Assembly (NCBI GenBank): GCA_963668315.1
Contig: OY764216.1
Location: 832,001-896,000 of the forward strand
Direction of reading: 5' to 3'
Length of the DNA stretch: 64,000 bases
DNA from: Spirochaetia bacterium
Lineage (GTDB): Bacteria; Spirochaetota; Spirochaetia; DSM-2461
Position 1 is the stretch's first letter. Every line of letters starts with the position of its first letter. Shown here piece after piece: positions 1 through 64,000 of the stretch. Under the pieces are notes generated by a model. That model did not search any database and had not been told where the DNA came from. It saw only the letters and a program-made list of their open reading frames with translations. Position numbers and translations under genes: made by a program.

Positions 1-136
1 CCCTCAGGATCAGCTCCCGCCGGTCCGCTTCTATACCGTTCCAGAACTCCCGGTCGGTACAGGGCGGAAGATAACTTTCCCCGGGGAAGGGGAGTTTCAG
101 GTTTTCTGAGAGGGGCGGGAGCTTATCGCGGAGCAT
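1..136 (-). CDS. N-terminus of a gene running off the left edge (MLRDKLPPLSENLKLPFPGESYLPPCTDREFWNGIEADRRELILR...); possibly a heparinase II/III-like carbohydrate-active protein
   Basis: ATG at 136-134 three bases after the permease stop; open to the window edge. The 'LPP..DR.FW' N-terminus resembles heparinase II/III-family proteins in sugar operons (weak, only 45 aa visible). Confidence 0.45.
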   Translation of the reverse strand, partial: MLRDKLPPLSENLKLPFPGESYLPPCTDREFWNGIEADRRELILR

Positions 137-139
137 GGC

Positions 140-958
140 TTAACCCTTGATGCCGCTTGAGGCAATTCCCTGGATGAAATATCCCTGGAGACAGATAAAA
201 AGAATCATCACGGGGATAATGGAGATCATGGCGGCGGCCATCTGCGGTCCGTAGTAGACCAGATATTCGGTCACGAAGTCGGTCATACCCAGGGGGAGGG
301 TTTTCAGTTCCGGACTGGTCAGGTAAATCAGGGCCGAGAAGAATTCGTTCCAGAACCAGCGGAAGGAAAAGATCAGAACCGTGGCGAGAACGGTTTTGGC
401 CAGGGGCATGACGATTTTGAAGTAGATCATCCACTCTCCGGCCCCGTCTATGCGGGCCGATTCCAGAAGGGAGTCGGGAATGGTCATGAAGAACTGCTTG
501 ATCAGAAATGTTCCGAACACCGTGAAGGATGCCACGAGAATAAGGGCCAGATGGGTATCGTAGAGACCGATGGAACGGATGATCATGAACTGGGGAATGA
601 TAATGACCTGGATGGGAATCATCATGGACATGAGATAGAGGATGAAGATGAAATCCCGTCCCTTCCATTTGAGCTTGGAGAAAGCATAGGCTCCGGTGGA
701 TGCCGTCCCCAGCTGGATGACCGTACAGAAAAAGGTAACCTTGATGGAGTTCCAGATATAGAGGGGGAACATATTCAGCTGCTTGAAATTGAAGAGGCCC
801 GAATTGGCGGTGAACAGCGCCACGGGGTGATCGAAAATATCCACTTCGTTTTTGAAGGCGGCGGTGAATATGATATAGATGGGTATGATTACGGCAAGGG
901 ATGTAAAGAGAATGATGATCCCCGACAGGATGCTGCTGATTTTGATCTTAGATGTCAT
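140..958 (-). CDS. Carbohydrate ABC transporter permease (MalG-like)
   Basis: Multiple TM segments; EAA loop 'LLESARIDGAGEW'. Confidence 0.95.
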   Translation of the reverse strand: MTSKIKISSILSGIIILFTSLAVIIPIYIIFTAAFKNEVDIFDHPVALFTANSGLFNFKQLNMFPLYIWNSIKVTFFCTVIQLGTASTGAYAFSKLKWKGRDFIFILYLMSMMIPIQVIIIPQFMIIRSIGLYDTHLALILVASFTVFGTFLIKQFFMTIPDSLLESARIDGAGEWMIYFKIVMPLAKTVLATVLIFSFRWFWNEFFSALIYLTSPELKTLPLGMTDFVTEYLVYYGPQMAAAMISIIPVMILFICLQGYFIQGIASSGIKG

Positions 959-1847
959 AGGTCACCCACTTTTTTTGGTTCTGGAACTGCACCAGTGTTA
1001 CGATGAGAATGATGAGAAGCAGAATAAGCGACTCGGCCGAAGCGTAGCCGAAGCGGAAATTCCGGAAGGAATTCTGGTAAATATCGTATACGACTACGTT
1101 GGTGCTTCCCGCCGGTCCGCCTCCGTCCGTCCCGCCGGTCATCATGAATATCTGGTCGAAGACCTTGAAGCTGTTGATGATGCACATGGTCATGGCAAAG
1201 AACATGGTGGGGCTGAGCATGGGCAGGGTGACGCGGAAAAATTTCTGCACGTCGTTGGCTCCGTCGATGTCGGCCGCTTCGTAAAGGGAAGGATTTATTC
1301 CCTGGAGTCCTCCCAGGAAAATTACCATATAGTATCCGAAGGACATCCACAGGACCACCATGATGATGGACAGGAGAGCCGTATCGGGACTTGTCAGCCA
1401 GGGGGAAGGCGGCAGTTTAAGCATGGCGAGAATCTGATTGGCCACGCCTTTGGTCGGATGGAAAATCAGGGAAAAGGCCAGGGAGATACCTACCGAAGAG
1501 AGGACGTTGGGCATGAAGAAGAGGCTTCTGAAAAATGTCTGGCCCAGGAAGTTTCTGTTCAGTATGAGCGCGAAAAGCAGGCCCATGATGATTTGAAGGG
1601 AGACGCCCATGATGACGAACTTGAAGGTTACGACCATGGACTGGAGGAAGTGCTTGTCCTTCGCGATGAGAAGGTAGTTCTGCAAACCCACGAATTTCCA
1701 GTTCGGCCCTCCCGAATAGTTGGTGAAAGACACGAACAGCGTGGAAAGCATGGGAACGAATACGAAGAGAATAAACCCGATAAAGCCCGGCAGCAGAAAA
1801 CTGAGAACCGTGGGCCAGGAGGTCTTCTCCAGAGATTTTATTTTCAT
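948..1847 (-). CDS. Carbohydrate ABC transporter permease (MalF/UgpA-like)
   Basis: 'FVGLQNY', EAA loop 'LYEAADIDGA', 'MTGG...GGP'. Confidence 0.95.
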   Translation of the reverse strand: MKIKSLEKTSWPTVLSFLLPGFIGFILFVFVPMLSTLFVSFTNYSGGPNWKFVGLQNYLLIAKDKHFLQSMVVTFKFVIMGVSLQIIMGLLFALILNRNFLGQTFFRSLFFMPNVLSSVGISLAFSLIFHPTKGVANQILAMLKLPPSPWLTSPDTALLSIIMVVLWMSFGYYMVIFLGGLQGINPSLYEAADIDGANDVQKFFRVTLPMLSPTMFFAMTMCIINSFKVFDQIFMMTGGTDGGGPAGSTNVVVYDIYQNSFRNFRFGYASAESLILLLIILIVTLVQFQNQKKWVTYDI

Positions 1848-1865
1848 GTTTGATGGCTCCGGAAA

Positions 1866-1887
1866 GGGGGAGAATCGCTTCTCCCCC
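1866..1887. other. Intergenic stem-loop after the SBP gene (mRNA-stabilising or partial terminator)
   Basis: GGGGGAGAA-TCGC-TTCTCCCCC, perfect 9-bp stem between SBP and first permease. Confidence 0.6.
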
Positions 1888-1894
1888 GTGGTAT

Positions 1895-3190
1895 TTAGTT
1901 TGTGGTATCTACGATAGTCTGCATTTCTTCTTTGAACGCGGGTATCAGCTCGTCATCGCCGATTTCGCCGATGAGGTATTTTTCCACGTACTGGCTGATG
2001 ATCTGCTCGACCTTGCTGCCGTACTTGGTATAGAAGAAGGGCCTGACGGGAACGTCTTCGGTAAAGTACTCCAGAGATGTCTTGTCGGGGATGTTGGAAG
2101 CCAGAACTTCCATGACCTTGTCGTCAACCATGGGGGGCAGGAATCCCATATCCGCTTCCACCAGGGCTCCCTCGGGGCTGGCCATCCAGGCGAGGACTTC
2201 AAAGGCGGCATCTTTTTTCTTGGATTTGGCGTGTACGTGGCCGAAGGTGGCCGCGCCTACGGAGTAGTAGTCGGGGGAATCGCTGGGCATGCGGGTAATG
2301 CGGAAGTCGTCCAGGGTATAATCATTGATGAGGCCCTTGTTGAATCCGTTTCTTACCGTGCCGGGGAACCATTCGCCGATGATCAGCATGGGAGCCATTC
2401 CCGTGTAAAAAACCTGGGAATAGTGGGTCTTGGTCACTTTGAGGTCGACCAGTCTGGGCATATCCAGGCCGTCTTCCAGGGTTTTTCTGATCTTGAAGGA
2501 CTTCACGAGAGACTCATCCACATCGACGGTTCCGTCGGGATTGATGAAATTCATGCCCTCCTGGGCGGCGGGGTAGACGTTGCAGCTTCCCCAGGTGTAG
2601 AGGCAGGAACCGTAGGTTTTTTCGTCGTTTTCGGAGAGCTGCTGGGAGAGCTCCACGAATTTGTCCCAGGTCCAGTCTCCCTGCTCCACCAGCTCGGTGG
2701 GAGTGGGAAGTCCTTTCTCTTCGAAGGGCTTTACATTGTAGTAGGTGTAGTATTTTCCCGCCCGGTGGGGAAGGGCCACGATATCGTCTCCGATCGTAAT
2801 GGAGGCATCCCAGGCTTTGATCTGATTGTAATCGTATCCGTGGGAGGCAATGAGGTCATTCAGAGGTTCGATGTACCCATTGTAATACTGGGGAAACATA
2901 TCCGTCTGGGACTTCTGCATATAAGCATCGATGGTCACGCCTCCGGCGAGCAGCGTCGTCAGCTTTGAACCGTAATCGGCGGGTACAATGTACTTCGGGT
3001 TTATCTTAACGTCCTTGTCCTGCTGGTTGTAGACATCAAAGAATTCGGAATACTCGTCATTTCCATCGGACCAGACATAGAAATCAACCGTTTCTGCGCC
3101 CCCTGCGGCTGTAGAGCCGTCCGCCTTGCCGTTGGCTGTTAAAGCCATGCACGCGGATAAGATGATAAACAGGGCTACCCATTTTTTCAT
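1895..3190 (-). CDS. Sugar ABC transporter substrate-binding protein
   Basis: Signal peptide MKKWVALFIILSACMALTANG with AAGGAG RBS; family-1 SBP features; position in operon. Confidence 0.92.
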   Translation of the reverse strand: MKKWVALFIILSACMALTANGKADGSTAAGGAETVDFYVWSDGNDEYSEFFDVYNQQDKDVKINPKYIVPADYGSKLTTLLAGGVTIDAYMQKSQTDMFPQYYNGYIEPLNDLIASHGYDYNQIKAWDASITIGDDIVALPHRAGKYYTYYNVKPFEEKGLPTPTELVEQGDWTWDKFVELSQQLSENDEKTYGSCLYTWGSCNVYPAAQEGMNFINPDGTVDVDESLVKSFKIRKTLEDGLDMPRLVDLKVTKTHYSQVFYTGMAPMLIIGEWFPGTVRNGFNKGLINDYTLDDFRITRMPSDSPDYYSVGAATFGHVHAKSKKKDAAFEVLAWMASPEGALVEADMGFLPPMVDDKVMEVLASNIPDKTSLEYFTEDVPVRPFFYTKYGSKVEQIISQYVEKYLIGEIGDDELIPAFKEEMQTIVDTTN

Positions 3191-3331
3191 AAAAATCTCC
3201 TTTTGGTGGGATATGATCACACCGTGCTTGAAAGTTGGTTTCATTATTTGATCAGCCCGGGTATCTGTCTATTCACCATTTTAACAATAACTCGTCAATG
3301 GAATCATTTTGACTTGTTAGTTTACTTAAAA

Positions 3332-5617
3332 TTAAGCAGATTGATTATTTCGCCGGTATTGGGCCGGGGTCAGACCGGTCCCTTTTTTAAAGGATGTGAA
3401 GAAGGAGTTATAGTTGATGAATCCGGCTTTCTCGTAAAGCTCTTTGATGGGTTCCTGGGTTTCCCGGAGAAGACGGCACGCTTCTTCCTGGCGAAGCTGG
3501 ATGATCCTTTCCGACAGGGAGCCGTGGGTGTGGTCCCGGTAGATTTTTCTCAGGTAGTTGGGAGACAGACCTGTCTCGAGGGCCAGGGTCTGAACGCAGA
3601 AGGAGGGATCGGTGAAGTTTTTGCTTAATGCCTTCTCAATCATCCGGTAGTGGGCCAGGGTCTTTCTGTTGGCGCTGTTCTTCTCCTTGAGGATTTCCGA
3701 GATAATCGTTGTGAAAAAGAGGGAGAAGCTATCCAGGGTTTCCAGGGTCTGAGGGTTGTTTCTCACATGGATAAGGCGGGGAATGAGGGGAGAGTCCTTC
3801 CAGTCCTTCACGATGAGTAGGAAACGGTAGGAAAAGAGATTGATGAACTGCCGGTAGTTGCGGTAAGTCCCCTTTTTCAAAAATATGATGATCTGATCGA
3901 ACTTATGGAAGCACTGCTCCCTGTCCGACAGGAGGAGGGCGGAGAAAAAGCAGTCCATATAACGGGGGGGCAGGATGGGAAGGGACGCCGTTCCTACTTC
4001 GGCCCGGTGGATTTTTCCAAAGCCCGTCAGGAATTTTTCTCCCGCCTTTTCCACGGCGTCCTCATAAAGCAGATGAAGTTCGTTGGGGCTGTTCATCTGG
4101 CGGGAGGAGCATCCCAGGCTCAGGGAGATGGGCATCTCCTGAAGGAGTTTTCCATGGAGGCGGGCGATGCGTTCGAAGGAATCCTCCTTCCGGGGTATGA
4201 GGCAGACGAGATTGCGGCTGGTCATGTCTATAAGCATCTCATCCTCTTCCTCGAGGGATTCACGGATTGTCTCGATCAGTTTTTTTCTTATCTGGCGGAA
4301 ACGGAGAGGATCCATGGCGCTGCATCTTTCATAAAAATCGTCAATCTGAAACAGGTAAAGCTCCAGGAATCCGCTCAAAAGAAGCTGATCCTTCGGCTGG
4401 AGTTCGTCCATCCAGAAATGATAGTGGTTTCCATCCAGAAGGGAGTGGTAGATTTCCACCCGGTAGTCTTCGTTGAGGTTCTGGAGAGAATCTTCCAGAA
4501 AATCCTTTTCCGAGAGGATATGGAGGTAGTGTTCCTGAATCAGGGCAATCTCATTCTTTTGGGAGATAAAGCATGATTTGTCCCTGCGGCTGCCGGAGGA
4601 GACGAAATCAAGGAGTTTATTGATGGGTCTGTAGATAAACCGGGCGCTGAAGTAGGAGAAGAGGAAAGCCGCCAGCATGAAGAGGGACATCACGGTCATG
4701 ACGGTTTTTGTCACCTGCGAGATATCCCTGTTGATGTTTTCCAGAGGCATGATCCCGATGAAATACCATCCCAGCCGGAAATTGTACTGGAAAGAGATCA
4801 GTTTTCCGTTCTCGAAGATGACTCCCTGCTCCTTATCGAGGGCCCGGATCTCCTCGTAAATTCTTTCCCTTTCGTCCGGAAGGGTTTCGCCGCAATGGGT
4901 AATATACTCTCCGTTCTGGTTGTAGATGAATATTTCGTCCTTTGAGTCGGAAAGCTCGGCTGAGAGAAGGGACGTGACTTCGTCCAGATCCATATTGACA
5001 ATGATCGCCCCCTTGAGATGGGCTTTCTGGGTGGGGGTTGTTCCCATAAGGAGGGTCAGGGTCCGTTTCTGTATATGAATGGTCGACTGGTAGGGGGAGA
5101 GGGGAAAACAGGCTGTGCGGGGCCAGTAGTAATCGACAAAATCGCGGTTGAAATTCGTCAGGATATCCAGGACCTCTTTGTCGTAGAAATCATCCGCATC
5201 TTCCAGGCCGGAGGTGGTGGTGAGAAAGAAATTCATCTGTCCGTTGTAGAGGTAGATGGAGTGGATGAGGGGATAAGAGAGGAGCATGTCGTCCAGTGAA
5301 TCCATCCCCAGCATGATCTCATATCTGGTCAGATGATCGGAAAACATCAGATTGCTGTAGAAAAACGTGTACATGCTGGCTTCTTTTATCCCGGGGATGA
5401 GCTGGGCGTGAATGCTGTCAAAGAGAATGCTCAGCTGGGTGATATTCCTCTGGTGCTTTTCGGCGAAAGCGTCGGTCATGACATGGGTGGTCTCGTTGTT
5501 GTAATAAGCCGTGGACAGTATGATCAGTGTCGAGCTGAAAAACAGAAAGAGAATAAGGATGGAGAAGAAATATCTTTTTGTTGCCTTGGGCGATTTGACT
5601 GACGCGGTTTGCCTCAT
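3332..5617 (-). CDS. Membrane-anchored AraC-family regulator with extracytoplasmic sensor domain (YesS/YtdP-like)
   Basis: Two TM helices flanking a ~270-aa sensor region; C-terminal AraC double HTH 'GFINYNSFFTSFKKGTGLTPAQYR'. Confidence 0.88.
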   Translation of the reverse strand: MRQTASVKSPKATKRYFFSILILFLFFSSTLIILSTAYYNNETTHVMTDAFAEKHQRNITQLSILFDSIHAQLIPGIKEASMYTFFYSNLMFSDHLTRYEIMLGMDSLDDMLLSYPLIHSIYLYNGQMNFFLTTTSGLEDADDFYDKEVLDILTNFNRDFVDYYWPRTACFPLSPYQSTIHIQKRTLTLLMGTTPTQKAHLKGAIIVNMDLDEVTSLLSAELSDSKDEIFIYNQNGEYITHCGETLPDERERIYEEIRALDKEQGVIFENGKLISFQYNFRLGWYFIGIMPLENINRDISQVTKTVMTVMSLFMLAAFLFSYFSARFIYRPINKLLDFVSSGSRRDKSCFISQKNEIALIQEHYLHILSEKDFLEDSLQNLNEDYRVEIYHSLLDGNHYHFWMDELQPKDQLLLSGFLELYLFQIDDFYERCSAMDPLRFRQIRKKLIETIRESLEEEDEMLIDMTSRNLVCLIPRKEDSFERIARLHGKLLQEMPISLSLGCSSRQMNSPNELHLLYEDAVEKAGEKFLTGFGKIHRAEVGTASLPILPPRYMDCFFSALLLSDREQCFHKFDQIIIFLKKGTYRNYRQFINLFSYRFLLIVKDWKDSPLIPRLIHVRNNPQTLETLDSFSLFFTTIISEILKEKNSANRKTLAHYRMIEKALSKNFTDPSFCVQTLALETGLSPNYLRKIYRDHTHGSLSERIIQLRQEEACRLLRETQEPIKELYEKAGFINYNSFFTSFKKGTGLTPAQYRRNNQSA

Positions 5618-5682
5618 GGGCAAAGTATACCATCTAACGCGGCAATTGCCTAAGAAAAAAAGGAATGAATTCGGAGCCGCTT

Positions 5683-5717
5683 AGCAGAGGGTCCCGGGAA
5701 CCTCTGCTTCTTTTTTT
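5683..5717. terminator. Intrinsic terminator-like hairpin
   Basis: AGCAGAGG-GTCCCGGGAA-CCTCTGCT followed by a T-run; lies just downstream of the lipoprotein gene. Confidence 0.6.
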
Positions 5718-5728
5718 ATGACAGGAGT

Positions 5729-6097
5729 CTACCGGTTCAGGGAAAGAGCAACAGCCCCCGATGCGACGGGATCGTTTCCCACCGTGACAACGGCGGCATC
5801 CGTCTGGGAGACATCGGCCCACTGGAGATCCTTGGAACCGTCGGCAAAGGTAACGGCGACGGTATAGATCGACTTGCTGGATACGTCGTATACCTGCGTC
5901 TGTAGCGGGGAATGGGGAACAGTATCGAGCTTCTTTACTTCCTTTCCAAGAAGGATTTCAACCAGGGCGATCTCCTTACCCGATTTGTTTTCCACGGTGA
6001 TGTGCGAATTGGATTTGAAAACCCCCTCGAACATATTGCATCCGCTGAATATGACAGCGAGAGAAAATAACAGGACGTGTCCGGCTTTAATTGTCAT
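5729..6097 (-). CDS. Small hypothetical lipoprotein
   Basis: Lipobox-like 'VIFSGC'; AGAGG RBS; beta-rich mature part. Confidence 0.75.
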   Translation of the reverse strand: MTIKAGHVLLFSLAVIFSGCNMFEGVFKSNSHITVENKSGKEIALVEILLGKEVKKLDTVPHSPLQTQVYDVSSKSIYTVAVTFADGSKDLQWADVSQTDAAVVTVGNDPVASGAVALSLNR

Positions 6098-6265
6098 GGC
6101 AATAACCTCTATATAATAGGAACGGCAATAGTGTTCCTCTGTTTTTTTTCTAATATACTTCTCAATTTGTAAAAATCAGGGAAAATTTGAAGATTTTGTG
6201 TGCAATGTTAAAAAAATGTAAATATTGGCTCTTTTCCGATTGTTGAAACAGAGGATTATGCTAAC

Positions 6266-6730
6266 ATGGGAGGGATGAAATATTTACTGAGGATTCTTTA
6301 TTTCGGCGCCAAGGTGTATTGGCGCCTTTTCAGACCAAAAACTCTCGGCAGCCGTACGATGATGATACGGGAAGGGCATATCCTTCTGGTCAAGCACAGC
6401 TACCAGAATTACTGGTTCTTCCCCGGCGGGGGAGTAAAATGGGGGGAAACCTACGAGGAAGCCGCCCTGAGGGAAATGAAGGAAGAAGCGGGCGCCGAGG
6501 GCGGCAATCTGAGTTTCCTGGGGGTCTATAACAGCTACACCCAGGGAAAAAGCGATTCGGTGGCTCTCTTCCTCTGCGAGGATTTTACCTATACCGGCCG
6601 GAGCGACGGCGAAATTGAAGAGGTGAGGCTGTTCCCCCTGGATCAGCCCCCGGAAAATCTGTCTCCCGGATGCGCCCGAAGACTGAAAGAGTACAGGGCG
6701 GGAAAACTGGCTGATAGCGGCAGGTGGTGA
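6266..6730 (+). CDS. NUDIX hydrolase
   Basis: Nudix box 'GGGVKWGETYEEAALREMKEEAG'. Confidence 0.92.
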   Translation: MGGMKYLLRILYFGAKVYWRLFRPKTLGSRTMMIREGHILLVKHSYQNYWFFPGGGVKWGETYEEAALREMKEEAGAEGGNLSFLGVYNSYTQGKSDSVALFLCEDFTYTGRSDGEIEEVRLFPLDQPPENLSPGCARRLKEYRAGKLADSGRW

Positions 6731-6740
6731 TCCCCGCTGA

Positions 6741-7745
6741 TTATTTCGGTTTACGGCTGGTATTCCGGATCACCAGATCGGGGGTGATCAGTATTCTCCG
6801 CGGTTCCGTATCGGCCCCGTGTATCAGATAATCCAGCAGATCCAGGGCGGCGTGGGCCACGCTGGGGGTTTTCATATCTACCGAACTGAGCCCGTTGCTG
6901 GTGGCCAGTATCGTATTGTCGTGGCTTAACAGGGTAATGTCTTCGGGAACCCGGAATCCGCAGTCCCTTATGGCGTTCAGAGCTCCCACGCCCATAATAT
7001 CGTTACTCGTAAAAACGGCGGAGGGAATATCGCCCTTCTTCAGAACCTTTTTCACGGCTTCATAGGTTACGTCTATCCCCTTTTCATGGTCGACGTGCTC
7101 AAGGGTCAGCACATCCTCCGGGCGGGGAGGGAAGCCGGCTTTCGTCATCTCTTCACGCCAGACCCGCTCTTTCTGTTCAAAGGAGAAACCGAAGTCTCCC
7201 CTGATAAAGAGCTGTCTGCCATGGCCGTCTTCCAGCAGATAACGGGCGGCCCGCCTCATTCCCGCCTCCTGGTCCACCATCACGGCATTGATGTCGTAGA
7301 GTTCCTTGTTTGAATGGACCAGCACGAGAGGGATTCTTTCGGCCAGCTTGTGGAAGAAGTCCGATTCGTAACTCTGCAGGGGAGGATCCTGGAGGATGAG
7401 CCCTTCCACGCCCCGGGCCAGCAGATCGGATATGCTTCTATACTGACCATCGTATGTATCGCTCCGGTTGAGATAGACAAGGATTCCCTTTTCCGCACAC
7501 CGGTCAATAACGGTTTCGGCAAATTCCATGGTGTAATAATTCGTTACACTATGCGTTACAATGGCGAGGGCCTTCTGAGGTGTGCCCAGTGTTCTTTTTG
7601 TCAAATCATCGGGAAGATGGTTCAATTCCCTGATAACGGCCTCAACCTTTTCCCGGGTTTCCTTTTTGACGGGTCCGTTGTTCATTACCCGTGAAACCGT
7701 GGCGGTCGAAACGCCGGATGCTTTAGCTATTTCATTTACAGTCAT
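6741..7745 (-). CDS. LacI-family transcriptional regulator
   Basis: HTH 'TVNEIAKASGVSTATVSRVMN'; C-terminal 'VPEDITLLSHD'; divergent from the sugar operon. Confidence 0.95.
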   Translation of the reverse strand: MTVNEIAKASGVSTATVSRVMNNGPVKKETREKVEAVIRELNHLPDDLTKRTLGTPQKALAIVTHSVTNYYTMEFAETVIDRCAEKGILVYLNRSDTYDGQYRSISDLLARGVEGLILQDPPLQSYESDFFHKLAERIPLVLVHSNKELYDINAVMVDQEAGMRRAARYLLEDGHGRQLFIRGDFGFSFEQKERVWREEMTKAGFPPRPEDVLTLEHVDHEKGIDVTYEAVKKVLKKGDIPSAVFTSNDIMGVGALNAIRDCGFRVPEDITLLSHDNTILATSNGLSSVDMKTPSVAHAALDLLDYLIHGADTEPRRILITPDLVIRNTSRKPK

Positions 7746-7854
7746 ATAAATACACTCTATTCTATCTATTCTATGTTTTGCTCGGGAGAGCACATTTCAT
7801 TATCTCTTTTTCTGAAGAATCTGTCAAGAATTGGGGAAAATCCTTTTTCAATTA

Positions 7855-7870
7855 ATGTAACGCGTTACAT
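7855..7870. promoter_or_regulatory. Probable operator of the adjacent LacI regulator
   Basis: Perfect 16-bp palindrome ATGTAACGCGTTACAT in the divergent intergenic region. Confidence 0.75.
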
Positions 7871-7950
7871 AAGATATGAAAAATGTTGCAAAAAAGCTTT
7901 ACAAAATGGAACAAGTGATCTTATACTAAAAAAAGTTAAGGGAGACTGTT

Positions 7951-8874
7951 ATGGATAATATGGCTGTTTCTGTACAGCGGACTTCAAAAAACAAGGGAAG
8001 AGTCAAAAGTCTGGACCGACAGGGATTCGGTGCTTTTCTTTTTCTTATTCCCAGCTTGATCGGCTTTGCCGCTTTTTTCATCGTACCGGCGGTAAGAGGC
8101 GCATTTTTAAGTTTGACCGATTGGGATCTTCTCGGAAAACCGAACTTCGTCGGTCTGGAAAATTACGGGAAGCTGTTAACCGACGGGGAATTCTGGAATT
8201 CCATGCTGGTGACGGTGAAGTATGTTTTCTGGAATATCCCTCTTCAGACAATCCTGGCACTTGCCATCGCCCTTGTTATGGACAGGGTTACCAAATCAAA
8301 TGTTTTTCGAGGCGTGATTCTGATTCCCTGGCTGCTGCCCAATGTGGTCGTGGCCCTTCTCTGGCTCTGGCTGCTCGATCCGGCGGTAGGCGTCATCAAC
8401 AGCACGGTCCAGAGCTGGGGATGGAAGCCGATAAACTTCCTTACTTCCACGGAACTGGCTCTGCCCTCCATCGCGGGGATCAATATCTGGCGACACATGG
8501 GTTACACGGCCCTTATCGTTTTTGCCGGACTTCAGGGAATCCCCCGGGAAGTGGAGGAGGCGGCCTTGATAGACGGGGCCTCTCCATGGACCAGATTTAC
8601 GAAGATTATTCTGCCCTATCTGCGACCGGTTCTGGCCTTCGTTATTATAACGTCGGTCATCGGCTCCTTCCAGATTTACGATACGGTCGCCATTACGACA
8701 AAGGGCGGACCTATCACGGCGACCTACGTCATCTATCTTTTCATCTATAAAAACGGATTTGAGAGTTACCTGATGGGGTATGCCACGGCGGCGTCTATGG
8801 TTCTGTTCGCTATTCTCATGGGAGTCAGCTTCCTTCAGATGAGAATCATGCGGGCCAGCGAAAGCGATTTTTAA
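7951..8874 (+). CDS. Carbohydrate ABC transporter permease
   Basis: 'FVGLENY', 'EEAALIDGA', 'TKGGP'. Confidence 0.95.
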   Translation: MDNMAVSVQRTSKNKGRVKSLDRQGFGAFLFLIPSLIGFAAFFIVPAVRGAFLSLTDWDLLGKPNFVGLENYGKLLTDGEFWNSMLVTVKYVFWNIPLQTILALAIALVMDRVTKSNVFRGVILIPWLLPNVVVALLWLWLLDPAVGVINSTVQSWGWKPINFLTSTELALPSIAGINIWRHMGYTALIVFAGLQGIPREVEEAALIDGASPWTRFTKIILPYLRPVLAFVIITSVIGSFQIYDTVAITTKGGPITATYVIYLFIYKNGFESYLMGYATAASMVLFAILMGVSFLQMRIMRASESDF

Positions 8875-8895
8875 TCGGCAGGACAGGAGAAAAGA

Positions 8896-9798
8896 ATGGC
8901 AAATTCAAAGAGTATGGCTAATCATAATACCAAGTTATCCAAGGGGATTCTCTGGGCGCTTATCGTCCTGCTCCTTGTGGTGACCCTTTTTCCCTTCTTC
9001 TGGGTTTTCAGGACTTCCCTGACCCCGAAGAATCTGATTTTTACCGAACCGACGGCGATATTCCCCTCGGTCAGAACATGGACCCATTACGGACGCGTCC
9101 TGGGGCTTATAGACAAGGCGCGGGCCATTGAGCTGGGCGGAACAGGGCAGTCGGTGAACTTCGGACTGAACATCGTCAATTCCTTTATTGTGGCCATAGG
9201 GGTGACCATCTTTCAGGTTCTCTTCTCTTCCATGGCCGCCTTTGCCTTTGCCCGGCTGAAGTTCCGGTTCAGAGAGACCCTTTTCGCCTTGTATGTTTCC
9301 ACCCTGATGATTCCCGGCATCGTCATGATGCTTCCCAACTTCGTTCTGATCAAGGATCTGAGACTGCTGAATACCTATCTGGGGATCATGGCCCCCACCC
9401 TGCTTATGACCCCCTTCGCCGTATTCTTTCTCAGGCAGTTCATGCTGGGTATTAATAAGGAACTGGAGGAAGCGGCCTTTCTGGACGGAGCCGGCCTGGG
9501 GAGAACGTTCTGGGAAATTATCGTTCCCCTCTGTACCAATGCCATGATGACCCTGGCCGTCATCACGTTCATAAGCACGTGGAACGATTATATGTGGCCC
9601 CTTATCGTGGGCAAGAAAGAGGAAATACGCACTCTGACCGTCGCTCTGGGGATCTTCCGTCTTCAGACACCCCAGGGACAGCCTGACTGGGGCGGCATGA
9701 TGGCCGGAGCGACATTGGCCATGATCCCCACGCTGGGAATCCTGATCGCCTTCGGCAAAAGGATCGTCAATTCCATCGGTTTTTCCGGCTTTCGCTAG
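8896..9798 (+). CDS. Carbohydrate ABC transporter permease
   Basis: 'LEEAAFLDGA', 'WNDYMWPLI'. Confidence 0.95.
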   Translation: MANSKSMANHNTKLSKGILWALIVLLLVVTLFPFFWVFRTSLTPKNLIFTEPTAIFPSVRTWTHYGRVLGLIDKARAIELGGTGQSVNFGLNIVNSFIVAIGVTIFQVLFSSMAAFAFARLKFRFRETLFALYVSTLMIPGIVMMLPNFVLIKDLRLLNTYLGIMAPTLLMTPFAVFFLRQFMLGINKELEEAAFLDGAGLGRTFWEIIVPLCTNAMMTLAVITFISTWNDYMWPLIVGKKEEIRTLTVALGIFRLQTPQGQPDWGGMMAGATLAMIPTLGILIAFGKRIVNSIGFSGFR

Positions 9799-9871
9799 GA
9801 ACACCGGAACATAACGGATTTACTGCTTCCCCTCGGGGAGGCTGGAAATAAAGAATTAAAGGAGTTTTACA

Positions 9872-11197
9872 ATGAAGAAGCAGATTTTAATCATTCTGTT
9901 AGCGGTTTGCCTCGCCTTAACCGCATGGGCCAACGGTTCCGGTGAAGACACATCGGGTCCCGTGACGATTCAGTATGTATTGTGGGATGCCAACCAGCTG
10001 CCCGCCTATGAGCAGTGCGCTCAGGATTTCATGGCGGCCAATCCGGATATCAAAGTGGAAATAACTCAGATGGGCTGGGGAGATTACTGGACCGGCCTGC
10101 AAACCGATATGGTGGGCGGAACGGCAGCCGATGTCTTTACGAACCACCTGGCCAAATACCCCGATTTCGCCGCCAAAGGCCAGCTGGTCGACCTCTCTTC
10201 TTATATCAAAAGGGACAATTTGGACACGTCTATCTATATGAACGGGCTGGACGGACTCTGGGCCACCAAGTCGGGCGAGCGCTACGGCCTTCCCAAAGAC
10301 TGGGACACCATTGCCGTTGTCTACAACCAGGAGATGATCGAAGCCGCCGGATATACCGCCGAAGAGGCCGGCAGCCTGACCTGGAACAGCCGTGACGGCG
10401 GGTCCTTCGAGAAGTTCATCGCCGCCCTTTCCGTTGATGAGAAAGGCAGAAACGGCCTTGACCCCAACTTCGATTCGGAGAACGTGGCCTGCTACGGTCT
10501 GGCCCTCAACCATTTCGACGACCGCGGTCAGGCGCAGTTCAGCCCCATGGCCGTCAGCAATAACTGGATGTATACCGACGGTCTTTACGACAGCAACTAC
10601 CACTTCGACGATCCCAAGTTCATCGATACGATTGAGTGGTTCGTAGGATTGATGGACAAGGGTTTCATGGCCCCCTACGAGATGACCGCCAACGGCGCCA
10701 ACCCCCTCTTTACCTCCCGCCAGGCGGCCACGGTCTTTGACGGCTCCTGGATGATCGGCTACTACTCCTCCAGTTCCGAGTTCCCCGTGGGATTCGCCAA
10801 AATGCCTGCCGGGCCCGACGGTGTGAAAAGCATGACCAATGGTCTCGCCGATTCCATCTGGGTCGGATCGAAGCATAAGGAGCAGGCATGGCAGTGGGTT
10901 AAGTATCTGGCTTCCGCCGAGGCTCAGAACACCGTGGGGACCTTCGGCGTTGTCTTCCCCGCCATCGAGTCGGGAGTTGCGAATGCCCTGGCCGCCTATG
11001 AAGCCAAAGGTCTGGACGTTTCGGCCTTTACCGAAGAAGCGACGACACCGGGAGAGACCTTCGTCTACCCCATCGTTGACAACGGCGTTAAGATCAGCGA
11101 GATAATGACGCAGACTTTCGACAGTATCTTTCTGGGCGTTTCATCTCCCGAAGCGGCGTTGAAAGACGCGAATAAGAGAATCCTCGATCTTTTCTAA
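9872..11197 (+). CDS. Sugar ABC transporter substrate-binding protein (alpha-galactoside, inferred from context)
   Basis: Signal peptide ending 'LTAWANG'; 'YGLPKDWDT'; operon with GH36. Confidence 0.92.
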   Translation: MKKQILIILLAVCLALTAWANGSGEDTSGPVTIQYVLWDANQLPAYEQCAQDFMAANPDIKVEITQMGWGDYWTGLQTDMVGGTAADVFTNHLAKYPDFAAKGQLVDLSSYIKRDNLDTSIYMNGLDGLWATKSGERYGLPKDWDTIAVVYNQEMIEAAGYTAEEAGSLTWNSRDGGSFEKFIAALSVDEKGRNGLDPNFDSENVACYGLALNHFDDRGQAQFSPMAVSNNWMYTDGLYDSNYHFDDPKFIDTIEWFVGLMDKGFMAPYEMTANGANPLFTSRQAATVFDGSWMIGYYSSSSEFPVGFAKMPAGPDGVKSMTNGLADSIWVGSKHKEQAWQWVKYLASAEAQNTVGTFGVVFPAIESGVANALAAYEAKGLDVSAFTEEATTPGETFVYPIVDNGVKISEIMTQTFDSIFLGVSSPEAALKDANKRILDLF

Positions 11198-11216
11198 AAA
11201 AAGGGATATGCTGAGG

Positions 11217-11241
11217 AAGACCAGCCATGGGGCTGGTCTTT
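11217..11241 (+). terminator. Stem-loop after SBP gene
   Basis: AAGACCAGCC-ATGG-GGCTGGTCTT(T), 10-bp stem. Confidence 0.6.
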
Positions 11242-11269
11242 CTGCTAATAGAATAAGGAGATTGACCAA

Positions 11270-13459
11270 ATGAGCATTGAATATATCGATTCGAAAAAAC
11301 TGTTCCACCTTAAGACCCCCGGCTCAAGTTATTTTATAGAGTTGGTAAAAAACCGCTATCTTATCCACCTGGGATGGTTCGGAGCCTTCCGCCAATGGGG
11401 AGGCAGCGGTGACATTCAATATTTCGACCGGTCATTTTCCCCCAACCCCGAAAGACTGGACCGGACTTTCTCCCTGGACAGTATCCCCCTGGAGTACGGT
11501 GTCTGGGGCCGCACGGATCTGAGGGCCCCCGCCCTGCAGGTTCAGTATGCCGACGGAAGCACCTCGGCGGAACTGCTCTACCGGGAACACTCCCTCTTCG
11601 CCGGGAAAAAGCCTCTGGCCGGATTGCCGTCAGTCTATGTGGAAAATGATTCCGAGGCCGATACTCTTGTTATCACCCTGGAGGATGAACTGACCGGGCT
11701 TCTCTGCGATCTGACCTATACGGTCTTCCGGGACCGGGACGTGATCAGCCGCCATGTCCGCTTGAGAAACGAAGGAAAGGAGAAGGTTCGTATAAAGAAG
11801 ATCATGAGCCTCTGCGTGGATTTTGATTCGTCCGATTACCGTATGCTCCAGCTTTCCGGAGCCCATAACCGGGAGCGCCATATCCATATGCGCCCTCTTT
11901 TTCCCGGGACCCAGTCGGTGGAGAGCCGGCGGGGAACGAGCAGCCATCAGCAGAACCCGTTTTTGGCCCTGGTGTCCGGGGACGCCGGAGAGGATTACGG
12001 AACGGTTTTCGGTTTCAGCTTGGTTTACAGCGGCAATTTTCTGGCTTCCGTTGATGTGGACCAGTTCGACTCGACCCGGGTTCTGATGGGCATAAACCCT
12101 TTCGATTTCGAATGGAACCTGGAACCGGGTGAGGAGTTTCAAACCCCCGAGGCGGTGATGGTAAGGAGCGATGAGGGGCTGGGCGGTATGTCGCGCACCT
12201 ATCACGATCTCTATAAAACCCGCCTGTGTCGGGGAACATACCGCGACAAGGCCCGCCCCATACTCATCAATAACTGGGAAGCCACCTATTTTGACTTTGA
12301 TTCGGAAACGATTTTGAATCTGGCCGGGGAAGCCAGCCGGCTCGGCATCGAGCTCTTTGTTCTGGATGACGGCTGGTTCGGCGAGAGGGATGACGATTTA
12401 ACCTCCCTGGGCGACTGGTTTCCCCACGGCAAAAAACTTCCCGGGGGAATCAAGCCTCTGGCCGACGGAATAATAGCCAAGGGGATGAAATTCGGTATCT
12501 GGTTCGAGCCGGAGATGATTTCCGAGAAGAGCCGCCTTTACGAAAGCCATCCCGAATGGTGTATCCAGGTGAAGGGCAGAAAGCTCTCTTCGGGACGGTC
12601 TCAGCTGATTCTGGATTATACCCGCTCCGACGTGCGGGATTATATCGTCGAGACCCTTTCTTCCCATTTGAGGGATAACCCCATCTCCTATGTGAAATGG
12701 GATATGAACCGCCATTTTACCGAAGTGGGCTCTCTGGAGCTGCCGGCGGAAAGGCAGAGGGAGACGGCCCACCGCTTTGTCCTGGGACTTTATGATGTGC
12801 TGGAACGGCTTACATCGGCCTTTCCCGATGTGCTTTTCGAAAGCTGCTCCGGCGGGGGCGGACGGTTTGATCCGGGCATGCTCTACTACATGCCCCAGAC
12901 CTGGACCAGCGATAATACCGATGCCGTTTCCCGTCTGGCTGTCCAGTCGGGAACCGCCATGGTCTATCCCCCCCTGACCATGGGCTCCCACGTTTCGGCC
13001 GTGCCCAACCACCAGACGGGCCGGACGATTTCGCTGAAAACGCGGGGCGCCGTGGCCATGGGCGGCAATTTCGGTTATGAACTAAATCTTCTGGACCTGG
13101 GGGATGAGGAAAAGGAGGGGATCCGCCGGCAGATAGAGACCTATAAAAAACGCCGATTCCTCACCGTGGAGGGTCTTCATTACCGCCTGATTGATCCCTG
13201 GAAAAACACGGACCGCTACGCATGGATGACCGTGTCCCGGGATAAGAAGGATGCTCTGGCCGTCTTTGTTTCGGTCCATACCGAATCAAATCACCCCTAT
13301 GGGACTCTCAGGCTGAAAGGTCTGGACAGGGACCTCAGCTATTCGGTAAACGGACTCGGCAGGTTCGGCGGCGATGAGCTGATGGAGGCGGGCGTCAAGC
13401 TGCCCTATCCCCTGGGCGAGGCGGAAGCCCATGAGTTCTATCTGAAGGCCGTGGAATAA
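11270..13459 (+). CDS. Alpha-galactosidase, glycoside hydrolase family 36
   Basis: GH36 motifs 'NNWEATYFDF', 'LFVLDDGWFG', 'FGIWFEPEM', 'YVKWDMNR', 'CSGGGGRFD', 'WTSDNTDA'. Confidence 0.97.
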   Translation: MSIEYIDSKKLFHLKTPGSSYFIELVKNRYLIHLGWFGAFRQWGGSGDIQYFDRSFSPNPERLDRTFSLDSIPLEYGVWGRTDLRAPALQVQYADGSTSAELLYREHSLFAGKKPLAGLPSVYVENDSEADTLVITLEDELTGLLCDLTYTVFRDRDVISRHVRLRNEGKEKVRIKKIMSLCVDFDSSDYRMLQLSGAHNRERHIHMRPLFPGTQSVESRRGTSSHQQNPFLALVSGDAGEDYGTVFGFSLVYSGNFLASVDVDQFDSTRVLMGINPFDFEWNLEPGEEFQTPEAVMVRSDEGLGGMSRTYHDLYKTRLCRGTYRDKARPILINNWEATYFDFDSETILNLAGEASRLGIELFVLDDGWFGERDDDLTSLGDWFPHGKKLPGGIKPLADGIIAKGMKFGIWFEPEMISEKSRLYESHPEWCIQVKGRKLSSGRSQLILDYTRSDVRDYIVETLSSHLRDNPISYVKWDMNRHFTEVGSLELPAERQRETAHRFVLGLYDVLERLTSAFPDVLFESCSGGGGRFDPGMLYYMPQTWTSDNTDAVSRLAVQSGTAMVYPPLTMGSHVSAVPNHQTGRTISLKTRGAVAMGGNFGYELNLLDLGDEEKEGIRRQIETYKKRRFLTVEGLHYRLIDPWKNTDRYAWMTVSRDKKDALAVFVSVHTESNHPYGTLRLKGLDRDLSYSVNGLGRFGGDELMEAGVKLPYPLGEAEAHEFYLKAVE

Positions 13460-13499
13460 CGCTCTTGCCAATAGGCCCGGCGGCAGGTATCATGGCTCC

Positions 13500-14441
13500 A
13501 TGGAACTGATTGAAAATATCCGCCGGAACCTGGAATCCCTGTCTCTGCCCCTGACGGAGCAGGGCCTTCCCGGCGAGCCCTGCCGTTTGCTTATGCTTCC
13601 CGGCGTTCTGAATCTGGATTACTATCCGCCCCTCCTTTTCATGACTACCTACCGGCCTTTCTGCGGCTGTGAGCTGGATGAATCGATTGAAGCGCTCAGT
13701 CTGGCTTACCCAACGTGCGGCCTTCTTGTTCAGGACCGCTCCTCCCGTCCCTATCAGGTCCTTCTGGAAAAGGGGGATATTCCCGAGGAATTCGTCATCA
13801 CAGAAGGGGGGCTGGAGTTTTACCTGCAGCCCCGCAGGGGGCAGAACCCCGGATTCTTTATCGACATGCGGGACGGACGCAGCCTGATAAGAACGATTGT
13901 GGCCGGGCGGGAGGAGGAGTCCGTTTCGGTCCTGAATCTCTTTGCCTATACCTGTTCCCTCTCTGTTACGGCACTGGCGGCCGGGGCGGAAAAGGTCGTG
14001 AACATCGACATGAATAAGAACTCCCTGAACCTGGGAAAAAGAAATCACCGGCTCAATCACAGCCGTATTCCCGGGGGCTTTACGAATCAGGCCCAGTTCC
14101 TGGCGCACGATATTTTCAAATCCTTCGGCAAACTGCGCCGAGAAGGGCCCTACTCCCTTATCATCGCCGATCCGCCTCCCAGCCAGAAGGGGAGTTTTGA
14201 TCTGAAAAAGGACTATCCCCGGCTGCTCCGGAAACTCCCCGAAATGCTGAAGCCCGACGGCGAGATGATCCTGACCCTGAATTCCCCCGAATCCGATTGG
14301 GACGATTTTGAAGCCCTGGTTTCCCCGTGTCTGCCGGAAGATTTCGGGACGGAGCGTGTTCAGCCCCCCGCGGACTTCATGCCCCGGGATGAGGGGAGGG
14401 GGCTGAAGCTGCTCCGCGTCAGGAGGAATCGGGACAACTAA
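13500..14441 (+). CDS. Class I SAM-dependent methyltransferase (RlmI/RlmK-like)
   Basis: 'QNPGFFIDMR', 'VLNLFAYTCSLSV', 'IIADPPP'. Confidence 0.85.
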   Translation: MELIENIRRNLESLSLPLTEQGLPGEPCRLLMLPGVLNLDYYPPLLFMTTYRPFCGCELDESIEALSLAYPTCGLLVQDRSSRPYQVLLEKGDIPEEFVITEGGLEFYLQPRRGQNPGFFIDMRDGRSLIRTIVAGREEESVSVLNLFAYTCSLSVTALAAGAEKVVNIDMNKNSLNLGKRNHRLNHSRIPGGFTNQAQFLAHDIFKSFGKLRREGPYSLIIADPPPSQKGSFDLKKDYPRLLRKLPEMLKPDGEMILTLNSPESDWDDFEALVSPCLPEDFGTERVQPPADFMPRDEGRGLKLLRVRRNRDN

Positions 14442-14492
14442 CCCTGGACAAAGGACTATCCCGTGTTATTATTTTAACAGGGAGAAGGAAAT

Positions 14493-15233
14493 ATGGATTT
14501 TTCAGGGAAAAGTGTAATCGTAACCGGGGGTGGAACGGGCGTCGGACGTGCCGTTAGCCTGTTATTGGCCCGGAAGGGGGCATCGGTGGCCGTTGTCTAT
14601 TCAAAGAGCCGGGAGGAAGCGGAGGGGACTGTCCGTGATATTGCCGGCCAGGGAGGCAGGGGCATTGCCCTTAAGGCCGATGTGGCCGACGACGGTCAGG
14701 TCAGGCGCATGGTGGATACCGTGGCGGAGACGTTCGGCTCTGTCGATTTTCTGGTGAATAATGCGGGCATCACGCGGAAACTCCCCTTTGAAGATCTGGA
14801 ACTGATCACCGATGAACTGTGGAGTCTTCTCTTCTCGGTCAATGTGCAGGGGGCGTTTCACTGCGCCCGGGCCGCCGCTCCCCATATGAGAAAAGCCGGC
14901 GGCGGTGGCATTGTCAATATCGGGAGCACCGCCGGTCTGACCGGCCGCGGTTCTTGCCTGGCCTATGCAGTCTCGAAATCGGCCGTGCATGGGCTGACCA
15001 AATCCCTGGCCCACGCCCTCTGTCCGGAAATACGGGTGAATTGCGTCGTGCCCGGCGGGATCGATACCCGGTGGTGGGGAGATGACGAGGCTGCCAAGAA
15101 AGCCGTTGCGGAAAGCCTGCCCCTGGGACGTATTGCTCCGCCCGAAGATATTGCCGAGCTGGTTCTGGCCCTTCTGGCGAACCGTTCCATGACGGGAAAA
15201 TTCGTAGTGGCCGACAACGGACAGACTCTGTAG
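14493..15233 (+). CDS. SDR-family NAD(P)-dependent oxidoreductase
   Basis: TGGGTGVG, NNAG, YAVSK catalytic motif. Confidence 0.95.
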   Translation: MDFSGKSVIVTGGGTGVGRAVSLLLARKGASVAVVYSKSREEAEGTVRDIAGQGGRGIALKADVADDGQVRRMVDTVAETFGSVDFLVNNAGITRKLPFEDLELITDELWSLLFSVNVQGAFHCARAAAPHMRKAGGGGIVNIGSTAGLTGRGSCLAYAVSKSAVHGLTKSLAHALCPEIRVNCVVPGGIDTRWWGDDEAAKKAVAESLPLGRIAPPEDIAELVLALLANRSMTGKFVVADNGQTL

Positions 15234-15260
15234 TCAGATCCGGCAGCTATCCTTTTTTTC

Positions 15261-15935
15261 TCAGCAGAGGGCCGGGGCGTAGACGATATTTTTCTCTTCC
15301 AGAACCCGTTCCAGATAGAAGACGGTTCTGTCCACGAAATCTTCCATCTCCTGGAGGCTGAGAAAGGTGTACTCCCTTTCCAGGTCTTCCGGCGGATGGG
15401 AATAGAAGTCATAGATGAATTTCACCTGTCTGGTGATGGCTCCCCGGGGGAAGTAGGCCAGGTAGTTGGGGAAACTCTTAACCCTGGGGAAAATCTTGAA
15501 CAGCAGGCTGTCCCGGTGGTCCCTGAAGTAGAGATGATCCAGGTCGTACCAGTCTTTTTTAATCGTCCTTATAAACGTCCGGTCCTTTCGAAGCGGATAG
15601 TAACGGATATCCCTGACCCGTTTTCTGTCAATCAGCTTTTTCCACTCCCTGTCGACAAGAAGATGGATATAGTAGCCGATGAGAAAGGAGCGTTTCTCCC
15701 TGTCTCCCACCCTGTCGGAAAGGTAGGTGTCATAGAACCGGTCGGGATAAATCTTCCCGATTCCCCTGTCTATCCAGTGTGAAATGCGTTTCGGAGGGGT
15801 GAACTGGGACCAATCGCTGTTGGGTTCTCCGCAGTCCGGCCCTATGTTTCCCACAAGGAATTTTTCGTAGTCCAGGTCGTAGTCTTTATTCAGTAATTCC
15901 TCAGCCACTCTTATGTGTAAGCCCCAGGTAGCCAT
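15261..15935 (-). CDS. Zinc-dependent phospholipase C-like family protein
   Basis: 'MATWGLH', 'GNIGPD', 'SHW', 'GYYIHLLVD' metal-ligand pattern. Confidence 0.75.
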   Translation of the reverse strand: MATWGLHIRVAEELLNKDYDLDYEKFLVGNIGPDCGEPNSDWSQFTPPKRISHWIDRGIGKIYPDRFYDTYLSDRVGDREKRSFLIGYYIHLLVDREWKKLIDRKRVRDIRYYPLRKDRTFIRTIKKDWYDLDHLYFRDHRDSLLFKIFPRVKSFPNYLAYFPRGAITRQVKFIYDFYSHPPEDLEREYTFLSLQEMEDFVDRTVFYLERVLEEKNIVYAPALC

Positions 15936-16072
15936 GAATAATTTCTCCCAAGATCTTTTGGACCTTAATATAGCGCCCTTTTAAATAATAAACAGAATAT
16001 AATTTAATTTTAACAATTCTGCCGTCGGTCTGGCAGCCGGCCCTCTTTTCTGAGAGTACCGGCCGGAGCATC

Positions 16073-18970
16073 CTAAAGACGGATTTCATAGGGAACGGCG
16101 GAGATTTCCTTCTCATAGCCTGCTATGTCTGCTCCCTTAAGCATGCGCCTCTTCTGGAAGTCATCGGTTTTTTCAAGAAGATCCCGAATACTGTAGGGAA
16201 ACTTAAAGCCAAGGGCTTCTTCCGCATCGCTGACGAAATGGGGAAAGTATTTCAAAAGAATCTTCCGTGTTTCCTCCCTTTTTTTCAGCTCCCAGAGAGG
16301 CGTATCAAGGTCATATTCAAGTTTCAACGGCGCTGAGCTGCTCCAGGTAATCCTGTACTCTCCGGCGGCAAGGATAAGTTCCGCACCCTCTTCCTTCCCG
16401 AAGGACCATGCCGGAGCCTCTCCCCCTTCTACGGTTTCGGGCAGGGCCTTATCCAGTATAAGCCGGGCCTCCGAATTGAAGGGAACGGTGATCTCCATCG
16501 CCGGATTCCCCTTCTCGTCCAGTTCCCAGCGGGTGCGGATCATCCCCATGGGTGATGAGAGTGATGCTTCGGCAAAGGAGAATTTCCCGCAGATTTCCGG
16601 GCGGATGATGAATTTCTTGAATCCTGGTTCATCTTCGAGGGGCTTCAAGCCGCAGAGATTCCTGTACATCCACTCCACGATGGAGCCGTAGGAGTAGTGA
16701 TTCAGGGAGTTCATGCCCGTTCCCGAGATCTTCCCGTCGGGAAGGATGGAGTTCCACCTCTCCCAGATCGTGGTCGCCCCCATAAGTACTTCATAGAGCC
16801 AGCTGGGATAATCCTCCTGGAAGAACAGCTGGCAGGCCTCAGTGGATGCCCCGTGATCGGAAAGAGTCCGGCAGAGATAGGGCGTTCCGATGAATCCGGT
16901 TTTCAGATGCATCTTGTTGGCCTTGAGAAGAGCCGTCAGGTCGCTGAGAACCCTCTCCTTTACCGGTTCATCCACCAGATCGAAGTGAAGGGCCACGACA
17001 TGGGCTGTTTGCGTTCCGATGGCGGAGCGGCCGGATTTGGTGAAATATTCATTCTGGATGGCTTTTTTTACCGCTTCGGAGCGTTCGGCGTAATAGCGGG
17101 CGTCATCATCCTTGCCGAGAACCCGGGCGGCCTTTGCCAGGATGTTGGTGGAAAGCCGGTAATAGGCCGATGCGAGAAGGCCATGGTCCGTGCCTCCCAT
17201 GACGCCCCCTTCCACGGGGCCGTCGAGGGCCAGCCAGTCGCCAAACTGGAAACCGACGGTCCACAGGTTATGGCCGCCCTCGGATTTATCCCGGGAGATA
17301 ATCCAGTCCACCCAGTCCTTCATGCTCGGGTACTGCCTTTTCAAAATGGCCGGATCGCCGGTGTGCAGGTAGACCTCCCAGGGAATGACGGTGGCCGCAT
17401 CGGACCAGGCGCAGGCTCCACCGGCGATGAAGCTGGATTCGGTCGTCTTATTCTGATTGAAGGTAGGTACCGTGCTGGCCACCATGCCTCCGGCGAACTT
17501 CTGCTCCTCGTAGAGATCGCGCATAAATTTTGAGTAAAAGGCGTAGGTGTCCATGTTGAAGCTGGCCGTTCCGCAGAAAACTTCGGCGTCACCGGTCCAG
17601 CCCATTCTCTCGTCCCTCTGGGGACAGTCGGTGGGAACATCGAGGAAATTGTCCTTCTGACTCCAGAAGGCGTTCTGGAAGAGTCTGTTGACCAGGGGAT
17701 CGGACGTTTTGATATCCCCGATGGTTTCCAGGTCGGAATAGACGACGCAGCCCGTGAAATCATCAGGATTTATCGGGCCGGTAAAACCCTCCAGTTTGAC
17801 ATAGCGGAATCCGTAAAAGGTAAAATGCGGTTCCACCACACGCTCCGCACCATCGGAAATGCAGGTGTACTGCGCTTTGGCCGATCTCAGATTGTCCCGG
17901 TAGAAACAGTCGTCCTGGAGAACTTCGCCATGGGAAAGGACCACCCTGGCGCCTTGGGGCTCCTTCATCCTGAAGCGGAGCCATCCGACCATATTCTGAC
18001 CCATGTCCAGGACCAGCTCGCCCTTAGGGGTTTTCAATAGTTTTACCGGCTTCAGCTCTTCCTTGATGATGACGGGAGGAGACATGCGGTCCACCACAGG
18101 GCCCAGTCCTTCGGGGGTATAGGAAGAGACCGATTCCCACCCTTCACCGCTGTCTTCCGGTTCGGACCACCCCTTAAGGATAAGATTCGCATCGAATATC
18201 TCCCCGTCGTAAAGGGAATCTTCCAGAATAGGTGAACGGTGGCTTTGCCAGCTGTTATCTGTGATGATGACTTCCTCCGAACCGTCCTCGCAGGTGATAT
18301 GCAGTTCACAGAGCAGGGCGAAATCATGCATGTAGGGAGTATTCAATTCGCCGAAGGTTCCGAAGGGCCCCTTGGCCCATCCGTTGCCCAGCATAACGCC
18401 CACGACATTCTCACCCTTAGCCAGGGCATGGGTAATGTCGTAGGTCTGGTATTGAAGCCAGGCGTCGTAGGCATTGCAGTAGGGCGTCAGCCGCTCTTCG
18501 CCGATTCTTTTCCCGTTGATTTCCATCTCATATAGTCCCAGGCCGATAATGTAAGCCCTGGCTTTTGTTATTCTTTTTTCCAGGGTAAAGTTCTTTCTCA
18601 TATAGGGGCTGACAGAGGCGTCTTCGGCTTTGATCCAGCCGGCCTGCCAGGGTTCGGTCATTTTTCCCGTTTCAAAGAAGTTCACTTCGGAGAGGGCTTT
18701 GTCCCTGTCTCCTTCCACCTCCACCTGCCAGAAATATTCCGTCCGGGGCTTCAGTTCGAGGGCGGTTTCAAATCCCCGGTTATCCAGGGCTTTGCGGAAT
18801 CCCGTATCCATGAGGATATTCTTCATTTCCCTGTCGGATGCCACGGTCAGGCGGGCCTGTTGCTGGGTTTTTGACAGGGACTCTTCTACGGCCCAGGAAA
18901 ATACGGTTCTTTCCATGTCAAATCCGACGGGACTGACGAGATGATTGGTTTTACACCGGGTGATTTTCAT
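16073..18970 (-). CDS. Alpha-L-rhamnosidase, glycoside hydrolase family 78
   Basis: 'DMGQNMVGW', 'PTDCPQRDERMGWTGD', 'GATTIWERW', 'SLNHYSYG'; start MKITRCK with AAGGAG RBS. Confidence 0.96.
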   Translation of the reverse strand: MKITRCKTNHLVSPVGFDMERTVFSWAVEESLSKTQQQARLTVASDREMKNILMDTGFRKALDNRGFETALELKPRTEYFWQVEVEGDRDKALSEVNFFETGKMTEPWQAGWIKAEDASVSPYMRKNFTLEKRITKARAYIIGLGLYEMEINGKRIGEERLTPYCNAYDAWLQYQTYDITHALAKGENVVGVMLGNGWAKGPFGTFGELNTPYMHDFALLCELHITCEDGSEEVIITDNSWQSHRSPILEDSLYDGEIFDANLILKGWSEPEDSGEGWESVSSYTPEGLGPVVDRMSPPVIIKEELKPVKLLKTPKGELVLDMGQNMVGWLRFRMKEPQGARVVLSHGEVLQDDCFYRDNLRSAKAQYTCISDGAERVVEPHFTFYGFRYVKLEGFTGPINPDDFTGCVVYSDLETIGDIKTSDPLVNRLFQNAFWSQKDNFLDVPTDCPQRDERMGWTGDAEVFCGTASFNMDTYAFYSKFMRDLYEEQKFAGGMVASTVPTFNQNKTTESSFIAGGACAWSDAATVIPWEVYLHTGDPAILKRQYPSMKDWVDWIISRDKSEGGHNLWTVGFQFGDWLALDGPVEGGVMGGTDHGLLASAYYRLSTNILAKAARVLGKDDDARYYAERSEAVKKAIQNEYFTKSGRSAIGTQTAHVVALHFDLVDEPVKERVLSDLTALLKANKMHLKTGFIGTPYLCRTLSDHGASTEACQLFFQEDYPSWLYEVLMGATTIWERWNSILPDGKISGTGMNSLNHYSYGSIVEWMYRNLCGLKPLEDEPGFKKFIIRPEICGKFSFAEASLSSPMGMIRTRWELDEKGNPAMEITVPFNSEARLILDKALPETVEGGEAPAWSFGKEEGAELILAAGEYRITWSSSAPLKLEYDLDTPLWELKKREETRKILLKYFPHFVSDAEEALGFKFPYSIRDLLEKTDDFQKRRMLKGADIAGYEKEISAVPYEIRL

Positions 18971-19167
18971 AAAATACTCCTTGATAGGGCAGGGGGGCGC
19001 CCTGAATGTCTTCCCTTCCGAAACCTTACCTGAACATAATGGATGCAAGAAGCCTTATCGTGAACTTCAGATTCGCTTATAAAAGGTAATGTTTTGATAT
19101 ATTATAGGACAGCCTTCTTTATCGGGAAATGTTTTTACGGAATTTGTTAGTGTTGCGAGGTAAGAAA

Positions 19168-20127
19168 ATGGATGACCATCTTCTCGAGAAAATTACACGT
19201 CACAGTCAAAGGGAAAACCTCTTCTTCCGGGAGAAGAAAGGAGAGGATAAGGGGAGAAGAGGGGATATTTCTCAGCCGGTCTGTCTCTCGGCGGACTATT
19301 TTCTGCCCCATGAGGAACCGGTCTTTATCTCTGTTCACAGGGATGATTCAAACAAAAATGTTCACTACCATGATTTTTTTGAGATCAACTATGTGATCCG
19401 GGGCCGTCCGGTGGGGATCATCGACGGCTATGAGATACAGTTCGGGCAGGGGAATCTACTCCTGATGAATCCCAATGCGGTCCATTTCTACAGGAAATAC
19501 CGGGACGGGGAGGATGTGATTCTGAATATCGTCCTCCCCGTCGAGACTTTCCGGAAAACCGTCTATCTCCCCCTGCTCTCCGATAAGTCTCTGAATGCCT
19601 TCTTTATCCGTTATAAGGTGGAAAACCAGAAAAGGTCCTCCTCGATCTTCCTGCCTGAAGTAAGCGATGTACTGGAACAGGTCATCGAGATGCTTATTCG
19701 TGAGTATCTCGAAAAAAAGAGTTTCGGTCCCGTTATCATCGAGTCGCTGATAACCCTTCTCTTTTCCCATATCCTCAGGGATTACGGCGCCTCACCTGTG
19801 GTCAAAGAGAGTCCGGTGAATGATATTCTCAATTATATCTACCGCCATTACAATCAGTGCGGACTGAACGATCTGGCCGACAAGTTCGGCTATCACCCCA
19901 AGTATCTTTCTTCCCTGATCCGCAGGCATACGGGAAGGAGTTACCGGCAGCTGCTGGTGGATATCCGTCTGCAGAATGCGGCCCAGTATCTTCTCCATTC
20001 GGACAGGACAATCGATGAGGTATTCGAAGTTATCGGGTATCAGGACAAGAGTAGTTTTTACCAGAGCTTCAAAAAGCAGTTCGGCCTCAGCCCCGGACGG
20101 TACCGGGAGGAGAACAGGATTACCTGA
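19168..20127 (+). CDS. AraC-family regulator with cupin sensor
   Basis: 'HYHDFFEINYV'; C-terminal HTH 'GYQDKSSFYQSFKKQFGLSPGRYR'; divergent from GH78. Confidence 0.93.
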   Translation: MDDHLLEKITRHSQRENLFFREKKGEDKGRRGDISQPVCLSADYFLPHEEPVFISVHRDDSNKNVHYHDFFEINYVIRGRPVGIIDGYEIQFGQGNLLLMNPNAVHFYRKYRDGEDVILNIVLPVETFRKTVYLPLLSDKSLNAFFIRYKVENQKRSSSIFLPEVSDVLEQVIEMLIREYLEKKSFGPVIIESLITLLFSHILRDYGASPVVKESPVNDILNYIYRHYNQCGLNDLADKFGYHPKYLSSLIRRHTGRSYRQLLVDIRLQNAAQYLLHSDRTIDEVFEVIGYQDKSSFYQSFKKQFGLSPGRYREENRIT

Positions 20128-20133
20128 GAAGGT

Positions 20134-20610
20134 TTACCGCCATTGATAGGAGACGGGAAACCGGTTGTTCAGCCGTTCCAGCAATTCCGCCGTATGCTGC
20201 TGAAAATGGCGCAGATTGGTCATGTGAAATTCCAGCTGATTCTGATGATACCAGGAGGGCCAGCAGGGTTCCTCCGGAGCGAAGGATTCCATATAGGCGG
20301 GAAGGGAATCCCTTATGTGATTTAGGAATTCAACCATTTCCCCGCGGGTGTAGATCTTTTCAAACACATACTCGACGGCGGAGGGGATTTTGCGTAAATC
20401 ATGATAATCTTCCTTTTCCCCGGGCCAATTCCTGATGGCCGATTCTGAGGGACTTAAGTAGATATTCGTGTAGAAAAGGCCATGATAGCAAACCTGCCAG
20501 GCGGGATTCTGGTAGGATCGGTCCATCCAGAGAGTGTCATCGTAGAGATTAATGCACTCTTCCATCATGGCCGCTGCTTTTCCGTACTGACTGATGATTT
20601 CCCTTTTCAT
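20134..20610 (-). CDS. DinB-family protein
   Basis: 'WQVCYHGLFY' and 'NLRHFQQHTAEL' His pattern; ATGA overlap with upstream gene. Confidence 0.75.
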   Translation of the reverse strand: MKREIISQYGKAAAMMEECINLYDDTLWMDRSYQNPAWQVCYHGLFYTNIYLSPSESAIRNWPGEKEDYHDLRKIPSAVEYVFEKIYTRGEMVEFLNHIRDSLPAYMESFAPEEPCWPSWYHQNQLEFHMTNLRHFQQHTAELLERLNNRFPVSYQWR

Positions 20611-21479
20611 ATTCTCCTCCATAACATGAAATTGTCCCGGAAGCGGTATTCCGCCAGGCCGGTATCGGCGAGATAGGACAGAAAAGACCTTACCGTGGAC
20701 CCGACAAGGGCGTACTGACCCCCGTTCAGAAGAATCCCGAATCGGTCGCAGAGCCGCTTGAGAATCGTATCGAAGGAGGATTCCTCCTCCAGTATGGCCA
20801 GAAGGCTCTCTTCAATCTCGTCGACCCGCTTCAGGTTCCGGTCGGCCGTTTCGGCGATATTCCCGCTTACGGGGCCGTGGGAAGGAACGACGAACCGGGC
20901 TTTCTCCTCGCGGACCCTTATGATGGAATTGCGGTAGGCGGCCACATCATAGATAAAGGGGATCTTATATTTGTCCAGAACATTCTCCCCGAACAGGCTG
21001 TCGGCGGCAAAAAGGACTTCGTCCGGAGTTTTCAGCCCGATCATCTGAAAGAAGTGGCCCTCAAGGGGAATGATGCGGATTCCGTTCTTCCACTCTTGGC
21101 TCTGATCGATGATTTCGGTAACCCGGGAAGGGCGGGCCTGAAAGAATTTGTTTCGCAGCTCGCCGATCTCTCTCCCTCCCCAGAGAAAGGATGTTTCCAG
21201 AACGGGTGATTCAATGAATGCCTTCTCCGTTTCGGCGGCATAGATTTCGCAGCCCAGATTTCTCTGCAGGTAATCGTTGCCTCCGATATGGTCGGCATTG
21301 GAGTGGGTGTTGATAATTCCTCTGAGCTGCCAGTTCTTCTCCTTGAGGATTTTGCCGATCTTCCGTCCCGATTCCTTATCATTCCCGCTGTCCACAAGAA
21401 GGATATCTCCCTTCTCTTCGAAAAAGCCGATATTGGTCGGTCCCTCAAGGACCCATGTCTTTTCGCCCAGTTGTGTCAT
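20607..21479 (-). CDS. MBL-fold metallo-hydrolase
   Basis: 'THSNADHIGG', 'GH', 'PSHG'. Confidence 0.9.
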   Translation of the reverse strand: MTQLGEKTWVLEGPTNIGFFEEKGDILLVDSGNDKESGRKIGKILKEKNWQLRGIINTHSNADHIGGNDYLQRNLGCEIYAAETEKAFIESPVLETSFLWGGREIGELRNKFFQARPSRVTEIIDQSQEWKNGIRIIPLEGHFFQMIGLKTPDEVLFAADSLFGENVLDKYKIPFIYDVAAYRNSIIRVREEKARFVVPSHGPVSGNIAETADRNLKRVDEIEESLLAILEEESSFDTILKRLCDRFGILLNGGQYALVGSTVRSFLSYLADTGLAEYRFRDNFMLWRRI

Positions 21480-21574
21480 GAAATCAGCTTAAACGGTAAA
21501 ATGCGTTCGCACAAGATTTTCTGAAAGGTTATCTGTGAAAAAAGTGAAATGACATACTATAATTAAAGTGTCCT

Positions 21575-22504
21575 ATGAAAAGAAAACGTCCTTTAATTCT
21601 TTGCCTGCTGTTCTCGCTTTTCATGGCAGGCTGCACGACGGTGGAAAGGAGAACTTCCTGGGAGCCGGATGACTACTTTTCCTATTATGGCGTGGAACAT
21701 CTGGCGGGAGAAAGGAGTTATGGGTTTATCGGGGAGGGTGAGGACAGTCTATGGACCTGGTCCGTTACTCCTCCCGAAGTTGAGGGAACGGTTCTTTTCC
21801 TTCACGGCTACCTGGATCATTCCGCCTTAAGTTCCCGGCTTCTGACTTTTCTCAACAGGGAGAAATACCGCATCGTCACCTATGATCTTCCCGGGCATGG
21901 TTTGTCCGGCGGGCAGAGGGCCGGGATGGACAATTTTGATGAGTACCGTGAAAGCCTGAGCCGGGTCATGGCCTACTGGCATCTGGAGCCTGAGGAAATT
22001 GTTTTCATTGGGCACAGCACCGGCGGGGCGGTGGTCCTGGACCGACTGCTAAGCGGGCAGAAAGCGAAGGGTGCTGTACTGGCGGCTCCCCTGATCCGGT
22101 TCAATCATTTCAAACGGGCGGCTTTTCTTCTGAATCATCTGCCCGAGAAGGTGGGGTCCTTGAAGACCAGTAAGAGACCTACGACTTCGGATAGGGAATT
22201 CACAGAGAAGAAACGGAGAGATCCTCTGGGTATAGAGCGGATGCCCGTGAACTGGCCCCGGGCGCTGATCGTCTGGGAGAAAGCTCTTCCCGACGGTCCT
22301 GCCCCTGTCGAGACACCCCTGCTTGTCGTCCAGGGCGGAAAGGACCGGGTCGTCGCCTATGAGGATAATACGGCACGCATTTCTCTGTGGTTTCCCCGGG
22401 CGGTGATAAAGTACTATCCGGGGCTGAAGCATCATATTCTCAATGAAGCCGATTCGGATGAACTTTATGGGGATATGGAACGCTTTCTTGAATCTCTGGA
22501 GTAA
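21575..22504 (+). CDS. Alpha/beta hydrolase (lysophospholipase-like), probable lipoprotein
   Basis: 'FLHGYLDH', 'DLPGHGLS', nucleophile 'GHSTGG'; lipobox 'FMAGC'. Confidence 0.9.
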   Translation: MKRKRPLILCLLFSLFMAGCTTVERRTSWEPDDYFSYYGVEHLAGERSYGFIGEGEDSLWTWSVTPPEVEGTVLFLHGYLDHSALSSRLLTFLNREKYRIVTYDLPGHGLSGGQRAGMDNFDEYRESLSRVMAYWHLEPEEIVFIGHSTGGAVVLDRLLSGQKAKGAVLAAPLIRFNHFKRAAFLLNHLPEKVGSLKTSKRPTTSDREFTEKKRRDPLGIERMPVNWPRALIVWEKALPDGPAPVETPLLVVQGGKDRVVAYEDNTARISLWFPRAVIKYYPGLKHHILNEADSDELYGDMERFLESLE

Positions 22505-23733
22505 CCCGTCCCCTTTTTTCTTTCGTAAAGATCGATCAAGCCCATTCCAATGGTGGCGGCCAGACCGACCAGAGCGGCTAGATGCCAGGTTGCCCGGAAA
22601 GAGGTTTTTTCCAGATAGGAGCCCAGAACGATAGGACCCGCTACGAAGCCCGAACCCATTATAATAGGCAGAACAGAGCTCATTCGTCCCCGATGAGTAG
22701 AGGGAGTATGACTCATGAGAAAGGGCATAAGACTGACCGCCTCGGAAATCTCACCCAGGGTGAAGATAAAGACGGAAAGAAAAAAAGCCGCCCGGAAATC
22801 GATAAAGCCGAGCAGCCCGAATCCCAGGGTGAATAATGCTCCCCCGTAGAAAATTTTCCTTATGGATGTGCGGTTTCTCAGGAAATAGGTCAGGAGGGGG
22901 GTAAAGATGACGACAATCAGGGCATTGAAACTCCCCAGGAGTCCAAAGAGGGCGGCTCCGGATTGGGGGAAACGGAATTCCGCATGAAGGGGAATCAGAA
23001 AGTGCCAGCATGAATAAAGAAACCTGTAACCGAAGCATACGAGAGCGAAAATAATCAGCAGAGGCCGTTCCCATAATACATGGAATATGGATTTATCCGA
23101 CGGGGCCGTCTCGTCATCGGCATCCATTTCCTCTTTCCTCAGGGCTTCATTCCGGGTTTCCGGGACAAGTAGACCGATCATAATTATGGCTATGGCTGCC
23201 GTCAAGGCGTCGATTAAAAACATAAGGGGCAGATGGATTTCAAACAGAAACCCGGCCAGAACCTGCGCTATGGCAAAACCGAAATTATAACCCAGATATC
23301 CCAGGGAGTAGGCGCCCTCTCTTTGGGCCGGTTCGGAAAGATCGGCCATCATGGCATCATGGGAAGGTCCGGCCGCTCCGAAGCAGAAGGTATTGAACAT
23401 AATCAGATAAACCATAGCCATTCCGGGCGTTATGAAAAGACAGGCCACGTAGCCCAGAGAAGCCAGTGATTCAAAAAGAATCAATACCGGTTTGCGTCCG
23501 ATTATATCGGAAAGTTTGCCTCCGATGAGGCTGGCGGGGGCCCATAGAATGGAACACATGGCAATATAAAAACCGGTATCTCCGGCGGACAGGCCTATTT
23601 TCCTGCTTAAGAGAAGAGTTAAAAAAGGGTGGATGAGAGTTCCCATGGCATTAATGGTTTTAGCCGAGACAATGATATAAATCTCTTTTCGCAGGCCTCT
23701 GTAGGGAGCCAGCAGCGATACCGCCTTCTTCAT
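22465..23733 (-). CDS. MFS transporter
   Basis: About 12 TM segments; motif A 'GKLSDIIGRKP'. Confidence 0.93.
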   Translation of the reverse strand: MKKAVSLLAPYRGLRKEIYIIVSAKTINAMGTLIHPFLTLLLSRKIGLSAGDTGFYIAMCSILWAPASLIGGKLSDIIGRKPVLILFESLASLGYVACLFITPGMAMVYLIMFNTFCFGAAGPSHDAMMADLSEPAQREGAYSLGYLGYNFGFAIAQVLAGFLFEIHLPLMFLIDALTAAIAIIMIGLLVPETRNEALRKEEMDADDETAPSDKSIFHVLWERPLLIIFALVCFGYRFLYSCWHFLIPLHAEFRFPQSGAALFGLLGSFNALIVVIFTPLLTYFLRNRTSIRKIFYGGALFTLGFGLLGFIDFRAAFFLSVFIFTLGEISEAVSLMPFLMSHTPSTHRGRMSSVLPIIMGSGFVAGPIVLGSYLEKTSFRATWHLAALVGLAATIGMGLIDLYERKKGTGYSRDSRKRSISP

Positions 23734-23837
23734 CCTTTTACAATAGAACGGACGGAAAATAATGGTCAAGGTGAGAAATTATTTATATTCAGACATACCC
23801 TTGCCATGATGGCTTCGGAAGGGTATTTTTTTACCCT

Positions 23838-24617
23838 ATGATAAAAGCGAGCAATAAAGACAAGGATAGGGTCCTGCCTTTCCTGAAAAGAAATCCTTCG
23901 GAGAACGGATTTTTTATTGGGGATCTGGAAAATTTCAGTCTGGATGAAGATTTCCTGGACCTGTGGTATGAGGAAAGGGAAGGGAGGATTGTTTCCGTTT
24001 TACTCCGGTACTATAAGGGCTATCTGGTCACTTCCGAAGAAACCCCGAATTTCGGGGAGATTGCCAGGGTTATAACGTCCGACCCTCTCAGGGAGCGTGT
24101 CTCCGGAATGGGGGATTCTATTACGGGACTGGCGAAATATATGGATCTGGGAAAAATCAGGAAGACAAATCTGGCGGTTCTTTCAGGGGAAAATTTCTCA
24201 GGCGTAACGAAGGGGGAAGAAGAGCCGGTCCGCTGCGGTGTGGACGGGATAGAGGAGCTTTTCACGTTCCTGAAAGGGATAGAAGAGTTTGAAGTCAGCG
24301 AAAATCAGCGTGACTCCTTCGGAAAGGAAATAAAAACAGCCACGGGGCGGGCCTATGTGATCCGCAGGGAGGGGCGTATTGTCGCCTGCGCGCAGATTTC
24401 TGCCGAGAACAGCCTGAACGGAACGGTTATGGGTGTTGCCACCGATGCCGGTTGGAGGCGCAAAGGCTTAGCCAGGTTGTGTGTAAGCCGCGCATGCCGG
24501 GATATGATCGATGACGGCAAGGAAGTCATCCTCTTCTATGACAATCCCCGCGCGGGAAAGCTGTATAAAGACCTGGGCTTTACCGACAGGGGCTGCTGGA
24601 TTATGTGCCGTCTATAA
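23838..24617 (+). CDS. GNAT-family acetyltransferase
   Basis: 'GVATDAGWRRKGLA', 'LFYDNPRAGKLYKDLGF'. Confidence 0.9.
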   Translation: MIKASNKDKDRVLPFLKRNPSENGFFIGDLENFSLDEDFLDLWYEEREGRIVSVLLRYYKGYLVTSEETPNFGEIARVITSDPLRERVSGMGDSITGLAKYMDLGKIRKTNLAVLSGENFSGVTKGEEEPVRCGVDGIEELFTFLKGIEEFEVSENQRDSFGKEIKTATGRAYVIRREGRIVACAQISAENSLNGTVMGVATDAGWRRKGLARLCVSRACRDMIDDGKEVILFYDNPRAGKLYKDLGFTDRGCWIMCRL

Positions 24618-25121
24618 CTGCTTTTCGTAGCAGTGGTACTCCTGGTGGCCTACCGGTTTATAATCGAACTGCACGGCGCCCCGCTTTACGAAGCCGGACT
24701 TCTCATACAATCCTACGGCGGCCCGGTTCTCGGGGAAAACATCCAGGCGCATAATCGCATAGCCCTTTTCCCGGGCGAAATCCTCGCATGTCTTCAGAAC
24801 CTTTTTCCCGTAACCCCGGCCCTGCTTCTCCGGGTCAACGACCAGTCCGTGAACGGCGCAGGGAACGGTATCGTTGAACTGCCATTCAACCTCTTTCCAC
24901 TCATCGGCCTGTGTCTCGTTCAGAACCACCGTTCCCACGACCTGATCCCCGTCGACAAGAAGATACTGCTCGCGGCTCTCTATACACCGGGCGACCGATT
25001 CGTCGTTGGGGTATTTTTCGTTCCACTGATAAATGCCGCGGCCGTTTAAATCGTCCTTGCATCGGTTATAGAGAGACATCAGACGGGCATGATCTTCCTT
25101 TCGGGCTCTAACAATTTCCAT
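24612..25121 (-). CDS. GNAT-family acetyltransferase
   Basis: 'VDPEKQGRGYG', 'NRAAVGLYEKSGF'. Confidence 0.9.
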   Translation of the reverse strand: MEIVRARKEDHARLMSLYNRCKDDLNGRGIYQWNEKYPNDESVARCIESREQYLLVDGDQVVGTVVLNETQADEWKEVEWQFNDTVPCAVHGLVVDPEKQGRGYGKKVLKTCEDFAREKGYAIMRLDVFPENRAAVGLYEKSGFVKRGAVQFDYKPVGHQEYHCYEKQL

Positions 25122-25125
25122 GGGT

Positions 25126-25584
25126 TTATCCTTCATTTTCTGACTTTTCGGAGAGAGAGAATACAAGTTTATCCAGAGTCGTCTTGATCGTTTTCAGCTC
25201 TTCTTTTTCAAAAGGGCCTTCCAGAATGCGCGAGAGCAGCATCTCCGGTATTTTCAGAGCTTCCTGCCGCATATCTCTTCCCTTCTGCGTCAGAGCGACA
25301 ATCACCCGTCTTTCATCTTTCAGGGAGCGTTTCCTCTCCACCAGTCCCTGTTGTTCCATCCTTTTCAGGAGGGGAGTCACCGTATTGGTATTCAGGATGA
25401 GAAGCCGGGCAATTTCGTTGACGGTTAGAGCGTCATTTTCCCACAGGACCATCATGGCCAGGTACTGGGGATAGGTGATCCCCAGTTCGTCCAGGTGGGG
25501 CTGGTACTCCCTGATGATCAGCCGGGAGGCGGCATATATGGGGAAACAGAGCTGATTTTTCAGCAGCAGCGGATCGTTACTCAT
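25126..25584 (-). CDS. ohrR: MarR-family, OhrR-like peroxide-sensing regulator
   Basis: 'LKNQLCFPIYAASR' with the conserved redox Cys; 'LGITYPQYL', 'TPLLKRME', 'DER'. Confidence 0.85.
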   Translation of the reverse strand: MSNDPLLLKNQLCFPIYAASRLIIREYQPHLDELGITYPQYLAMMVLWENDALTVNEIARLLILNTNTVTPLLKRMEQQGLVERKRSLKDERRVIVALTQKGRDMRQEALKIPEMLLSRILEGPFEKEELKTIKTTLDKLVFSLSEKSENEG

Positions 25585-25615
25585 GAATGACTCCTGTTTG
25601 ACTCTACCGTCATGA

Positions 25616-25662
25616 ACGGGAATTGTCAATCTACGGGAAGGATCTTCTCTATGTGCCTGACC
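25616..25662. repeat. Direct repeat copy 1 (47 bp), duplicate of the gpx 3' end
   Basis: ACGGGAATTGTCAATCTACGGGAAGGATCTTCTCTATGTGCCTGACC, identical to 28797-28843. Confidence 0.97.
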
Positions 25663-25815
25663 TTTTGGATGACGAATCGATTCTGATTTAAAAGAAAGGT
25701 CTATGGCCTGATAGGAATCAGAACGGAGGGATTACTTTTATCAAAATACGAAATAATATATGGGTTTTTATTATAAGACTGTGGTATGTTATTTTTTTCA
25801 AAATAGGGGGACTAA

Positions 25816-28314
25816 ATGAAGAATCTATTAATGCTTTTGCTTGTCATGCTTTTACTCGTCTTTTTAACCGGATGTCCGGATATTTCCAGCCATTCTGAGG
25901 ATAACCCTTCGCAGAATGAGGTTAAATATTACACCCTGGCAGTGGATTGTCAGCAGGGAAGCGGTACCGGAGCAGTGCTCATTAATCCGCTTCCAGGGGA
26001 TAAGGGATATGAGGAAGGCACGGTTGTTACTCTAACGGCTCAACCAGAACAAGGCTCTTCCTTTCTCAGCTGGAGCGGAGTCACCACGTCTCTGGGAGAT
26101 GTCGCTACCGTTACCATGGACTCGGATAAATCTGTGGAATGTACATTCGTACCCGGAACGACATATTCTCTTTCTCTTATCTCCGATCTACCCGGAGGGG
26201 CTACTTTTTCGGAATCTTCCCTATCCTATCATCTTGAAAATGAATCGGTTATTGTCTTCGTCTATCCTTCCCAATACTACAGTTTCCATTCATGGTCCGA
26301 CGGGAATACGGATAATCCGAGAACAATTGTGATGGACAGTGATAAGACTTTAACCGTAAATCTGGACTGCACTCTCCCCGAATGGACCGTGATAGCCCAT
26401 TTTGCCATTGATAATAATATTGATTATGATTTTGAGAAAGAAGTCGGAATCATGGCGGATTACCTTGGTACACTGGAAGAAGTGAAGGCTCTGGATTCGG
26501 ATGATAACATAAATATAATCGTCTATATGGATGGATGCCAGACGTATGATGGGTATGAATCTCCCTATGACGACGGTTATTATGTGCTGACGGGAGGAGC
26601 GTTCAAAGATGACAGGCTTGTTGCTGTCGATGAGGTAAATTCGGGAAGCCTGGGCGAAACAGAAGATATGCTGAAGTGGGTCGTGAATAACTATCCCGGT
26701 CAGCATTACCTTTACAGTATTTTCAATCACGGTGGCGGATTTGATGACCTGAATTCATCTGGAACATACGGTGACAGGGGTATAGGATTTGACGATAGTG
26801 ATAATGACTCATTATCCCATAAGGAACTGGGACAGGCGGTGGCTTACCTTAAGAGTCTGATTGGCCGTAACGTCGATCTCTTCTATCCCTATGCCTGTCT
26901 CATGGGAGGGGTTGAAATGGCCTATGAAGTTCGAAACTCCGCCGATTACATACTTTTCAGTGAAGAAGTTTTTCCTGCTGAGAAGTGGTCCTACGAAGCA
27001 TTGGAGGAGATTATTGATAATCCTTCCATCGATGGGGAAACTCTCGGTTCCGCCTTTTGCGATAGTGCCTATGATTACTTCAATAATACCACATGGAGGG
27101 ATTTTACCCTTTCTCTTGTTGATCTTTCGGAAATTGACGCTTTGGTAGAGTCCCTGGATGATCTGGCTCTGGCTGCCATAGCGGATATCAACAGCGACAG
27201 CAGCGTTGCTGCAGCATATAACAGCGCCTCATCTTTCACTCTGTCCATGGATACCAACTATTACCATGATATCCTCTCCTATATGAATGCGCTCACTGCT
27301 GAGGGCAGTATATCGGCGGAGGTAAAAAACAGGGCAAATGGTGTTATTGCCAATCTGAATAATGCGGTCGCTGCTTTTAGCGAAAACAATTACAGTGATG
27401 CGGGAGGTATCTCCATTTTAAATTACCAGTGGTATTATAAAAACTATCCCTCTTCCCTTTATGAAGACATCCTTCAATTCGGCCAAGACACATCATGGGC
27501 GGATTTTCAGGATCTTATCGCTTCGTTCAAGGTAGAGATAGCGCCGGATGACTATGAAACGGATCATGACCCGGAAGGATATTCTTTGGCGATGGCTAAG
27601 ACATTGACTGTCGGAACTACTCCTCAACATCATAGCTTTCATGAAAATGATCCCTACGATGTTGTGAAAGGCTATCTGGAAGGTGGGAAGGGATATATGG
27701 TTACCATAGGAGATTCTGATGACCGCCCGGACATCGCCCCGTTGGCCTCTCCCGATCTGGTCTTTTTTGATAGTTATGGTAACTACTTGGGTTATTCCAG
27801 TAGATCGTTGTTGTTTACCTGTCCGACGAGCGGCATCTACTACATAATTATTGATAATTATTATGAACAGGAGACCTGTTATACCCTATCCTGTGCGGAA
27901 TATGATTTTTCTTCCGATTCCTATGAACCGGATGATACAATTGCAGATGCGACCCCCATAGGGACAGGTGAGACGCAGAATCATACGATACATGATTCGG
28001 ATGATGTAGACTATCTTTCCTTTACTACGACGGAAGGGGAAGATTATACCATCTCCATACCTGATGAAGGATACGAGGTGGCAGATATGTATCTTTTTGA
28101 TGCGGATAATTTGTCTAGTAATATCGGCTACGGCTATGAGGGAGAGAATATCAATCTTTCCGATGCGGATGGTGGTACTTATTATATTAAAGTTGAATGT
28201 TATGATGTTGGCAAGTACAGCGTAAGTCTTAATACTGGTACATTTTATTCCGAAAAGAGTTTATCCCGCCGGGAAAGGCATGCCGCGCGGCTGCAATGGG
28301 ATCTTGAGCTGTGA
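25816..28314 (+). CDS. Clostripain-related (C11) cysteine peptidase lipoprotein with InlB-B-repeat-like and PPC-like domains
   Basis: Lipobox 'VFLTGC'; 'GTVVTLTAQPEQGSSFLSWSG' repeat domains; catalytic 'NHGGG' and 'ACLMG'; C-terminal 'DSYEPDDT...D.VDY' PPC-like modules. Confidence 0.85.
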   Translation: MKNLLMLLLVMLLLVFLTGCPDISSHSEDNPSQNEVKYYTLAVDCQQGSGTGAVLINPLPGDKGYEEGTVVTLTAQPEQGSSFLSWSGVTTSLGDVATVTMDSDKSVECTFVPGTTYSLSLISDLPGGATFSESSLSYHLENESVIVFVYPSQYYSFHSWSDGNTDNPRTIVMDSDKTLTVNLDCTLPEWTVIAHFAIDNNIDYDFEKEVGIMADYLGTLEEVKALDSDDNINIIVYMDGCQTYDGYESPYDDGYYVLTGGAFKDDRLVAVDEVNSGSLGETEDMLKWVVNNYPGQHYLYSIFNHGGGFDDLNSSGTYGDRGIGFDDSDNDSLSHKELGQAVAYLKSLIGRNVDLFYPYACLMGGVEMAYEVRNSADYILFSEEVFPAEKWSYEALEEIIDNPSIDGETLGSAFCDSAYDYFNNTTWRDFTLSLVDLSEIDALVESLDDLALAAIADINSDSSVAAAYNSASSFTLSMDTNYYHDILSYMNALTAEGSISAEVKNRANGVIANLNNAVAAFSENNYSDAGGISILNYQWYYKNYPSSLYEDILQFGQDTSWADFQDLIASFKVEIAPDDYETDHDPEGYSLAMAKTLTVGTTPQHHSFHENDPYDVVKGYLEGGKGYMVTIGDSDDRPDIAPLASPDLVFFDSYGNYLGYSSRSLLFTCPTSGIYYIIIDNYYEQETCYTLSCAEYDFSSDSYEPDDTIADATPIGTGETQNHTIHDSDDVDYLSFTTTEGEDYTISIPDEGYEVADMYLFDADNLSSNIGYGYEGENINLSDADGGTYYIKVECYDVGKYSVSLNTGTFYSEKSLSRRERHAARLQWDLEL

Positions 28315-28706
28315 TTGATATAGCAAAAAGGATTCTTTCCTGCTTTGTATTTCTCTTGTTTCTCTTTTCCTGTTTTTCCTCCCCCCGGGGAGGAGATAGT
28401 CAGGATGCGACCATAGCGGCAACGGACAATGATGCGGATTATACTGTTCTTGAGGGCTTCATTTTGCTTGTAAAAGATAAGGAGGGGACATTAAGCGAGA
28501 ATTCCTATTATGTCCTTTCCGATAGCGGCTCTGTCAACCGCGGCGGAATTCTTCTGTTTCAAGAGACTTCGGGCAGATCTCGCGGATTTGATCAATATAT
28601 AGGCTTAAAAGTGAAACTCGAAGGTTACTATGGTAGAGGCCAGTCCGGGTGGAAGGGACTGGAGGGCAGGGGATTTGTCGTCAGGACGATTTCCCTCTAT
28701 GAATAG
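28311..28706 (+). CDS. Hypothetical lipoprotein
   Basis: GTGA overlap with the peptidase stop; lipobox-like 'FLFSC'. Confidence 0.7.
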   Translation: MIDIAKRILSCFVFLLFLFSCFSSPRGGDSQDATIAATDNDADYTVLEGFILLVKDKEGTLSENSYYVLSDSGSVNRGGILLFQETSGRSRGFDQYIGLKVKLEGYYGRGQSGWKGLEGRGFVVRTISLYE

Positions 28707-28724
28707 ATAGTCTTTCCCAATCAC

Positions 28725-28749
28725 CCCCTGCAGTGAAATACCGCAGGGG
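28725..28749. terminator. Hairpin between convergent cassette genes and gpx
   Basis: CCCCCTGC-AGTGAAATACC-GCAGGGGG. Confidence 0.55.
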
Positions 28750-28796
28750 AGGGATCTGCTCTTTTTGCATGATTAAGCCTTTTCCTCTCTTAGGGG

Positions 28797-28843
28797 ACGG
28801 GAATTGTCAATCTACGGGAAGGATCTTCTCTATGTGCCTGACC
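28797..28843. repeat. Direct repeat copy 2 (47 bp), overlapping the gpx stop codon
   Basis: Identical to 25616-25662; 37 nt of gpx coding end plus 10 nt downstream. Confidence 0.97.
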
Positions 28844-29292
28844 AGCTTCTCCGGTTTGACCGTCGGGGCGAACCGTTTTACCGGCTTACCTTCCCTGTCT
28901 ATAAGGAATTTCGTGAAATTCCATTTGATTTTGTCCCCGCCGAATCCCTTGAGTTCGCTTCTCAGGTATTTGAAGAGGGGGTGGGCCGAATCGCCGTTAA
29001 CATCAACTTTGGAAAATACGGGAAAACTGACGCCGTAATTTATCAGACAGCCTTCCGATATTGACTTGTTGTCGCCCGGTTCCTGGTTGGCGAACTGGTT
29101 GCAGGGGAATCCCAGAATGACAAGACCCTTGTCCTTGTAGTTCCTGTAGAGTTCTTCCAGACCTTTGTATTGGGGGGTTAAGCCGCATTTGCTGGCCGTG
29201 TTGACCACAAGGACGGCTTTGCCCTTGAACTCTTCCATGGCGATTTTTTTACCCTGAAGGGTTTCCGCTTCGAACTGATAGAATGATGACAT
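28807..29292 (-). CDS. gpx: Glutathione peroxidase (Cys type)
   Basis: 'NTASKCGLTPQY', 'LGFPCNQF', 'IKWNFTKFL'; AAGGAG RBS. Confidence 0.96.
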   Translation of the reverse strand: MSSFYQFEAETLQGKKIAMEEFKGKAVLVVNTASKCGLTPQYKGLEELYRNYKDKGLVILGFPCNQFANQEPGDNKSISEGCLINYGVSFPVFSKVDVNGDSAHPLFKYLRSELKGFGGDKIKWNFTKFLIDREGKPVKRFAPTVKPEKLVRHIEKILPVD

Positions 29293-29306
29293 CTTCTGCT
29301 CCTTTC

Positions 29307-29355
29307 TTAATGATATCATTAATATATATCGCGCACGATAAAATAGCAAGCGATA
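29307..29355. promoter_or_regulatory. Palindromic operator candidates upstream of gpx
   Basis: Perfect palindrome TTAATGATATCATTAA (29307-29322) and tandem boxes TATCGCGCACGATA / AATAGCAAGCGATA (29327-29355). Confidence 0.55.
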
Positions 29356-29420
29356 CAAATAATAAAATTGAAAATTTATCAAAATAGAGTATACTGGTGA
29401 AATTATTTAAGGGGGATCTT

Positions 29421-29879
29421 ATGATTAAGGATACTATCAGCAACAGAAAGACCTATGAGGGACTGAAGCCGGAACTGGCAAAGGCTCTCGATTTTCTGGC
29501 AGATCTGGATAAAGACGACTTTAGCGTGAAAACGATTGAAATCGACGGACGGAATCTTTTCGTCATGCTTCAGACCTACGAAACGGAGTTTTTCAAGGAA
29601 CACCGTTATGAAAGCCACAAAAACTACCTGGATATTCAGTTTGTCCTGGATGGCTCGGAAATCATCCGTGTGGCCGATGTTTCCGACCTCTCTCTGTCCC
29701 AGGAATATAATCCCGATAAGGATATTATGTTTTACAGCGGAGAGAGCGAAGGGATCGATGTGACTCTGAAGGCGGGGGATTTTGTGGTTCTCTATCCCCA
29801 GGACGGTCATATGCCCAAACTGGCGGCGGGAACGCCGGGGACGCTTAAAAAAGCGGTCGTGAAGATCAAACTGTCTTAG
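29421..29879 (+). CDS. YhcH/YjgK/YiaL-family protein
   Basis: 'ESHKNYLDIQFVLDGSE', 'YPQDGHMP', 'KAVVKI'. Confidence 0.92.
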   Translation: MIKDTISNRKTYEGLKPELAKALDFLADLDKDDFSVKTIEIDGRNLFVMLQTYETEFFKEHRYESHKNYLDIQFVLDGSEIIRVADVSDLSLSQEYNPDKDIMFYSGESEGIDVTLKAGDFVVLYPQDGHMPKLAAGTPGTLKKAVVKIKLS

Positions 29880-30579
29880 AGTGATGCGACTGGAACGCTT
29901 TCCAGTGCCGGCCTGGCTTACCCGCGGTGAACCAGGCCGCGCCGAAGGAGATCAGCGCTGTGGATTCGGCGAAAAAAAGCAGATGGATGCTGTTGAGATC
30001 GGCCTGGGTAAAGGGAAAGAACAGCCATAGAACCGGATAGGAGAGAAGAGCGGCGGACATGGCCAGGGCGCAGAGGATGTAGATGATTCGCCTTTTACCC
30101 GCCCGGCTGTCATCAATCTCCTTGTCTTCCCATTTCAGCTTCGCCCGGCGGGCAAAACAGCAGCAGAGGAAGATCAGCTGGACGAACAGGCAGATGGAGG
30201 CGATGTAGTGCAGGGCGGCGGCCGGATGTATAACGGCTTCCAGGTGCTCCCTGTTCACGACGATATCATCTGGATAACCCGTGGGGGCCAGTGCCGTTCC
30301 CAGGGCGCAGATCGCTGCGATTTTACTTATAATAGCTTCGTAATAGTATTTTCCGTTGTAGACGAAGAGAAAGAAGCCCGTAATGAAAAGAAGTCCTACG
30401 AAAATATTGCGACTTACGGTATAATAATAGGCGCTGATGGAAGAGATAATCCGTCCATGGACAAGGGTAACAAGAAAGGGCAGGAGGAAAGCGGTTAATC
30501 CGATGAGAACACGCTGTGTTTCATAGTTGTGGATCTGCTCCGTTTCCCGTGTCAGCCAGGAAAGACTCTTTTTTTTCAT
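29866..30579 (-). CDS. Hypothetical membrane protein (DUF998-like)
   Basis: About 7 TM segments; 'SISAYYYT', 'LHYIAS', 'FFAES'. Confidence 0.7.
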   Translation of the reverse strand: MKKKSLSWLTRETEQIHNYETQRVLIGLTAFLLPFLVTLVHGRIISSISAYYYTVSRNIFVGLLFITGFFLFVYNGKYYYEAIISKIAAICALGTALAPTGYPDDIVVNREHLEAVIHPAAALHYIASICLFVQLIFLCCCFARRAKLKWEDKEIDDSRAGKRRIIYILCALAMSAALLSYPVLWLFFPFTQADLNSIHLLFFAESTALISFGAAWFTAGKPGRHWKAFQSHHSKTV

Positions 30580-30737
30580 ATTATACACATCCTTGGCGCT
30601 GATATTTGTTATAAAAATATATCCATGATATCAGATCGTTGCCGTTGGGGAGAAGGGATAAGGACGGTTTTTTTCTCAGCTTATTGAGATTTGTCAATTT
30701 TTCGCGTGATTATAAAAAGGGGTGAATTTTTACCAGT

Positions 30738-32810
30738 ATGGAGCCAAAAGTAAAAGAACTTCTTTCTCAAAGCAGACGGCAGGTTGGAACGAATATTGAC
30801 GATGCGGTTCTCTCCGCCGTGAAAGCTGTTGAATTATCCAGAGAAATGAAGTTAACCCTTGAACTTTCCTACAGTCTAATCAGTTATGCCGACTGCCTGT
30901 CTGAAAAGGGAGAGAAGCTTTTGGTTCTGGAGTCGATCTTCGAGGCTTTATCCCTGGCCAAGGAGATAGGAGACAGATCCCTTCTCGTTTCCTGTTATTC
31001 CGCTCTGGGTTCCATCTATCTTCGCCAGGGCGATCTGGATAAGGCTTATGCGGCTTATAAGGAAGCTTCCGGTATCAGCGGGACCGATCATGGCGATAGC
31101 GATCTTTCGGAAGTTTTATTCGGCCAGGGAACCATTCTGTACTGGAAAGAGAATTACCGGCAAGCGGCCGAGTATTTTGAAAATGCCCGGCGGGAGGCCG
31201 TCAAGCACGGTAATGTTATCTATCAGCTGAAAATCCTGAATAATCTCGGCTGTTCCTATCATCATCTCAACCAGTCGGAGAAGGCCGAGGAAATTTTACG
31301 GGAGTGCATAACCCGGTGTCATGAAGAGGAATACTACTATACTCTCATCTCCTCTCTGGATGAACTGGGTGTCATCTATCACAAAAAAGGAGACGAGAGA
31401 GCCCTGTCATGCTGGCATGAAGCTCTGGAGGTCTCAAAGAACCGGGGAGATTCCCATATCAACTTCGGCCCCCTCCTTAGTCTGGCCAGGTATTATCTGG
31501 AAGAAAAAGACCGGGATAAGGCGGATTATTATCTGAATCAGGCGAAATCTCAAGCAGAAAAATCAGGCGCCTCCTACGATCTGGCAGATCTTTATAAGCT
31601 GCAGGCTTCTTTCTTTGAGACCCGGGTTGATTATAAATCGGCGTTGGATTATCAAAAGAAGTATGTGAATCTCTGGCAGAATTTACAGAAGCAGAAAGAG
31701 CTGTGGGAATTGAAAAATCGGGAATTGGAGCTGCTGTCGGAGACCAGGGACCGTATCGCCGCGCTGAGTTCCATGGGAAGAATCATCACATCCTCTCTGG
31801 ATCTGAAAACCATACTGTTCAGAAGCTACGATAATCTCAAGAAAATCCTGGACTTCTCCATATTGGGAATTGCGCGTTTCAATGAGGAAAAACAGGAAAT
31901 CTTCTATGAGCTTTTCATCGAAAAAGGGAAGAATTATCCCAGTATAACCACGTCTCTCAATGATCAGAACAGCCTGGCCGCCTGGGCCATTCGAAATGAC
32001 AAAATGGTTCTGATCTCCGACTTCCAAAAGGAGTGCCTTCAATTTATCAAAAGCTGGGAAGGGCGCACAAGGCTGGGGGAAGGAACGGAAATCGTCGCGC
32101 CCCAGTCGATTATCTATAACCCGCTGAAGATAGAAAACCGGATTATCGGGGTTATTACGATTCAGAGTTACAGCAAAAACTGTTTTTCCGGGAAAGACGT
32201 GGAAGCCTTTGAAATGATCTCTTCCTATACGGCCATCGCCCTGAATAACGCCATCCGGGCGGAGGAGATAAGAAAGCAGAATGAAGTCCTCTCCAAAATG
32301 GCCACAACGGATAGTCTGACCGGGCTTTATAACCGGAGATACTTCTTCGATACCCTTGAGCGTTTCTACTCTCTGGCGAAGAGGAGAGAACTTCCCTTTT
32401 CCCTGATCATGATGGATCTGGATTATTTTAAAAAGATTAATGACAACTTCGGTCACCCCGCGGGAGATCATATCCTCAGGGAAGTCGCCGAACTTCTCAG
32501 CAAGCATATCAGGAGATCCCATGACTCCGCCGCCAGGTTGGGTGGAGAGGAATTCGGTCTGTTCCTGGGGGATTCCGATTTTGAAGGGGCTCTTTCTGTT
32601 GCCGAGGAGATAAGGGGTGAGATCGCATCGCGCGTCTTTCTTTATGAAGGTTCCTCCATCCCCCTGACGGCCAGCCTGGGGGTGGTGACAAGGATCATTA
32701 CCCGTGATTCAGAGGCCGGTTATGACGAGGTTTTCCGTATGGCGGACAAGCTGCTTTATGACGCAAAGCATAACGGGCGGAACTGCGTTAAAGGTAAAGA
32801 GTATACCTGA
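30738..32810 (+). CDS. Diguanylate cyclase with N-terminal TPR repeats and GAF domain
   Basis: TPR-like helices; GAF 'IGVITIQSY'; 'DSLTGLYNRR', 'DLDYFKKINDNFGHPAGD', 'RSHD...RLGGEEF'. Confidence 0.94.
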   Translation: MEPKVKELLSQSRRQVGTNIDDAVLSAVKAVELSREMKLTLELSYSLISYADCLSEKGEKLLVLESIFEALSLAKEIGDRSLLVSCYSALGSIYLRQGDLDKAYAAYKEASGISGTDHGDSDLSEVLFGQGTILYWKENYRQAAEYFENARREAVKHGNVIYQLKILNNLGCSYHHLNQSEKAEEILRECITRCHEEEYYYTLISSLDELGVIYHKKGDERALSCWHEALEVSKNRGDSHINFGPLLSLARYYLEEKDRDKADYYLNQAKSQAEKSGASYDLADLYKLQASFFETRVDYKSALDYQKKYVNLWQNLQKQKELWELKNRELELLSETRDRIAALSSMGRIITSSLDLKTILFRSYDNLKKILDFSILGIARFNEEKQEIFYELFIEKGKNYPSITTSLNDQNSLAAWAIRNDKMVLISDFQKECLQFIKSWEGRTRLGEGTEIVAPQSIIYNPLKIENRIIGVITIQSYSKNCFSGKDVEAFEMISSYTAIALNNAIRAEEIRKQNEVLSKMATTDSLTGLYNRRYFFDTLERFYSLAKRRELPFSLIMMDLDYFKKINDNFGHPAGDHILREVAELLSKHIRRSHDSAARLGGEEFGLFLGDSDFEGALSVAEEIRGEIASRVFLYEGSSIPLTASLGVVTRIITRDSEAGYDEVFRMADKLLYDAKHNGRNCVKGKEYT

Positions 32811-32843
32811 CCTTAATTCTTTTGAAAGGGTCCGATAAGCGGA

Positions 32844-33572
32844 TCAGTTCTCTGTATTGTAAATGACGGGCATTTTTCCGGACCATTTATTCCAAAGCGC
32901 ATCGTCTGTGATCAGGTCGGCCATGAAACTCGCCACATTGATCCGGCTTGTTTTCCCCGCGTTGAAAACGGGGCTGCGCTCGGGAGAATCATGGATGGTA
33001 TAGGGTGAAACCTCTGTTTCGTCAATGAGCGTATCCGGTCTGACGGCGCACCATGAGACGGGGCTTTCCTTTCCGTTGAAATTCTTCTGCAGGTACAGCG
33101 CCGCTTGTACGTTATCCGCCTGAGGAGGAAGAAGCAGGGTGAAGAATCCCAGAACGAAGCGGTCAATCGGCTTGTAGGCTTTTTCCCGTACCCGTCTGTC
33201 CCTGTTGCCTGTTGTGTTCATAAGGAGAAACCGCGGCGGCCTTTCCCCGGGGGTGATCTGAAAGGACGAGCAGACAAGCCTGGCCGCATCGGCGACGAGT
33301 CGTCGCGGAGGACCGAAAAGCCCTTTGAATGTGATGTTGTGACCCAGGCAGGAAACCGCGGCGTCACACTCCTTGATAAAAACGGCCACTTCTTCCTTTG
33401 TCATGGATGTGATCTCTTTTTCTATCAGGGTCAGTTTCTCTTCGTACTGAGCAAGATGGGCTAATTTTTCCGGAGTTCGGACAACGGCTGTAACCGAATG
33501 TCCCCTTCTGAGGAGTTCTCCGGCCAGCAGTCTGCCCGTGGCCCCTGTGGCTCCGGTAATAAAAATACGCAT
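32844..33572 (-). CDS. NAD(P)H-binding Rossmann-fold oxidoreductase (atypical SDR / BVR-B-like)
   Basis: 'ITGATGATG', 'WCAVRP', 'SRINVASFM'. Confidence 0.85.
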   Translation of the reverse strand: MRIFITGATGATGRLLAGELLRRGHSVTAVVRTPEKLAHLAQYEEKLTLIEKEITSMTKEEVAVFIKECDAAVSCLGHNITFKGLFGPPRRLVADAARLVCSSFQITPGERPPRFLLMNTTGNRDRRVREKAYKPIDRFVLGFFTLLLPPQADNVQAALYLQKNFNGKESPVSWCAVRPDTLIDETEVSPYTIHDSPERSPVFNAGKTSRINVASFMADLITDDALWNKWSGKMPVIYNTEN

Positions 33573-33741
33573 ATCAATCTCCCGGCGGTCCGTATATAGT
33601 AAACATATCCGTTATAATGGGAAAATCCCGGGAATTCGGGAAATTCTTTTCAGGCGTTTTACTAATCGGTGCGGAAGACAGATGTACAGGAAGGAAATCC
33701 GGGCGGTCAGCTCTGGGAATGAGCTGTCCCGCCCGGGATAA

Positions 33742-37224
<3,483 letters not shown>

Positions 37225-37244
<20 letters not shown>

Positions 37245-37761
37245 ATTCCAGCCAGCCGCCGGCCATGACCAGGTCCTTGTCGTAGGCGCTCAGGGTAAAG
37301 GAGTAGGTCTTCTCTCCCTTGGCGCTTTTGACCGTGATGGTCTGGGTTTCCACATTCACATCGGCTGTCACACCTGTGGTTTCCGGGCCGGAGGAGAGGG
37401 CGAAGATCTCGTCCACTTCCTCTTCCTTGAGCTCGATGGCCATGCAGCCGTTGTTGTACATGTTTCCCCGGAAGATACGGGCGAAGTTGGGGGCGATGAC
37501 CACGGTGTATCCGTTCTCTTCCAGAGCCCAGGGAGCGTGCTCACGGCTGGATCCGCATCCGAAATTGTCCCGGGAGACAATGACGGTGGAGTCTTTCATG
37601 GGCTGGCTCATATGAACGAAGCCGTCCATTTTCAGGTCTTCGAGAAGGTGAGGGCCCATGGCGGCTCTTTCCACTTCGGTCAGGTATTTGGCGGGAATGA
37701 TCTCGTCCGTATTGATATCGCTTCTATCCAGAAAAAGAATCTGTCCTCCGAACTGCTTCAT
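37225..37761 (-). CDS. leuD: 3-isopropylmalate dehydratase small subunit (short type)
   Basis: 'DINTDEIIPAKYL', 'NFGCGSSREHAPWAL', 'FARIF'; start MKQFGG overlaps the leuC stop. Confidence 0.95.
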
Positions 37762-39044
37762 TACATGTACCTCCTGGGATCGGTCAGTTTGCCTTCGATG
37801 GCCGAAGCGGCCGCTGTGGCAGGGCTGCAGAGATGGACCATACCGCCCTTGCCCATGCGCCCGTTGAAGTTTCTGTTGGTCGTGGCGGCCGCGGCTTCCC
37901 CTTCGGCCAGAACGCCGTTGGACATTCCCAGACAAGCACCGCAGGTCGGGTTGGTCAGGCAGGCGCCGGCGTCCATGAAGATCTTCACATAACCCGCTTC
38001 CAGGGCCTCGGAGTAGATCTTGGGAGTGGCGGGGGAGACGATCATTCTCACGTCGTCGGAGATCTTTTTGCCTTCGAGGATCTTCGCGGCAATCGCCAGA
38101 TCTTCCAGGCGGCCGTTGGTACAGGAACCCAGATAGATCTGGTTAAGTGGCTTACCCTCCATCTCGGTGATATCCTTAACCACATCGGGGCGGTATTCGT
38201 CGGTTACCTGGGGAACAAGCCGGGAAATGTCGATGGTCCGCTCGTCGGCGTAGACCGCATCGTCATCGCTCCGCCACTTGCTGAAGTCGGCCAGGGCCTC
38301 TTCCTTGCCGGCGTAATCCCCGGCGATAAAGGGCCAGAGGTACTCCACGGTGGTCATGTCGGGGAGACAGACGCCGCTGGTGGCGCCCATTTCCACGGCC
38401 ATGTTGCAGAGGGTAAGCCTGCCGTCCATTCCCAGATTGTCAACGAAGTCGCCGCGGAATTCGGCTACCCGGTTGGTCACGCCGTTGGTGGTCATCATCT
38501 TGATAACCGCCAGGATCACGTCCTTGGCGTAAACGCCCTTCGCGGGAGTGCCGGTTATGGTGATCTTCGTCGTCTCGGGAGACTTGAAAGCGCAGATGCC
38601 CTTGAGGATACCCACTTCCAGGTCGGTCGTTCCCACGCCGGCGGCGAAGGCGCCGAAGGCTCCGTGGGTACAGGTATGGGAGTCGCCCATGATGACCGTA
38701 AAGCCGGGGCGGACGAATCCTTTCTCGGGGAATATGGCGTGGCAGACACCGTTGCGGCCGATATCGAAATAATCCTTGATACCCATGTCTTTCGCCCAGT
38801 CCCTGAGGATCTTGCCCTGTGTGGCGGTGAGAGAGTCCTTGGCGGGAGTTACGTGGTCGATAACGGCTTTGATCTTATCCGGATCGAATACACGGTATTT
38901 GTCTCTTCTTTTAAGATCCAGAATGGCCGGAGGGGTGGTTATCTCATGACAAAACACCCTATCCAGATTCAGAACGTGAACGCCCTCGCAGGGGTTGTCC
39001 ACCAGATGGGATTCGAAAATCTTTTCTACTAAGGTTTTTCCCAT
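37761..39044 (-). CDS. leuC: 3-isopropylmalate dehydratase large subunit (short, type-2-like)
   Basis: 'DSHTCTHGA', 'GSCTNGR', 'CGACLG', 'TNRNFNGRMG'. Confidence 0.96.
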   Translation of the reverse strand: MGKTLVEKIFESHLVDNPCEGVHVLNLDRVFCHEITTPPAILDLKRRDKYRVFDPDKIKAVIDHVTPAKDSLTATQGKILRDWAKDMGIKDYFDIGRNGVCHAIFPEKGFVRPGFTVIMGDSHTCTHGAFGAFAAGVGTTDLEVGILKGICAFKSPETTKITITGTPAKGVYAKDVILAVIKMMTTNGVTNRVAEFRGDFVDNLGMDGRLTLCNMAVEMGATSGVCLPDMTTVEYLWPFIAGDYAGKEEALADFSKWRSDDDAVYADERTIDISRLVPQVTDEYRPDVVKDITEMEGKPLNQIYLGSCTNGRLEDLAIAAKILEGKKISDDVRMIVSPATPKIYSEALEAGYVKIFMDAGACLTNPTCGACLGMSNGVLAEGEAAAATTNRNFNGRMGKGGMVHLCSPATAAASAIEGKLTDPRRYM

Positions 39045-40588
39045 TACGCTCTATTCTCCTTTAACTTTTCTATGCCCTCCATACGGGCTACCTTATTAAT
39101 TACGTTGATATAGGCCAGGGCGGAGGCTTCGACGATGTCGGTGCTGCTGCCCGATCCGTGGTAACGGCGGTCCTTGTGCTCCGCGATAATCTTCACTTCG
39201 CCCAGGGCGTTACGTCCTCCGGTCATACCGGCCAGAGAGTAGTCTATCATTTTGACGGATATGCCGACAGCTCTGTCTATCGCCTTGCAGGCGGCGTCCA
39301 CCGGCCCGTCCCCCGTGGCGGCTTCCTGAATCGGCTCGGAGCCCTCATCATGGGTGTTCTGGATTTTAACCGTGGCGGAGGGGATGGAGCCCGTACCGGA
39401 GGTGGTGTTCAGATAGATCATCCTGTATTTATCCGCGGCGTCGCCGTCTATCTCCATCATCGCTTCCAGGTCGTCATCGTATACGGTTCCCTTCTTGTCG
39501 GCCAGGGACAGGAACTTCTGGTAGAACTGGTCCAGATCGTAGGAGTCCTCGGCATAACCGAGAAGGGCCAGGCGGTGCTTGATGATGTGCCGTCCGGAGC
39601 GGCTGGTCAGGTGAAACTGATTGGCCGACAATCCGACCGATTCGGGGGTCATGATTTCGTAGTTGCTCCGGTTCTTGAGAACGCCGTCCTGATGGATTCC
39701 GGAGGAGTGGGCGAACGCGGTGGCTCCGACGATGGCCTTGTTGGGCTGGACGGGCACGTTGCAGATCCGGCTTATGAGGCGGCTGGTGGGCACGATCTCT
39801 TCCGTGACGATTCCCGTCTCCACATTGAAAATATCCTTTCTGGTTTTCATGGACATGACCACTTCTTCCAGAGAGCAGTTGCCCGCCCTTTCTCCCAGAC
39901 CGTTTACGGTACACTCTATCTGCCGTGCTCCGTTGAGCACCGCCATGAGGGAGTTGGCCGAGGCCAGGCCCAGGTCGTTGTGGCAGTGGACGGAAATGAT
40001 CGCCTGGTCGATATTGGGGACCCTGTTGAAGACATCCTTGATAATATCGCCGAACTCGTATCCCACGGTATATCCGACCGTATCGGGGATATTGACCGTG
40101 CGGGCTCCCGCTTTGATCGCCTCTTCCACGATGCGGCAGAGCACATCCCTGTCGGTTCTTCCCGCGTCTTCGCAGGAGAACTCCACATCGTCGCAGAAGT
40201 TGCGGGCATGCTTGACCGCGTCGACGGCCATGCTGATGACTTCGTCATATCCCTTTTTCAGTTTGCTTTCCACGTGCATGCTCGATGTGGCGATAAATGT
40301 ATGAATACGGGGGCGGGGACAATCCCTGAGAGCTTCCCCGCAGGCGTCTATGTCGGCCTTCACCGCTCTTGCCAGCCCGGCGATGATCGGCCCCTTAACC
40401 GTATTGGCAATCTGCCTGACGCTCTCCAGGTCGCCCGGGGAACTGACGGGAAAACCGGCCTCAATGATATCAACATTGAGTTTGGCTAGGGCATGGGCAA
40501 TGACCATTTTCTCTTTAGCGGACAGACTGGAGGACAATGCCTGTTCCCCGTCCCTCAAGGTCGTGTCAAAAATCAATACCTTATCCAT
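39044..40588 (-). CDS. leuA: 2-isopropylmalate synthase
   Basis: 'FDTTLRDGEQA', 'HCHNDLG', 'GERAGN', 'HSSGIHQDG'; C-terminal regulatory domain. Confidence 0.97.
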   Translation of the reverse strand: MDKVLIFDTTLRDGEQALSSSLSAKEKMVIAHALAKLNVDIIEAGFPVSSPGDLESVRQIANTVKGPIIAGLARAVKADIDACGEALRDCPRPRIHTFIATSSMHVESKLKKGYDEVISMAVDAVKHARNFCDDVEFSCEDAGRTDRDVLCRIVEEAIKAGARTVNIPDTVGYTVGYEFGDIIKDVFNRVPNIDQAIISVHCHNDLGLASANSLMAVLNGARQIECTVNGLGERAGNCSLEEVVMSMKTRKDIFNVETGIVTEEIVPTSRLISRICNVPVQPNKAIVGATAFAHSSGIHQDGVLKNRSNYEIMTPESVGLSANQFHLTSRSGRHIIKHRLALLGYAEDSYDLDQFYQKFLSLADKKGTVYDDDLEAMMEIDGDAADKYRMIYLNTTSGTGSIPSATVKIQNTHDEGSEPIQEAATGDGPVDAACKAIDRAVGISVKMIDYSLAGMTGGRNALGEVKIIAEHKDRRYHGSGSSTDIVEASALAYINVINKVARMEGIEKLKENRA

Positions 40589-40655
40589 TCCTTACTCCTT
40601 TTCATTCTCCGGGGCTCCATGGCCACGGCTTATTGTTTTCACTGTTGCAATTTGT

Positions 40656-40689
40656 AAAAAAAAGACCCGTCCTCTGGGAGAACGGGTCT
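40656..40689 (-). terminator. Attenuator terminator of the leu/cimA operon
   Basis: Minus strand AGACCCGUUCUC-CCA-GAGGACGGGUCU plus a U-tract, ~70 nt upstream of leuA. Confidence 0.9.
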
Positions 40690-40710
40690 GCAATTTCTGC
40701 TAAACGCTTT

Positions 40711-40797
40711 TTACAGCGACCGTTCTCCATCCACTTCTATCCCTAGTAGAATAATTAGGGAGATGATAATAATGGATAAAACGGATTTATTGTTCAT
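40711..40797 (-). CDS. Attenuation leader peptide MNNKSVLSIIIISLIILLGIEVDGERSL (7 Ile, 5 Leu)
   Basis: 28 codons with a clustered Ile/Leu run including three CTA codons; 3' end is complementary to the terminator's 5' arm. Confidence 0.85.
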   Translation of the reverse strand: MNNKSVLSIIIISLIILLGIEVDGERSL

Positions 40798-40807
40798 TTC
40801 GAATATT

Positions 40808-40836
40808 ACCGTACGGCTTTGTTGCAAAAGAGTCAA
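40808..40836 (-). promoter_or_regulatory. Candidate sigma70 promoter of the leu leader
   Basis: TTGACT-17 nt-TACGGT on the minus strand, ending ~10 nt before the leader ATG. Confidence 0.45.
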
Positions 40837-41143
40837 GGGAAAATCAAGAATGAGAATAAAAAACTGAAAAAGTGATACTAAGATGGTACTATATCTTGAA
40901 CTGTTGAGATCCTCTCTCCTGCCCCTGTGCGGTTTCAATTCTCACTCCCGGGGGCAAAACGCTCCCTCCCATTCCATGGGAAGGCATTAGGATTCCCACG
41001 GGGGGTAAACGCTGTCCCGAAGAGGGGGAGAAGAAAGATTTTTCTATATAATGAACAGGAAATTATATTTTCATTTACCCGGATGCTGGTAGAATTATTT
41101 CAGTCAAGTCTTGAACAAATTCTATATCAAGGAGAATTCAACA

Positions 41144-42496
41144 ATGGCAGGAAAAAAAGTTTTTTTGTATCTGCTTACGGTACTGCTTATCCTTTCGTTT
41201 GCAGTAGGATGCTCGAAGAAAAGTACCGGCGGCAGTGAAGCGGCGGTCAGCTCGGGAAACGGAGAAGAGAGCACCGGGTTCGGTGTCAGCTCCAAAAAAC
41301 TGACAATATCCCTCTGGGACATTGCCACGGAAAATCCCGCGAATACCATTCAGGGAGGAGCTGTTGACCGGTTTATGGCGGCCTATCCCAACATAACCGT
41401 GGAAAACACCCATATCCAGAATGATACCTACAAGCAGAAGCTGATTATTTCCATGAGTTCCGGACAGTGCCCGGACATGTATATTCACTGGGGCGGCGGG
41501 CCGATGAATGAGTATATAGAATCCGGTTTCGCCGTACCTATCACCGACTTGATAAATGAGCATTGCGACGTACCTTTTCTTGAAGCCGCTATCGCGCAGA
41601 GTATGTACAAAGGTGAAGTTTACGCCGTGCCCTTCGGGGGAATCGGCGGAAGCGGAATCTTTTACAACAAGACGATCTTCAACAAGCTGGGCCTGGGCGT
41701 GCCGGAAACCATCGCCGAACTCGAAGATACCTGCAAAACACTCAAGAGCGCCGGCTACATCCCCTTTTCCCTTGCCAACCAGAACAAATGGACCGGTTCC
41801 ATGTATTTCATGTACCTGGCAACCCGCTACGGCGGCGTGGATGAGTTCAATGCGGCCGTGGACGGCACTGGTTCCTTTGAATCTCCTGCTTTCCAGTATG
41901 CGGGCGAAAAGATCCAGCAGTGGGTCAGGGCCGGCTACTTCCCCGACGGCGTCAACAGCCTGAACACGGACGACGGACAGGACAGGCAGCTGATTTACAC
42001 TGAAGAAGCGGCTATGATGCTGCATGGCTCCTGGCAGGCCTCATCCATGAGGAATGATAACGAGGAGTGGTACGAGGCCAATATGGATTTCTTCCGGTTC
42101 CCCGACCTGGCCAGCAGCAATAAACCCCAGAACATTGTGGTGGGAACCTCCATCGGAAACGGCTTCTCCTTCAATATCCATGACGATCAGGATAAGTTGA
42201 ACACCGCCTTCATTCTGGCGACACAGTTCTACAACGACGATACGTATAACAGCCAGCAGCTCGAAGCGGGAACAATCCCCTCCATAGAGGGCATGGGCGA
42301 TACCATTGAAGACCACTGCATGCAGAAAATCTGGGCCGCTTTCTCCAGCGCCAGCAACGTACAGCTCTGGTACGACCAGTATCTTCCCCCGGCCGTGGGC
42401 GAGACCCATAAGAACACATGCCAGGAGATCTTCGGTTTGACCAAGACTCCCGCCGAGGCGAATGCCGAACTTAACAAGGCTATGAGAGAAAACTAG
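41144..42496 (+). CDS. Sugar ABC transporter substrate-binding lipoprotein
   Basis: Lipobox 'FAVGC'; AAGGAG RBS; family-1 SBP. Confidence 0.92.
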   Translation: MAGKKVFLYLLTVLLILSFAVGCSKKSTGGSEAAVSSGNGEESTGFGVSSKKLTISLWDIATENPANTIQGGAVDRFMAAYPNITVENTHIQNDTYKQKLIISMSSGQCPDMYIHWGGGPMNEYIESGFAVPITDLINEHCDVPFLEAAIAQSMYKGEVYAVPFGGIGGSGIFYNKTIFNKLGLGVPETIAELEDTCKTLKSAGYIPFSLANQNKWTGSMYFMYLATRYGGVDEFNAAVDGTGSFESPAFQYAGEKIQQWVRAGYFPDGVNSLNTDDGQDRQLIYTEEAAMMLHGSWQASSMRNDNEEWYEANMDFFRFPDLASSNKPQNIVVGTSIGNGFSFNIHDDQDKLNTAFILATQFYNDDTYNSQQLEAGTIPSIEGMGDTIEDHCMQKIWAAFSSASNVQLWYDQYLPPAVGETHKNTCQEIFGLTKTPAEANAELNKAMREN

Positions 42497-42619
42497 AGAA
42501 GGAAATCGCCTTCCCGGTAATCACCGGAAAGCCCGGGGAGCCTGAAGTCTGTCCTGTTGAGATGAGGGCTCCCCCATTTAAAATCGGTAATTTCATTACA
42601 TGAGACGAAGGAAGTTAAC

Positions 42620-43528
42620 ATGAAAAAGAACGCATCGCTCGTGCAAAGCCGTCAGAGAAGCGTGCGCATCGCCGCGACTGTTTTTCTGGCTCCCGTTATC
42701 ATAATAATGGCGATCTTCATTATTTACCCCATCATATCAACATTCAGCATCAGTATGTTTGATTGGAACGGAATTTCGAAGAACAGGGATTTCGTCGGGC
42801 TGGAGAACTGGAAAGAGCTGATCCGTGACAGGGTTTTCTGGTTCGCCTTTAAAAACAACCTGACCCTGATGATCTGTTCCATCGCTATCCAGATCCCGAT
42901 TGCCATCGCCCTGGCTACTTTTCTCGATGCGGCCGGCAGGAAGGTCAATCTTTTCAAAGTGATCTGGTTCCTTCCCCTTCTGATGTCCTCCGTAGCCATA
43001 GGATTCCTCTTCTCCTACGCCCTTGCCACCACGGGCGGGATCGTGACAACGATCTCCCAGGCCCTGGGAGGGGGCAAGGTGGATCTGCTCGGCCGGGCAC
43101 CGCAGGCTCTGTACGCTGTCATAAGCGTTGTAGCCTGGCAATATATTCCTTTCTACATGGTGTACTTCCTGGCGGGATACGGAAATATCGATATCAATAT
43201 TTACGAAGCCTGCATTATAGACGGCGCTACCCGGGGACAGTATTTCTTCCATATAGGTCTGCCCCTCCTGAGTCCCATGATAAAATCGGCCTGCATCCTG
43301 TCCCTGATTGGGTCGCTTAAGTACTTTGACCTCATTTACGCCATGACCGGTGGCGGCCCGGGAACGGCGACGGAACTCATGGCCACCTATATGTACAAAC
43401 TCTCCTTTTCACACTTCAAGATGGGATACGGTTCGACAACGGCGGCGGGCATGTTCATCCTGGTAACGGGATTTGCCCTTATGATGCAAACCATACTAAA
43501 AGGGAACGGGTCTTCGAACAATGGATAA
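42620..43528 (+). CDS. Carbohydrate ABC transporter permease
   Basis: 'FVGLENW', 'IYEACIIDGA', 'MTGGGPG'. Confidence 0.95.
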   Translation: MKKNASLVQSRQRSVRIAATVFLAPVIIIMAIFIIYPIISTFSISMFDWNGISKNRDFVGLENWKELIRDRVFWFAFKNNLTLMICSIAIQIPIAIALATFLDAAGRKVNLFKVIWFLPLLMSSVAIGFLFSYALATTGGIVTTISQALGGGKVDLLGRAPQALYAVISVVAWQYIPFYMVYFLAGYGNIDINIYEACIIDGATRGQYFFHIGLPLLSPMIKSACILSLIGSLKYFDLIYAMTGGGPGTATELMATYMYKLSFSHFKMGYGSTTAAGMFILVTGFALMMQTILKGNGSSNNG

Positions 43529-44360
43529 CAGCAGATTAAAAAGTAACATAGCGTGGACGGTGGCGGCAGTGCTGGCCGTTTGCTGGCTGATGGTGACTTC
43601 CGTCCCCTTTCTGTTTATGGTGATAAACGCCTTTAAAGGTCAATTCGAGATGCTCCAGAAGGGCGTTTTCGAGCTGCCCGACTCCTGGTTTCCCACAAAC
43701 TTCATAGGAGTTCTGAAAAACGGATTTCTGAACTATTTTTTCAACAGCGTCGTACTGCTGGCAATCTGTCTGACCATACTGCTCTTTATTACGGCCTGTG
43801 CTTCCTATCCCCTTTCGAGGATGAAGTTCAAACTAAGAGGGCCCACCTACGCCCTGATTGTCGCCTGTATGTCCATTCCCATTCACGTGACGCTCATTCC
43901 CATTTTTAAGATGTCCACGGTAATAAGAACATACGATTCGATTACCGCTCTGATCGGTCCCTACGTGGCCTTCGCCATTCCCATTTCCTGCTATATCCTT
44001 ACGACCTTCATGGGGTCCATACCTGCGTCGCTCGAAGAATCGGCGGAAATAGACGGATGCGGGAAGTTCAGGTCCTTCTTTCATATCATCCTTCCCCTTT
44101 CCAAGCCGGGGCTCTCAACTCTCGCCATTTACAACGGCGTCGCCATCTGGAACGAATTCGCCTTTGCCAACACCCTGACCCAGTCGAAGAAAGCCCAGAC
44201 CCTGCCCCTCGCCATTTCGGCGTTCAAAGGGGAGCACTCCATGAATATTCCCGTCATCATGTCCGTTCTCGTCTTAACGGTTCTTCCGATGATTGTTCTC
44301 TTTATTATTCTGCAGGAAAAGCTGGTGAAGGGTCTGATGGCCGGAGCGGTAAAAGGATAG
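43521..44360 (+). CDS. Carbohydrate ABC transporter permease
   Basis: 'LEESAEIDGC', 'WNEF', 'GLMAGAVKG'. Confidence 0.95.
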   Translation: MDNSRLKSNIAWTVAAVLAVCWLMVTSVPFLFMVINAFKGQFEMLQKGVFELPDSWFPTNFIGVLKNGFLNYFFNSVVLLAICLTILLFITACASYPLSRMKFKLRGPTYALIVACMSIPIHVTLIPIFKMSTVIRTYDSITALIGPYVAFAIPISCYILTTFMGSIPASLEESAEIDGCGKFRSFFHIILPLSKPGLSTLAIYNGVAIWNEFAFANTLTQSKKAQTLPLAISAFKGEHSMNIPVIMSVLVLTVLPMIVLFIILQEKLVKGLMAGAVKG

Positions 44361-44592
44361 CCGGTGCTTATACTGGAATACGCGGAGAAGGAGAGCTTAC
44401 CCGAAGAAGGCCCGGGGGCCTAGGCGGGAAAAAAGAGAAAAATCCTCTCCCGTGGATAAAATGAGATGGTATAATTCAGGAACGTCGGAATGATTTTTGA
44501 AAAAAGGGACCGTCCCGGGACACGGGGCGGCTCAGGGCATAGGCTTGATAAATGTCCGGTCATTGCTTTACTCCATGATGAAAGGTGATAGG

Positions 44593-46374
44593 GTGGGTAG
44601 AGGTTTTTTCAGAAGTTTTAACAAATGGAACCTCAATAAGAAAATCTCCGTACTGGTGACAAGTCTGATAGCCGGGATTTCGATAATCATACTGGCCATA
44701 TTCTCCACGTTTTATATCTCGTCCTATATCAATCAGTCAAACCAGATCACCGAGAGTCAGCTCTCCCGCATAGCCGCCAACTACAAGTACAACCTGGATA
44801 ACTACAAGGAACTGGCCGAGGCCCTCCTTCTGGACAAGTTCATTCAAAGCTATATTCAGCTGAAGAACTCCGAAATGGACCTCTCCAATGAGGATTATTA
44901 TGAGCTCGTGGAAAATACGAAGAGCACCCTGCGCAACACTCTTTACATGTATACCAATCTGGATTTTATCGCCGTAGTGAAAAACGATTGCAACGATATA
45001 CTTTTTAAAGCCCCCCTTTCGAGTATCCAGCAGACCTTCAATCAGGTTTATCCAGCTGATTACGCGGACAGCTTTCTCGCCTGTGAAAGGGGGACCCTGC
45101 GTATGAGCCTGAATGACTCCTATCAGAAAGACGCCTACAAGATAAACATCTATATGCCCATCTACTCGGTAACGAAAATCAATGTGGAGTACGGAATGCT
45201 CTGCATGCTCTTTGACCCCAGCGCATTCTTTGACAAATCCAAGGGACGCGCCATTGATGTCGACTCGGATATCCTGCTTATTGACAGCAGCTACAATGTT
45301 TTCTACAGCGAGAATTCCGACATGATCGGAACATTCTTTACCCCCTCGGAGAAAATTACCGGTGACAAAGGTTTTTTCAATACCAACAAGACGTTGTACA
45401 GCTATCAGAGGATTGAGGGCTGGAATTACTATGTGGTCAGCTGCATTCCCCTGTTGCGGATGTACAGGAACATCCTGATCATTATTTTTACCATAATATT
45501 CACCCTCCTTCTGCTTTCCCTCATAGGGATAACGATTTCCAAAAAGGTTCTGAATAAAACATATAAACCCATTGAAACCATGCTGCGGGGATTTAACGCC
45601 GTGGCCGAGGGCGATTTCAAAATGCGGATCAGCTCCGATAATATGGGGGTCGATTTCGTCAGCCTGGTCAACGGTTTCAACTATATGGTGGAGAAGATCG
45701 ACACCTTGATGAACCAGGTCATTCTGGAGCAGCAGCAGCTCAATCAGATTCAGTTCAACGAGCTCCAGTCCAAAATCCAGCCTCATTTTCTCTACAACAC
45801 CCTGGAGTGCATCCACTGGCAGGCCATCGCCGACGGCAATAATAAAGCATCCGTTCTGGTACAGGCCTTGTCGAACTATTACAGGAACTGTCTCAGCAAG
45901 GGGGAGGATATCATCTCCCTGGAGAACGAACTGGAGCAAATCGACAGTTACCTCACCATCCAGAACATGCGCTACGATGACATTATCCACCTCGTGACTG
46001 ACATCCCCTACCAGATCCAGCAGATCCTCATCCCCAAAATGACTCTCCAGCCCATAATCGAGAATGCCCTCTATCACGGGATACGGGTTAAGGAGGGCGA
46101 GACCGGCAGGGTGACCATGAAAGGGATTCACGCGGGCCGCTTCATTTATCTGGAGATAGCCGACGACGGCATCGGCATGGAAGAGGAAAAGATTAGGGAA
46201 CTGAATGGCCACATCAACGATTTCAGTGAAAATTTCGGATACGGCATAAGGAATGTGAACCGGCGCATAAAGATTCTTTTCGGAGAAATATACGGGCTTG
46301 AGTATTTCAGGAATGATGAGACCGGTATTACCGTCCGTATCAAATTGCCGAATACCATGGGGCAGGGATACTAG
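44593..46374 (+). CDS. Sensor histidine kinase (YesM/LytS-like)
   Basis: Two TMs, HAMP, 'QSKIQPHFLYNTLE', 'LQPIIENALYHG', 'DDGIG'; start uncertain (GTG 44593 or ATG 44575). Confidence 0.93.
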   Translation: MGRGFFRSFNKWNLNKKISVLVTSLIAGISIIILAIFSTFYISSYINQSNQITESQLSRIAANYKYNLDNYKELAEALLLDKFIQSYIQLKNSEMDLSNEDYYELVENTKSTLRNTLYMYTNLDFIAVVKNDCNDILFKAPLSSIQQTFNQVYPADYADSFLACERGTLRMSLNDSYQKDAYKINIYMPIYSVTKINVEYGMLCMLFDPSAFFDKSKGRAIDVDSDILLIDSSYNVFYSENSDMIGTFFTPSEKITGDKGFFNTNKTLYSYQRIEGWNYYVVSCIPLLRMYRNILIIIFTIIFTLLLLSLIGITISKKVLNKTYKPIETMLRGFNAVAEGDFKMRISSDNMGVDFVSLVNGFNYMVEKIDTLMNQVILEQQQLNQIQFNELQSKIQPHFLYNTLECIHWQAIADGNNKASVLVQALSNYYRNCLSKGEDIISLENELEQIDSYLTIQNMRYDDIIHLVTDIPYQIQQILIPKMTLQPIIENALYHGIRVKEGETGRVTMKGIHAGRFIYLEIADDGIGMEEEKIRELNGHINDFSENFGYGIRNVNRRIKILFGEIYGLEYFRNDETGITVRIKLPNTMGQGY

Positions 46375-46375
46375 C

Positions 46376-47935
46376 ATGTATAATGTTTTAATTGTTGACG
46401 ATGAAAAAATGATCAGAGACGGCATCAAATCCGCCTTGCCCTGGAGCAATATTAACATTTCGAAGGTATTCACGGCCGTATCCGCCGAAAAGGCTCTGGA
46501 TGTTATCAGGAGCGAAGAGATCCACATTCTTCTAACCGATATCAATATGCCCAAGCTGTCCGGTCTGGAACTCATTGATGAGATCAAGAAATTCAATTCC
46601 GATATCGACATAATCGTTTTCACCGGCTACGACAATTTTGAATATGCCCAGAAAGCTCTCCGAATGAAAGTGGAGGACTTTTTCCTGAAGCCTGTGAACG
46701 AAAACACCCTGGCCCAATCGATTTTCAAATTGACGAAAATCCGTGAATGCCGCATGGACGAGCAGAAGCACCAGAAGCTCCTCAGGAGAAAGATCGGCGT
46801 GGAAGAGCAGCTCAAACTGGAAATAACCATGGGCAAGCTCATTCACGGCATCGCCTCGGAGAGGGAGTATCACTCCTTTATGGAGGAGTACAAATATCCT
46901 GCGGGAACCCCCATGCAGGTCGTGGTGCTCATTCCCGTTCTGTATACGGATATAAGTGATGACGACAAATCCTTCAGGCTCCTCTCCATCAAGAATATCT
47001 GCATGGGGATGTTCGACGCCAGGGGAACGGGCATCACCTTCATCGATAATAATGACCGGATTGTTCTTGTTGTTTTTCAGGACAAAGAGTCGGGGGAAAT
47101 TCTGGAGAGGGTGGAGAGCCTGAACAGCATCCTTGTGGACGAATATAAATTCCATCCGAAAATTGTGATGGGGAGCCTTATCTGCGGCTTTAAGAATCTG
47201 AATGTTTCCTATAATGACGCCATGTATCTCATAGAAAACGGGAACCACGGGGAGAGACGGATTCTGCAGGAGCGGAATTCCAAAAAGCGCCTTGATATGT
47301 TCAACCGGATTTTAAGCGAACAGAAAGAGATCATGGTGACAAATACGGCTAATCTGGAAATCCTGATGAAAGCCTTCGACACCTTTGAGGAAGCGTGCGA
47401 ATCCTTCAATCTGGCCAACGGGTTTGTCAGGAAATGCTGCTTTGAAATTGCCTCCTCCATCTATTTCGGTTATGCCGTCGATTCGGGCATCAAAACGGAT
47501 AAGCTTCTCGAATCCCTGCTGCTCTCCATCGCGGATTCGACGAGGGAGGAGGCCTTTACCTTCACAAGAACCTTTATCAGCGACCTGATCGACAGCAGGG
47601 AGGTCCGCAGCCATGAACTGATAGAGGCGGCAAAGCAGTATATAGGCAGTAATCTGGACAAGGACCTTTCCGTTTCCCTTATCGCCGAGGAGATGTTTCT
47701 TTCGGAAAACTATTTTTCCAGGCTTTTCAAGAAGGTCTGTGGGAAAGGGTGCAACAAATACATAACGGAAAAGAGAATAGAGAAAGCGAAGGCCCTTCTT
47801 GAAACGACCAATCTACAGAGCGGGATGATCGCCGCCCTCGTGGGGTACCGGGACTGCAACTACTTTTCCCTGGCATTTAAAAAATATACCGGTCAGTCTC
47901 CCACGTCCTTCAGACGTGTAAAGAGGCAGCTCTGA
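46376..47935 (+). CDS. Response regulator with AraC output (YesN-like)
   Basis: 'VDDE', 'TDINMP', 'FLKP'; C-terminal 'GYRDCNYFSLAFKKYTGQSP'. Confidence 0.94.
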   Translation: MYNVLIVDDEKMIRDGIKSALPWSNINISKVFTAVSAEKALDVIRSEEIHILLTDINMPKLSGLELIDEIKKFNSDIDIIVFTGYDNFEYAQKALRMKVEDFFLKPVNENTLAQSIFKLTKIRECRMDEQKHQKLLRRKIGVEEQLKLEITMGKLIHGIASEREYHSFMEEYKYPAGTPMQVVVLIPVLYTDISDDDKSFRLLSIKNICMGMFDARGTGITFIDNNDRIVLVVFQDKESGEILERVESLNSILVDEYKFHPKIVMGSLICGFKNLNVSYNDAMYLIENGNHGERRILQERNSKKRLDMFNRILSEQKEIMVTNTANLEILMKAFDTFEEACESFNLANGFVRKCCFEIASSIYFGYAVDSGIKTDKLLESLLLSIADSTREEAFTFTRTFISDLIDSREVRSHELIEAAKQYIGSNLDKDLSVSLIAEEMFLSENYFSRLFKKVCGKGCNKYITEKRIEKAKALLETTNLQSGMIAALVGYRDCNYFSLAFKKYTGQSPTSFRRVKRQL

Positions 47936-48038
47936 GCTTGGACCAGAACCCTTTTTAGGGGGAATGGCGACGGATAAAAATTAAATCAAATAGAGAATGA
48001 TGGCATGAGTCATATCATCTTCATTCAAGGAGGTTCAC

Positions 48039-50021
48039 ATAAAATATTACGTTAATGCAAACGCCGCGAAAGACGGCAGCGGTTCCAGCGAAAGCCCGTT
48101 CAAAAGAATCAACGAGGCCGCGAAACTGGCTCTTCCCGGCGATGAAGTCCTGGTCGCCCCGGGGATCTACCGGGAATATGTCGATCCGGTCCACGGCGGT
48201 ACGGAGGAGGCCCCTGTCACCTATACGAGCACGACGCCTCTCGGGGCCGTGATTACCGGTGCGGAGCAGGTGAAATCATGGCAGCCTTACAGGGATAACG
48301 TCTGGGTCTGCCGGATTGCCAACAGCGTGTTCGGAGATTACAATCCCTACGCCACATTGGTCTACGGGGACTGGTATTTCGCCGCCCCCAACAAACACAC
48401 CGGCTGTGTCTATCTGAACGACAGGGCCCTGTACGAAACGGTAACTCTGGAGGAATGCCTCAAAGGCGAGATTTATGAATGCAGCTGGGTGCCGGAGGAA
48501 TCGGTGTACAAGTGGTATACCGAGCAGGATGAAAATGCGGATGAAACGATTATCTACGCCAATTTCCAGGGGCAGAACCCGAATAAGGAGAACGTGGAGA
48601 TCAATGTCCGCCGGCGATGTTTCATGCCTTCCGTAACGGGCATCGGCTACCATATCGTCAGGGGATTCAACATCAACAAGGCGGCCACCAACTGGGCTCC
48701 CCCTGCGGCCTTTCAGGACGGCATGATCGGGCCCCACTGGAGCAAGGGGTGGATCATTGAGGATTGCGAGATTTCCAACAGCCGCTGCGCCGGCATCTCC
48801 CTGGGAAAATACCTTGACCCGGAGAACGAGCATTATTTCACCTATAAGCAGGTGAAGAGCCCGACCCAGATGGAAAGGGACGCGGTCTGCCGGGGGCAGT
48901 ATCACGGCTGGATGAAAGAGACCGTCGGAAGCCATACGGTCCGCCGCTGCAACATCCACCACTGCGAGCAGGGGGGAATCATCGGACGCATGGGCGCCGT
49001 CTTCAGTGTTATCGAGGACAACCATATACACCATATCAACAATATGATGGAACTGGGAGGTGCGGAAATCGCCGGCATCAAGATCCATGCCGCCATCGAC
49101 GTGCTCTTCCGGCGCAACCATATCCATCACTGCACCATGGGCATCTGGTGCGACTGGGAAGCGCAGGGGACGCGCATTACCCGGAATCTTCTCCATGACA
49201 ACCAGAGACCGCCTTTCGCCAAAAACCTTCCGGGAAGCATGATGTCCATGGACCTGTTCGTGGAAGTCAGCCACGGCCCGACCCTGATCGACAACAATGT
49301 CCTTCTCTCCGACGTGAGTCTCCGTTTCGCGACTCAGGGGGTAGCGATGGTCCATAACCTTATCTGCGGGGCGTATACCGCCGTGGGAGAGGGAACCACC
49401 TGGCGGTACACGCCCTACCATATCCCCCACCGTACGGAAGTCATGGGCTTTATGACCTTTCTTCACGGGGATGACCGCTTCTACAACAATATCTTTGTTC
49501 AGAAAGGACCTTCCGAGGATTATGTGACCTACCATGATCAGGATATGAAGGAAATGCGGGAGAACAGGCTCGTGGGGACCTGCGTTTTCGACGAATACCC
49601 CACCTATGAAGAGTGGGTAAGCCAGTTTGATTTTACAAAGCGTCCGAACATGCAGGCCCTGGAGCCGGCCCATTTCGGCCATCTGCCCGTATGGAGCGAA
49701 GGCAATGCCTACCTGAACGGGGCCAGGGCGTGGAAGAAGGAAACGGATGGTCTTGAAAGTAATGACGGCAAAGTCAAAGTGGAGCTGGTGGAAAAGGACG
49801 GTCAGTATTATCTGGATACCAATGTCTACGATTACCTCAAGGACTTCAAGGACAGGATGATCCATTCCGAAATACTCGGCAAAGCCTTCGAGCCCGAAGC
49901 CCGTTATGAAAACGCCGACGGTACGGCGATACGCTTTGACGAGGACTACTTCGACAGCCATCGCGGTGTGGATGTCATACCCGGGCCCTTTGCATCTCCC
50001 TCCGGCAGGATCAAGCTGTAG
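48039..50021 (+). CDS. Right-handed beta-helix glycosidase, GH120-like (beta-xylosidase-type); apparent start codon ATA
   Basis: Frame is open from ATA-48039: 'IKYYVNANAAKDGSGSSESPFKRINEAAKLALPGDEVLVAPGIYRE'; also 'WAPPAAFQDG', 'GIKIHAAID', 'GIWCDWEAQGTRITRN', 'DLFVEVSHGP'. Confidence 0.85.
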   Translation: MKYYVNANAAKDGSGSSESPFKRINEAAKLALPGDEVLVAPGIYREYVDPVHGGTEEAPVTYTSTTPLGAVITGAEQVKSWQPYRDNVWVCRIANSVFGDYNPYATLVYGDWYFAAPNKHTGCVYLNDRALYETVTLEECLKGEIYECSWVPEESVYKWYTEQDENADETIIYANFQGQNPNKENVEINVRRRCFMPSVTGIGYHIVRGFNINKAATNWAPPAAFQDGMIGPHWSKGWIIEDCEISNSRCAGISLGKYLDPENEHYFTYKQVKSPTQMERDAVCRGQYHGWMKETVGSHTVRRCNIHHCEQGGIIGRMGAVFSVIEDNHIHHINNMMELGGAEIAGIKIHAAIDVLFRRNHIHHCTMGIWCDWEAQGTRITRNLLHDNQRPPFAKNLPGSMMSMDLFVEVSHGPTLIDNNVLLSDVSLRFATQGVAMVHNLICGAYTAVGEGTTWRYTPYHIPHRTEVMGFMTFLHGDDRFYNNIFVQKGPSEDYVTYHDQDMKEMRENRLVGTCVFDEYPTYEEWVSQFDFTKRPNMQALEPAHFGHLPVWSEGNAYLNGARAWKKETDGLESNDGKVKVELVEKDGQYYLDTNVYDYLKDFKDRMIHSEILGKAFEPEARYENADGTAIRFDEDYFDSHRGVDVIPGPFASPSGRIKL

Positions 50022-50035
50022 CTTTCTAGGAAAAA

Positions 50036-50070
50036 GGCGGGTTCATCCGAATAACCGGAAGAACCCGCCC
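50036..50070. terminator. Hairpin between convergent genes (probable bidirectional terminator)
   Basis: GGCGGGTTC...GAACCCGCC with an A-run on the left side. Confidence 0.65.
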
Positions 50071-50115
50071 GTGTGATGCTGTCGTACCGAATCATAGGCA
50101 CGGCAGAGGCTAATC

Positions 50116-50946
50116 TCAGTAACCCAGTTTCTTTAATGTCTCCCGGCTGATGGAAATCGCCTCCATGGGAGGGCGTTCGGTCGATCGGTCCTGCTCGACA
50201 ACAATCCATTCGCTTCCTATTTCATCGACCGCTTTGAGAATCTCTTCCAGAGCCAGCTGCCCCAGTCCCAGGGGGCGGAAGTCAAAGGAGGATCGGTCGG
50301 CGACGGCATCGCTGTCGTCCTTGCCTTTCTCATTGATCAGGGCGTACATGTTGTCCGCCTGGCCCGTTTTTATATAATCCTTCAGATGAACCACGGGAGA
50401 ACGGTCGGCGTATTTTCTCAGGTAGGCGGCGGGATCTTCCCCGGCGACGCTTACCCAGCAGGTATCCAGTTCCGTGGCCAGATATTCCGGAGGAATCTCG
50501 GCGTATAGCCTGTCCAGGGCGTATTTGCCGTCAATTTTCACGAACTCGAAATCATGGTTATGATAAAGCAGCTGTAATCCGGCTGCCCGGGCGGCCTTTC
50601 CGATTATTTTAATCTGGGAAACCACATCATTCCATTTATCCCGTCCCGGTCTTCTTTCTTCATCCAGCCAGGGGATGGCGAAGTAACCGCTTCCCAGGGT
50701 TTTATGGAAGGAGATCATCTCGTCGAGTTTCTCATTGAGCGTATCCAGGGGGACATGGCTGGACAGGGCCTCGAGGCCCAGGTCATCCAGGGCCTTTTTG
50801 ATCTTTTCGGCCGGCTGATCGTAAAATCCGGCGAACTCCACACCGGAGTAACCCATCTCCCTGACCTTTTTCAGCGTTCCGTAAAAATCTTTCTCCAGGT
50901 CATCCCTCACCGAATAGAGCTGTACCGCTACCTTTGCTTTTTTCAT
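50116..50946 (-). CDS. Sugar phosphate isomerase/epimerase (xylose isomerase-like TIM barrel)
   Basis: 'VQLYSVR', 'YHNHDFEF', 'ELDTCW', 'HLKD', 'VEQD'. Confidence 0.92.
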   Translation of the reverse strand: MKKAKVAVQLYSVRDDLEKDFYGTLKKVREMGYSGVEFAGFYDQPAEKIKKALDDLGLEALSSHVPLDTLNEKLDEMISFHKTLGSGYFAIPWLDEERRPGRDKWNDVVSQIKIIGKAARAAGLQLLYHNHDFEFVKIDGKYALDRLYAEIPPEYLATELDTCWVSVAGEDPAAYLRKYADRSPVVHLKDYIKTGQADNMYALINEKGKDDSDAVADRSSFDFRPLGLGQLALEEILKAVDEIGSEWIVVEQDRSTERPPMEAISISRETLKKLGY

Positions 50947-50948
50947 TA

Positions 50949-52067
50949 TTACTCTCCTGTTTCCGTTGAATTTTTCGGCAGAACCCGGGGCAGGGGCTCC
51001 GGTCTCTGACATTCGCTCTCCACGCTGACATGGATTCCCTTTTCGGCGGAATCATAAAAGCTCAGCATGGTATCCAGGGCGTGGTAGGCCAGTTCCGCAC
51101 TGACCCGGGCCTTTCTTCCGGCCCGTATGGACGCGGCCATATCGGAAAGACCGATTCCCCGGCTGTTTTCGGTAAAACCGTGGGTCAGGGGGATCTCCTG
51201 GAAGGGGCCGTCGAAGCGGCGGAGCCTGACCGGGCCTCCGAAGGTATTGGGGTCGGGTACGAGCAGGGTGCCCTCCGTCCCGAAAACCTGAAGGTAGGGA
51301 AGGCCCGAATGGGGATATCCCCCGTGGGATTCGAAGCTTGTCAGAAGGTTGGCGCAGACGCCGTTTTTAAATTCGATAAGACCGCTGATATGGGTCGGGG
51401 TTTCCACTTTGATCTTCTCTCCGTATCTGACAGGCCCCAGGATGGTTTTCTCTTCGTTGGGGTTCTGGGCGAAGGCGCTGACCTTTCCCGCCGGGCCGAA
51501 CAGATTGATCATGGCCGTAACGAAGTAGGGGCCCATATCCAGCAGGGGGCCTCCGCCGTATTTATAGAAGAAATCCGGATTGGGATGGAACTCGGCTGGA
51601 CCTCCGCCGATCATGAAGGCCGTCGCCCCGAAGGGTTTTCCGATCCAGCCGTCATCGATCAACTTGCGGCATGTCTGAATTCCCCCTCCCAGGAAGGTAT
51701 CGGGGGCACAGCCCAGATAGAGCCCTTTCTCCCGGGCCGTGTCGAAAAGCTGCTTCCCCTCTTCCCGGCTGATACCCAGGGGCTTTTCGCTGTAGACATG
51801 CTTCCCCTTATTCAGCGCCTTAAGGGAAATCTCCCTGTGAGTCATCGGGGGCGTCAGGTTCAGGACGATTTCGATATCCTTTCTGTCCAGAAGCTCATCC
51901 GTTGTCAGAGCTTCTATGCCGTAGACCTCCGATTTGGCTTTGGATCTTTCGGGGATCAGATCCGAACAGGCGACAACATCCAGATTGGCAAATAGTCCGG
52001 TGGTGTTTTTCAGGTAGATCTCGCTGATATCACCGCAGCCTATGATGCCTATTTTGGTTTTTTTCAT
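50949..52067 (-). CDS. Gfo/Idh/MocA-family oxidoreductase
   Basis: 'IIGCGDIS', 'KHVYSEKP', 'APDTFLG', 'GGGPLLDMGPY'. Confidence 0.95.
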   Translation of the reverse strand: MKKTKIGIIGCGDISEIYLKNTTGLFANLDVVACSDLIPERSKAKSEVYGIEALTTDELLDRKDIEIVLNLTPPMTHREISLKALNKGKHVYSEKPLGISREEGKQLFDTAREKGLYLGCAPDTFLGGGIQTCRKLIDDGWIGKPFGATAFMIGGGPAEFHPNPDFFYKYGGGPLLDMGPYFVTAMINLFGPAGKVSAFAQNPNEEKTILGPVRYGEKIKVETPTHISGLIEFKNGVCANLLTSFESHGGYPHSGLPYLQVFGTEGTLLVPDPNTFGGPVRLRRFDGPFQEIPLTHGFTENSRGIGLSDMAASIRAGRKARVSAELAYHALDTMLSFYDSAEKGIHVSVESECQRPEPLPRVLPKNSTETGE

Positions 52068-52130
52068 AATTTCCTCCGCAGATGTTATAGGATATCATGG
52101 GGCCATAACCGGAATTCCCGCTATAATCAA

Positions 52131-52157
52131 ATTGCTGAAAAATATCGCTATATTGCT
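52131..52157 (-). promoter_or_regulatory. Candidate AraC-type tandem half-sites
   Basis: AGCAAT repeated with a 21-bp period upstream of the Gfo operon, divergent from an AraC gene. Confidence 0.45.
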
Positions 52158-52180
52158 CTTTGTCTGTTAAAATGGAAGGG

Positions 52181-53080
52181 ATGCACAAGAATGATTACAT
52201 TCGGGATTCCCATGGGGTCGTCAGGGAAGTCGTTCACTATGAAGGGGCGGTTTACCATCTTATCCAGAATAGTTTTCTCAATGAATGGGGACCGGAGCAG
52301 CCCTGGAAATTTTACCCCCACTATCATGAGGCCATGGAGATCATGGCCTACCGGGGGGATTATGCCGAGCTGCTCTGTGACGGAAAAACCTATGAAGTCA
52401 GAAACAAAGAGATTATGGTCGTGCCGCCGGGGAGCATTCATGATGTGACGTTCTGGACAAGGGATCTCTTTGAATGGGTGACCATTCAGATCGATTTCAA
52501 GCATATCTCCGACCTTATCGGTAATAAGCCTCTCTTTGTACCTCAGAGGATTAATGGAGAACATGTTCAGGAGATATACGGATTGATAAAGGAGTTGTAT
52601 TTTTATAATTCCAGGGAGGAGGCATACCATTCTCCGGCGGAAAAGTTTCAGGATCTGCATATACTTTCCCGATTGCTTTCTCTTCTGCTCAAGCAGGGCA
52701 GTGAGGAGTATCTGAGGCCCGGCGCCGCCATAGTCAGCGTTCAGAAAATCATAGACTATTGCTATGACAATTTTCATAAGGGGATCAATCTGGACGAGCT
52801 CTCTTCTGTCTGCCACTTGTCAAAATACCATATGTGCCGCATTTTCAAAAAAACGACGGGCCTAACCATAACGAATTATATGAATATTATAAAAGTGGAG
52901 GAGGCGGGGAAAATGCTTAGAGATCAGGGGAAGAACATCACGGAGACCTGTTTTGACTGCGGATTTTCAAGCGTCTCCTATTTTATTGAAATATTTAAAA
53001 GAAATACGGGGTATACACCTAAGCAGTGGCTAAGCAACGTGTCGGGAATGACGAAGGTAAATCATGAAGAAGAGCGATAA
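52181..53080 (+). CDS. AraC-family regulator with cupin sensor
   Basis: 'PHYHEAMEI'; 'GFSSVSYFIEIFKRNTGYTP'. Confidence 0.92.
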   Translation: MHKNDYIRDSHGVVREVVHYEGAVYHLIQNSFLNEWGPEQPWKFYPHYHEAMEIMAYRGDYAELLCDGKTYEVRNKEIMVVPPGSIHDVTFWTRDLFEWVTIQIDFKHISDLIGNKPLFVPQRINGEHVQEIYGLIKELYFYNSREEAYHSPAEKFQDLHILSRLLSLLLKQGSEEYLRPGAAIVSVQKIIDYCYDNFHKGINLDELSSVCHLSKYHMCRIFKKTTGLTITNYMNIIKVEEAGKMLRDQGKNITETCFDCGFSSVSYFIEIFKRNTGYTPKQWLSNVSGMTKVNHEEER

Positions 53081-53411
53081 ATATCTCAAGATCGTGGAGT
53101 GGTCCGAGGAGCATCAGTGCTATGTGGGCTCCTGCCCCGGATTACTGACGGGGGGAGGAGTCTACGGCGATGATGAGACCGCGGTATACAGAGACCTCTG
53201 CCGTTATGCCGAGGAGTGGATAGAAATTATGGAGAGGGACGGAATTCCCCTTCCCGAGGAAACGGCCCAGAAAACCTATTCGGGGAAATTTGTCCTAAGG
53301 ACGGGAAAGACACTTCACAAGGAGCTGGCTCTGAAAGCCCTGGTAAAAGGAGTCAGCCTTAATGCTTTCTGTCTGGATATCCTGAAAAAAGGGTTAGTGG
53401 ACGAAATGTGA
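53064..53411 (+). CDS. HicB-family antitoxin-like protein
   Basis: 'EWSEEHQCYVGSCPGL', 'GIPLPE', RHH-like 'YSGKFVLR...LHKELALKA...VSLN'. Confidence 0.85.
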   Translation: MKKSDKYLKIVEWSEEHQCYVGSCPGLLTGGGVYGDDETAVYRDLCRYAEEWIEIMERDGIPLPEETAQKTYSGKFVLRTGKTLHKELALKALVKGVSLNAFCLDILKKGLVDEM

Positions 53412-53785
53412 AGAAACTTCACAAAAAACACAAAATACAGGAAAAAAGAGTAGATTTCCCGGCAGGTATATAGTATAAACGGGAGTAGAATATTTAGCCC
53501 AGCTAAGGATTTAAAAAAATACGGCAGAAAAAAAAGCGGTTCTTTGCCGCTGCTTCTCCGGGGGGGGCGGTTCCCGATCTGGGCCGGGCGGCTTTTCTTT
53601 CTGAAAATGATCGGGCCGGAATGGCAACACAGATCCGCGACTATCTATCCCGCCCCTAGTTCGTTTCCTCCTGCTTTGCTCTCCCCGTTGATAGAGGAGC
53701 GAGAATCCCCCCAAACTAAATAAATTCATCTTTATTCTATGCCCCTCCGATAATTAAAGAGAAGTACTCTCTCAGGAGCGGACCT

Positions 53786-56700
53786 TTGACTATTCGATCT
53801 GTGATATATCTAATCCTCATTCTAAGCTTTCCGGCTGTGATTTTTACCCAGGAAGGGGAGAGCCGAGAGCCCGGCGATGCCTCCTATTACGAGGCGGAAG
53901 GTCTGGAAGCCTGGCAGTATGAGTTCAATCTTTCCGGATACGAACCGGGGACCTATAATATTATCATCGAAGGGCTGGACAAAGCGGGAAACACCGCCAC
54001 TGCCGGTCCGTATAACCTGTATATTGATCCCGATTCGGATAAACCCATCGTGCATATCATCAATCCCGAACCCGGTATGGGAGTGAACGGGAATGTAAAT
54101 ATCATAGGGACCTGCACCGATGACGACGGGGTCGCCTACGTTGAATTGAAAATTAATGACGGAGCCTACAGCCGGGCGGAAGGGACGGATTTCTGGTCTC
54201 ATTTTCTCAACACGGACAGCCTGGGGGACGGCCCCGTTTCTCTCTCCGCCCGGGGAGTGGATATAAACGGGGTTACCGGTGATGAGACGCTTCTCTCTTT
54301 TACTCTGGACAGCCGCGCCCCCGTAACGCGTGTGACATCCCATGGGAACGGTGTCCTTGTCAACGGGAAAATCTCCCTGGAAGGCAGTGTTTCCGATTCG
54401 AACGGAGTACGGAGTCTCGAATACAGCCGGGACGGAGGGACGACCTATGTGCCCCTGTCTCTCAAGGGTAAGAAGAGCAGCCCGGAAAAAACCTACCGGA
54501 TTTCCGTGAATACAAAAGAGCTGGAGGACGGTCCCCAGATCTACTGGTTCCGTGCTGTGGATAACTCCGGTTCAGAAGGGTTGTCCTCCTTTCTGTTCTT
54601 TGTGGATAACAGCCCCCCCGAAATCTCCCTGATCTATCCCGCGGCCGATGAGAAGGTCAACGGAAAAGTGGTCGTCGCCGGATACGCGGTGGATGAAATC
54701 GGCCTTTCAAATCTGACCTGCCGATCGGGAAAGGATGACCCGGAAGAGATTCTTCTCAAGGAGGGAGATCCTTACTGGGTGAAGGAATTTGATTTTACCG
54801 GCAGGGACAAAGGGGATATCCGTTTTGAGCTGACTGACCGGGCGGGCAATGTCTCCGAAGCCCGTCTGGAGCTGCAGTTGGACAGGGAAGGGGACAAACC
54901 GCTTGTTACACTGGTATCTCCCCTTCCGGGAGAGATTCCTGCCCGGACTGCGCTTGCCGGATTCGTGAGCGACGATGACGGGGTGGAGAAGATTCTCTAT
55001 TCCCTGGACGGCGGCGATCCCATGGAAATTCCCGCCCGTTACTCCTTTTATGAGTCTCTGGAGGGCCTGAGGGCGGGTTTCCACAGGCTTGAGATCTCGG
55101 CGGTGGATATTAACGGAGTAAGCAGTGATACTCAAAAAGTGGATTTTACGATTGCCGGGGCTAAGCCGCAAATTCGAATGGACCGCTATATCCCCCTCCA
55201 GGGAGAAGGTTCCGTGTCCTTTGTTCAGGGGGGAGAAATTGAGGAAGGTCTGTATAAAAGCCTGGAGGGGGCGGTCTTTTTCGCCAACCCGGCCGCAGAA
55301 GTTTTCGGTGCCTGGGATGGGGGGGGAGAGCTGAAAATCTCTCCGAAGAAACAGAGCGATTCGGAGTGGCAGTATTTTTCCCTCAGTCTGAAGGATATTC
55401 TTCCCGGCTATCATACTCTCCATATCCGGCTGGCTGACCAGGCGGGGCTGACGGAAGAGAAAACCTATTTTTTCTTTCTGAAAGGAGAAACGGCTCCCGG
55501 GGCGGAAAAGATGCTATATACGGGAGATGAACGGTTTAGAAGCGGTGGAAAACCTGTGGATAATCCTGTGGATATCCGGGAGGATAACCCACTGGTCTTC
55601 TATCTGGGAGAGCAGGCGGTAAGGGCCGAATTATCGGCAGAAGCGGATTTTCTCTCGGTCAAGAGGGAAGATCACCGGGTCATTGTTTCTGCCGATTCAC
55701 CGGGCTATGCCGGGGATCTCACCCTGGAGATTGAGACCTCTTCGGGGAAAACCTATCAGGTCGGGCCGTTTTCTGTGATCCGGGATGATCAGGTCCCTTC
55801 CATCGCTCTGGACGAGGAGAGGAGTGATCGGGTCTACCGTGACGGGTTTCTGCTGTCCGGAACCGTTGCTGATGACACGGAGGTCACGGACTTGTCTCTG
55901 AGTGTGAACGGAGGAGCTTTTTCCTCCGTGGAAAGGGAGGAAGGTCGCTTCAATCGTCAGGTCGATTTTCAAGCCCTCGGTGAGGGGGATCTTCATTTTG
56001 TTCTGAAAGCCGAAGACAGGGCGGGATGCGTCGATTATCAAGAGATCCTTGTCAGGAAGGACAGCACTCCTCCTGCCCTGAAACAGCTGACTCCCGTCCC
56101 GGGGAGAAGCATCAACGGGGTTATCTCTTATACCGGTCTCATAGGGGGAGAGAGCGGAGGTTCCGTGCTGACCGAATACTCCCCCGATGGTGAGAACTAT
56201 CTCCCCCTGGAAGGGGAAAATTTTCCCCGATGCCCCATCGATCTCACTCCCGGAGCCGAGGCTTTTGCCGGAAGTTTCCGCCTGACCGATGAGGCGGGAA
56301 ACACGGAGGTGTTCATGCCGGACCTGACCATTGATGAAGAGGGGGATCTTCCTCTGGTACAGATTCAGATTCCGTCCGATGATTATCTGGCCGAAAGAGA
56401 CTTCCTTGTGTCCGGCATGGCTTTTGATGACGACAGGGTCAAGTCGATTAAATACAGGATAGACGAAGGTGAGTTTGTCCTGCTGGAGGGGGGAAACAAT
56501 TTTGAGATACCCCTGGCCTTACAGAATTTGACGGATAATTCCCATCTTCTGGAAGTAATCGCCGTTGATCTGAATGATGTGGAGAGTAAACCGGCCTTTC
56601 TTAACTTTCATGTTTCACGGGACAAACCCGTCTCCGAACTGACGGCGCCCGCGCTCGGGGAAATTGTCCGGGGGGATGTTCTCCTGACCGGCATGTCACG

Positions 56701-58456
56701 GGATAACAACGGGATCGGCAGCGTTTATCTCTCCTATGACAACGGAAATACCTTTAACCGGATTCCCGTGGAGGAAGGGGGTGAACAATCGGACGAGTCG
56801 GTCAGCTGGCACTATCTCTTTAACACGGAAATGCTCAGGGACGGCCGCCATTCTCTTCTTGTCAGGGCGGTGGATAAATACGGCGCATCCAGCCTTTATA
56901 CGACCATGATCAATGTGGATAATACTCCGCCTGTCCTCTCTCTCTCCGAACCGGCAGAGGGCGCGAGGATAAGCGGCGAGACGGTGTTCAAGGGGCTGGC
57001 GTCGGACAATCGGGGCCTGAGTGATATAGGGATCGAGTTCAAATCCCTTTCGGGTGCCTCTCCCGGGCAGAGTCTGGAGTTAAATTCATCGGGAACGATT
57101 TTTGAAGAACTGGATATGTCCTCCTTTGAACCGGGATGGGTGAATATGAGACTGACCGCCACGGATATTACGGGAAACGAATCGATTATCAGCCGCAACC
57201 TGTTTCTGACGGAGAGGGAGGATCTGGAAAGAGTCCTGCTTCTTTCGCCCGCCTCGGGATCGGATGTCACGGACAGACTGATCGTGCAGGGGAGGGTGGA
57301 GAATATGGCCCATCCGGGAAAAACGACTATCCTTTTTGACGGCGTTTCCCGGACAGATCTGGAACTTTCCGAAAGGGGATACTTTCATTACGCCCTGGGA
57401 AAGGATGACGTGACCGAAGGAGTACATACCCTGCGGATTTCCCAGAAAACGGAAGAGGGGAACGAGGTCCTGTCGGAACCGGTGGAGGTTACCTATTCTT
57501 CAAGGGGCCCCTGGATAAGTATCGATAGTTTTCAGGCGGGCGACTTCATTACACAGAGGCCGTGGCTAAGCGGCACAACAGGATATAACTTCTCTCCTCC
57601 CGCCCTGGAGGGGAAAGAACTGGAGAAGTACAACAGAACGAAAGAGGCCGAACTGATCGAGATCAGCCTGGATAACGGCCGATCATTCCGCCCCGCCTCC
57701 GGCTCAGCCACATGGAAATTCCGGCTGGAGACACAGGAGCTGGAAGCAGGGGAGTTGTGGATTCTGGCCCGTGCCCGTTTCGCCGACGGAACGACGGCCG
57801 TGACGAAGACTCTGGTTCTAGTCGATGAGAATCCTCCTTCCCTTGACCTGATAACACCGGCCCAGGAGGGCATGCGGTTCAACGGGATACTGGCTCTCTC
57901 CGGTACGGGGGAAGATGAGAACGGCCTCGATTCCGTCAACGTCGCCCTTAGAAAGGGAGATAAGAACCGCTACGAAGTCCCCGCCTTTATTCAGGGTCTC
58001 TACATTGATATGCACTTTATGGGCTCGTCCTTTTTTGAGCTGGGTGCGGGACTGACCTTTTTTGACGACAATGTCAAACTTCAGGGGCAGCTGGGCTATG
58101 CTCCCCCCGGGCGGTTCTCCGGTTTTGTTTCCGGAGTCAAGCTGCTGGCCAATATCGCCGTTATCCCCTGGAATTACTATCTGGGTTACGACTTCAAGGA
58201 TTTTTCCTCCTCCGTGACGATGGGGACGGTATTCAACTATTTCTCCATGAGCGACAGTTCCCCCTTCGGTTCGGACGGGGTAATTCTGGGAGCCTTCCTG
58301 ACGCAGATTGAACTGGTGAAGTGGAAAAATCCGGACTGGAAATATTTCAGTGCCTTCGGTTTCTATACGGAGGCGGAGTTCTGGTTTATTTCGTCAGACA
58401 TTAACGCCGGCATAGAGCCGCGCCTTACATTCGGGCTTAGAACAGATGTTTTTTGA
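53786..58456 (+). CDS. Large exported Ig-like-repeat protein with probable C-terminal outer-membrane beta-barrel-like domain
   Basis: TTG start with AGGAG RBS; signal peptide; repeated 'D..P...I.P..G...G...DD.GV' Ig-like units; amphipathic C-terminal strands ending in Phe. Confidence 0.8.
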   Translation: MTIRSVIYLILILSFPAVIFTQEGESREPGDASYYEAEGLEAWQYEFNLSGYEPGTYNIIIEGLDKAGNTATAGPYNLYIDPDSDKPIVHIINPEPGMGVNGNVNIIGTCTDDDGVAYVELKINDGAYSRAEGTDFWSHFLNTDSLGDGPVSLSARGVDINGVTGDETLLSFTLDSRAPVTRVTSHGNGVLVNGKISLEGSVSDSNGVRSLEYSRDGGTTYVPLSLKGKKSSPEKTYRISVNTKELEDGPQIYWFRAVDNSGSEGLSSFLFFVDNSPPEISLIYPAADEKVNGKVVVAGYAVDEIGLSNLTCRSGKDDPEEILLKEGDPYWVKEFDFTGRDKGDIRFELTDRAGNVSEARLELQLDREGDKPLVTLVSPLPGEIPARTALAGFVSDDDGVEKILYSLDGGDPMEIPARYSFYESLEGLRAGFHRLEISAVDINGVSSDTQKVDFTIAGAKPQIRMDRYIPLQGEGSVSFVQGGEIEEGLYKSLEGAVFFANPAAEVFGAWDGGGELKISPKKQSDSEWQYFSLSLKDILPGYHTLHIRLADQAGLTEEKTYFFFLKGETAPGAEKMLYTGDERFRSGGKPVDNPVDIREDNPLVFYLGEQAVRAELSAEADFLSVKREDHRVIVSADSPGYAGDLTLEIETSSGKTYQVGPFSVIRDDQVPSIALDEERSDRVYRDGFLLSGTVADDTEVTDLSLSVNGGAFSSVEREEGRFNRQVDFQALGEGDLHFVLKAEDRAGCVDYQEILVRKDSTPPALKQLTPVPGRSINGVISYTGLIGGESGGSVLTEYSPDGENYLPLEGENFPRCPIDLTPGAEAFAGSFRLTDEAGNTEVFMPDLTIDEEGDLPLVQIQIPSDDYLAERDFLVSGMAFDDDRVKSIKYRIDEGEFVLLEGGNNFEIPLALQNLTDNSHLLEVIAVDLNDVESKPAFLNFHVSRDKPVSELTAPALGEIVRGDVLLTGMSRDNNGIGSVYLSYDNGNTFNRIPVEEGGEQSDESVSWHYLFNTEMLRDGRHSLLVRAVDKYGASSLYTTMINVDNTPPVLSLSEPAEGARISGETVFKGLASDNRGLSDIGIEFKSLSGASPGQSLELNSSGTIFEELDMSSFEPGWVNMRLTATDITGNESIISRNLFLTEREDLERVLLLSPASGSDVTDRLIVQGRVENMAHPGKTTILFDGVSRTDLELSERGYFHYALGKDDVTEGVHTLRISQKTEEGNEVLSEPVEVTYSSRGPWISIDSFQAGDFITQRPWLSGTTGYNFSPPALEGKELEKYNRTKEAELIEISLDNGRSFRPASGSATWKFRLETQELEAGELWILARARFADGTTAVTKTLVLVDENPPSLDLITPAQEGMRFNGILALSGTGEDENGLDSVNVALRKGDKNRYEVPAFIQGLYIDMHFMGSSFFELGAGLTFFDDNVKLQGQLGYAPPGRFSGFVSGVKLLANIAVIPWNYYLGYDFKDFSSSVTMGTVFNYFSMSDSSPFGSDGVILGAFLTQIELVKWKNPDWKYFSAFGFYTEAEFWFISSDINAGIEPRLTFGLRTDVF

Positions 58457-58560
58457 GGGGAAAATGGCAAGAATCAGAAAAATAGACTATATTATAAGTC
58501 CATCTGCAAAAGAATTGAGACAAAATCAGGTCATTAATAATGTAAAAAAACGGAGGCACT

Positions 58561-61500
58561 ATGTTTAAGAAGATGCATCCGACAGCAGTTATTCGTCATA
58601 TTATCCTTTTTCCCCTGTTCCTTTTTTTACTTACCACATGTGATTTGTTTTCTCCCAGCCTGGGTGATAAGATTGATACGGATTCTCCTGTTATCGGAAT
58701 TGAAAGTCACGGAAACGGAACCTATGTCGGGGGCACCATTACTCTGTCCGGCTATGCTGCCGATGACTTGGAAGTGAAATCGGTTACGGTCTCTTCCGGA
58801 TCGGTAACCTTCAATGCCCGTCTCTCCGGTGACAGCTGGTCTCTGGATCTGGATACGACGCAATTCACCGATGGTGATCTGGAGCTGACCATTAAAGCCG
58901 TAGACAGCTCCGGTAAAACCGTATCCACCACGGTTCTGCTGATTGTAGATAACAATCCCCCGGCTGTGCTTATTACGTCTCCTACCGAATACGGGAGTTC
59001 ATCCGATTCCGACTTTCCCGAATTCAATAAGGGTTTTACCCTGAAAGGCGAGACCGCCGATGCCACACGTGTGAAAAAAGTCTATGTCTCCTTGTATGAA
59101 GCTGATGGAACGGCTGTTTTCGAAAATGGTGAAGCGAGCGGTACTTCCAGCTGGTATTACACTTTCAATTCGGAGTTGTACTCCCTCAGCGGCGATTACT
59201 TCTTCTTTGTGGAAGCCGAAGATTATTCAGGAAACAGAAACAGTTATTATTACCACATTGAAGACATTATCGATTATGCGGTTGATGCGGGATCCCTTCC
59301 TTCTATAGAGGAGATCAATACCGCCGATCTGAATGGAACAGACCTTTCCTCGTCTCTCCTTACGACGTCCCAGGAAAATCTCCGGCTTGGTTCTGATCCT
59401 GCCGGAACCGTCATGGCCGTCGTATTCAATCCCGATTCCGATCTTCCCCAGTTTGATTTTGTCAGCCCCCCTATTGTCGAGAGCCCCGATAATCCTCTGG
59501 AGGAGAATCGTTTCTCCGTTCCCCAGAGATTTACCGGATATGTGGAAGATGATGATGCCAGCGGCATCGCCTTGGTGGAATTGGCTATTTTTGATTACGA
59601 GACGGATACCCCTCTTGATATATACGGTGAAGAAGTTGCTGATTCCTGGATCTCCCAGGAAGGGAGCGGCCTGGGTAACGAAAGCAGCGATCTGACTTTT
59701 TCGGGGACCCAGTGGATTCTTGATGCGGAGCTGCCGGAAGGAACTTTTTACATAGTCCTCCGCGCCGAAGATGCGTCCGGTGCATCAGCCACGTCCATAG
59801 AAGTGCCCTTCACGGTAAGCGCCAGCGCTCCGAGCATCGTCGTCAACAGTCCCGATCCGGGTACCTATATTGGTATTGGCCGGACGCTATCACTCGACAT
59901 AAATGTGAATAAAAGTGATGGAACTCCCTGGGAGGGAAGCGACGTTTATGTAGATCCCGACGGGGATCTTTCCTGGACGGACGGCAATGCCATTTTGATG
60001 ACGCCCGATGTAAGCGAAGTCGGCCACTTCACTCTGGAGCTTACAGAAGGAACGACGTCCGGCTTTAATTTTACCGGCGACGGTTCTTACACCATAAGAA
60101 TGAGAACGGGAACCGCGACGAATGCAGGTAATGCCACCCTCGGAATCACTGCCGATATTACGGCTCCCACCATGGCGATCACATCTCCCGGTGACGGGGA
60201 TACTCTGAACGGAACCGTTACGATTCGCGGCACCGCCGATGATGTTGCCATCGCGGCTGTCTACGGGAAAATAGAAGCGGGAGATATACCGGAATACACG
60301 TCATACCCTACCGATCCCCTGGCTGACGGCTGGGATTCGATAACCGACAGCGTTTACAACTGGTCTAAAATCCTGGACACGACGGACTACTATACCGCGT
60401 CTCCCGGGACATTGACCCTGCACTATTTCGCCGAAGACGTGGCGGGAAACCGGGGAAGCAGCGGTCTTGTCGATCATCCCTCCCGAATTACGGTTACCGT
60501 GGATCAGGACGGGGATCTGCCGGTGATTAATATCTCCCAGCCCTCCGAAGGCGGACGGCTCGGAATCGATTCCAGTATTATCGGAAATATAACGGACGAT
60601 GACCTTGTCGATGTCTCCTCCCTGACGATCTCCCTTGATGGAAATGATCCTGTTGCCGTCTCTTCGGCGCCCCTTTCCGATTCTACCAATGTCAGCTGGA
60701 GCCACAGCCTGGTTGGCGTGGCCGAAGGCGTCCATACCTTTGAACTTTCCGTGGACGATGTAAAAACCAACGGCGATTCGGTGGCCGGTTCTTCCCTTTC
60801 CTACTCTTTTGTTGTCGATGCGGGACCTCCCTCTCTTAATATCACAGCGCCGGCGGCCAACAGTCTCTGGAATGAAGATGTGGTGATAAGCGGAACGGCG
60901 GTAGATGTGAACGGAGTCAAATCCATGGCTCTCTCCCTTGACGGGACAACCTGGTATCCCATTTCCATTACTCCGACGACCGACTCGACCCTGATAAACT
61001 GGAGCTACACGTTACCTGTCGATCCCGATGGCTCCGACGATATGCAGTATACCGTACAGATTCGCGCGGTGGATCAGGCCGATGCAACAAGTACCGAGTA
61101 TCTTCCCTTTGAAGTGGATACCACTTCTCCCGTGCTGAAGATCACCCAACCTCCCGAATCGGTAACGGTTAACGGCGATGCCGTAACGGTGGGCGGCACG
61201 GTCAGTGATGTCAATGACGTAACCGGTCTGTATTACTATATTGATACGGATGATGTAACGCCCCCTGCCGATTCGGCATCGTGGACTTCAATTCCCATTG
61301 CCTATTCCTGGTCCTTTACGTTTAATACGCTGGATTACAACTCCACTTCCACCGCAGATGATTTTAAAATCTGGGTACGGGCTGTGGATCATGGGGATCT
61401 TCTGAATGAGACCGATGATACGGCGGTCGGACACAGTCTTGTTATTACCATAGATCAGGAGACGGACAGACCGGATATCTCTTTTAATGATCTTGATAAG

Positions 61501-64000
61501 AGTTCCACGGTTGCCTCGGAAAATGTGCTCGTGGGCGCGACATCTCTTTCCGGTTTGATCGAAGATGACGATTCCATTAATCCGGGAACCGATATTCCCA
61601 TTGAGATAAGCATTGACGGAGGAGCCTGGACCGATGTGGATCTGGCTCCGGCTCTGGGCGGTGCCGCCAAACAGACTATCGTCTGGAAACACGATATCTC
61701 AGGGCTTCTGGAAGGGGTCCATCATGTGAAGCTGAGGGCTCGGGATAGTGAATCTTCCGATGACTCCGTCTTTGGCAACTACAGTAATTTTAACTGGAAT
61801 CTGGTAGAAAATGCCGATCTGACGGGAGCCAATACGGACGCCGACAAAGATCTGGGGGTTCCTTTTATCGTTAACAGGGGAGCACCGACGATCGTTATCA
61901 GCAGTCCCGCCAATTACAGTTATCATAATGACGATGTGATCATAAGCGGAACGGCGGAAGACAGCAATGGTGTCAACAAAGTGGAAATCAGCTTTGACAA
62001 CGGAGCCAACTTCGATTTGTTTACGGATTACTCTCCTGCGGTAAGTACCGCATCCTGGTCCTTTACCTATGATTACTCTGTATTGGGAAGCGGCGTTGTC
62101 AGTTATATCGTTCAGGCAACAGACGGGTACAACTCCACCAGTATAGCCCACGGGCAATTCAGTGTGGATGTTGCTCCTCCTTCTCTTATCGTAGGGGAGC
62201 CGGATGCCTCTGATACCGTCAACGGTACGGTGTCCTTTTATGGCACCGCCGGAGATGATATTACCTTGAATAAGGTGTACTACAGCATCCTTCCTTCCGG
62301 GGCGGCTGCCCCGGCAGTTCCCGTTCCGGGTTCAAACGGAGCTATTACTAGCGAGGGGGGCTACACCGAGGCCACGGGGAACTACAGTTGGAGCGATAGT
62401 TTTGATACCGTCTCTGACCCCGTTTTCTCTTCCGGTGACGGCTCTTATGTCTTCAGAGCCCTTGCGATTGATTATGCGGGAAACATGAGCGGAGTCACCG
62501 CCGTCGCTTTTACCGTTTCTCAGGAGTCCGACAGGCCGGAAATTGACCTTTCCACATTCGATAACAGCGGTACATTCCTCACAAATGTCATGCCGACCTC
62601 TCAGCAGATCATCGGAACAATCGTCGATGACGACAGTGTTCAATCGGGTCTGCTTTATATTAAAGTCACGAATACAGCCGACGATACCGTCGTCCGTGAT
62701 TATACGGCTGTCACTGGTCCGCCGACGACCAGCGAGACCTGGAAGCATACGTTTACGGCAAAGCTGCCCAACGGACGTTACAATCTCTATGTGCGGGGAG
62801 CCGATGAGAACTTCATCGATGGAACCCATACCTATACTTCGGACAATTTTTACTGGAATGAGATCGGTCCCATCCCTTTTACCGTCGACGAGGATCTCCC
62901 CGTGACGACACAGACGATTCTCGATGGCGAACGGCTTAACGGATCCTTCAGTCTGTCCGGTACGGCAAGCGATTCCAACGGTATCAAGAGCGTGGATCTC
63001 GTTGTAAAACACAACAATGTCGTTGTCATAGATAATAATCTGGTGACCAATGCCGATCCGTTCTCCTTCCCCAGTCCGTTCTGGTCCCAATCTTATCCCG
63101 TTAACAGCGATGGTTCGGACGACGGGGCTCTGGAATGGACCGTCACCGTTACCGATGCCTTTGACAAGACGCAGTCATATACCAGGGAAGCCTATATCGA
63201 TACCCAGGCTCCCCATGTCACCATTACCAGCCCGAATAGCGGTTCTACCTTGAACGGTTCGATTCTCGTCGAAGGATACAGTAATGACGGGGATACATCG
63301 GCAAGCGAAGTGGACGGCGTCTGGGTCTGGATAGGTAAAGCCGCAGATCTTCCCTCTACAGATCCCTCCAGTGCTGATTTTGCCTCCTGGACCCTTCTCT
63401 CGGGAACGGATGACTGGGAGTACCGTTTCGCCGCCGCTCCCTATGACGGCGATACCTGGGGCGTATATATACTTACCCGGGACAATTTCGGCAATTATTC
63501 CGATCCTTCTGCTGCGGGCAACAACATATCCATAACAATCGATGAATCGGAAAATCTGCCCGTTATTACCCTTTCGACGGCGGCAAATAGCGTTCTGGGT
63601 GCTTCCTCTCTGGTCGAAGGAACCGTTGAAGACGACGATTATGTCGATGTTTCTTCTCTCCAGATAAGTTTTGACGGGGGAACAACCTGGACGGAAATCG
63701 CGAATAAACCGACATCCGACAGCAGCTATGTGAGTTTTTCCCACCCCGTTACCGCTCTTTCCGCCGGAACGGCGGTCTATCCGGTTCGGGTGAAGGCCAG
63801 CGATGTCGGGGAAAACTTTTCAGACGATACGCAGGATATTGATCCGGTAACCACGACCTTTCCTGCTGAGTCGGAGACTCCTCTCCCTGTCTATGTGGAT
63901 AAGGCTCTTCCGGATTTTTCAATAACCCAGGTTGGCAACGGGTTGACCACAGCTGCGGTAACGACAAGCCTTTATATAAATGATTATATCACGTTGACCG
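58561..64000 (+). CDS. Giant Ig-like-repeat lipoprotein (>1810 aa, truncated by window end; absent from the ORF track)
   Basis: GGAGG RBS; MFKKMHPTAVIRHIILFPLFLFLLTT-C lipobox-like; spot-checked frame is open at both ends; acidic Thr/Ser-rich Ig-like repeats. Confidence 0.85.
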   Translation, partial: MFKKMHPTAVIRHIILFPLFLFLLTTCDLFSPSLGDKIDTDSPVIGIESHGNGTYVGGTITLSGYAADDLEVKSVTVSSGSVTFNARLSGDSWSLDLDTTQFTDGDLELTIKAVDSSGKTVSTTVLLIVDNNPPAVLITSPTEYGSSSDSDFPEFNKGFTLKGETADATRVKKVYVSLYEADGTAVFENGEASGTSSWYYTFNSELYSLSGDYFFFVEAEDYSGNRNSYYYHIEDIIDYAVDAGSLPSIEEINTADLNGTDLSSSLLTTSQENLRLGSDPAGTVMAVVFNPDSDLPQFDFVSPPIVESPDNPLEENRFSVPQRFTGYVEDDDASGIALVELAIFDYETDTPLDIYGEEVADSWISQEGSGLGNESSDLTFSGTQWILDAELPEGTFYIVLRAEDASGASATSIEVPFTVSASAPSIVVNSPDPGTYIGIGRTLSLDINVNKSDGTPWEGSDVYVDPDGDLSWTDGNAILMTPDVSEVGHFTLELTEGTTSGFNFTGDGSYTIRMRTGTATNAGNATLGITADITAPTMAITSPGDGDTLNGTVTIRGTADDVAIAAVYGKIEAGDIPEYTSYPTDPLADGWDSITDSVYNWSKILDTTDYYTASPGTLTLHYFAEDVAGNRGSSGLVDHPSRITVTVDQDGDLPVINISQPSEGGRLGIDSSIIGNITDDDLVDVSSLTISLDGNDPVAVSSAPLSDSTNVSWSHSLVGVAEGVHTFELSVDDVKTNGDSVAGSSLSYSFVVDAGPPSLNITAPAANSLWNEDVVISGTAVDVNGVKSMALSLDGTTWYPISITPTTDSTLINWSYTLPVDPDGSDDMQYTVQIRAVDQADATSTEYLPFEVDTTSPVLKITQPPESVTVNGDAVTVGGTVSDVNDVTGLYYYIDTDDVTPPADSASWTSIPIAYSWSFTFNTLDYNSTSTADDFKIWVRAVDHGDLLNETDDTAVGHSLVITIDQETDRPDISFNDLDKSSTVASENVLVGATSLSGLIEDDDSINPGTDIPIEISIDGGAWTDVDLAPALGGAAKQTIVWKHDISGLLEGVHHVKLRARDSESSDDSVFGNYSNFNWNLVENADLTGANTDADKDLGVPFIVNRGAPTIVISSPANYSYHNDDVIISGTAEDSNGVNKVEISFDNGANFDLFTDYSPAVSTASWSFTYDYSVLGSGVVSYIVQATDGYNSTSIAHGQFSVDVAPPSLIVGEPDASDTVNGTVSFYGTAGDDITLNKVYYSILPSGAAAPAVPVPGSNGAITSEGGYTEATGNYSWSDSFDTVSDPVFSSGDGSYVFRALAIDYAGNMSGVTAVAFTVSQESDRPEIDLSTFDNSGTFLTNVMPTSQQIIGTIVDDDSVQSGLLYIKVTNTADDTVVRDYTAVTGPPTTSETWKHTFTAKLPNGRYNLYVRGADENFIDGTHTYTSDNFYWNEIGPIPFTVDEDLPVTTQTILDGERLNGSFSLSGTASDSNGIKSVDLVVKHNNVVVIDNNLVTNADPFSFPSPFWSQSYPVNSDGSDDGALEWTVTVTDAFDKTQSYTREAYIDTQAPHVTITSPNSGSTLNGSILVEGYSNDGDTSASEVDGVWVWIGKAADLPSTDPSSADFASWTLLSGTDDWEYRFAAAPYDGDTWGVYILTRDNFGNYSDPSAAGNNISITIDESENLPVITLSTAANSVLGASSLVEGTVEDDDYVDVSSLQISFDGGTTWTEIANKPTSDSSYVSFSHPVTALSAGTAVYPVRVKASDVGENFSDDTQDIDPVTTTFPAESETPLPVYVDKALPDFSITQVGNGLTTAAVTTSLYINDYITLT

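Follow-up and report, generated by a model that had tools for sequence, protein, structure and literature searches.

The window analysed here is a 64,000-nucleotide stretch of a Spirochaetia genome and carries on its minus strand a leuA-leuC-leuD-tam-leuB-cimA operon, with no ilv gene, headed by a short leader ORF and a predicted intrinsic terminator (Table 1). LeuA serves leucine, CimA serves isoleucine and LeuCD and LeuB serve both, CimA with LeuCD and LeuB making 2-oxobutanoate for isoleucine. The leuA gene has its own Shine-Dalgarno sequence at about 40600-40595. The tam-like gene occupies the same position between leuD and leuB in both congener loci that reach that far, and its product may methylate a pathway intermediate or side product. 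Elsewhere in the source genome ilvBN and ilvC are present besides leuABCD and cimA, as is, outside the operon, a further leuC-leuD pair of the long (proteobacterial) type. A threonine ammonia-lyase also scores over its cut-off here and in one of three congeners, and cimA is therefore not the only possible source of 2-oxobutanoate. Searches with TIGR00110, PF00920 and tblastn turned up no ilvD in this one-contig, 97% complete, N-free assembly, while two of the three congeners have the gene. The de novo route to isoleucine and leucine thus looks incomplete in the source genome, for which recent loss, an assembly gap or non-homologous replacement are the alternatives.

Table 1. Features of the leader, the operon and other leaders of the genus. 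Positions are those of the window unless prefixed by G000 (source genome) or by a locus handle (L).
Feature	Position	Strand	Basis or remark
Promoter, sigma70-type, predicted	40808..40836	minus	-35 TTGACT (40836-40831), 17-nt spacer, -10 TACGGT (40813-40808)
Leader ORF, 28 codons and stop	40711..40797	minus	ATG at 40797, TAA 40713-40711; MNNKSVLSIIIISLIILLGIEVDGERSL
Control run, codons 7-18	40744..40779	minus	6 Ile and 4 Leu (3 CTA); stall scan, codon usage
Segment 1, pairs with 40735-40720 (1:2)	40771..40784	minus	folding; inner part not conserved in congeners
Segment 2, antiterminator 5' strand (codons 24-27)	40718..40728	minus	folding
Inner 6-bp helix stacked inside antiterminator	40688..40716	minus	predicted fold; 40716-40711 with 40693-40688
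Segment 3, antiterminator 3' arm and terminator 5' arm	40677..40688	minus	folding, covariation
Intrinsic terminator 3:4 and U-tract	40656..40689	minus	folding, covariation
leuA, 2-isopropylmalate synthase, 514 aa	39044..40588	minus	NF002084 782.8 bits > 748; TIGR00973 736.5 > 598.7
leuC-type dehydratase large subunit, 427 aa	37761..39044	minus	NF001614, TIGR01343, TIGR02086 over cut-off
leuD, small subunit, 180 aa	37225..37767	minus	TIGR00171 130.1 > 116.25
Class I SAM methyltransferase, trans-aconitate 2-methyltransferase (tam)-like	36471..37244	minus	NF002463 233.6 < 297, below cut-off
leuB, 3-isopropylmalate dehydrogenase	35312..36391	minus	TIGR00169 525.5 > 353.2
cimA, citramalate synthase, 525 aa	33742..35319	minus	TIGR00977 711.5 > 450
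Second leuC-leuD pair	G000:C1:5329273-5331280	plus
ilvN-ilvB leader	L122:3899-4084 (= G000 upstream of ilvN-ilvB)	minus	congeners L285:2199-2309, L286:1171-1338
tyrS leader	G000:C1:2988800-2988871 (L306:201-272)	plus	relatives L320, L321, L324
Thr-rich leader before asd	G000:C1:466043 (L307)	minus	relatives L308, L309

The leader ORF reads from start to stop as the preliminary description wrote it, its 28 residues including seven isoleucines, five leucines (TTA, CTA three times, CTG) and two valines, and the peptide has no match in a Pfam search. Beyond the control run, codon 20 is a further isoleucine (ATA) at the edge of the effective stall window. The description of the control codons as rare holds for leucine, with CTA at about 2% of Leu codons in long ORFs of the source genome, but not for isoleucine, with ATT (29%) and ATC (50%) both common there. 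Across the spirochaete leader set assembled below, CTA provides 95 of 247 Leu control codons. When 2587 operon-head-like upstream regions of the same genome were scanned with a detector for a short ORF with an Ile/Leu/Val run followed by a hairpin and U-tract, the leuA leader alone scored 9; nine regions scored at least 7 and 22 at least 6.

The predicted promoter ends 10 nt 5' of the leader ATG with no Shine-Dalgarno sequence between, which predicts a 5' UTR of only about 3-4 nt and hence a near-leaderless sensor ORF. The same promoter arrangement lies 7-8 nt before the ATG in all three congeners. A consensus promoter scan did not list this candidate (8/12 matches), and found no promoter-like site with 9/12 matches between the terminator and leuA. 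Among the 61 leaders of the spirochaete family, TTGA[C/T] stands 33-40 nt before the start in 50, compared with 143 of 4085 long-ORF starts in the source genome, and an SD-like motif precedes the start in only five.

Leader folding and the predicted stall window

The leader folds more stably than expected by composition (z = -4.67), none of 200 shuffles folding equally well. The terminator is as first described, with a 12-bp stem (40689-40663), a 3-nt loop and a folding energy of -19.3 kcal/mol; seven U residues then run to 40656. Segment 2 begins 15 nt 3' of the last CTA codon, and the duplex it forms in 2:3 (-15.9) is more stable than that in 1:2 (-13.7). The claim of mutually exclusive helices applies to 2:3 and 3:4, but not fully to 1:2 and 2:3, where only the basal 6 bp or so, involving the 5' 6 nt or so of segment 1, compete. 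In a transcript cut at the decision point and free of ribosome, the 2:3 helix forms with a probability of 0.86 alongside the inner part of 1:2. The 1:2 helix can form but is outcompeted at equilibrium, and the long 1:2 helix is not supported as a conserved element, its inner part not being kept in congeners. Because only the base of 1:2 competes, 2:3 is favoured without a ribosome, at 0.8-1.0 in this genus versus 0.2-0.4 in enterobacterial controls. In these models 1:2 is a weak anti-antiterminator, and deletion of the leader ATG therefore need not give super-attenuation, which makes a start-codon mutant a weaker test than the preliminary description assumed.

For the stall scan, the transcript was folded up to segment 3 with the ribosome footprint kept unpaired and an assumed 3' cover of 9-15 nt. 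Depending on the cover, 2:3 keeps a probability of 0.86 as far as A-site codon 18-20, and by codons 21-23 this has fallen to 0, which puts the switch at codons 19-23. The predicted permissive window extends to codons 19-21, and the Ile/Leu control run lies wholly inside it. The same step down after the control run is predicted in congeners and in four enterobacterial leuL controls. At full-length equilibrium the terminator wins at any ribosome position (0.91), and the switch would therefore rest on folding kinetics. Segment 2 pairs with its own segment 3 better than do the segment 2s of all 50 leaders from other families. Class-wide, the leader's own antiterminator beats mean cross-family pairing in only 43 of 61 leaders.

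A branched-chain leader family in the Spirochaetia

All three congeners keep the promoter, ATG, Ile/Leu run, segment 2, stop codon and terminator. Their leaders have 28-29 codons and the same last four residues, and the segment 2 core (40727-40718) is invariant in all four members of the genus. To place this leader more widely, loci were drawn from 301 class genomes. A LeuA query matched 154 of these, of which 100 matches, hand-chosen for family spread and length of contig, were examined together with four added short-LeuA or related loci. The cimA family was over its cut-off in 222 genomes, and 40 long and 18 short cimA regions were added from genomes with no cimA seen beside the listed leuA. 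Among loci with at least 200 nt upstream, and counting leaders with terminator at a score of at least 6, such leaders precede 30 of 44 leuA+cimA operons (nine families; congener locus L039, on a contig that stops in leuC, is counted here), 32 of 61 ilv-containing operons (15 families), four of nine stand-alone leuA genes and four of 31 stand-alone cimA genes. The first two groups together carry them in 62 of 105 cases, compared with 22 of the 2587 background regions, and detector misses do not equal absences, as many ilvN-ilvC or ilvB-first operons have long Ile/Leu/Val-rich ORFs without an intrinsic terminator.

An alignment of 49 leaders, none of them from this genus, shows class-wide covariation in both helices. 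Pairing reaches 98.4% in the terminator, where both partners vary at six of ten pairs (0/500 shuffles). For the antiterminator, aligned in a register chosen by eye, it is 90.7%, against 57-67% in slid controls, and both partners vary at four of eight pairs (28 cells; 1/500 shuffles); relatedness inflates the covariation controls. A covariance model built from the same 49 leaders scores the window at 40.7 bits, congeners at 41.9-52.1 and nine enterobacterial loci at no more than 20.7. The leuA leader is the top match in its own genome; the next two matches (36 and 35 bits) were rejected as ordinary gene-end terminators without a leader ORF. By its sequence, the leuA leader is a member of a Spirochaetia-wide branched-chain leader family. 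In Rfam, no family reaches its gathering threshold in the window, T-box and riboswitch models included, with sub-threshold scores for Thr_leader (18.9 < 55), His_leader (18.9 < 49) and Phe_leader (17.1 < 55). Leu_leader (RF00512) is not listed for the leuA leader at E <= 10 and matches none of ten spirochaete loci, while all three enterobacterial controls match at 108-124 bits.

The leuA gene itself may have a different history. The nearest LeuA sequences outside the genus in a genome-collection scan are mostly gammaproteobacterial (55-59%), with one other spirochaete at 68%. In a quick tree of 64 rows, with one row per family outside its own family, the genus LeuA groups with 14 gammaproteobacterial and three other spirochaete LeuAs (SH-aLRT 99); most leader-bearing spirochaetes have their LeuAs elsewhere in the tree. 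No leader of the Spirochaetia family was seen in those three spirochaetes. That the leader came in by horizontal transfer with a gammaproteobacterial leuA was rejected, as it is recognised by the spirochaete model but not by RF00512, and a reasonable reading of the sequences is that a native leader was kept in front of a replaced leuA.

Across the family, the control codons follow the genes downstream. Taking the Ile share as Ile/(Ile+Leu) in the best 12-codon window, it is 0.00 before stand-alone leuA (0 Ile, 30 Leu; four loci, which form one clade of short LeuA and therefore count as about one event), 0.53 before leuA+cimA (132/119; 30 loci) and 0.73 before stand-alone cimA (57/21; 11 loci, six families), where two loci lack any Leu in the control window. 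By comparison, 65 of 77 mostly gammaproteobacterial leuABCD loci give a share of 0.08. Twelve of the 18 extra cimA loci have cimA first or with its own leader; nine of them show an Ile run and terminator, seven at a score of at least 6, and seven score 40-61 bits with the spirochaete model. No branched-chain gene lies within 2.6 kb after stand-alone cimA in the nine genomes with enough sequence. Two genomes pair a Leu-dominated leuA leader ORF with an Ile-only cimA leader (L203/L289; L213/L288). Family means differ between cimA-only and leuA+cimA loci (p = 0.002 by rank test, with two sub-threshold loci and a likely false positive, L244, in the set), and operons with ilv genes have a Val share of 0.12 against 0.04 for those lacking them (p = 0.013), both p-values overstating the case since families are not independent. 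The proposal that the Ile-dominated run matches the citramalate route agrees with this gradient, and the link between Ile control codons and cimA is supported by these natural controls. Such loci offer a clean natural experiment, the control run forecasting for each leuA/cimA-family gene the branched-chain amino acid it works for. They help to tell citramalate from isopropylmalate synthases and indicate the isoleucine route in uncultured spirochaetes.

Several neighbouring observations concern this relationship between codons and genes. The stand-alone short LeuA proteins (about 380 aa; L224, L232, L233, L234; three related genera) lack the C-terminal regulatory domain, and each gene stands behind a Leu-only leader, the terminator sequences differing; attenuation may compensate for the absent feedback domain. 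A small exception is found in the Edwardsiella leu leaders (L049-L051), which have two Ile codons within the Leu run of an operon without cimA. In the source genome and two congeners, the ORF before ilvN-ilvB is Val-rich, its final 24 codons holding 9, 9 and 5 Val. This ORF is long and rich in Val, Leu and Ile, has its own Shine-Dalgarno sequence, and its control codons run right up to the stop. No intrinsic terminator was found at this leader in the source genome or the congeners. Similar terminator-less leaders precede ilvN-ilvC or ilvB-first operons in several other families; the mechanism may be Rho-dependent or translational.

Proposed attenuation, rival readings and related systems

The leader is very probably a ribosome-dependent transcription attenuator that senses both isoleucine and leucine and controls leuA-leuC-leuD-tam-leuB-cimA, a reading drawn from sequence comparison and folding models. 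In this model, RNA polymerase would start about 3-4 nt before the leader ATG and a ribosome would load without a Shine-Dalgarno sequence. Under a shortage of charged tRNA-Ile or tRNA-Leu the ribosome would stall within codons 7-18, and folding predicts that segment 2 then stays free, whereupon 2:3 and the inner helix would form before segment 4 is made, the terminator would not form in time and polymerase would read through into leuA and on to cimA. When both are plentiful, a ribosome that has gone beyond codon 21 or so and arrived at the stop is predicted to cover segment 2, and 3:4 with its U-tract would end transcription at 40656. By comparison among operons, the control codons appear to match the genes they would regulate, and codons for valine, which the operon genes do not serve, are nearly absent. 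The ribosome-dependent attenuation first proposed for this leader is favoured by the conservation of ORF, control run, antiterminator and terminator, by the covarying helices and by a predicted stall window that spans the Ile/Leu run.

An attenuator that in practice senses only leucine through rare CTA and TTA codons, with the Ile codons as AT-rich filler keeping the region unstructured, would explain why the CTA-CTA pair is the most invariant stretch of the genus leader alignment. The Ile codons are the common ATT and ATC, and the genome has two gene copies for the tRNA that reads them and one for tRNA-Leu(TAG). We nevertheless regard it as improbable: all four stand-alone leuA leaders are free of Ile while Ile makes up 73% before stand-alone cimA, two cimA leaders dispense with Leu, and two genomes hold Leu-dominated leuA and Ile-only cimA leaders side by side. 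Mere filler would not be expected to follow the enzyme encoded downstream.

Less probable still is a terminator switched by a protein, an uncharged tRNA in the manner of a T-box or a metabolite, with the ORF incidental or non-classical as in the Streptomyces leuA/ilvB leaders; according to PMC1262725, these looked classical and behaved otherwise on mutation. Such a switch would accommodate a 2:3 helix already favoured without a ribosome at the decision point and a leader ATG without a Shine-Dalgarno sequence, but neither a T-box nor a riboswitch is detected by Rfam in the window, the ORF start, frame and amino-acid bias are conserved while codons vary, the control codons follow operon content and the stall window ends just after the control run. 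That the terminator is constitutive, or belongs to a small hydrophobic peptide gene placed before leuA by chance, is hardly credible. The peptide core is hydrophobic enough for a short membrane segment and 3:4 dominates at equilibrium, yet leuA has no 9/12 promoter-like site of its own after the terminator, similar leaders recur before branched-chain operons far above background and the alternative helix covaries.

The attenuator reading shares its logic with enterobacterial leuL: a leader ORF of about 28 codons, a CTA-rich Leu run, a position directly before leuA, an antiterminator and terminator with one common strand and a similar stall-scan profile. The original attribution to the enterobacterial leuL/ilvL architecture is therefore apt for the logic but not for the RNA family. 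Moreover, leuL reads Leu only, whereas the spirochaete leader reads Ile and Leu, stands before an operon with cimA and is predicted to be near-leaderless. The leaders of enterobacterial ilvGMEDA and ilvBN are multivalent ilv attenuators. Others of this kind are reportedly a Leu-rich attenuator of S. aureus, the Corynebacterium ilvBNC leader and Listeria Rli60. These multivalent attenuators control ilv or ilv-leu operons and include Val codons, while the spirochaete leader is nearly without Val; they belong to a different phylum, and sequence homology was compared through Rfam only. According to PMC5864092, the Rli60 leader senses several branched-chain amino acids through ribosome speed and a 2:3 versus 3:4 switch, and has its own ribosome-binding site, unlike the spirochaete leader. 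Streptococcus leuA leaders are described in PMC5314783 as under Leu-only control, in contrast to Ile and Leu here, and the paper contains no occurrence of 'spirochaet' or 'citramalate'. Mycobacterial leaderless poly-Cys sORFs (bioRxiv 10.1101/834739) likewise place a sensor ORF at the very 5' end, as predicted here, but sense Cys and free a ribosome-binding site to act on translation, whereas the spirochaete leader has an intrinsic terminator.

Our literature search found no spirochaete leu/cimA attenuator, while entries of this kind could already exist in the broad attenuator surveys of Vitreschak 2004 and Lopatovskaya 2010; the part of PMC4833913 available mentions Spirochaetales only in leader-gene spacing statistics. 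The Spirochaetia branched-chain leader family is uncatalogued, lying outside all Rfam families and with no paper found, and its mechanism is textbook. Textbook control would thereby extend to a phylum for which no report was found, with a mechanism that would itself not surprise a specialist. If the leader does start a few nucleotides from the 5' end, it offers a tractable case in which ribosome loading is set against the pace of RNA polymerase without a Shine-Dalgarno sequence.

A broader view, which we hold at even odds, is that free-living spirochaetes share a phylum-specific attenuator chassis, with a promoter fused to the start codon, no Shine-Dalgarno sequence and one conserved terminator arm. 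Its sensor codons would be retuned to Leu for leuA, to Ile for cimA, to both for leuA-cimA, with Val added alongside ilv, and the native leader would have been kept before a gammaproteobacterial-type leuA. Near-leaderless sensor ORFs, also with Thr before asd and Tyr before tyrS, would then be the genus's general amino-acid control. Five consecutive Tyr codons stand in the 23-codon leader of tyrS (TIGR00234), whose ATG directly follows a promoter and which also has an alternative helix and a terminator. This leader is present in all four genus members and was not seen in two other genera tested. A ribosome-read Tyr attenuator on a tyrosyl-tRNA synthetase was not evident in a limited literature search, and this leader may be more novel than the leuA leader itself. 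A Thr-rich leader with terminator also precedes an archaeal/eukaryote-type asd, and is present in the two congeners where such an asd was found. Enterobacterial thr leaders mix Thr and Ile; the asd leaders each have 5-6 Thr and only one Ile, which fits isoleucine being made mainly by citramalate.
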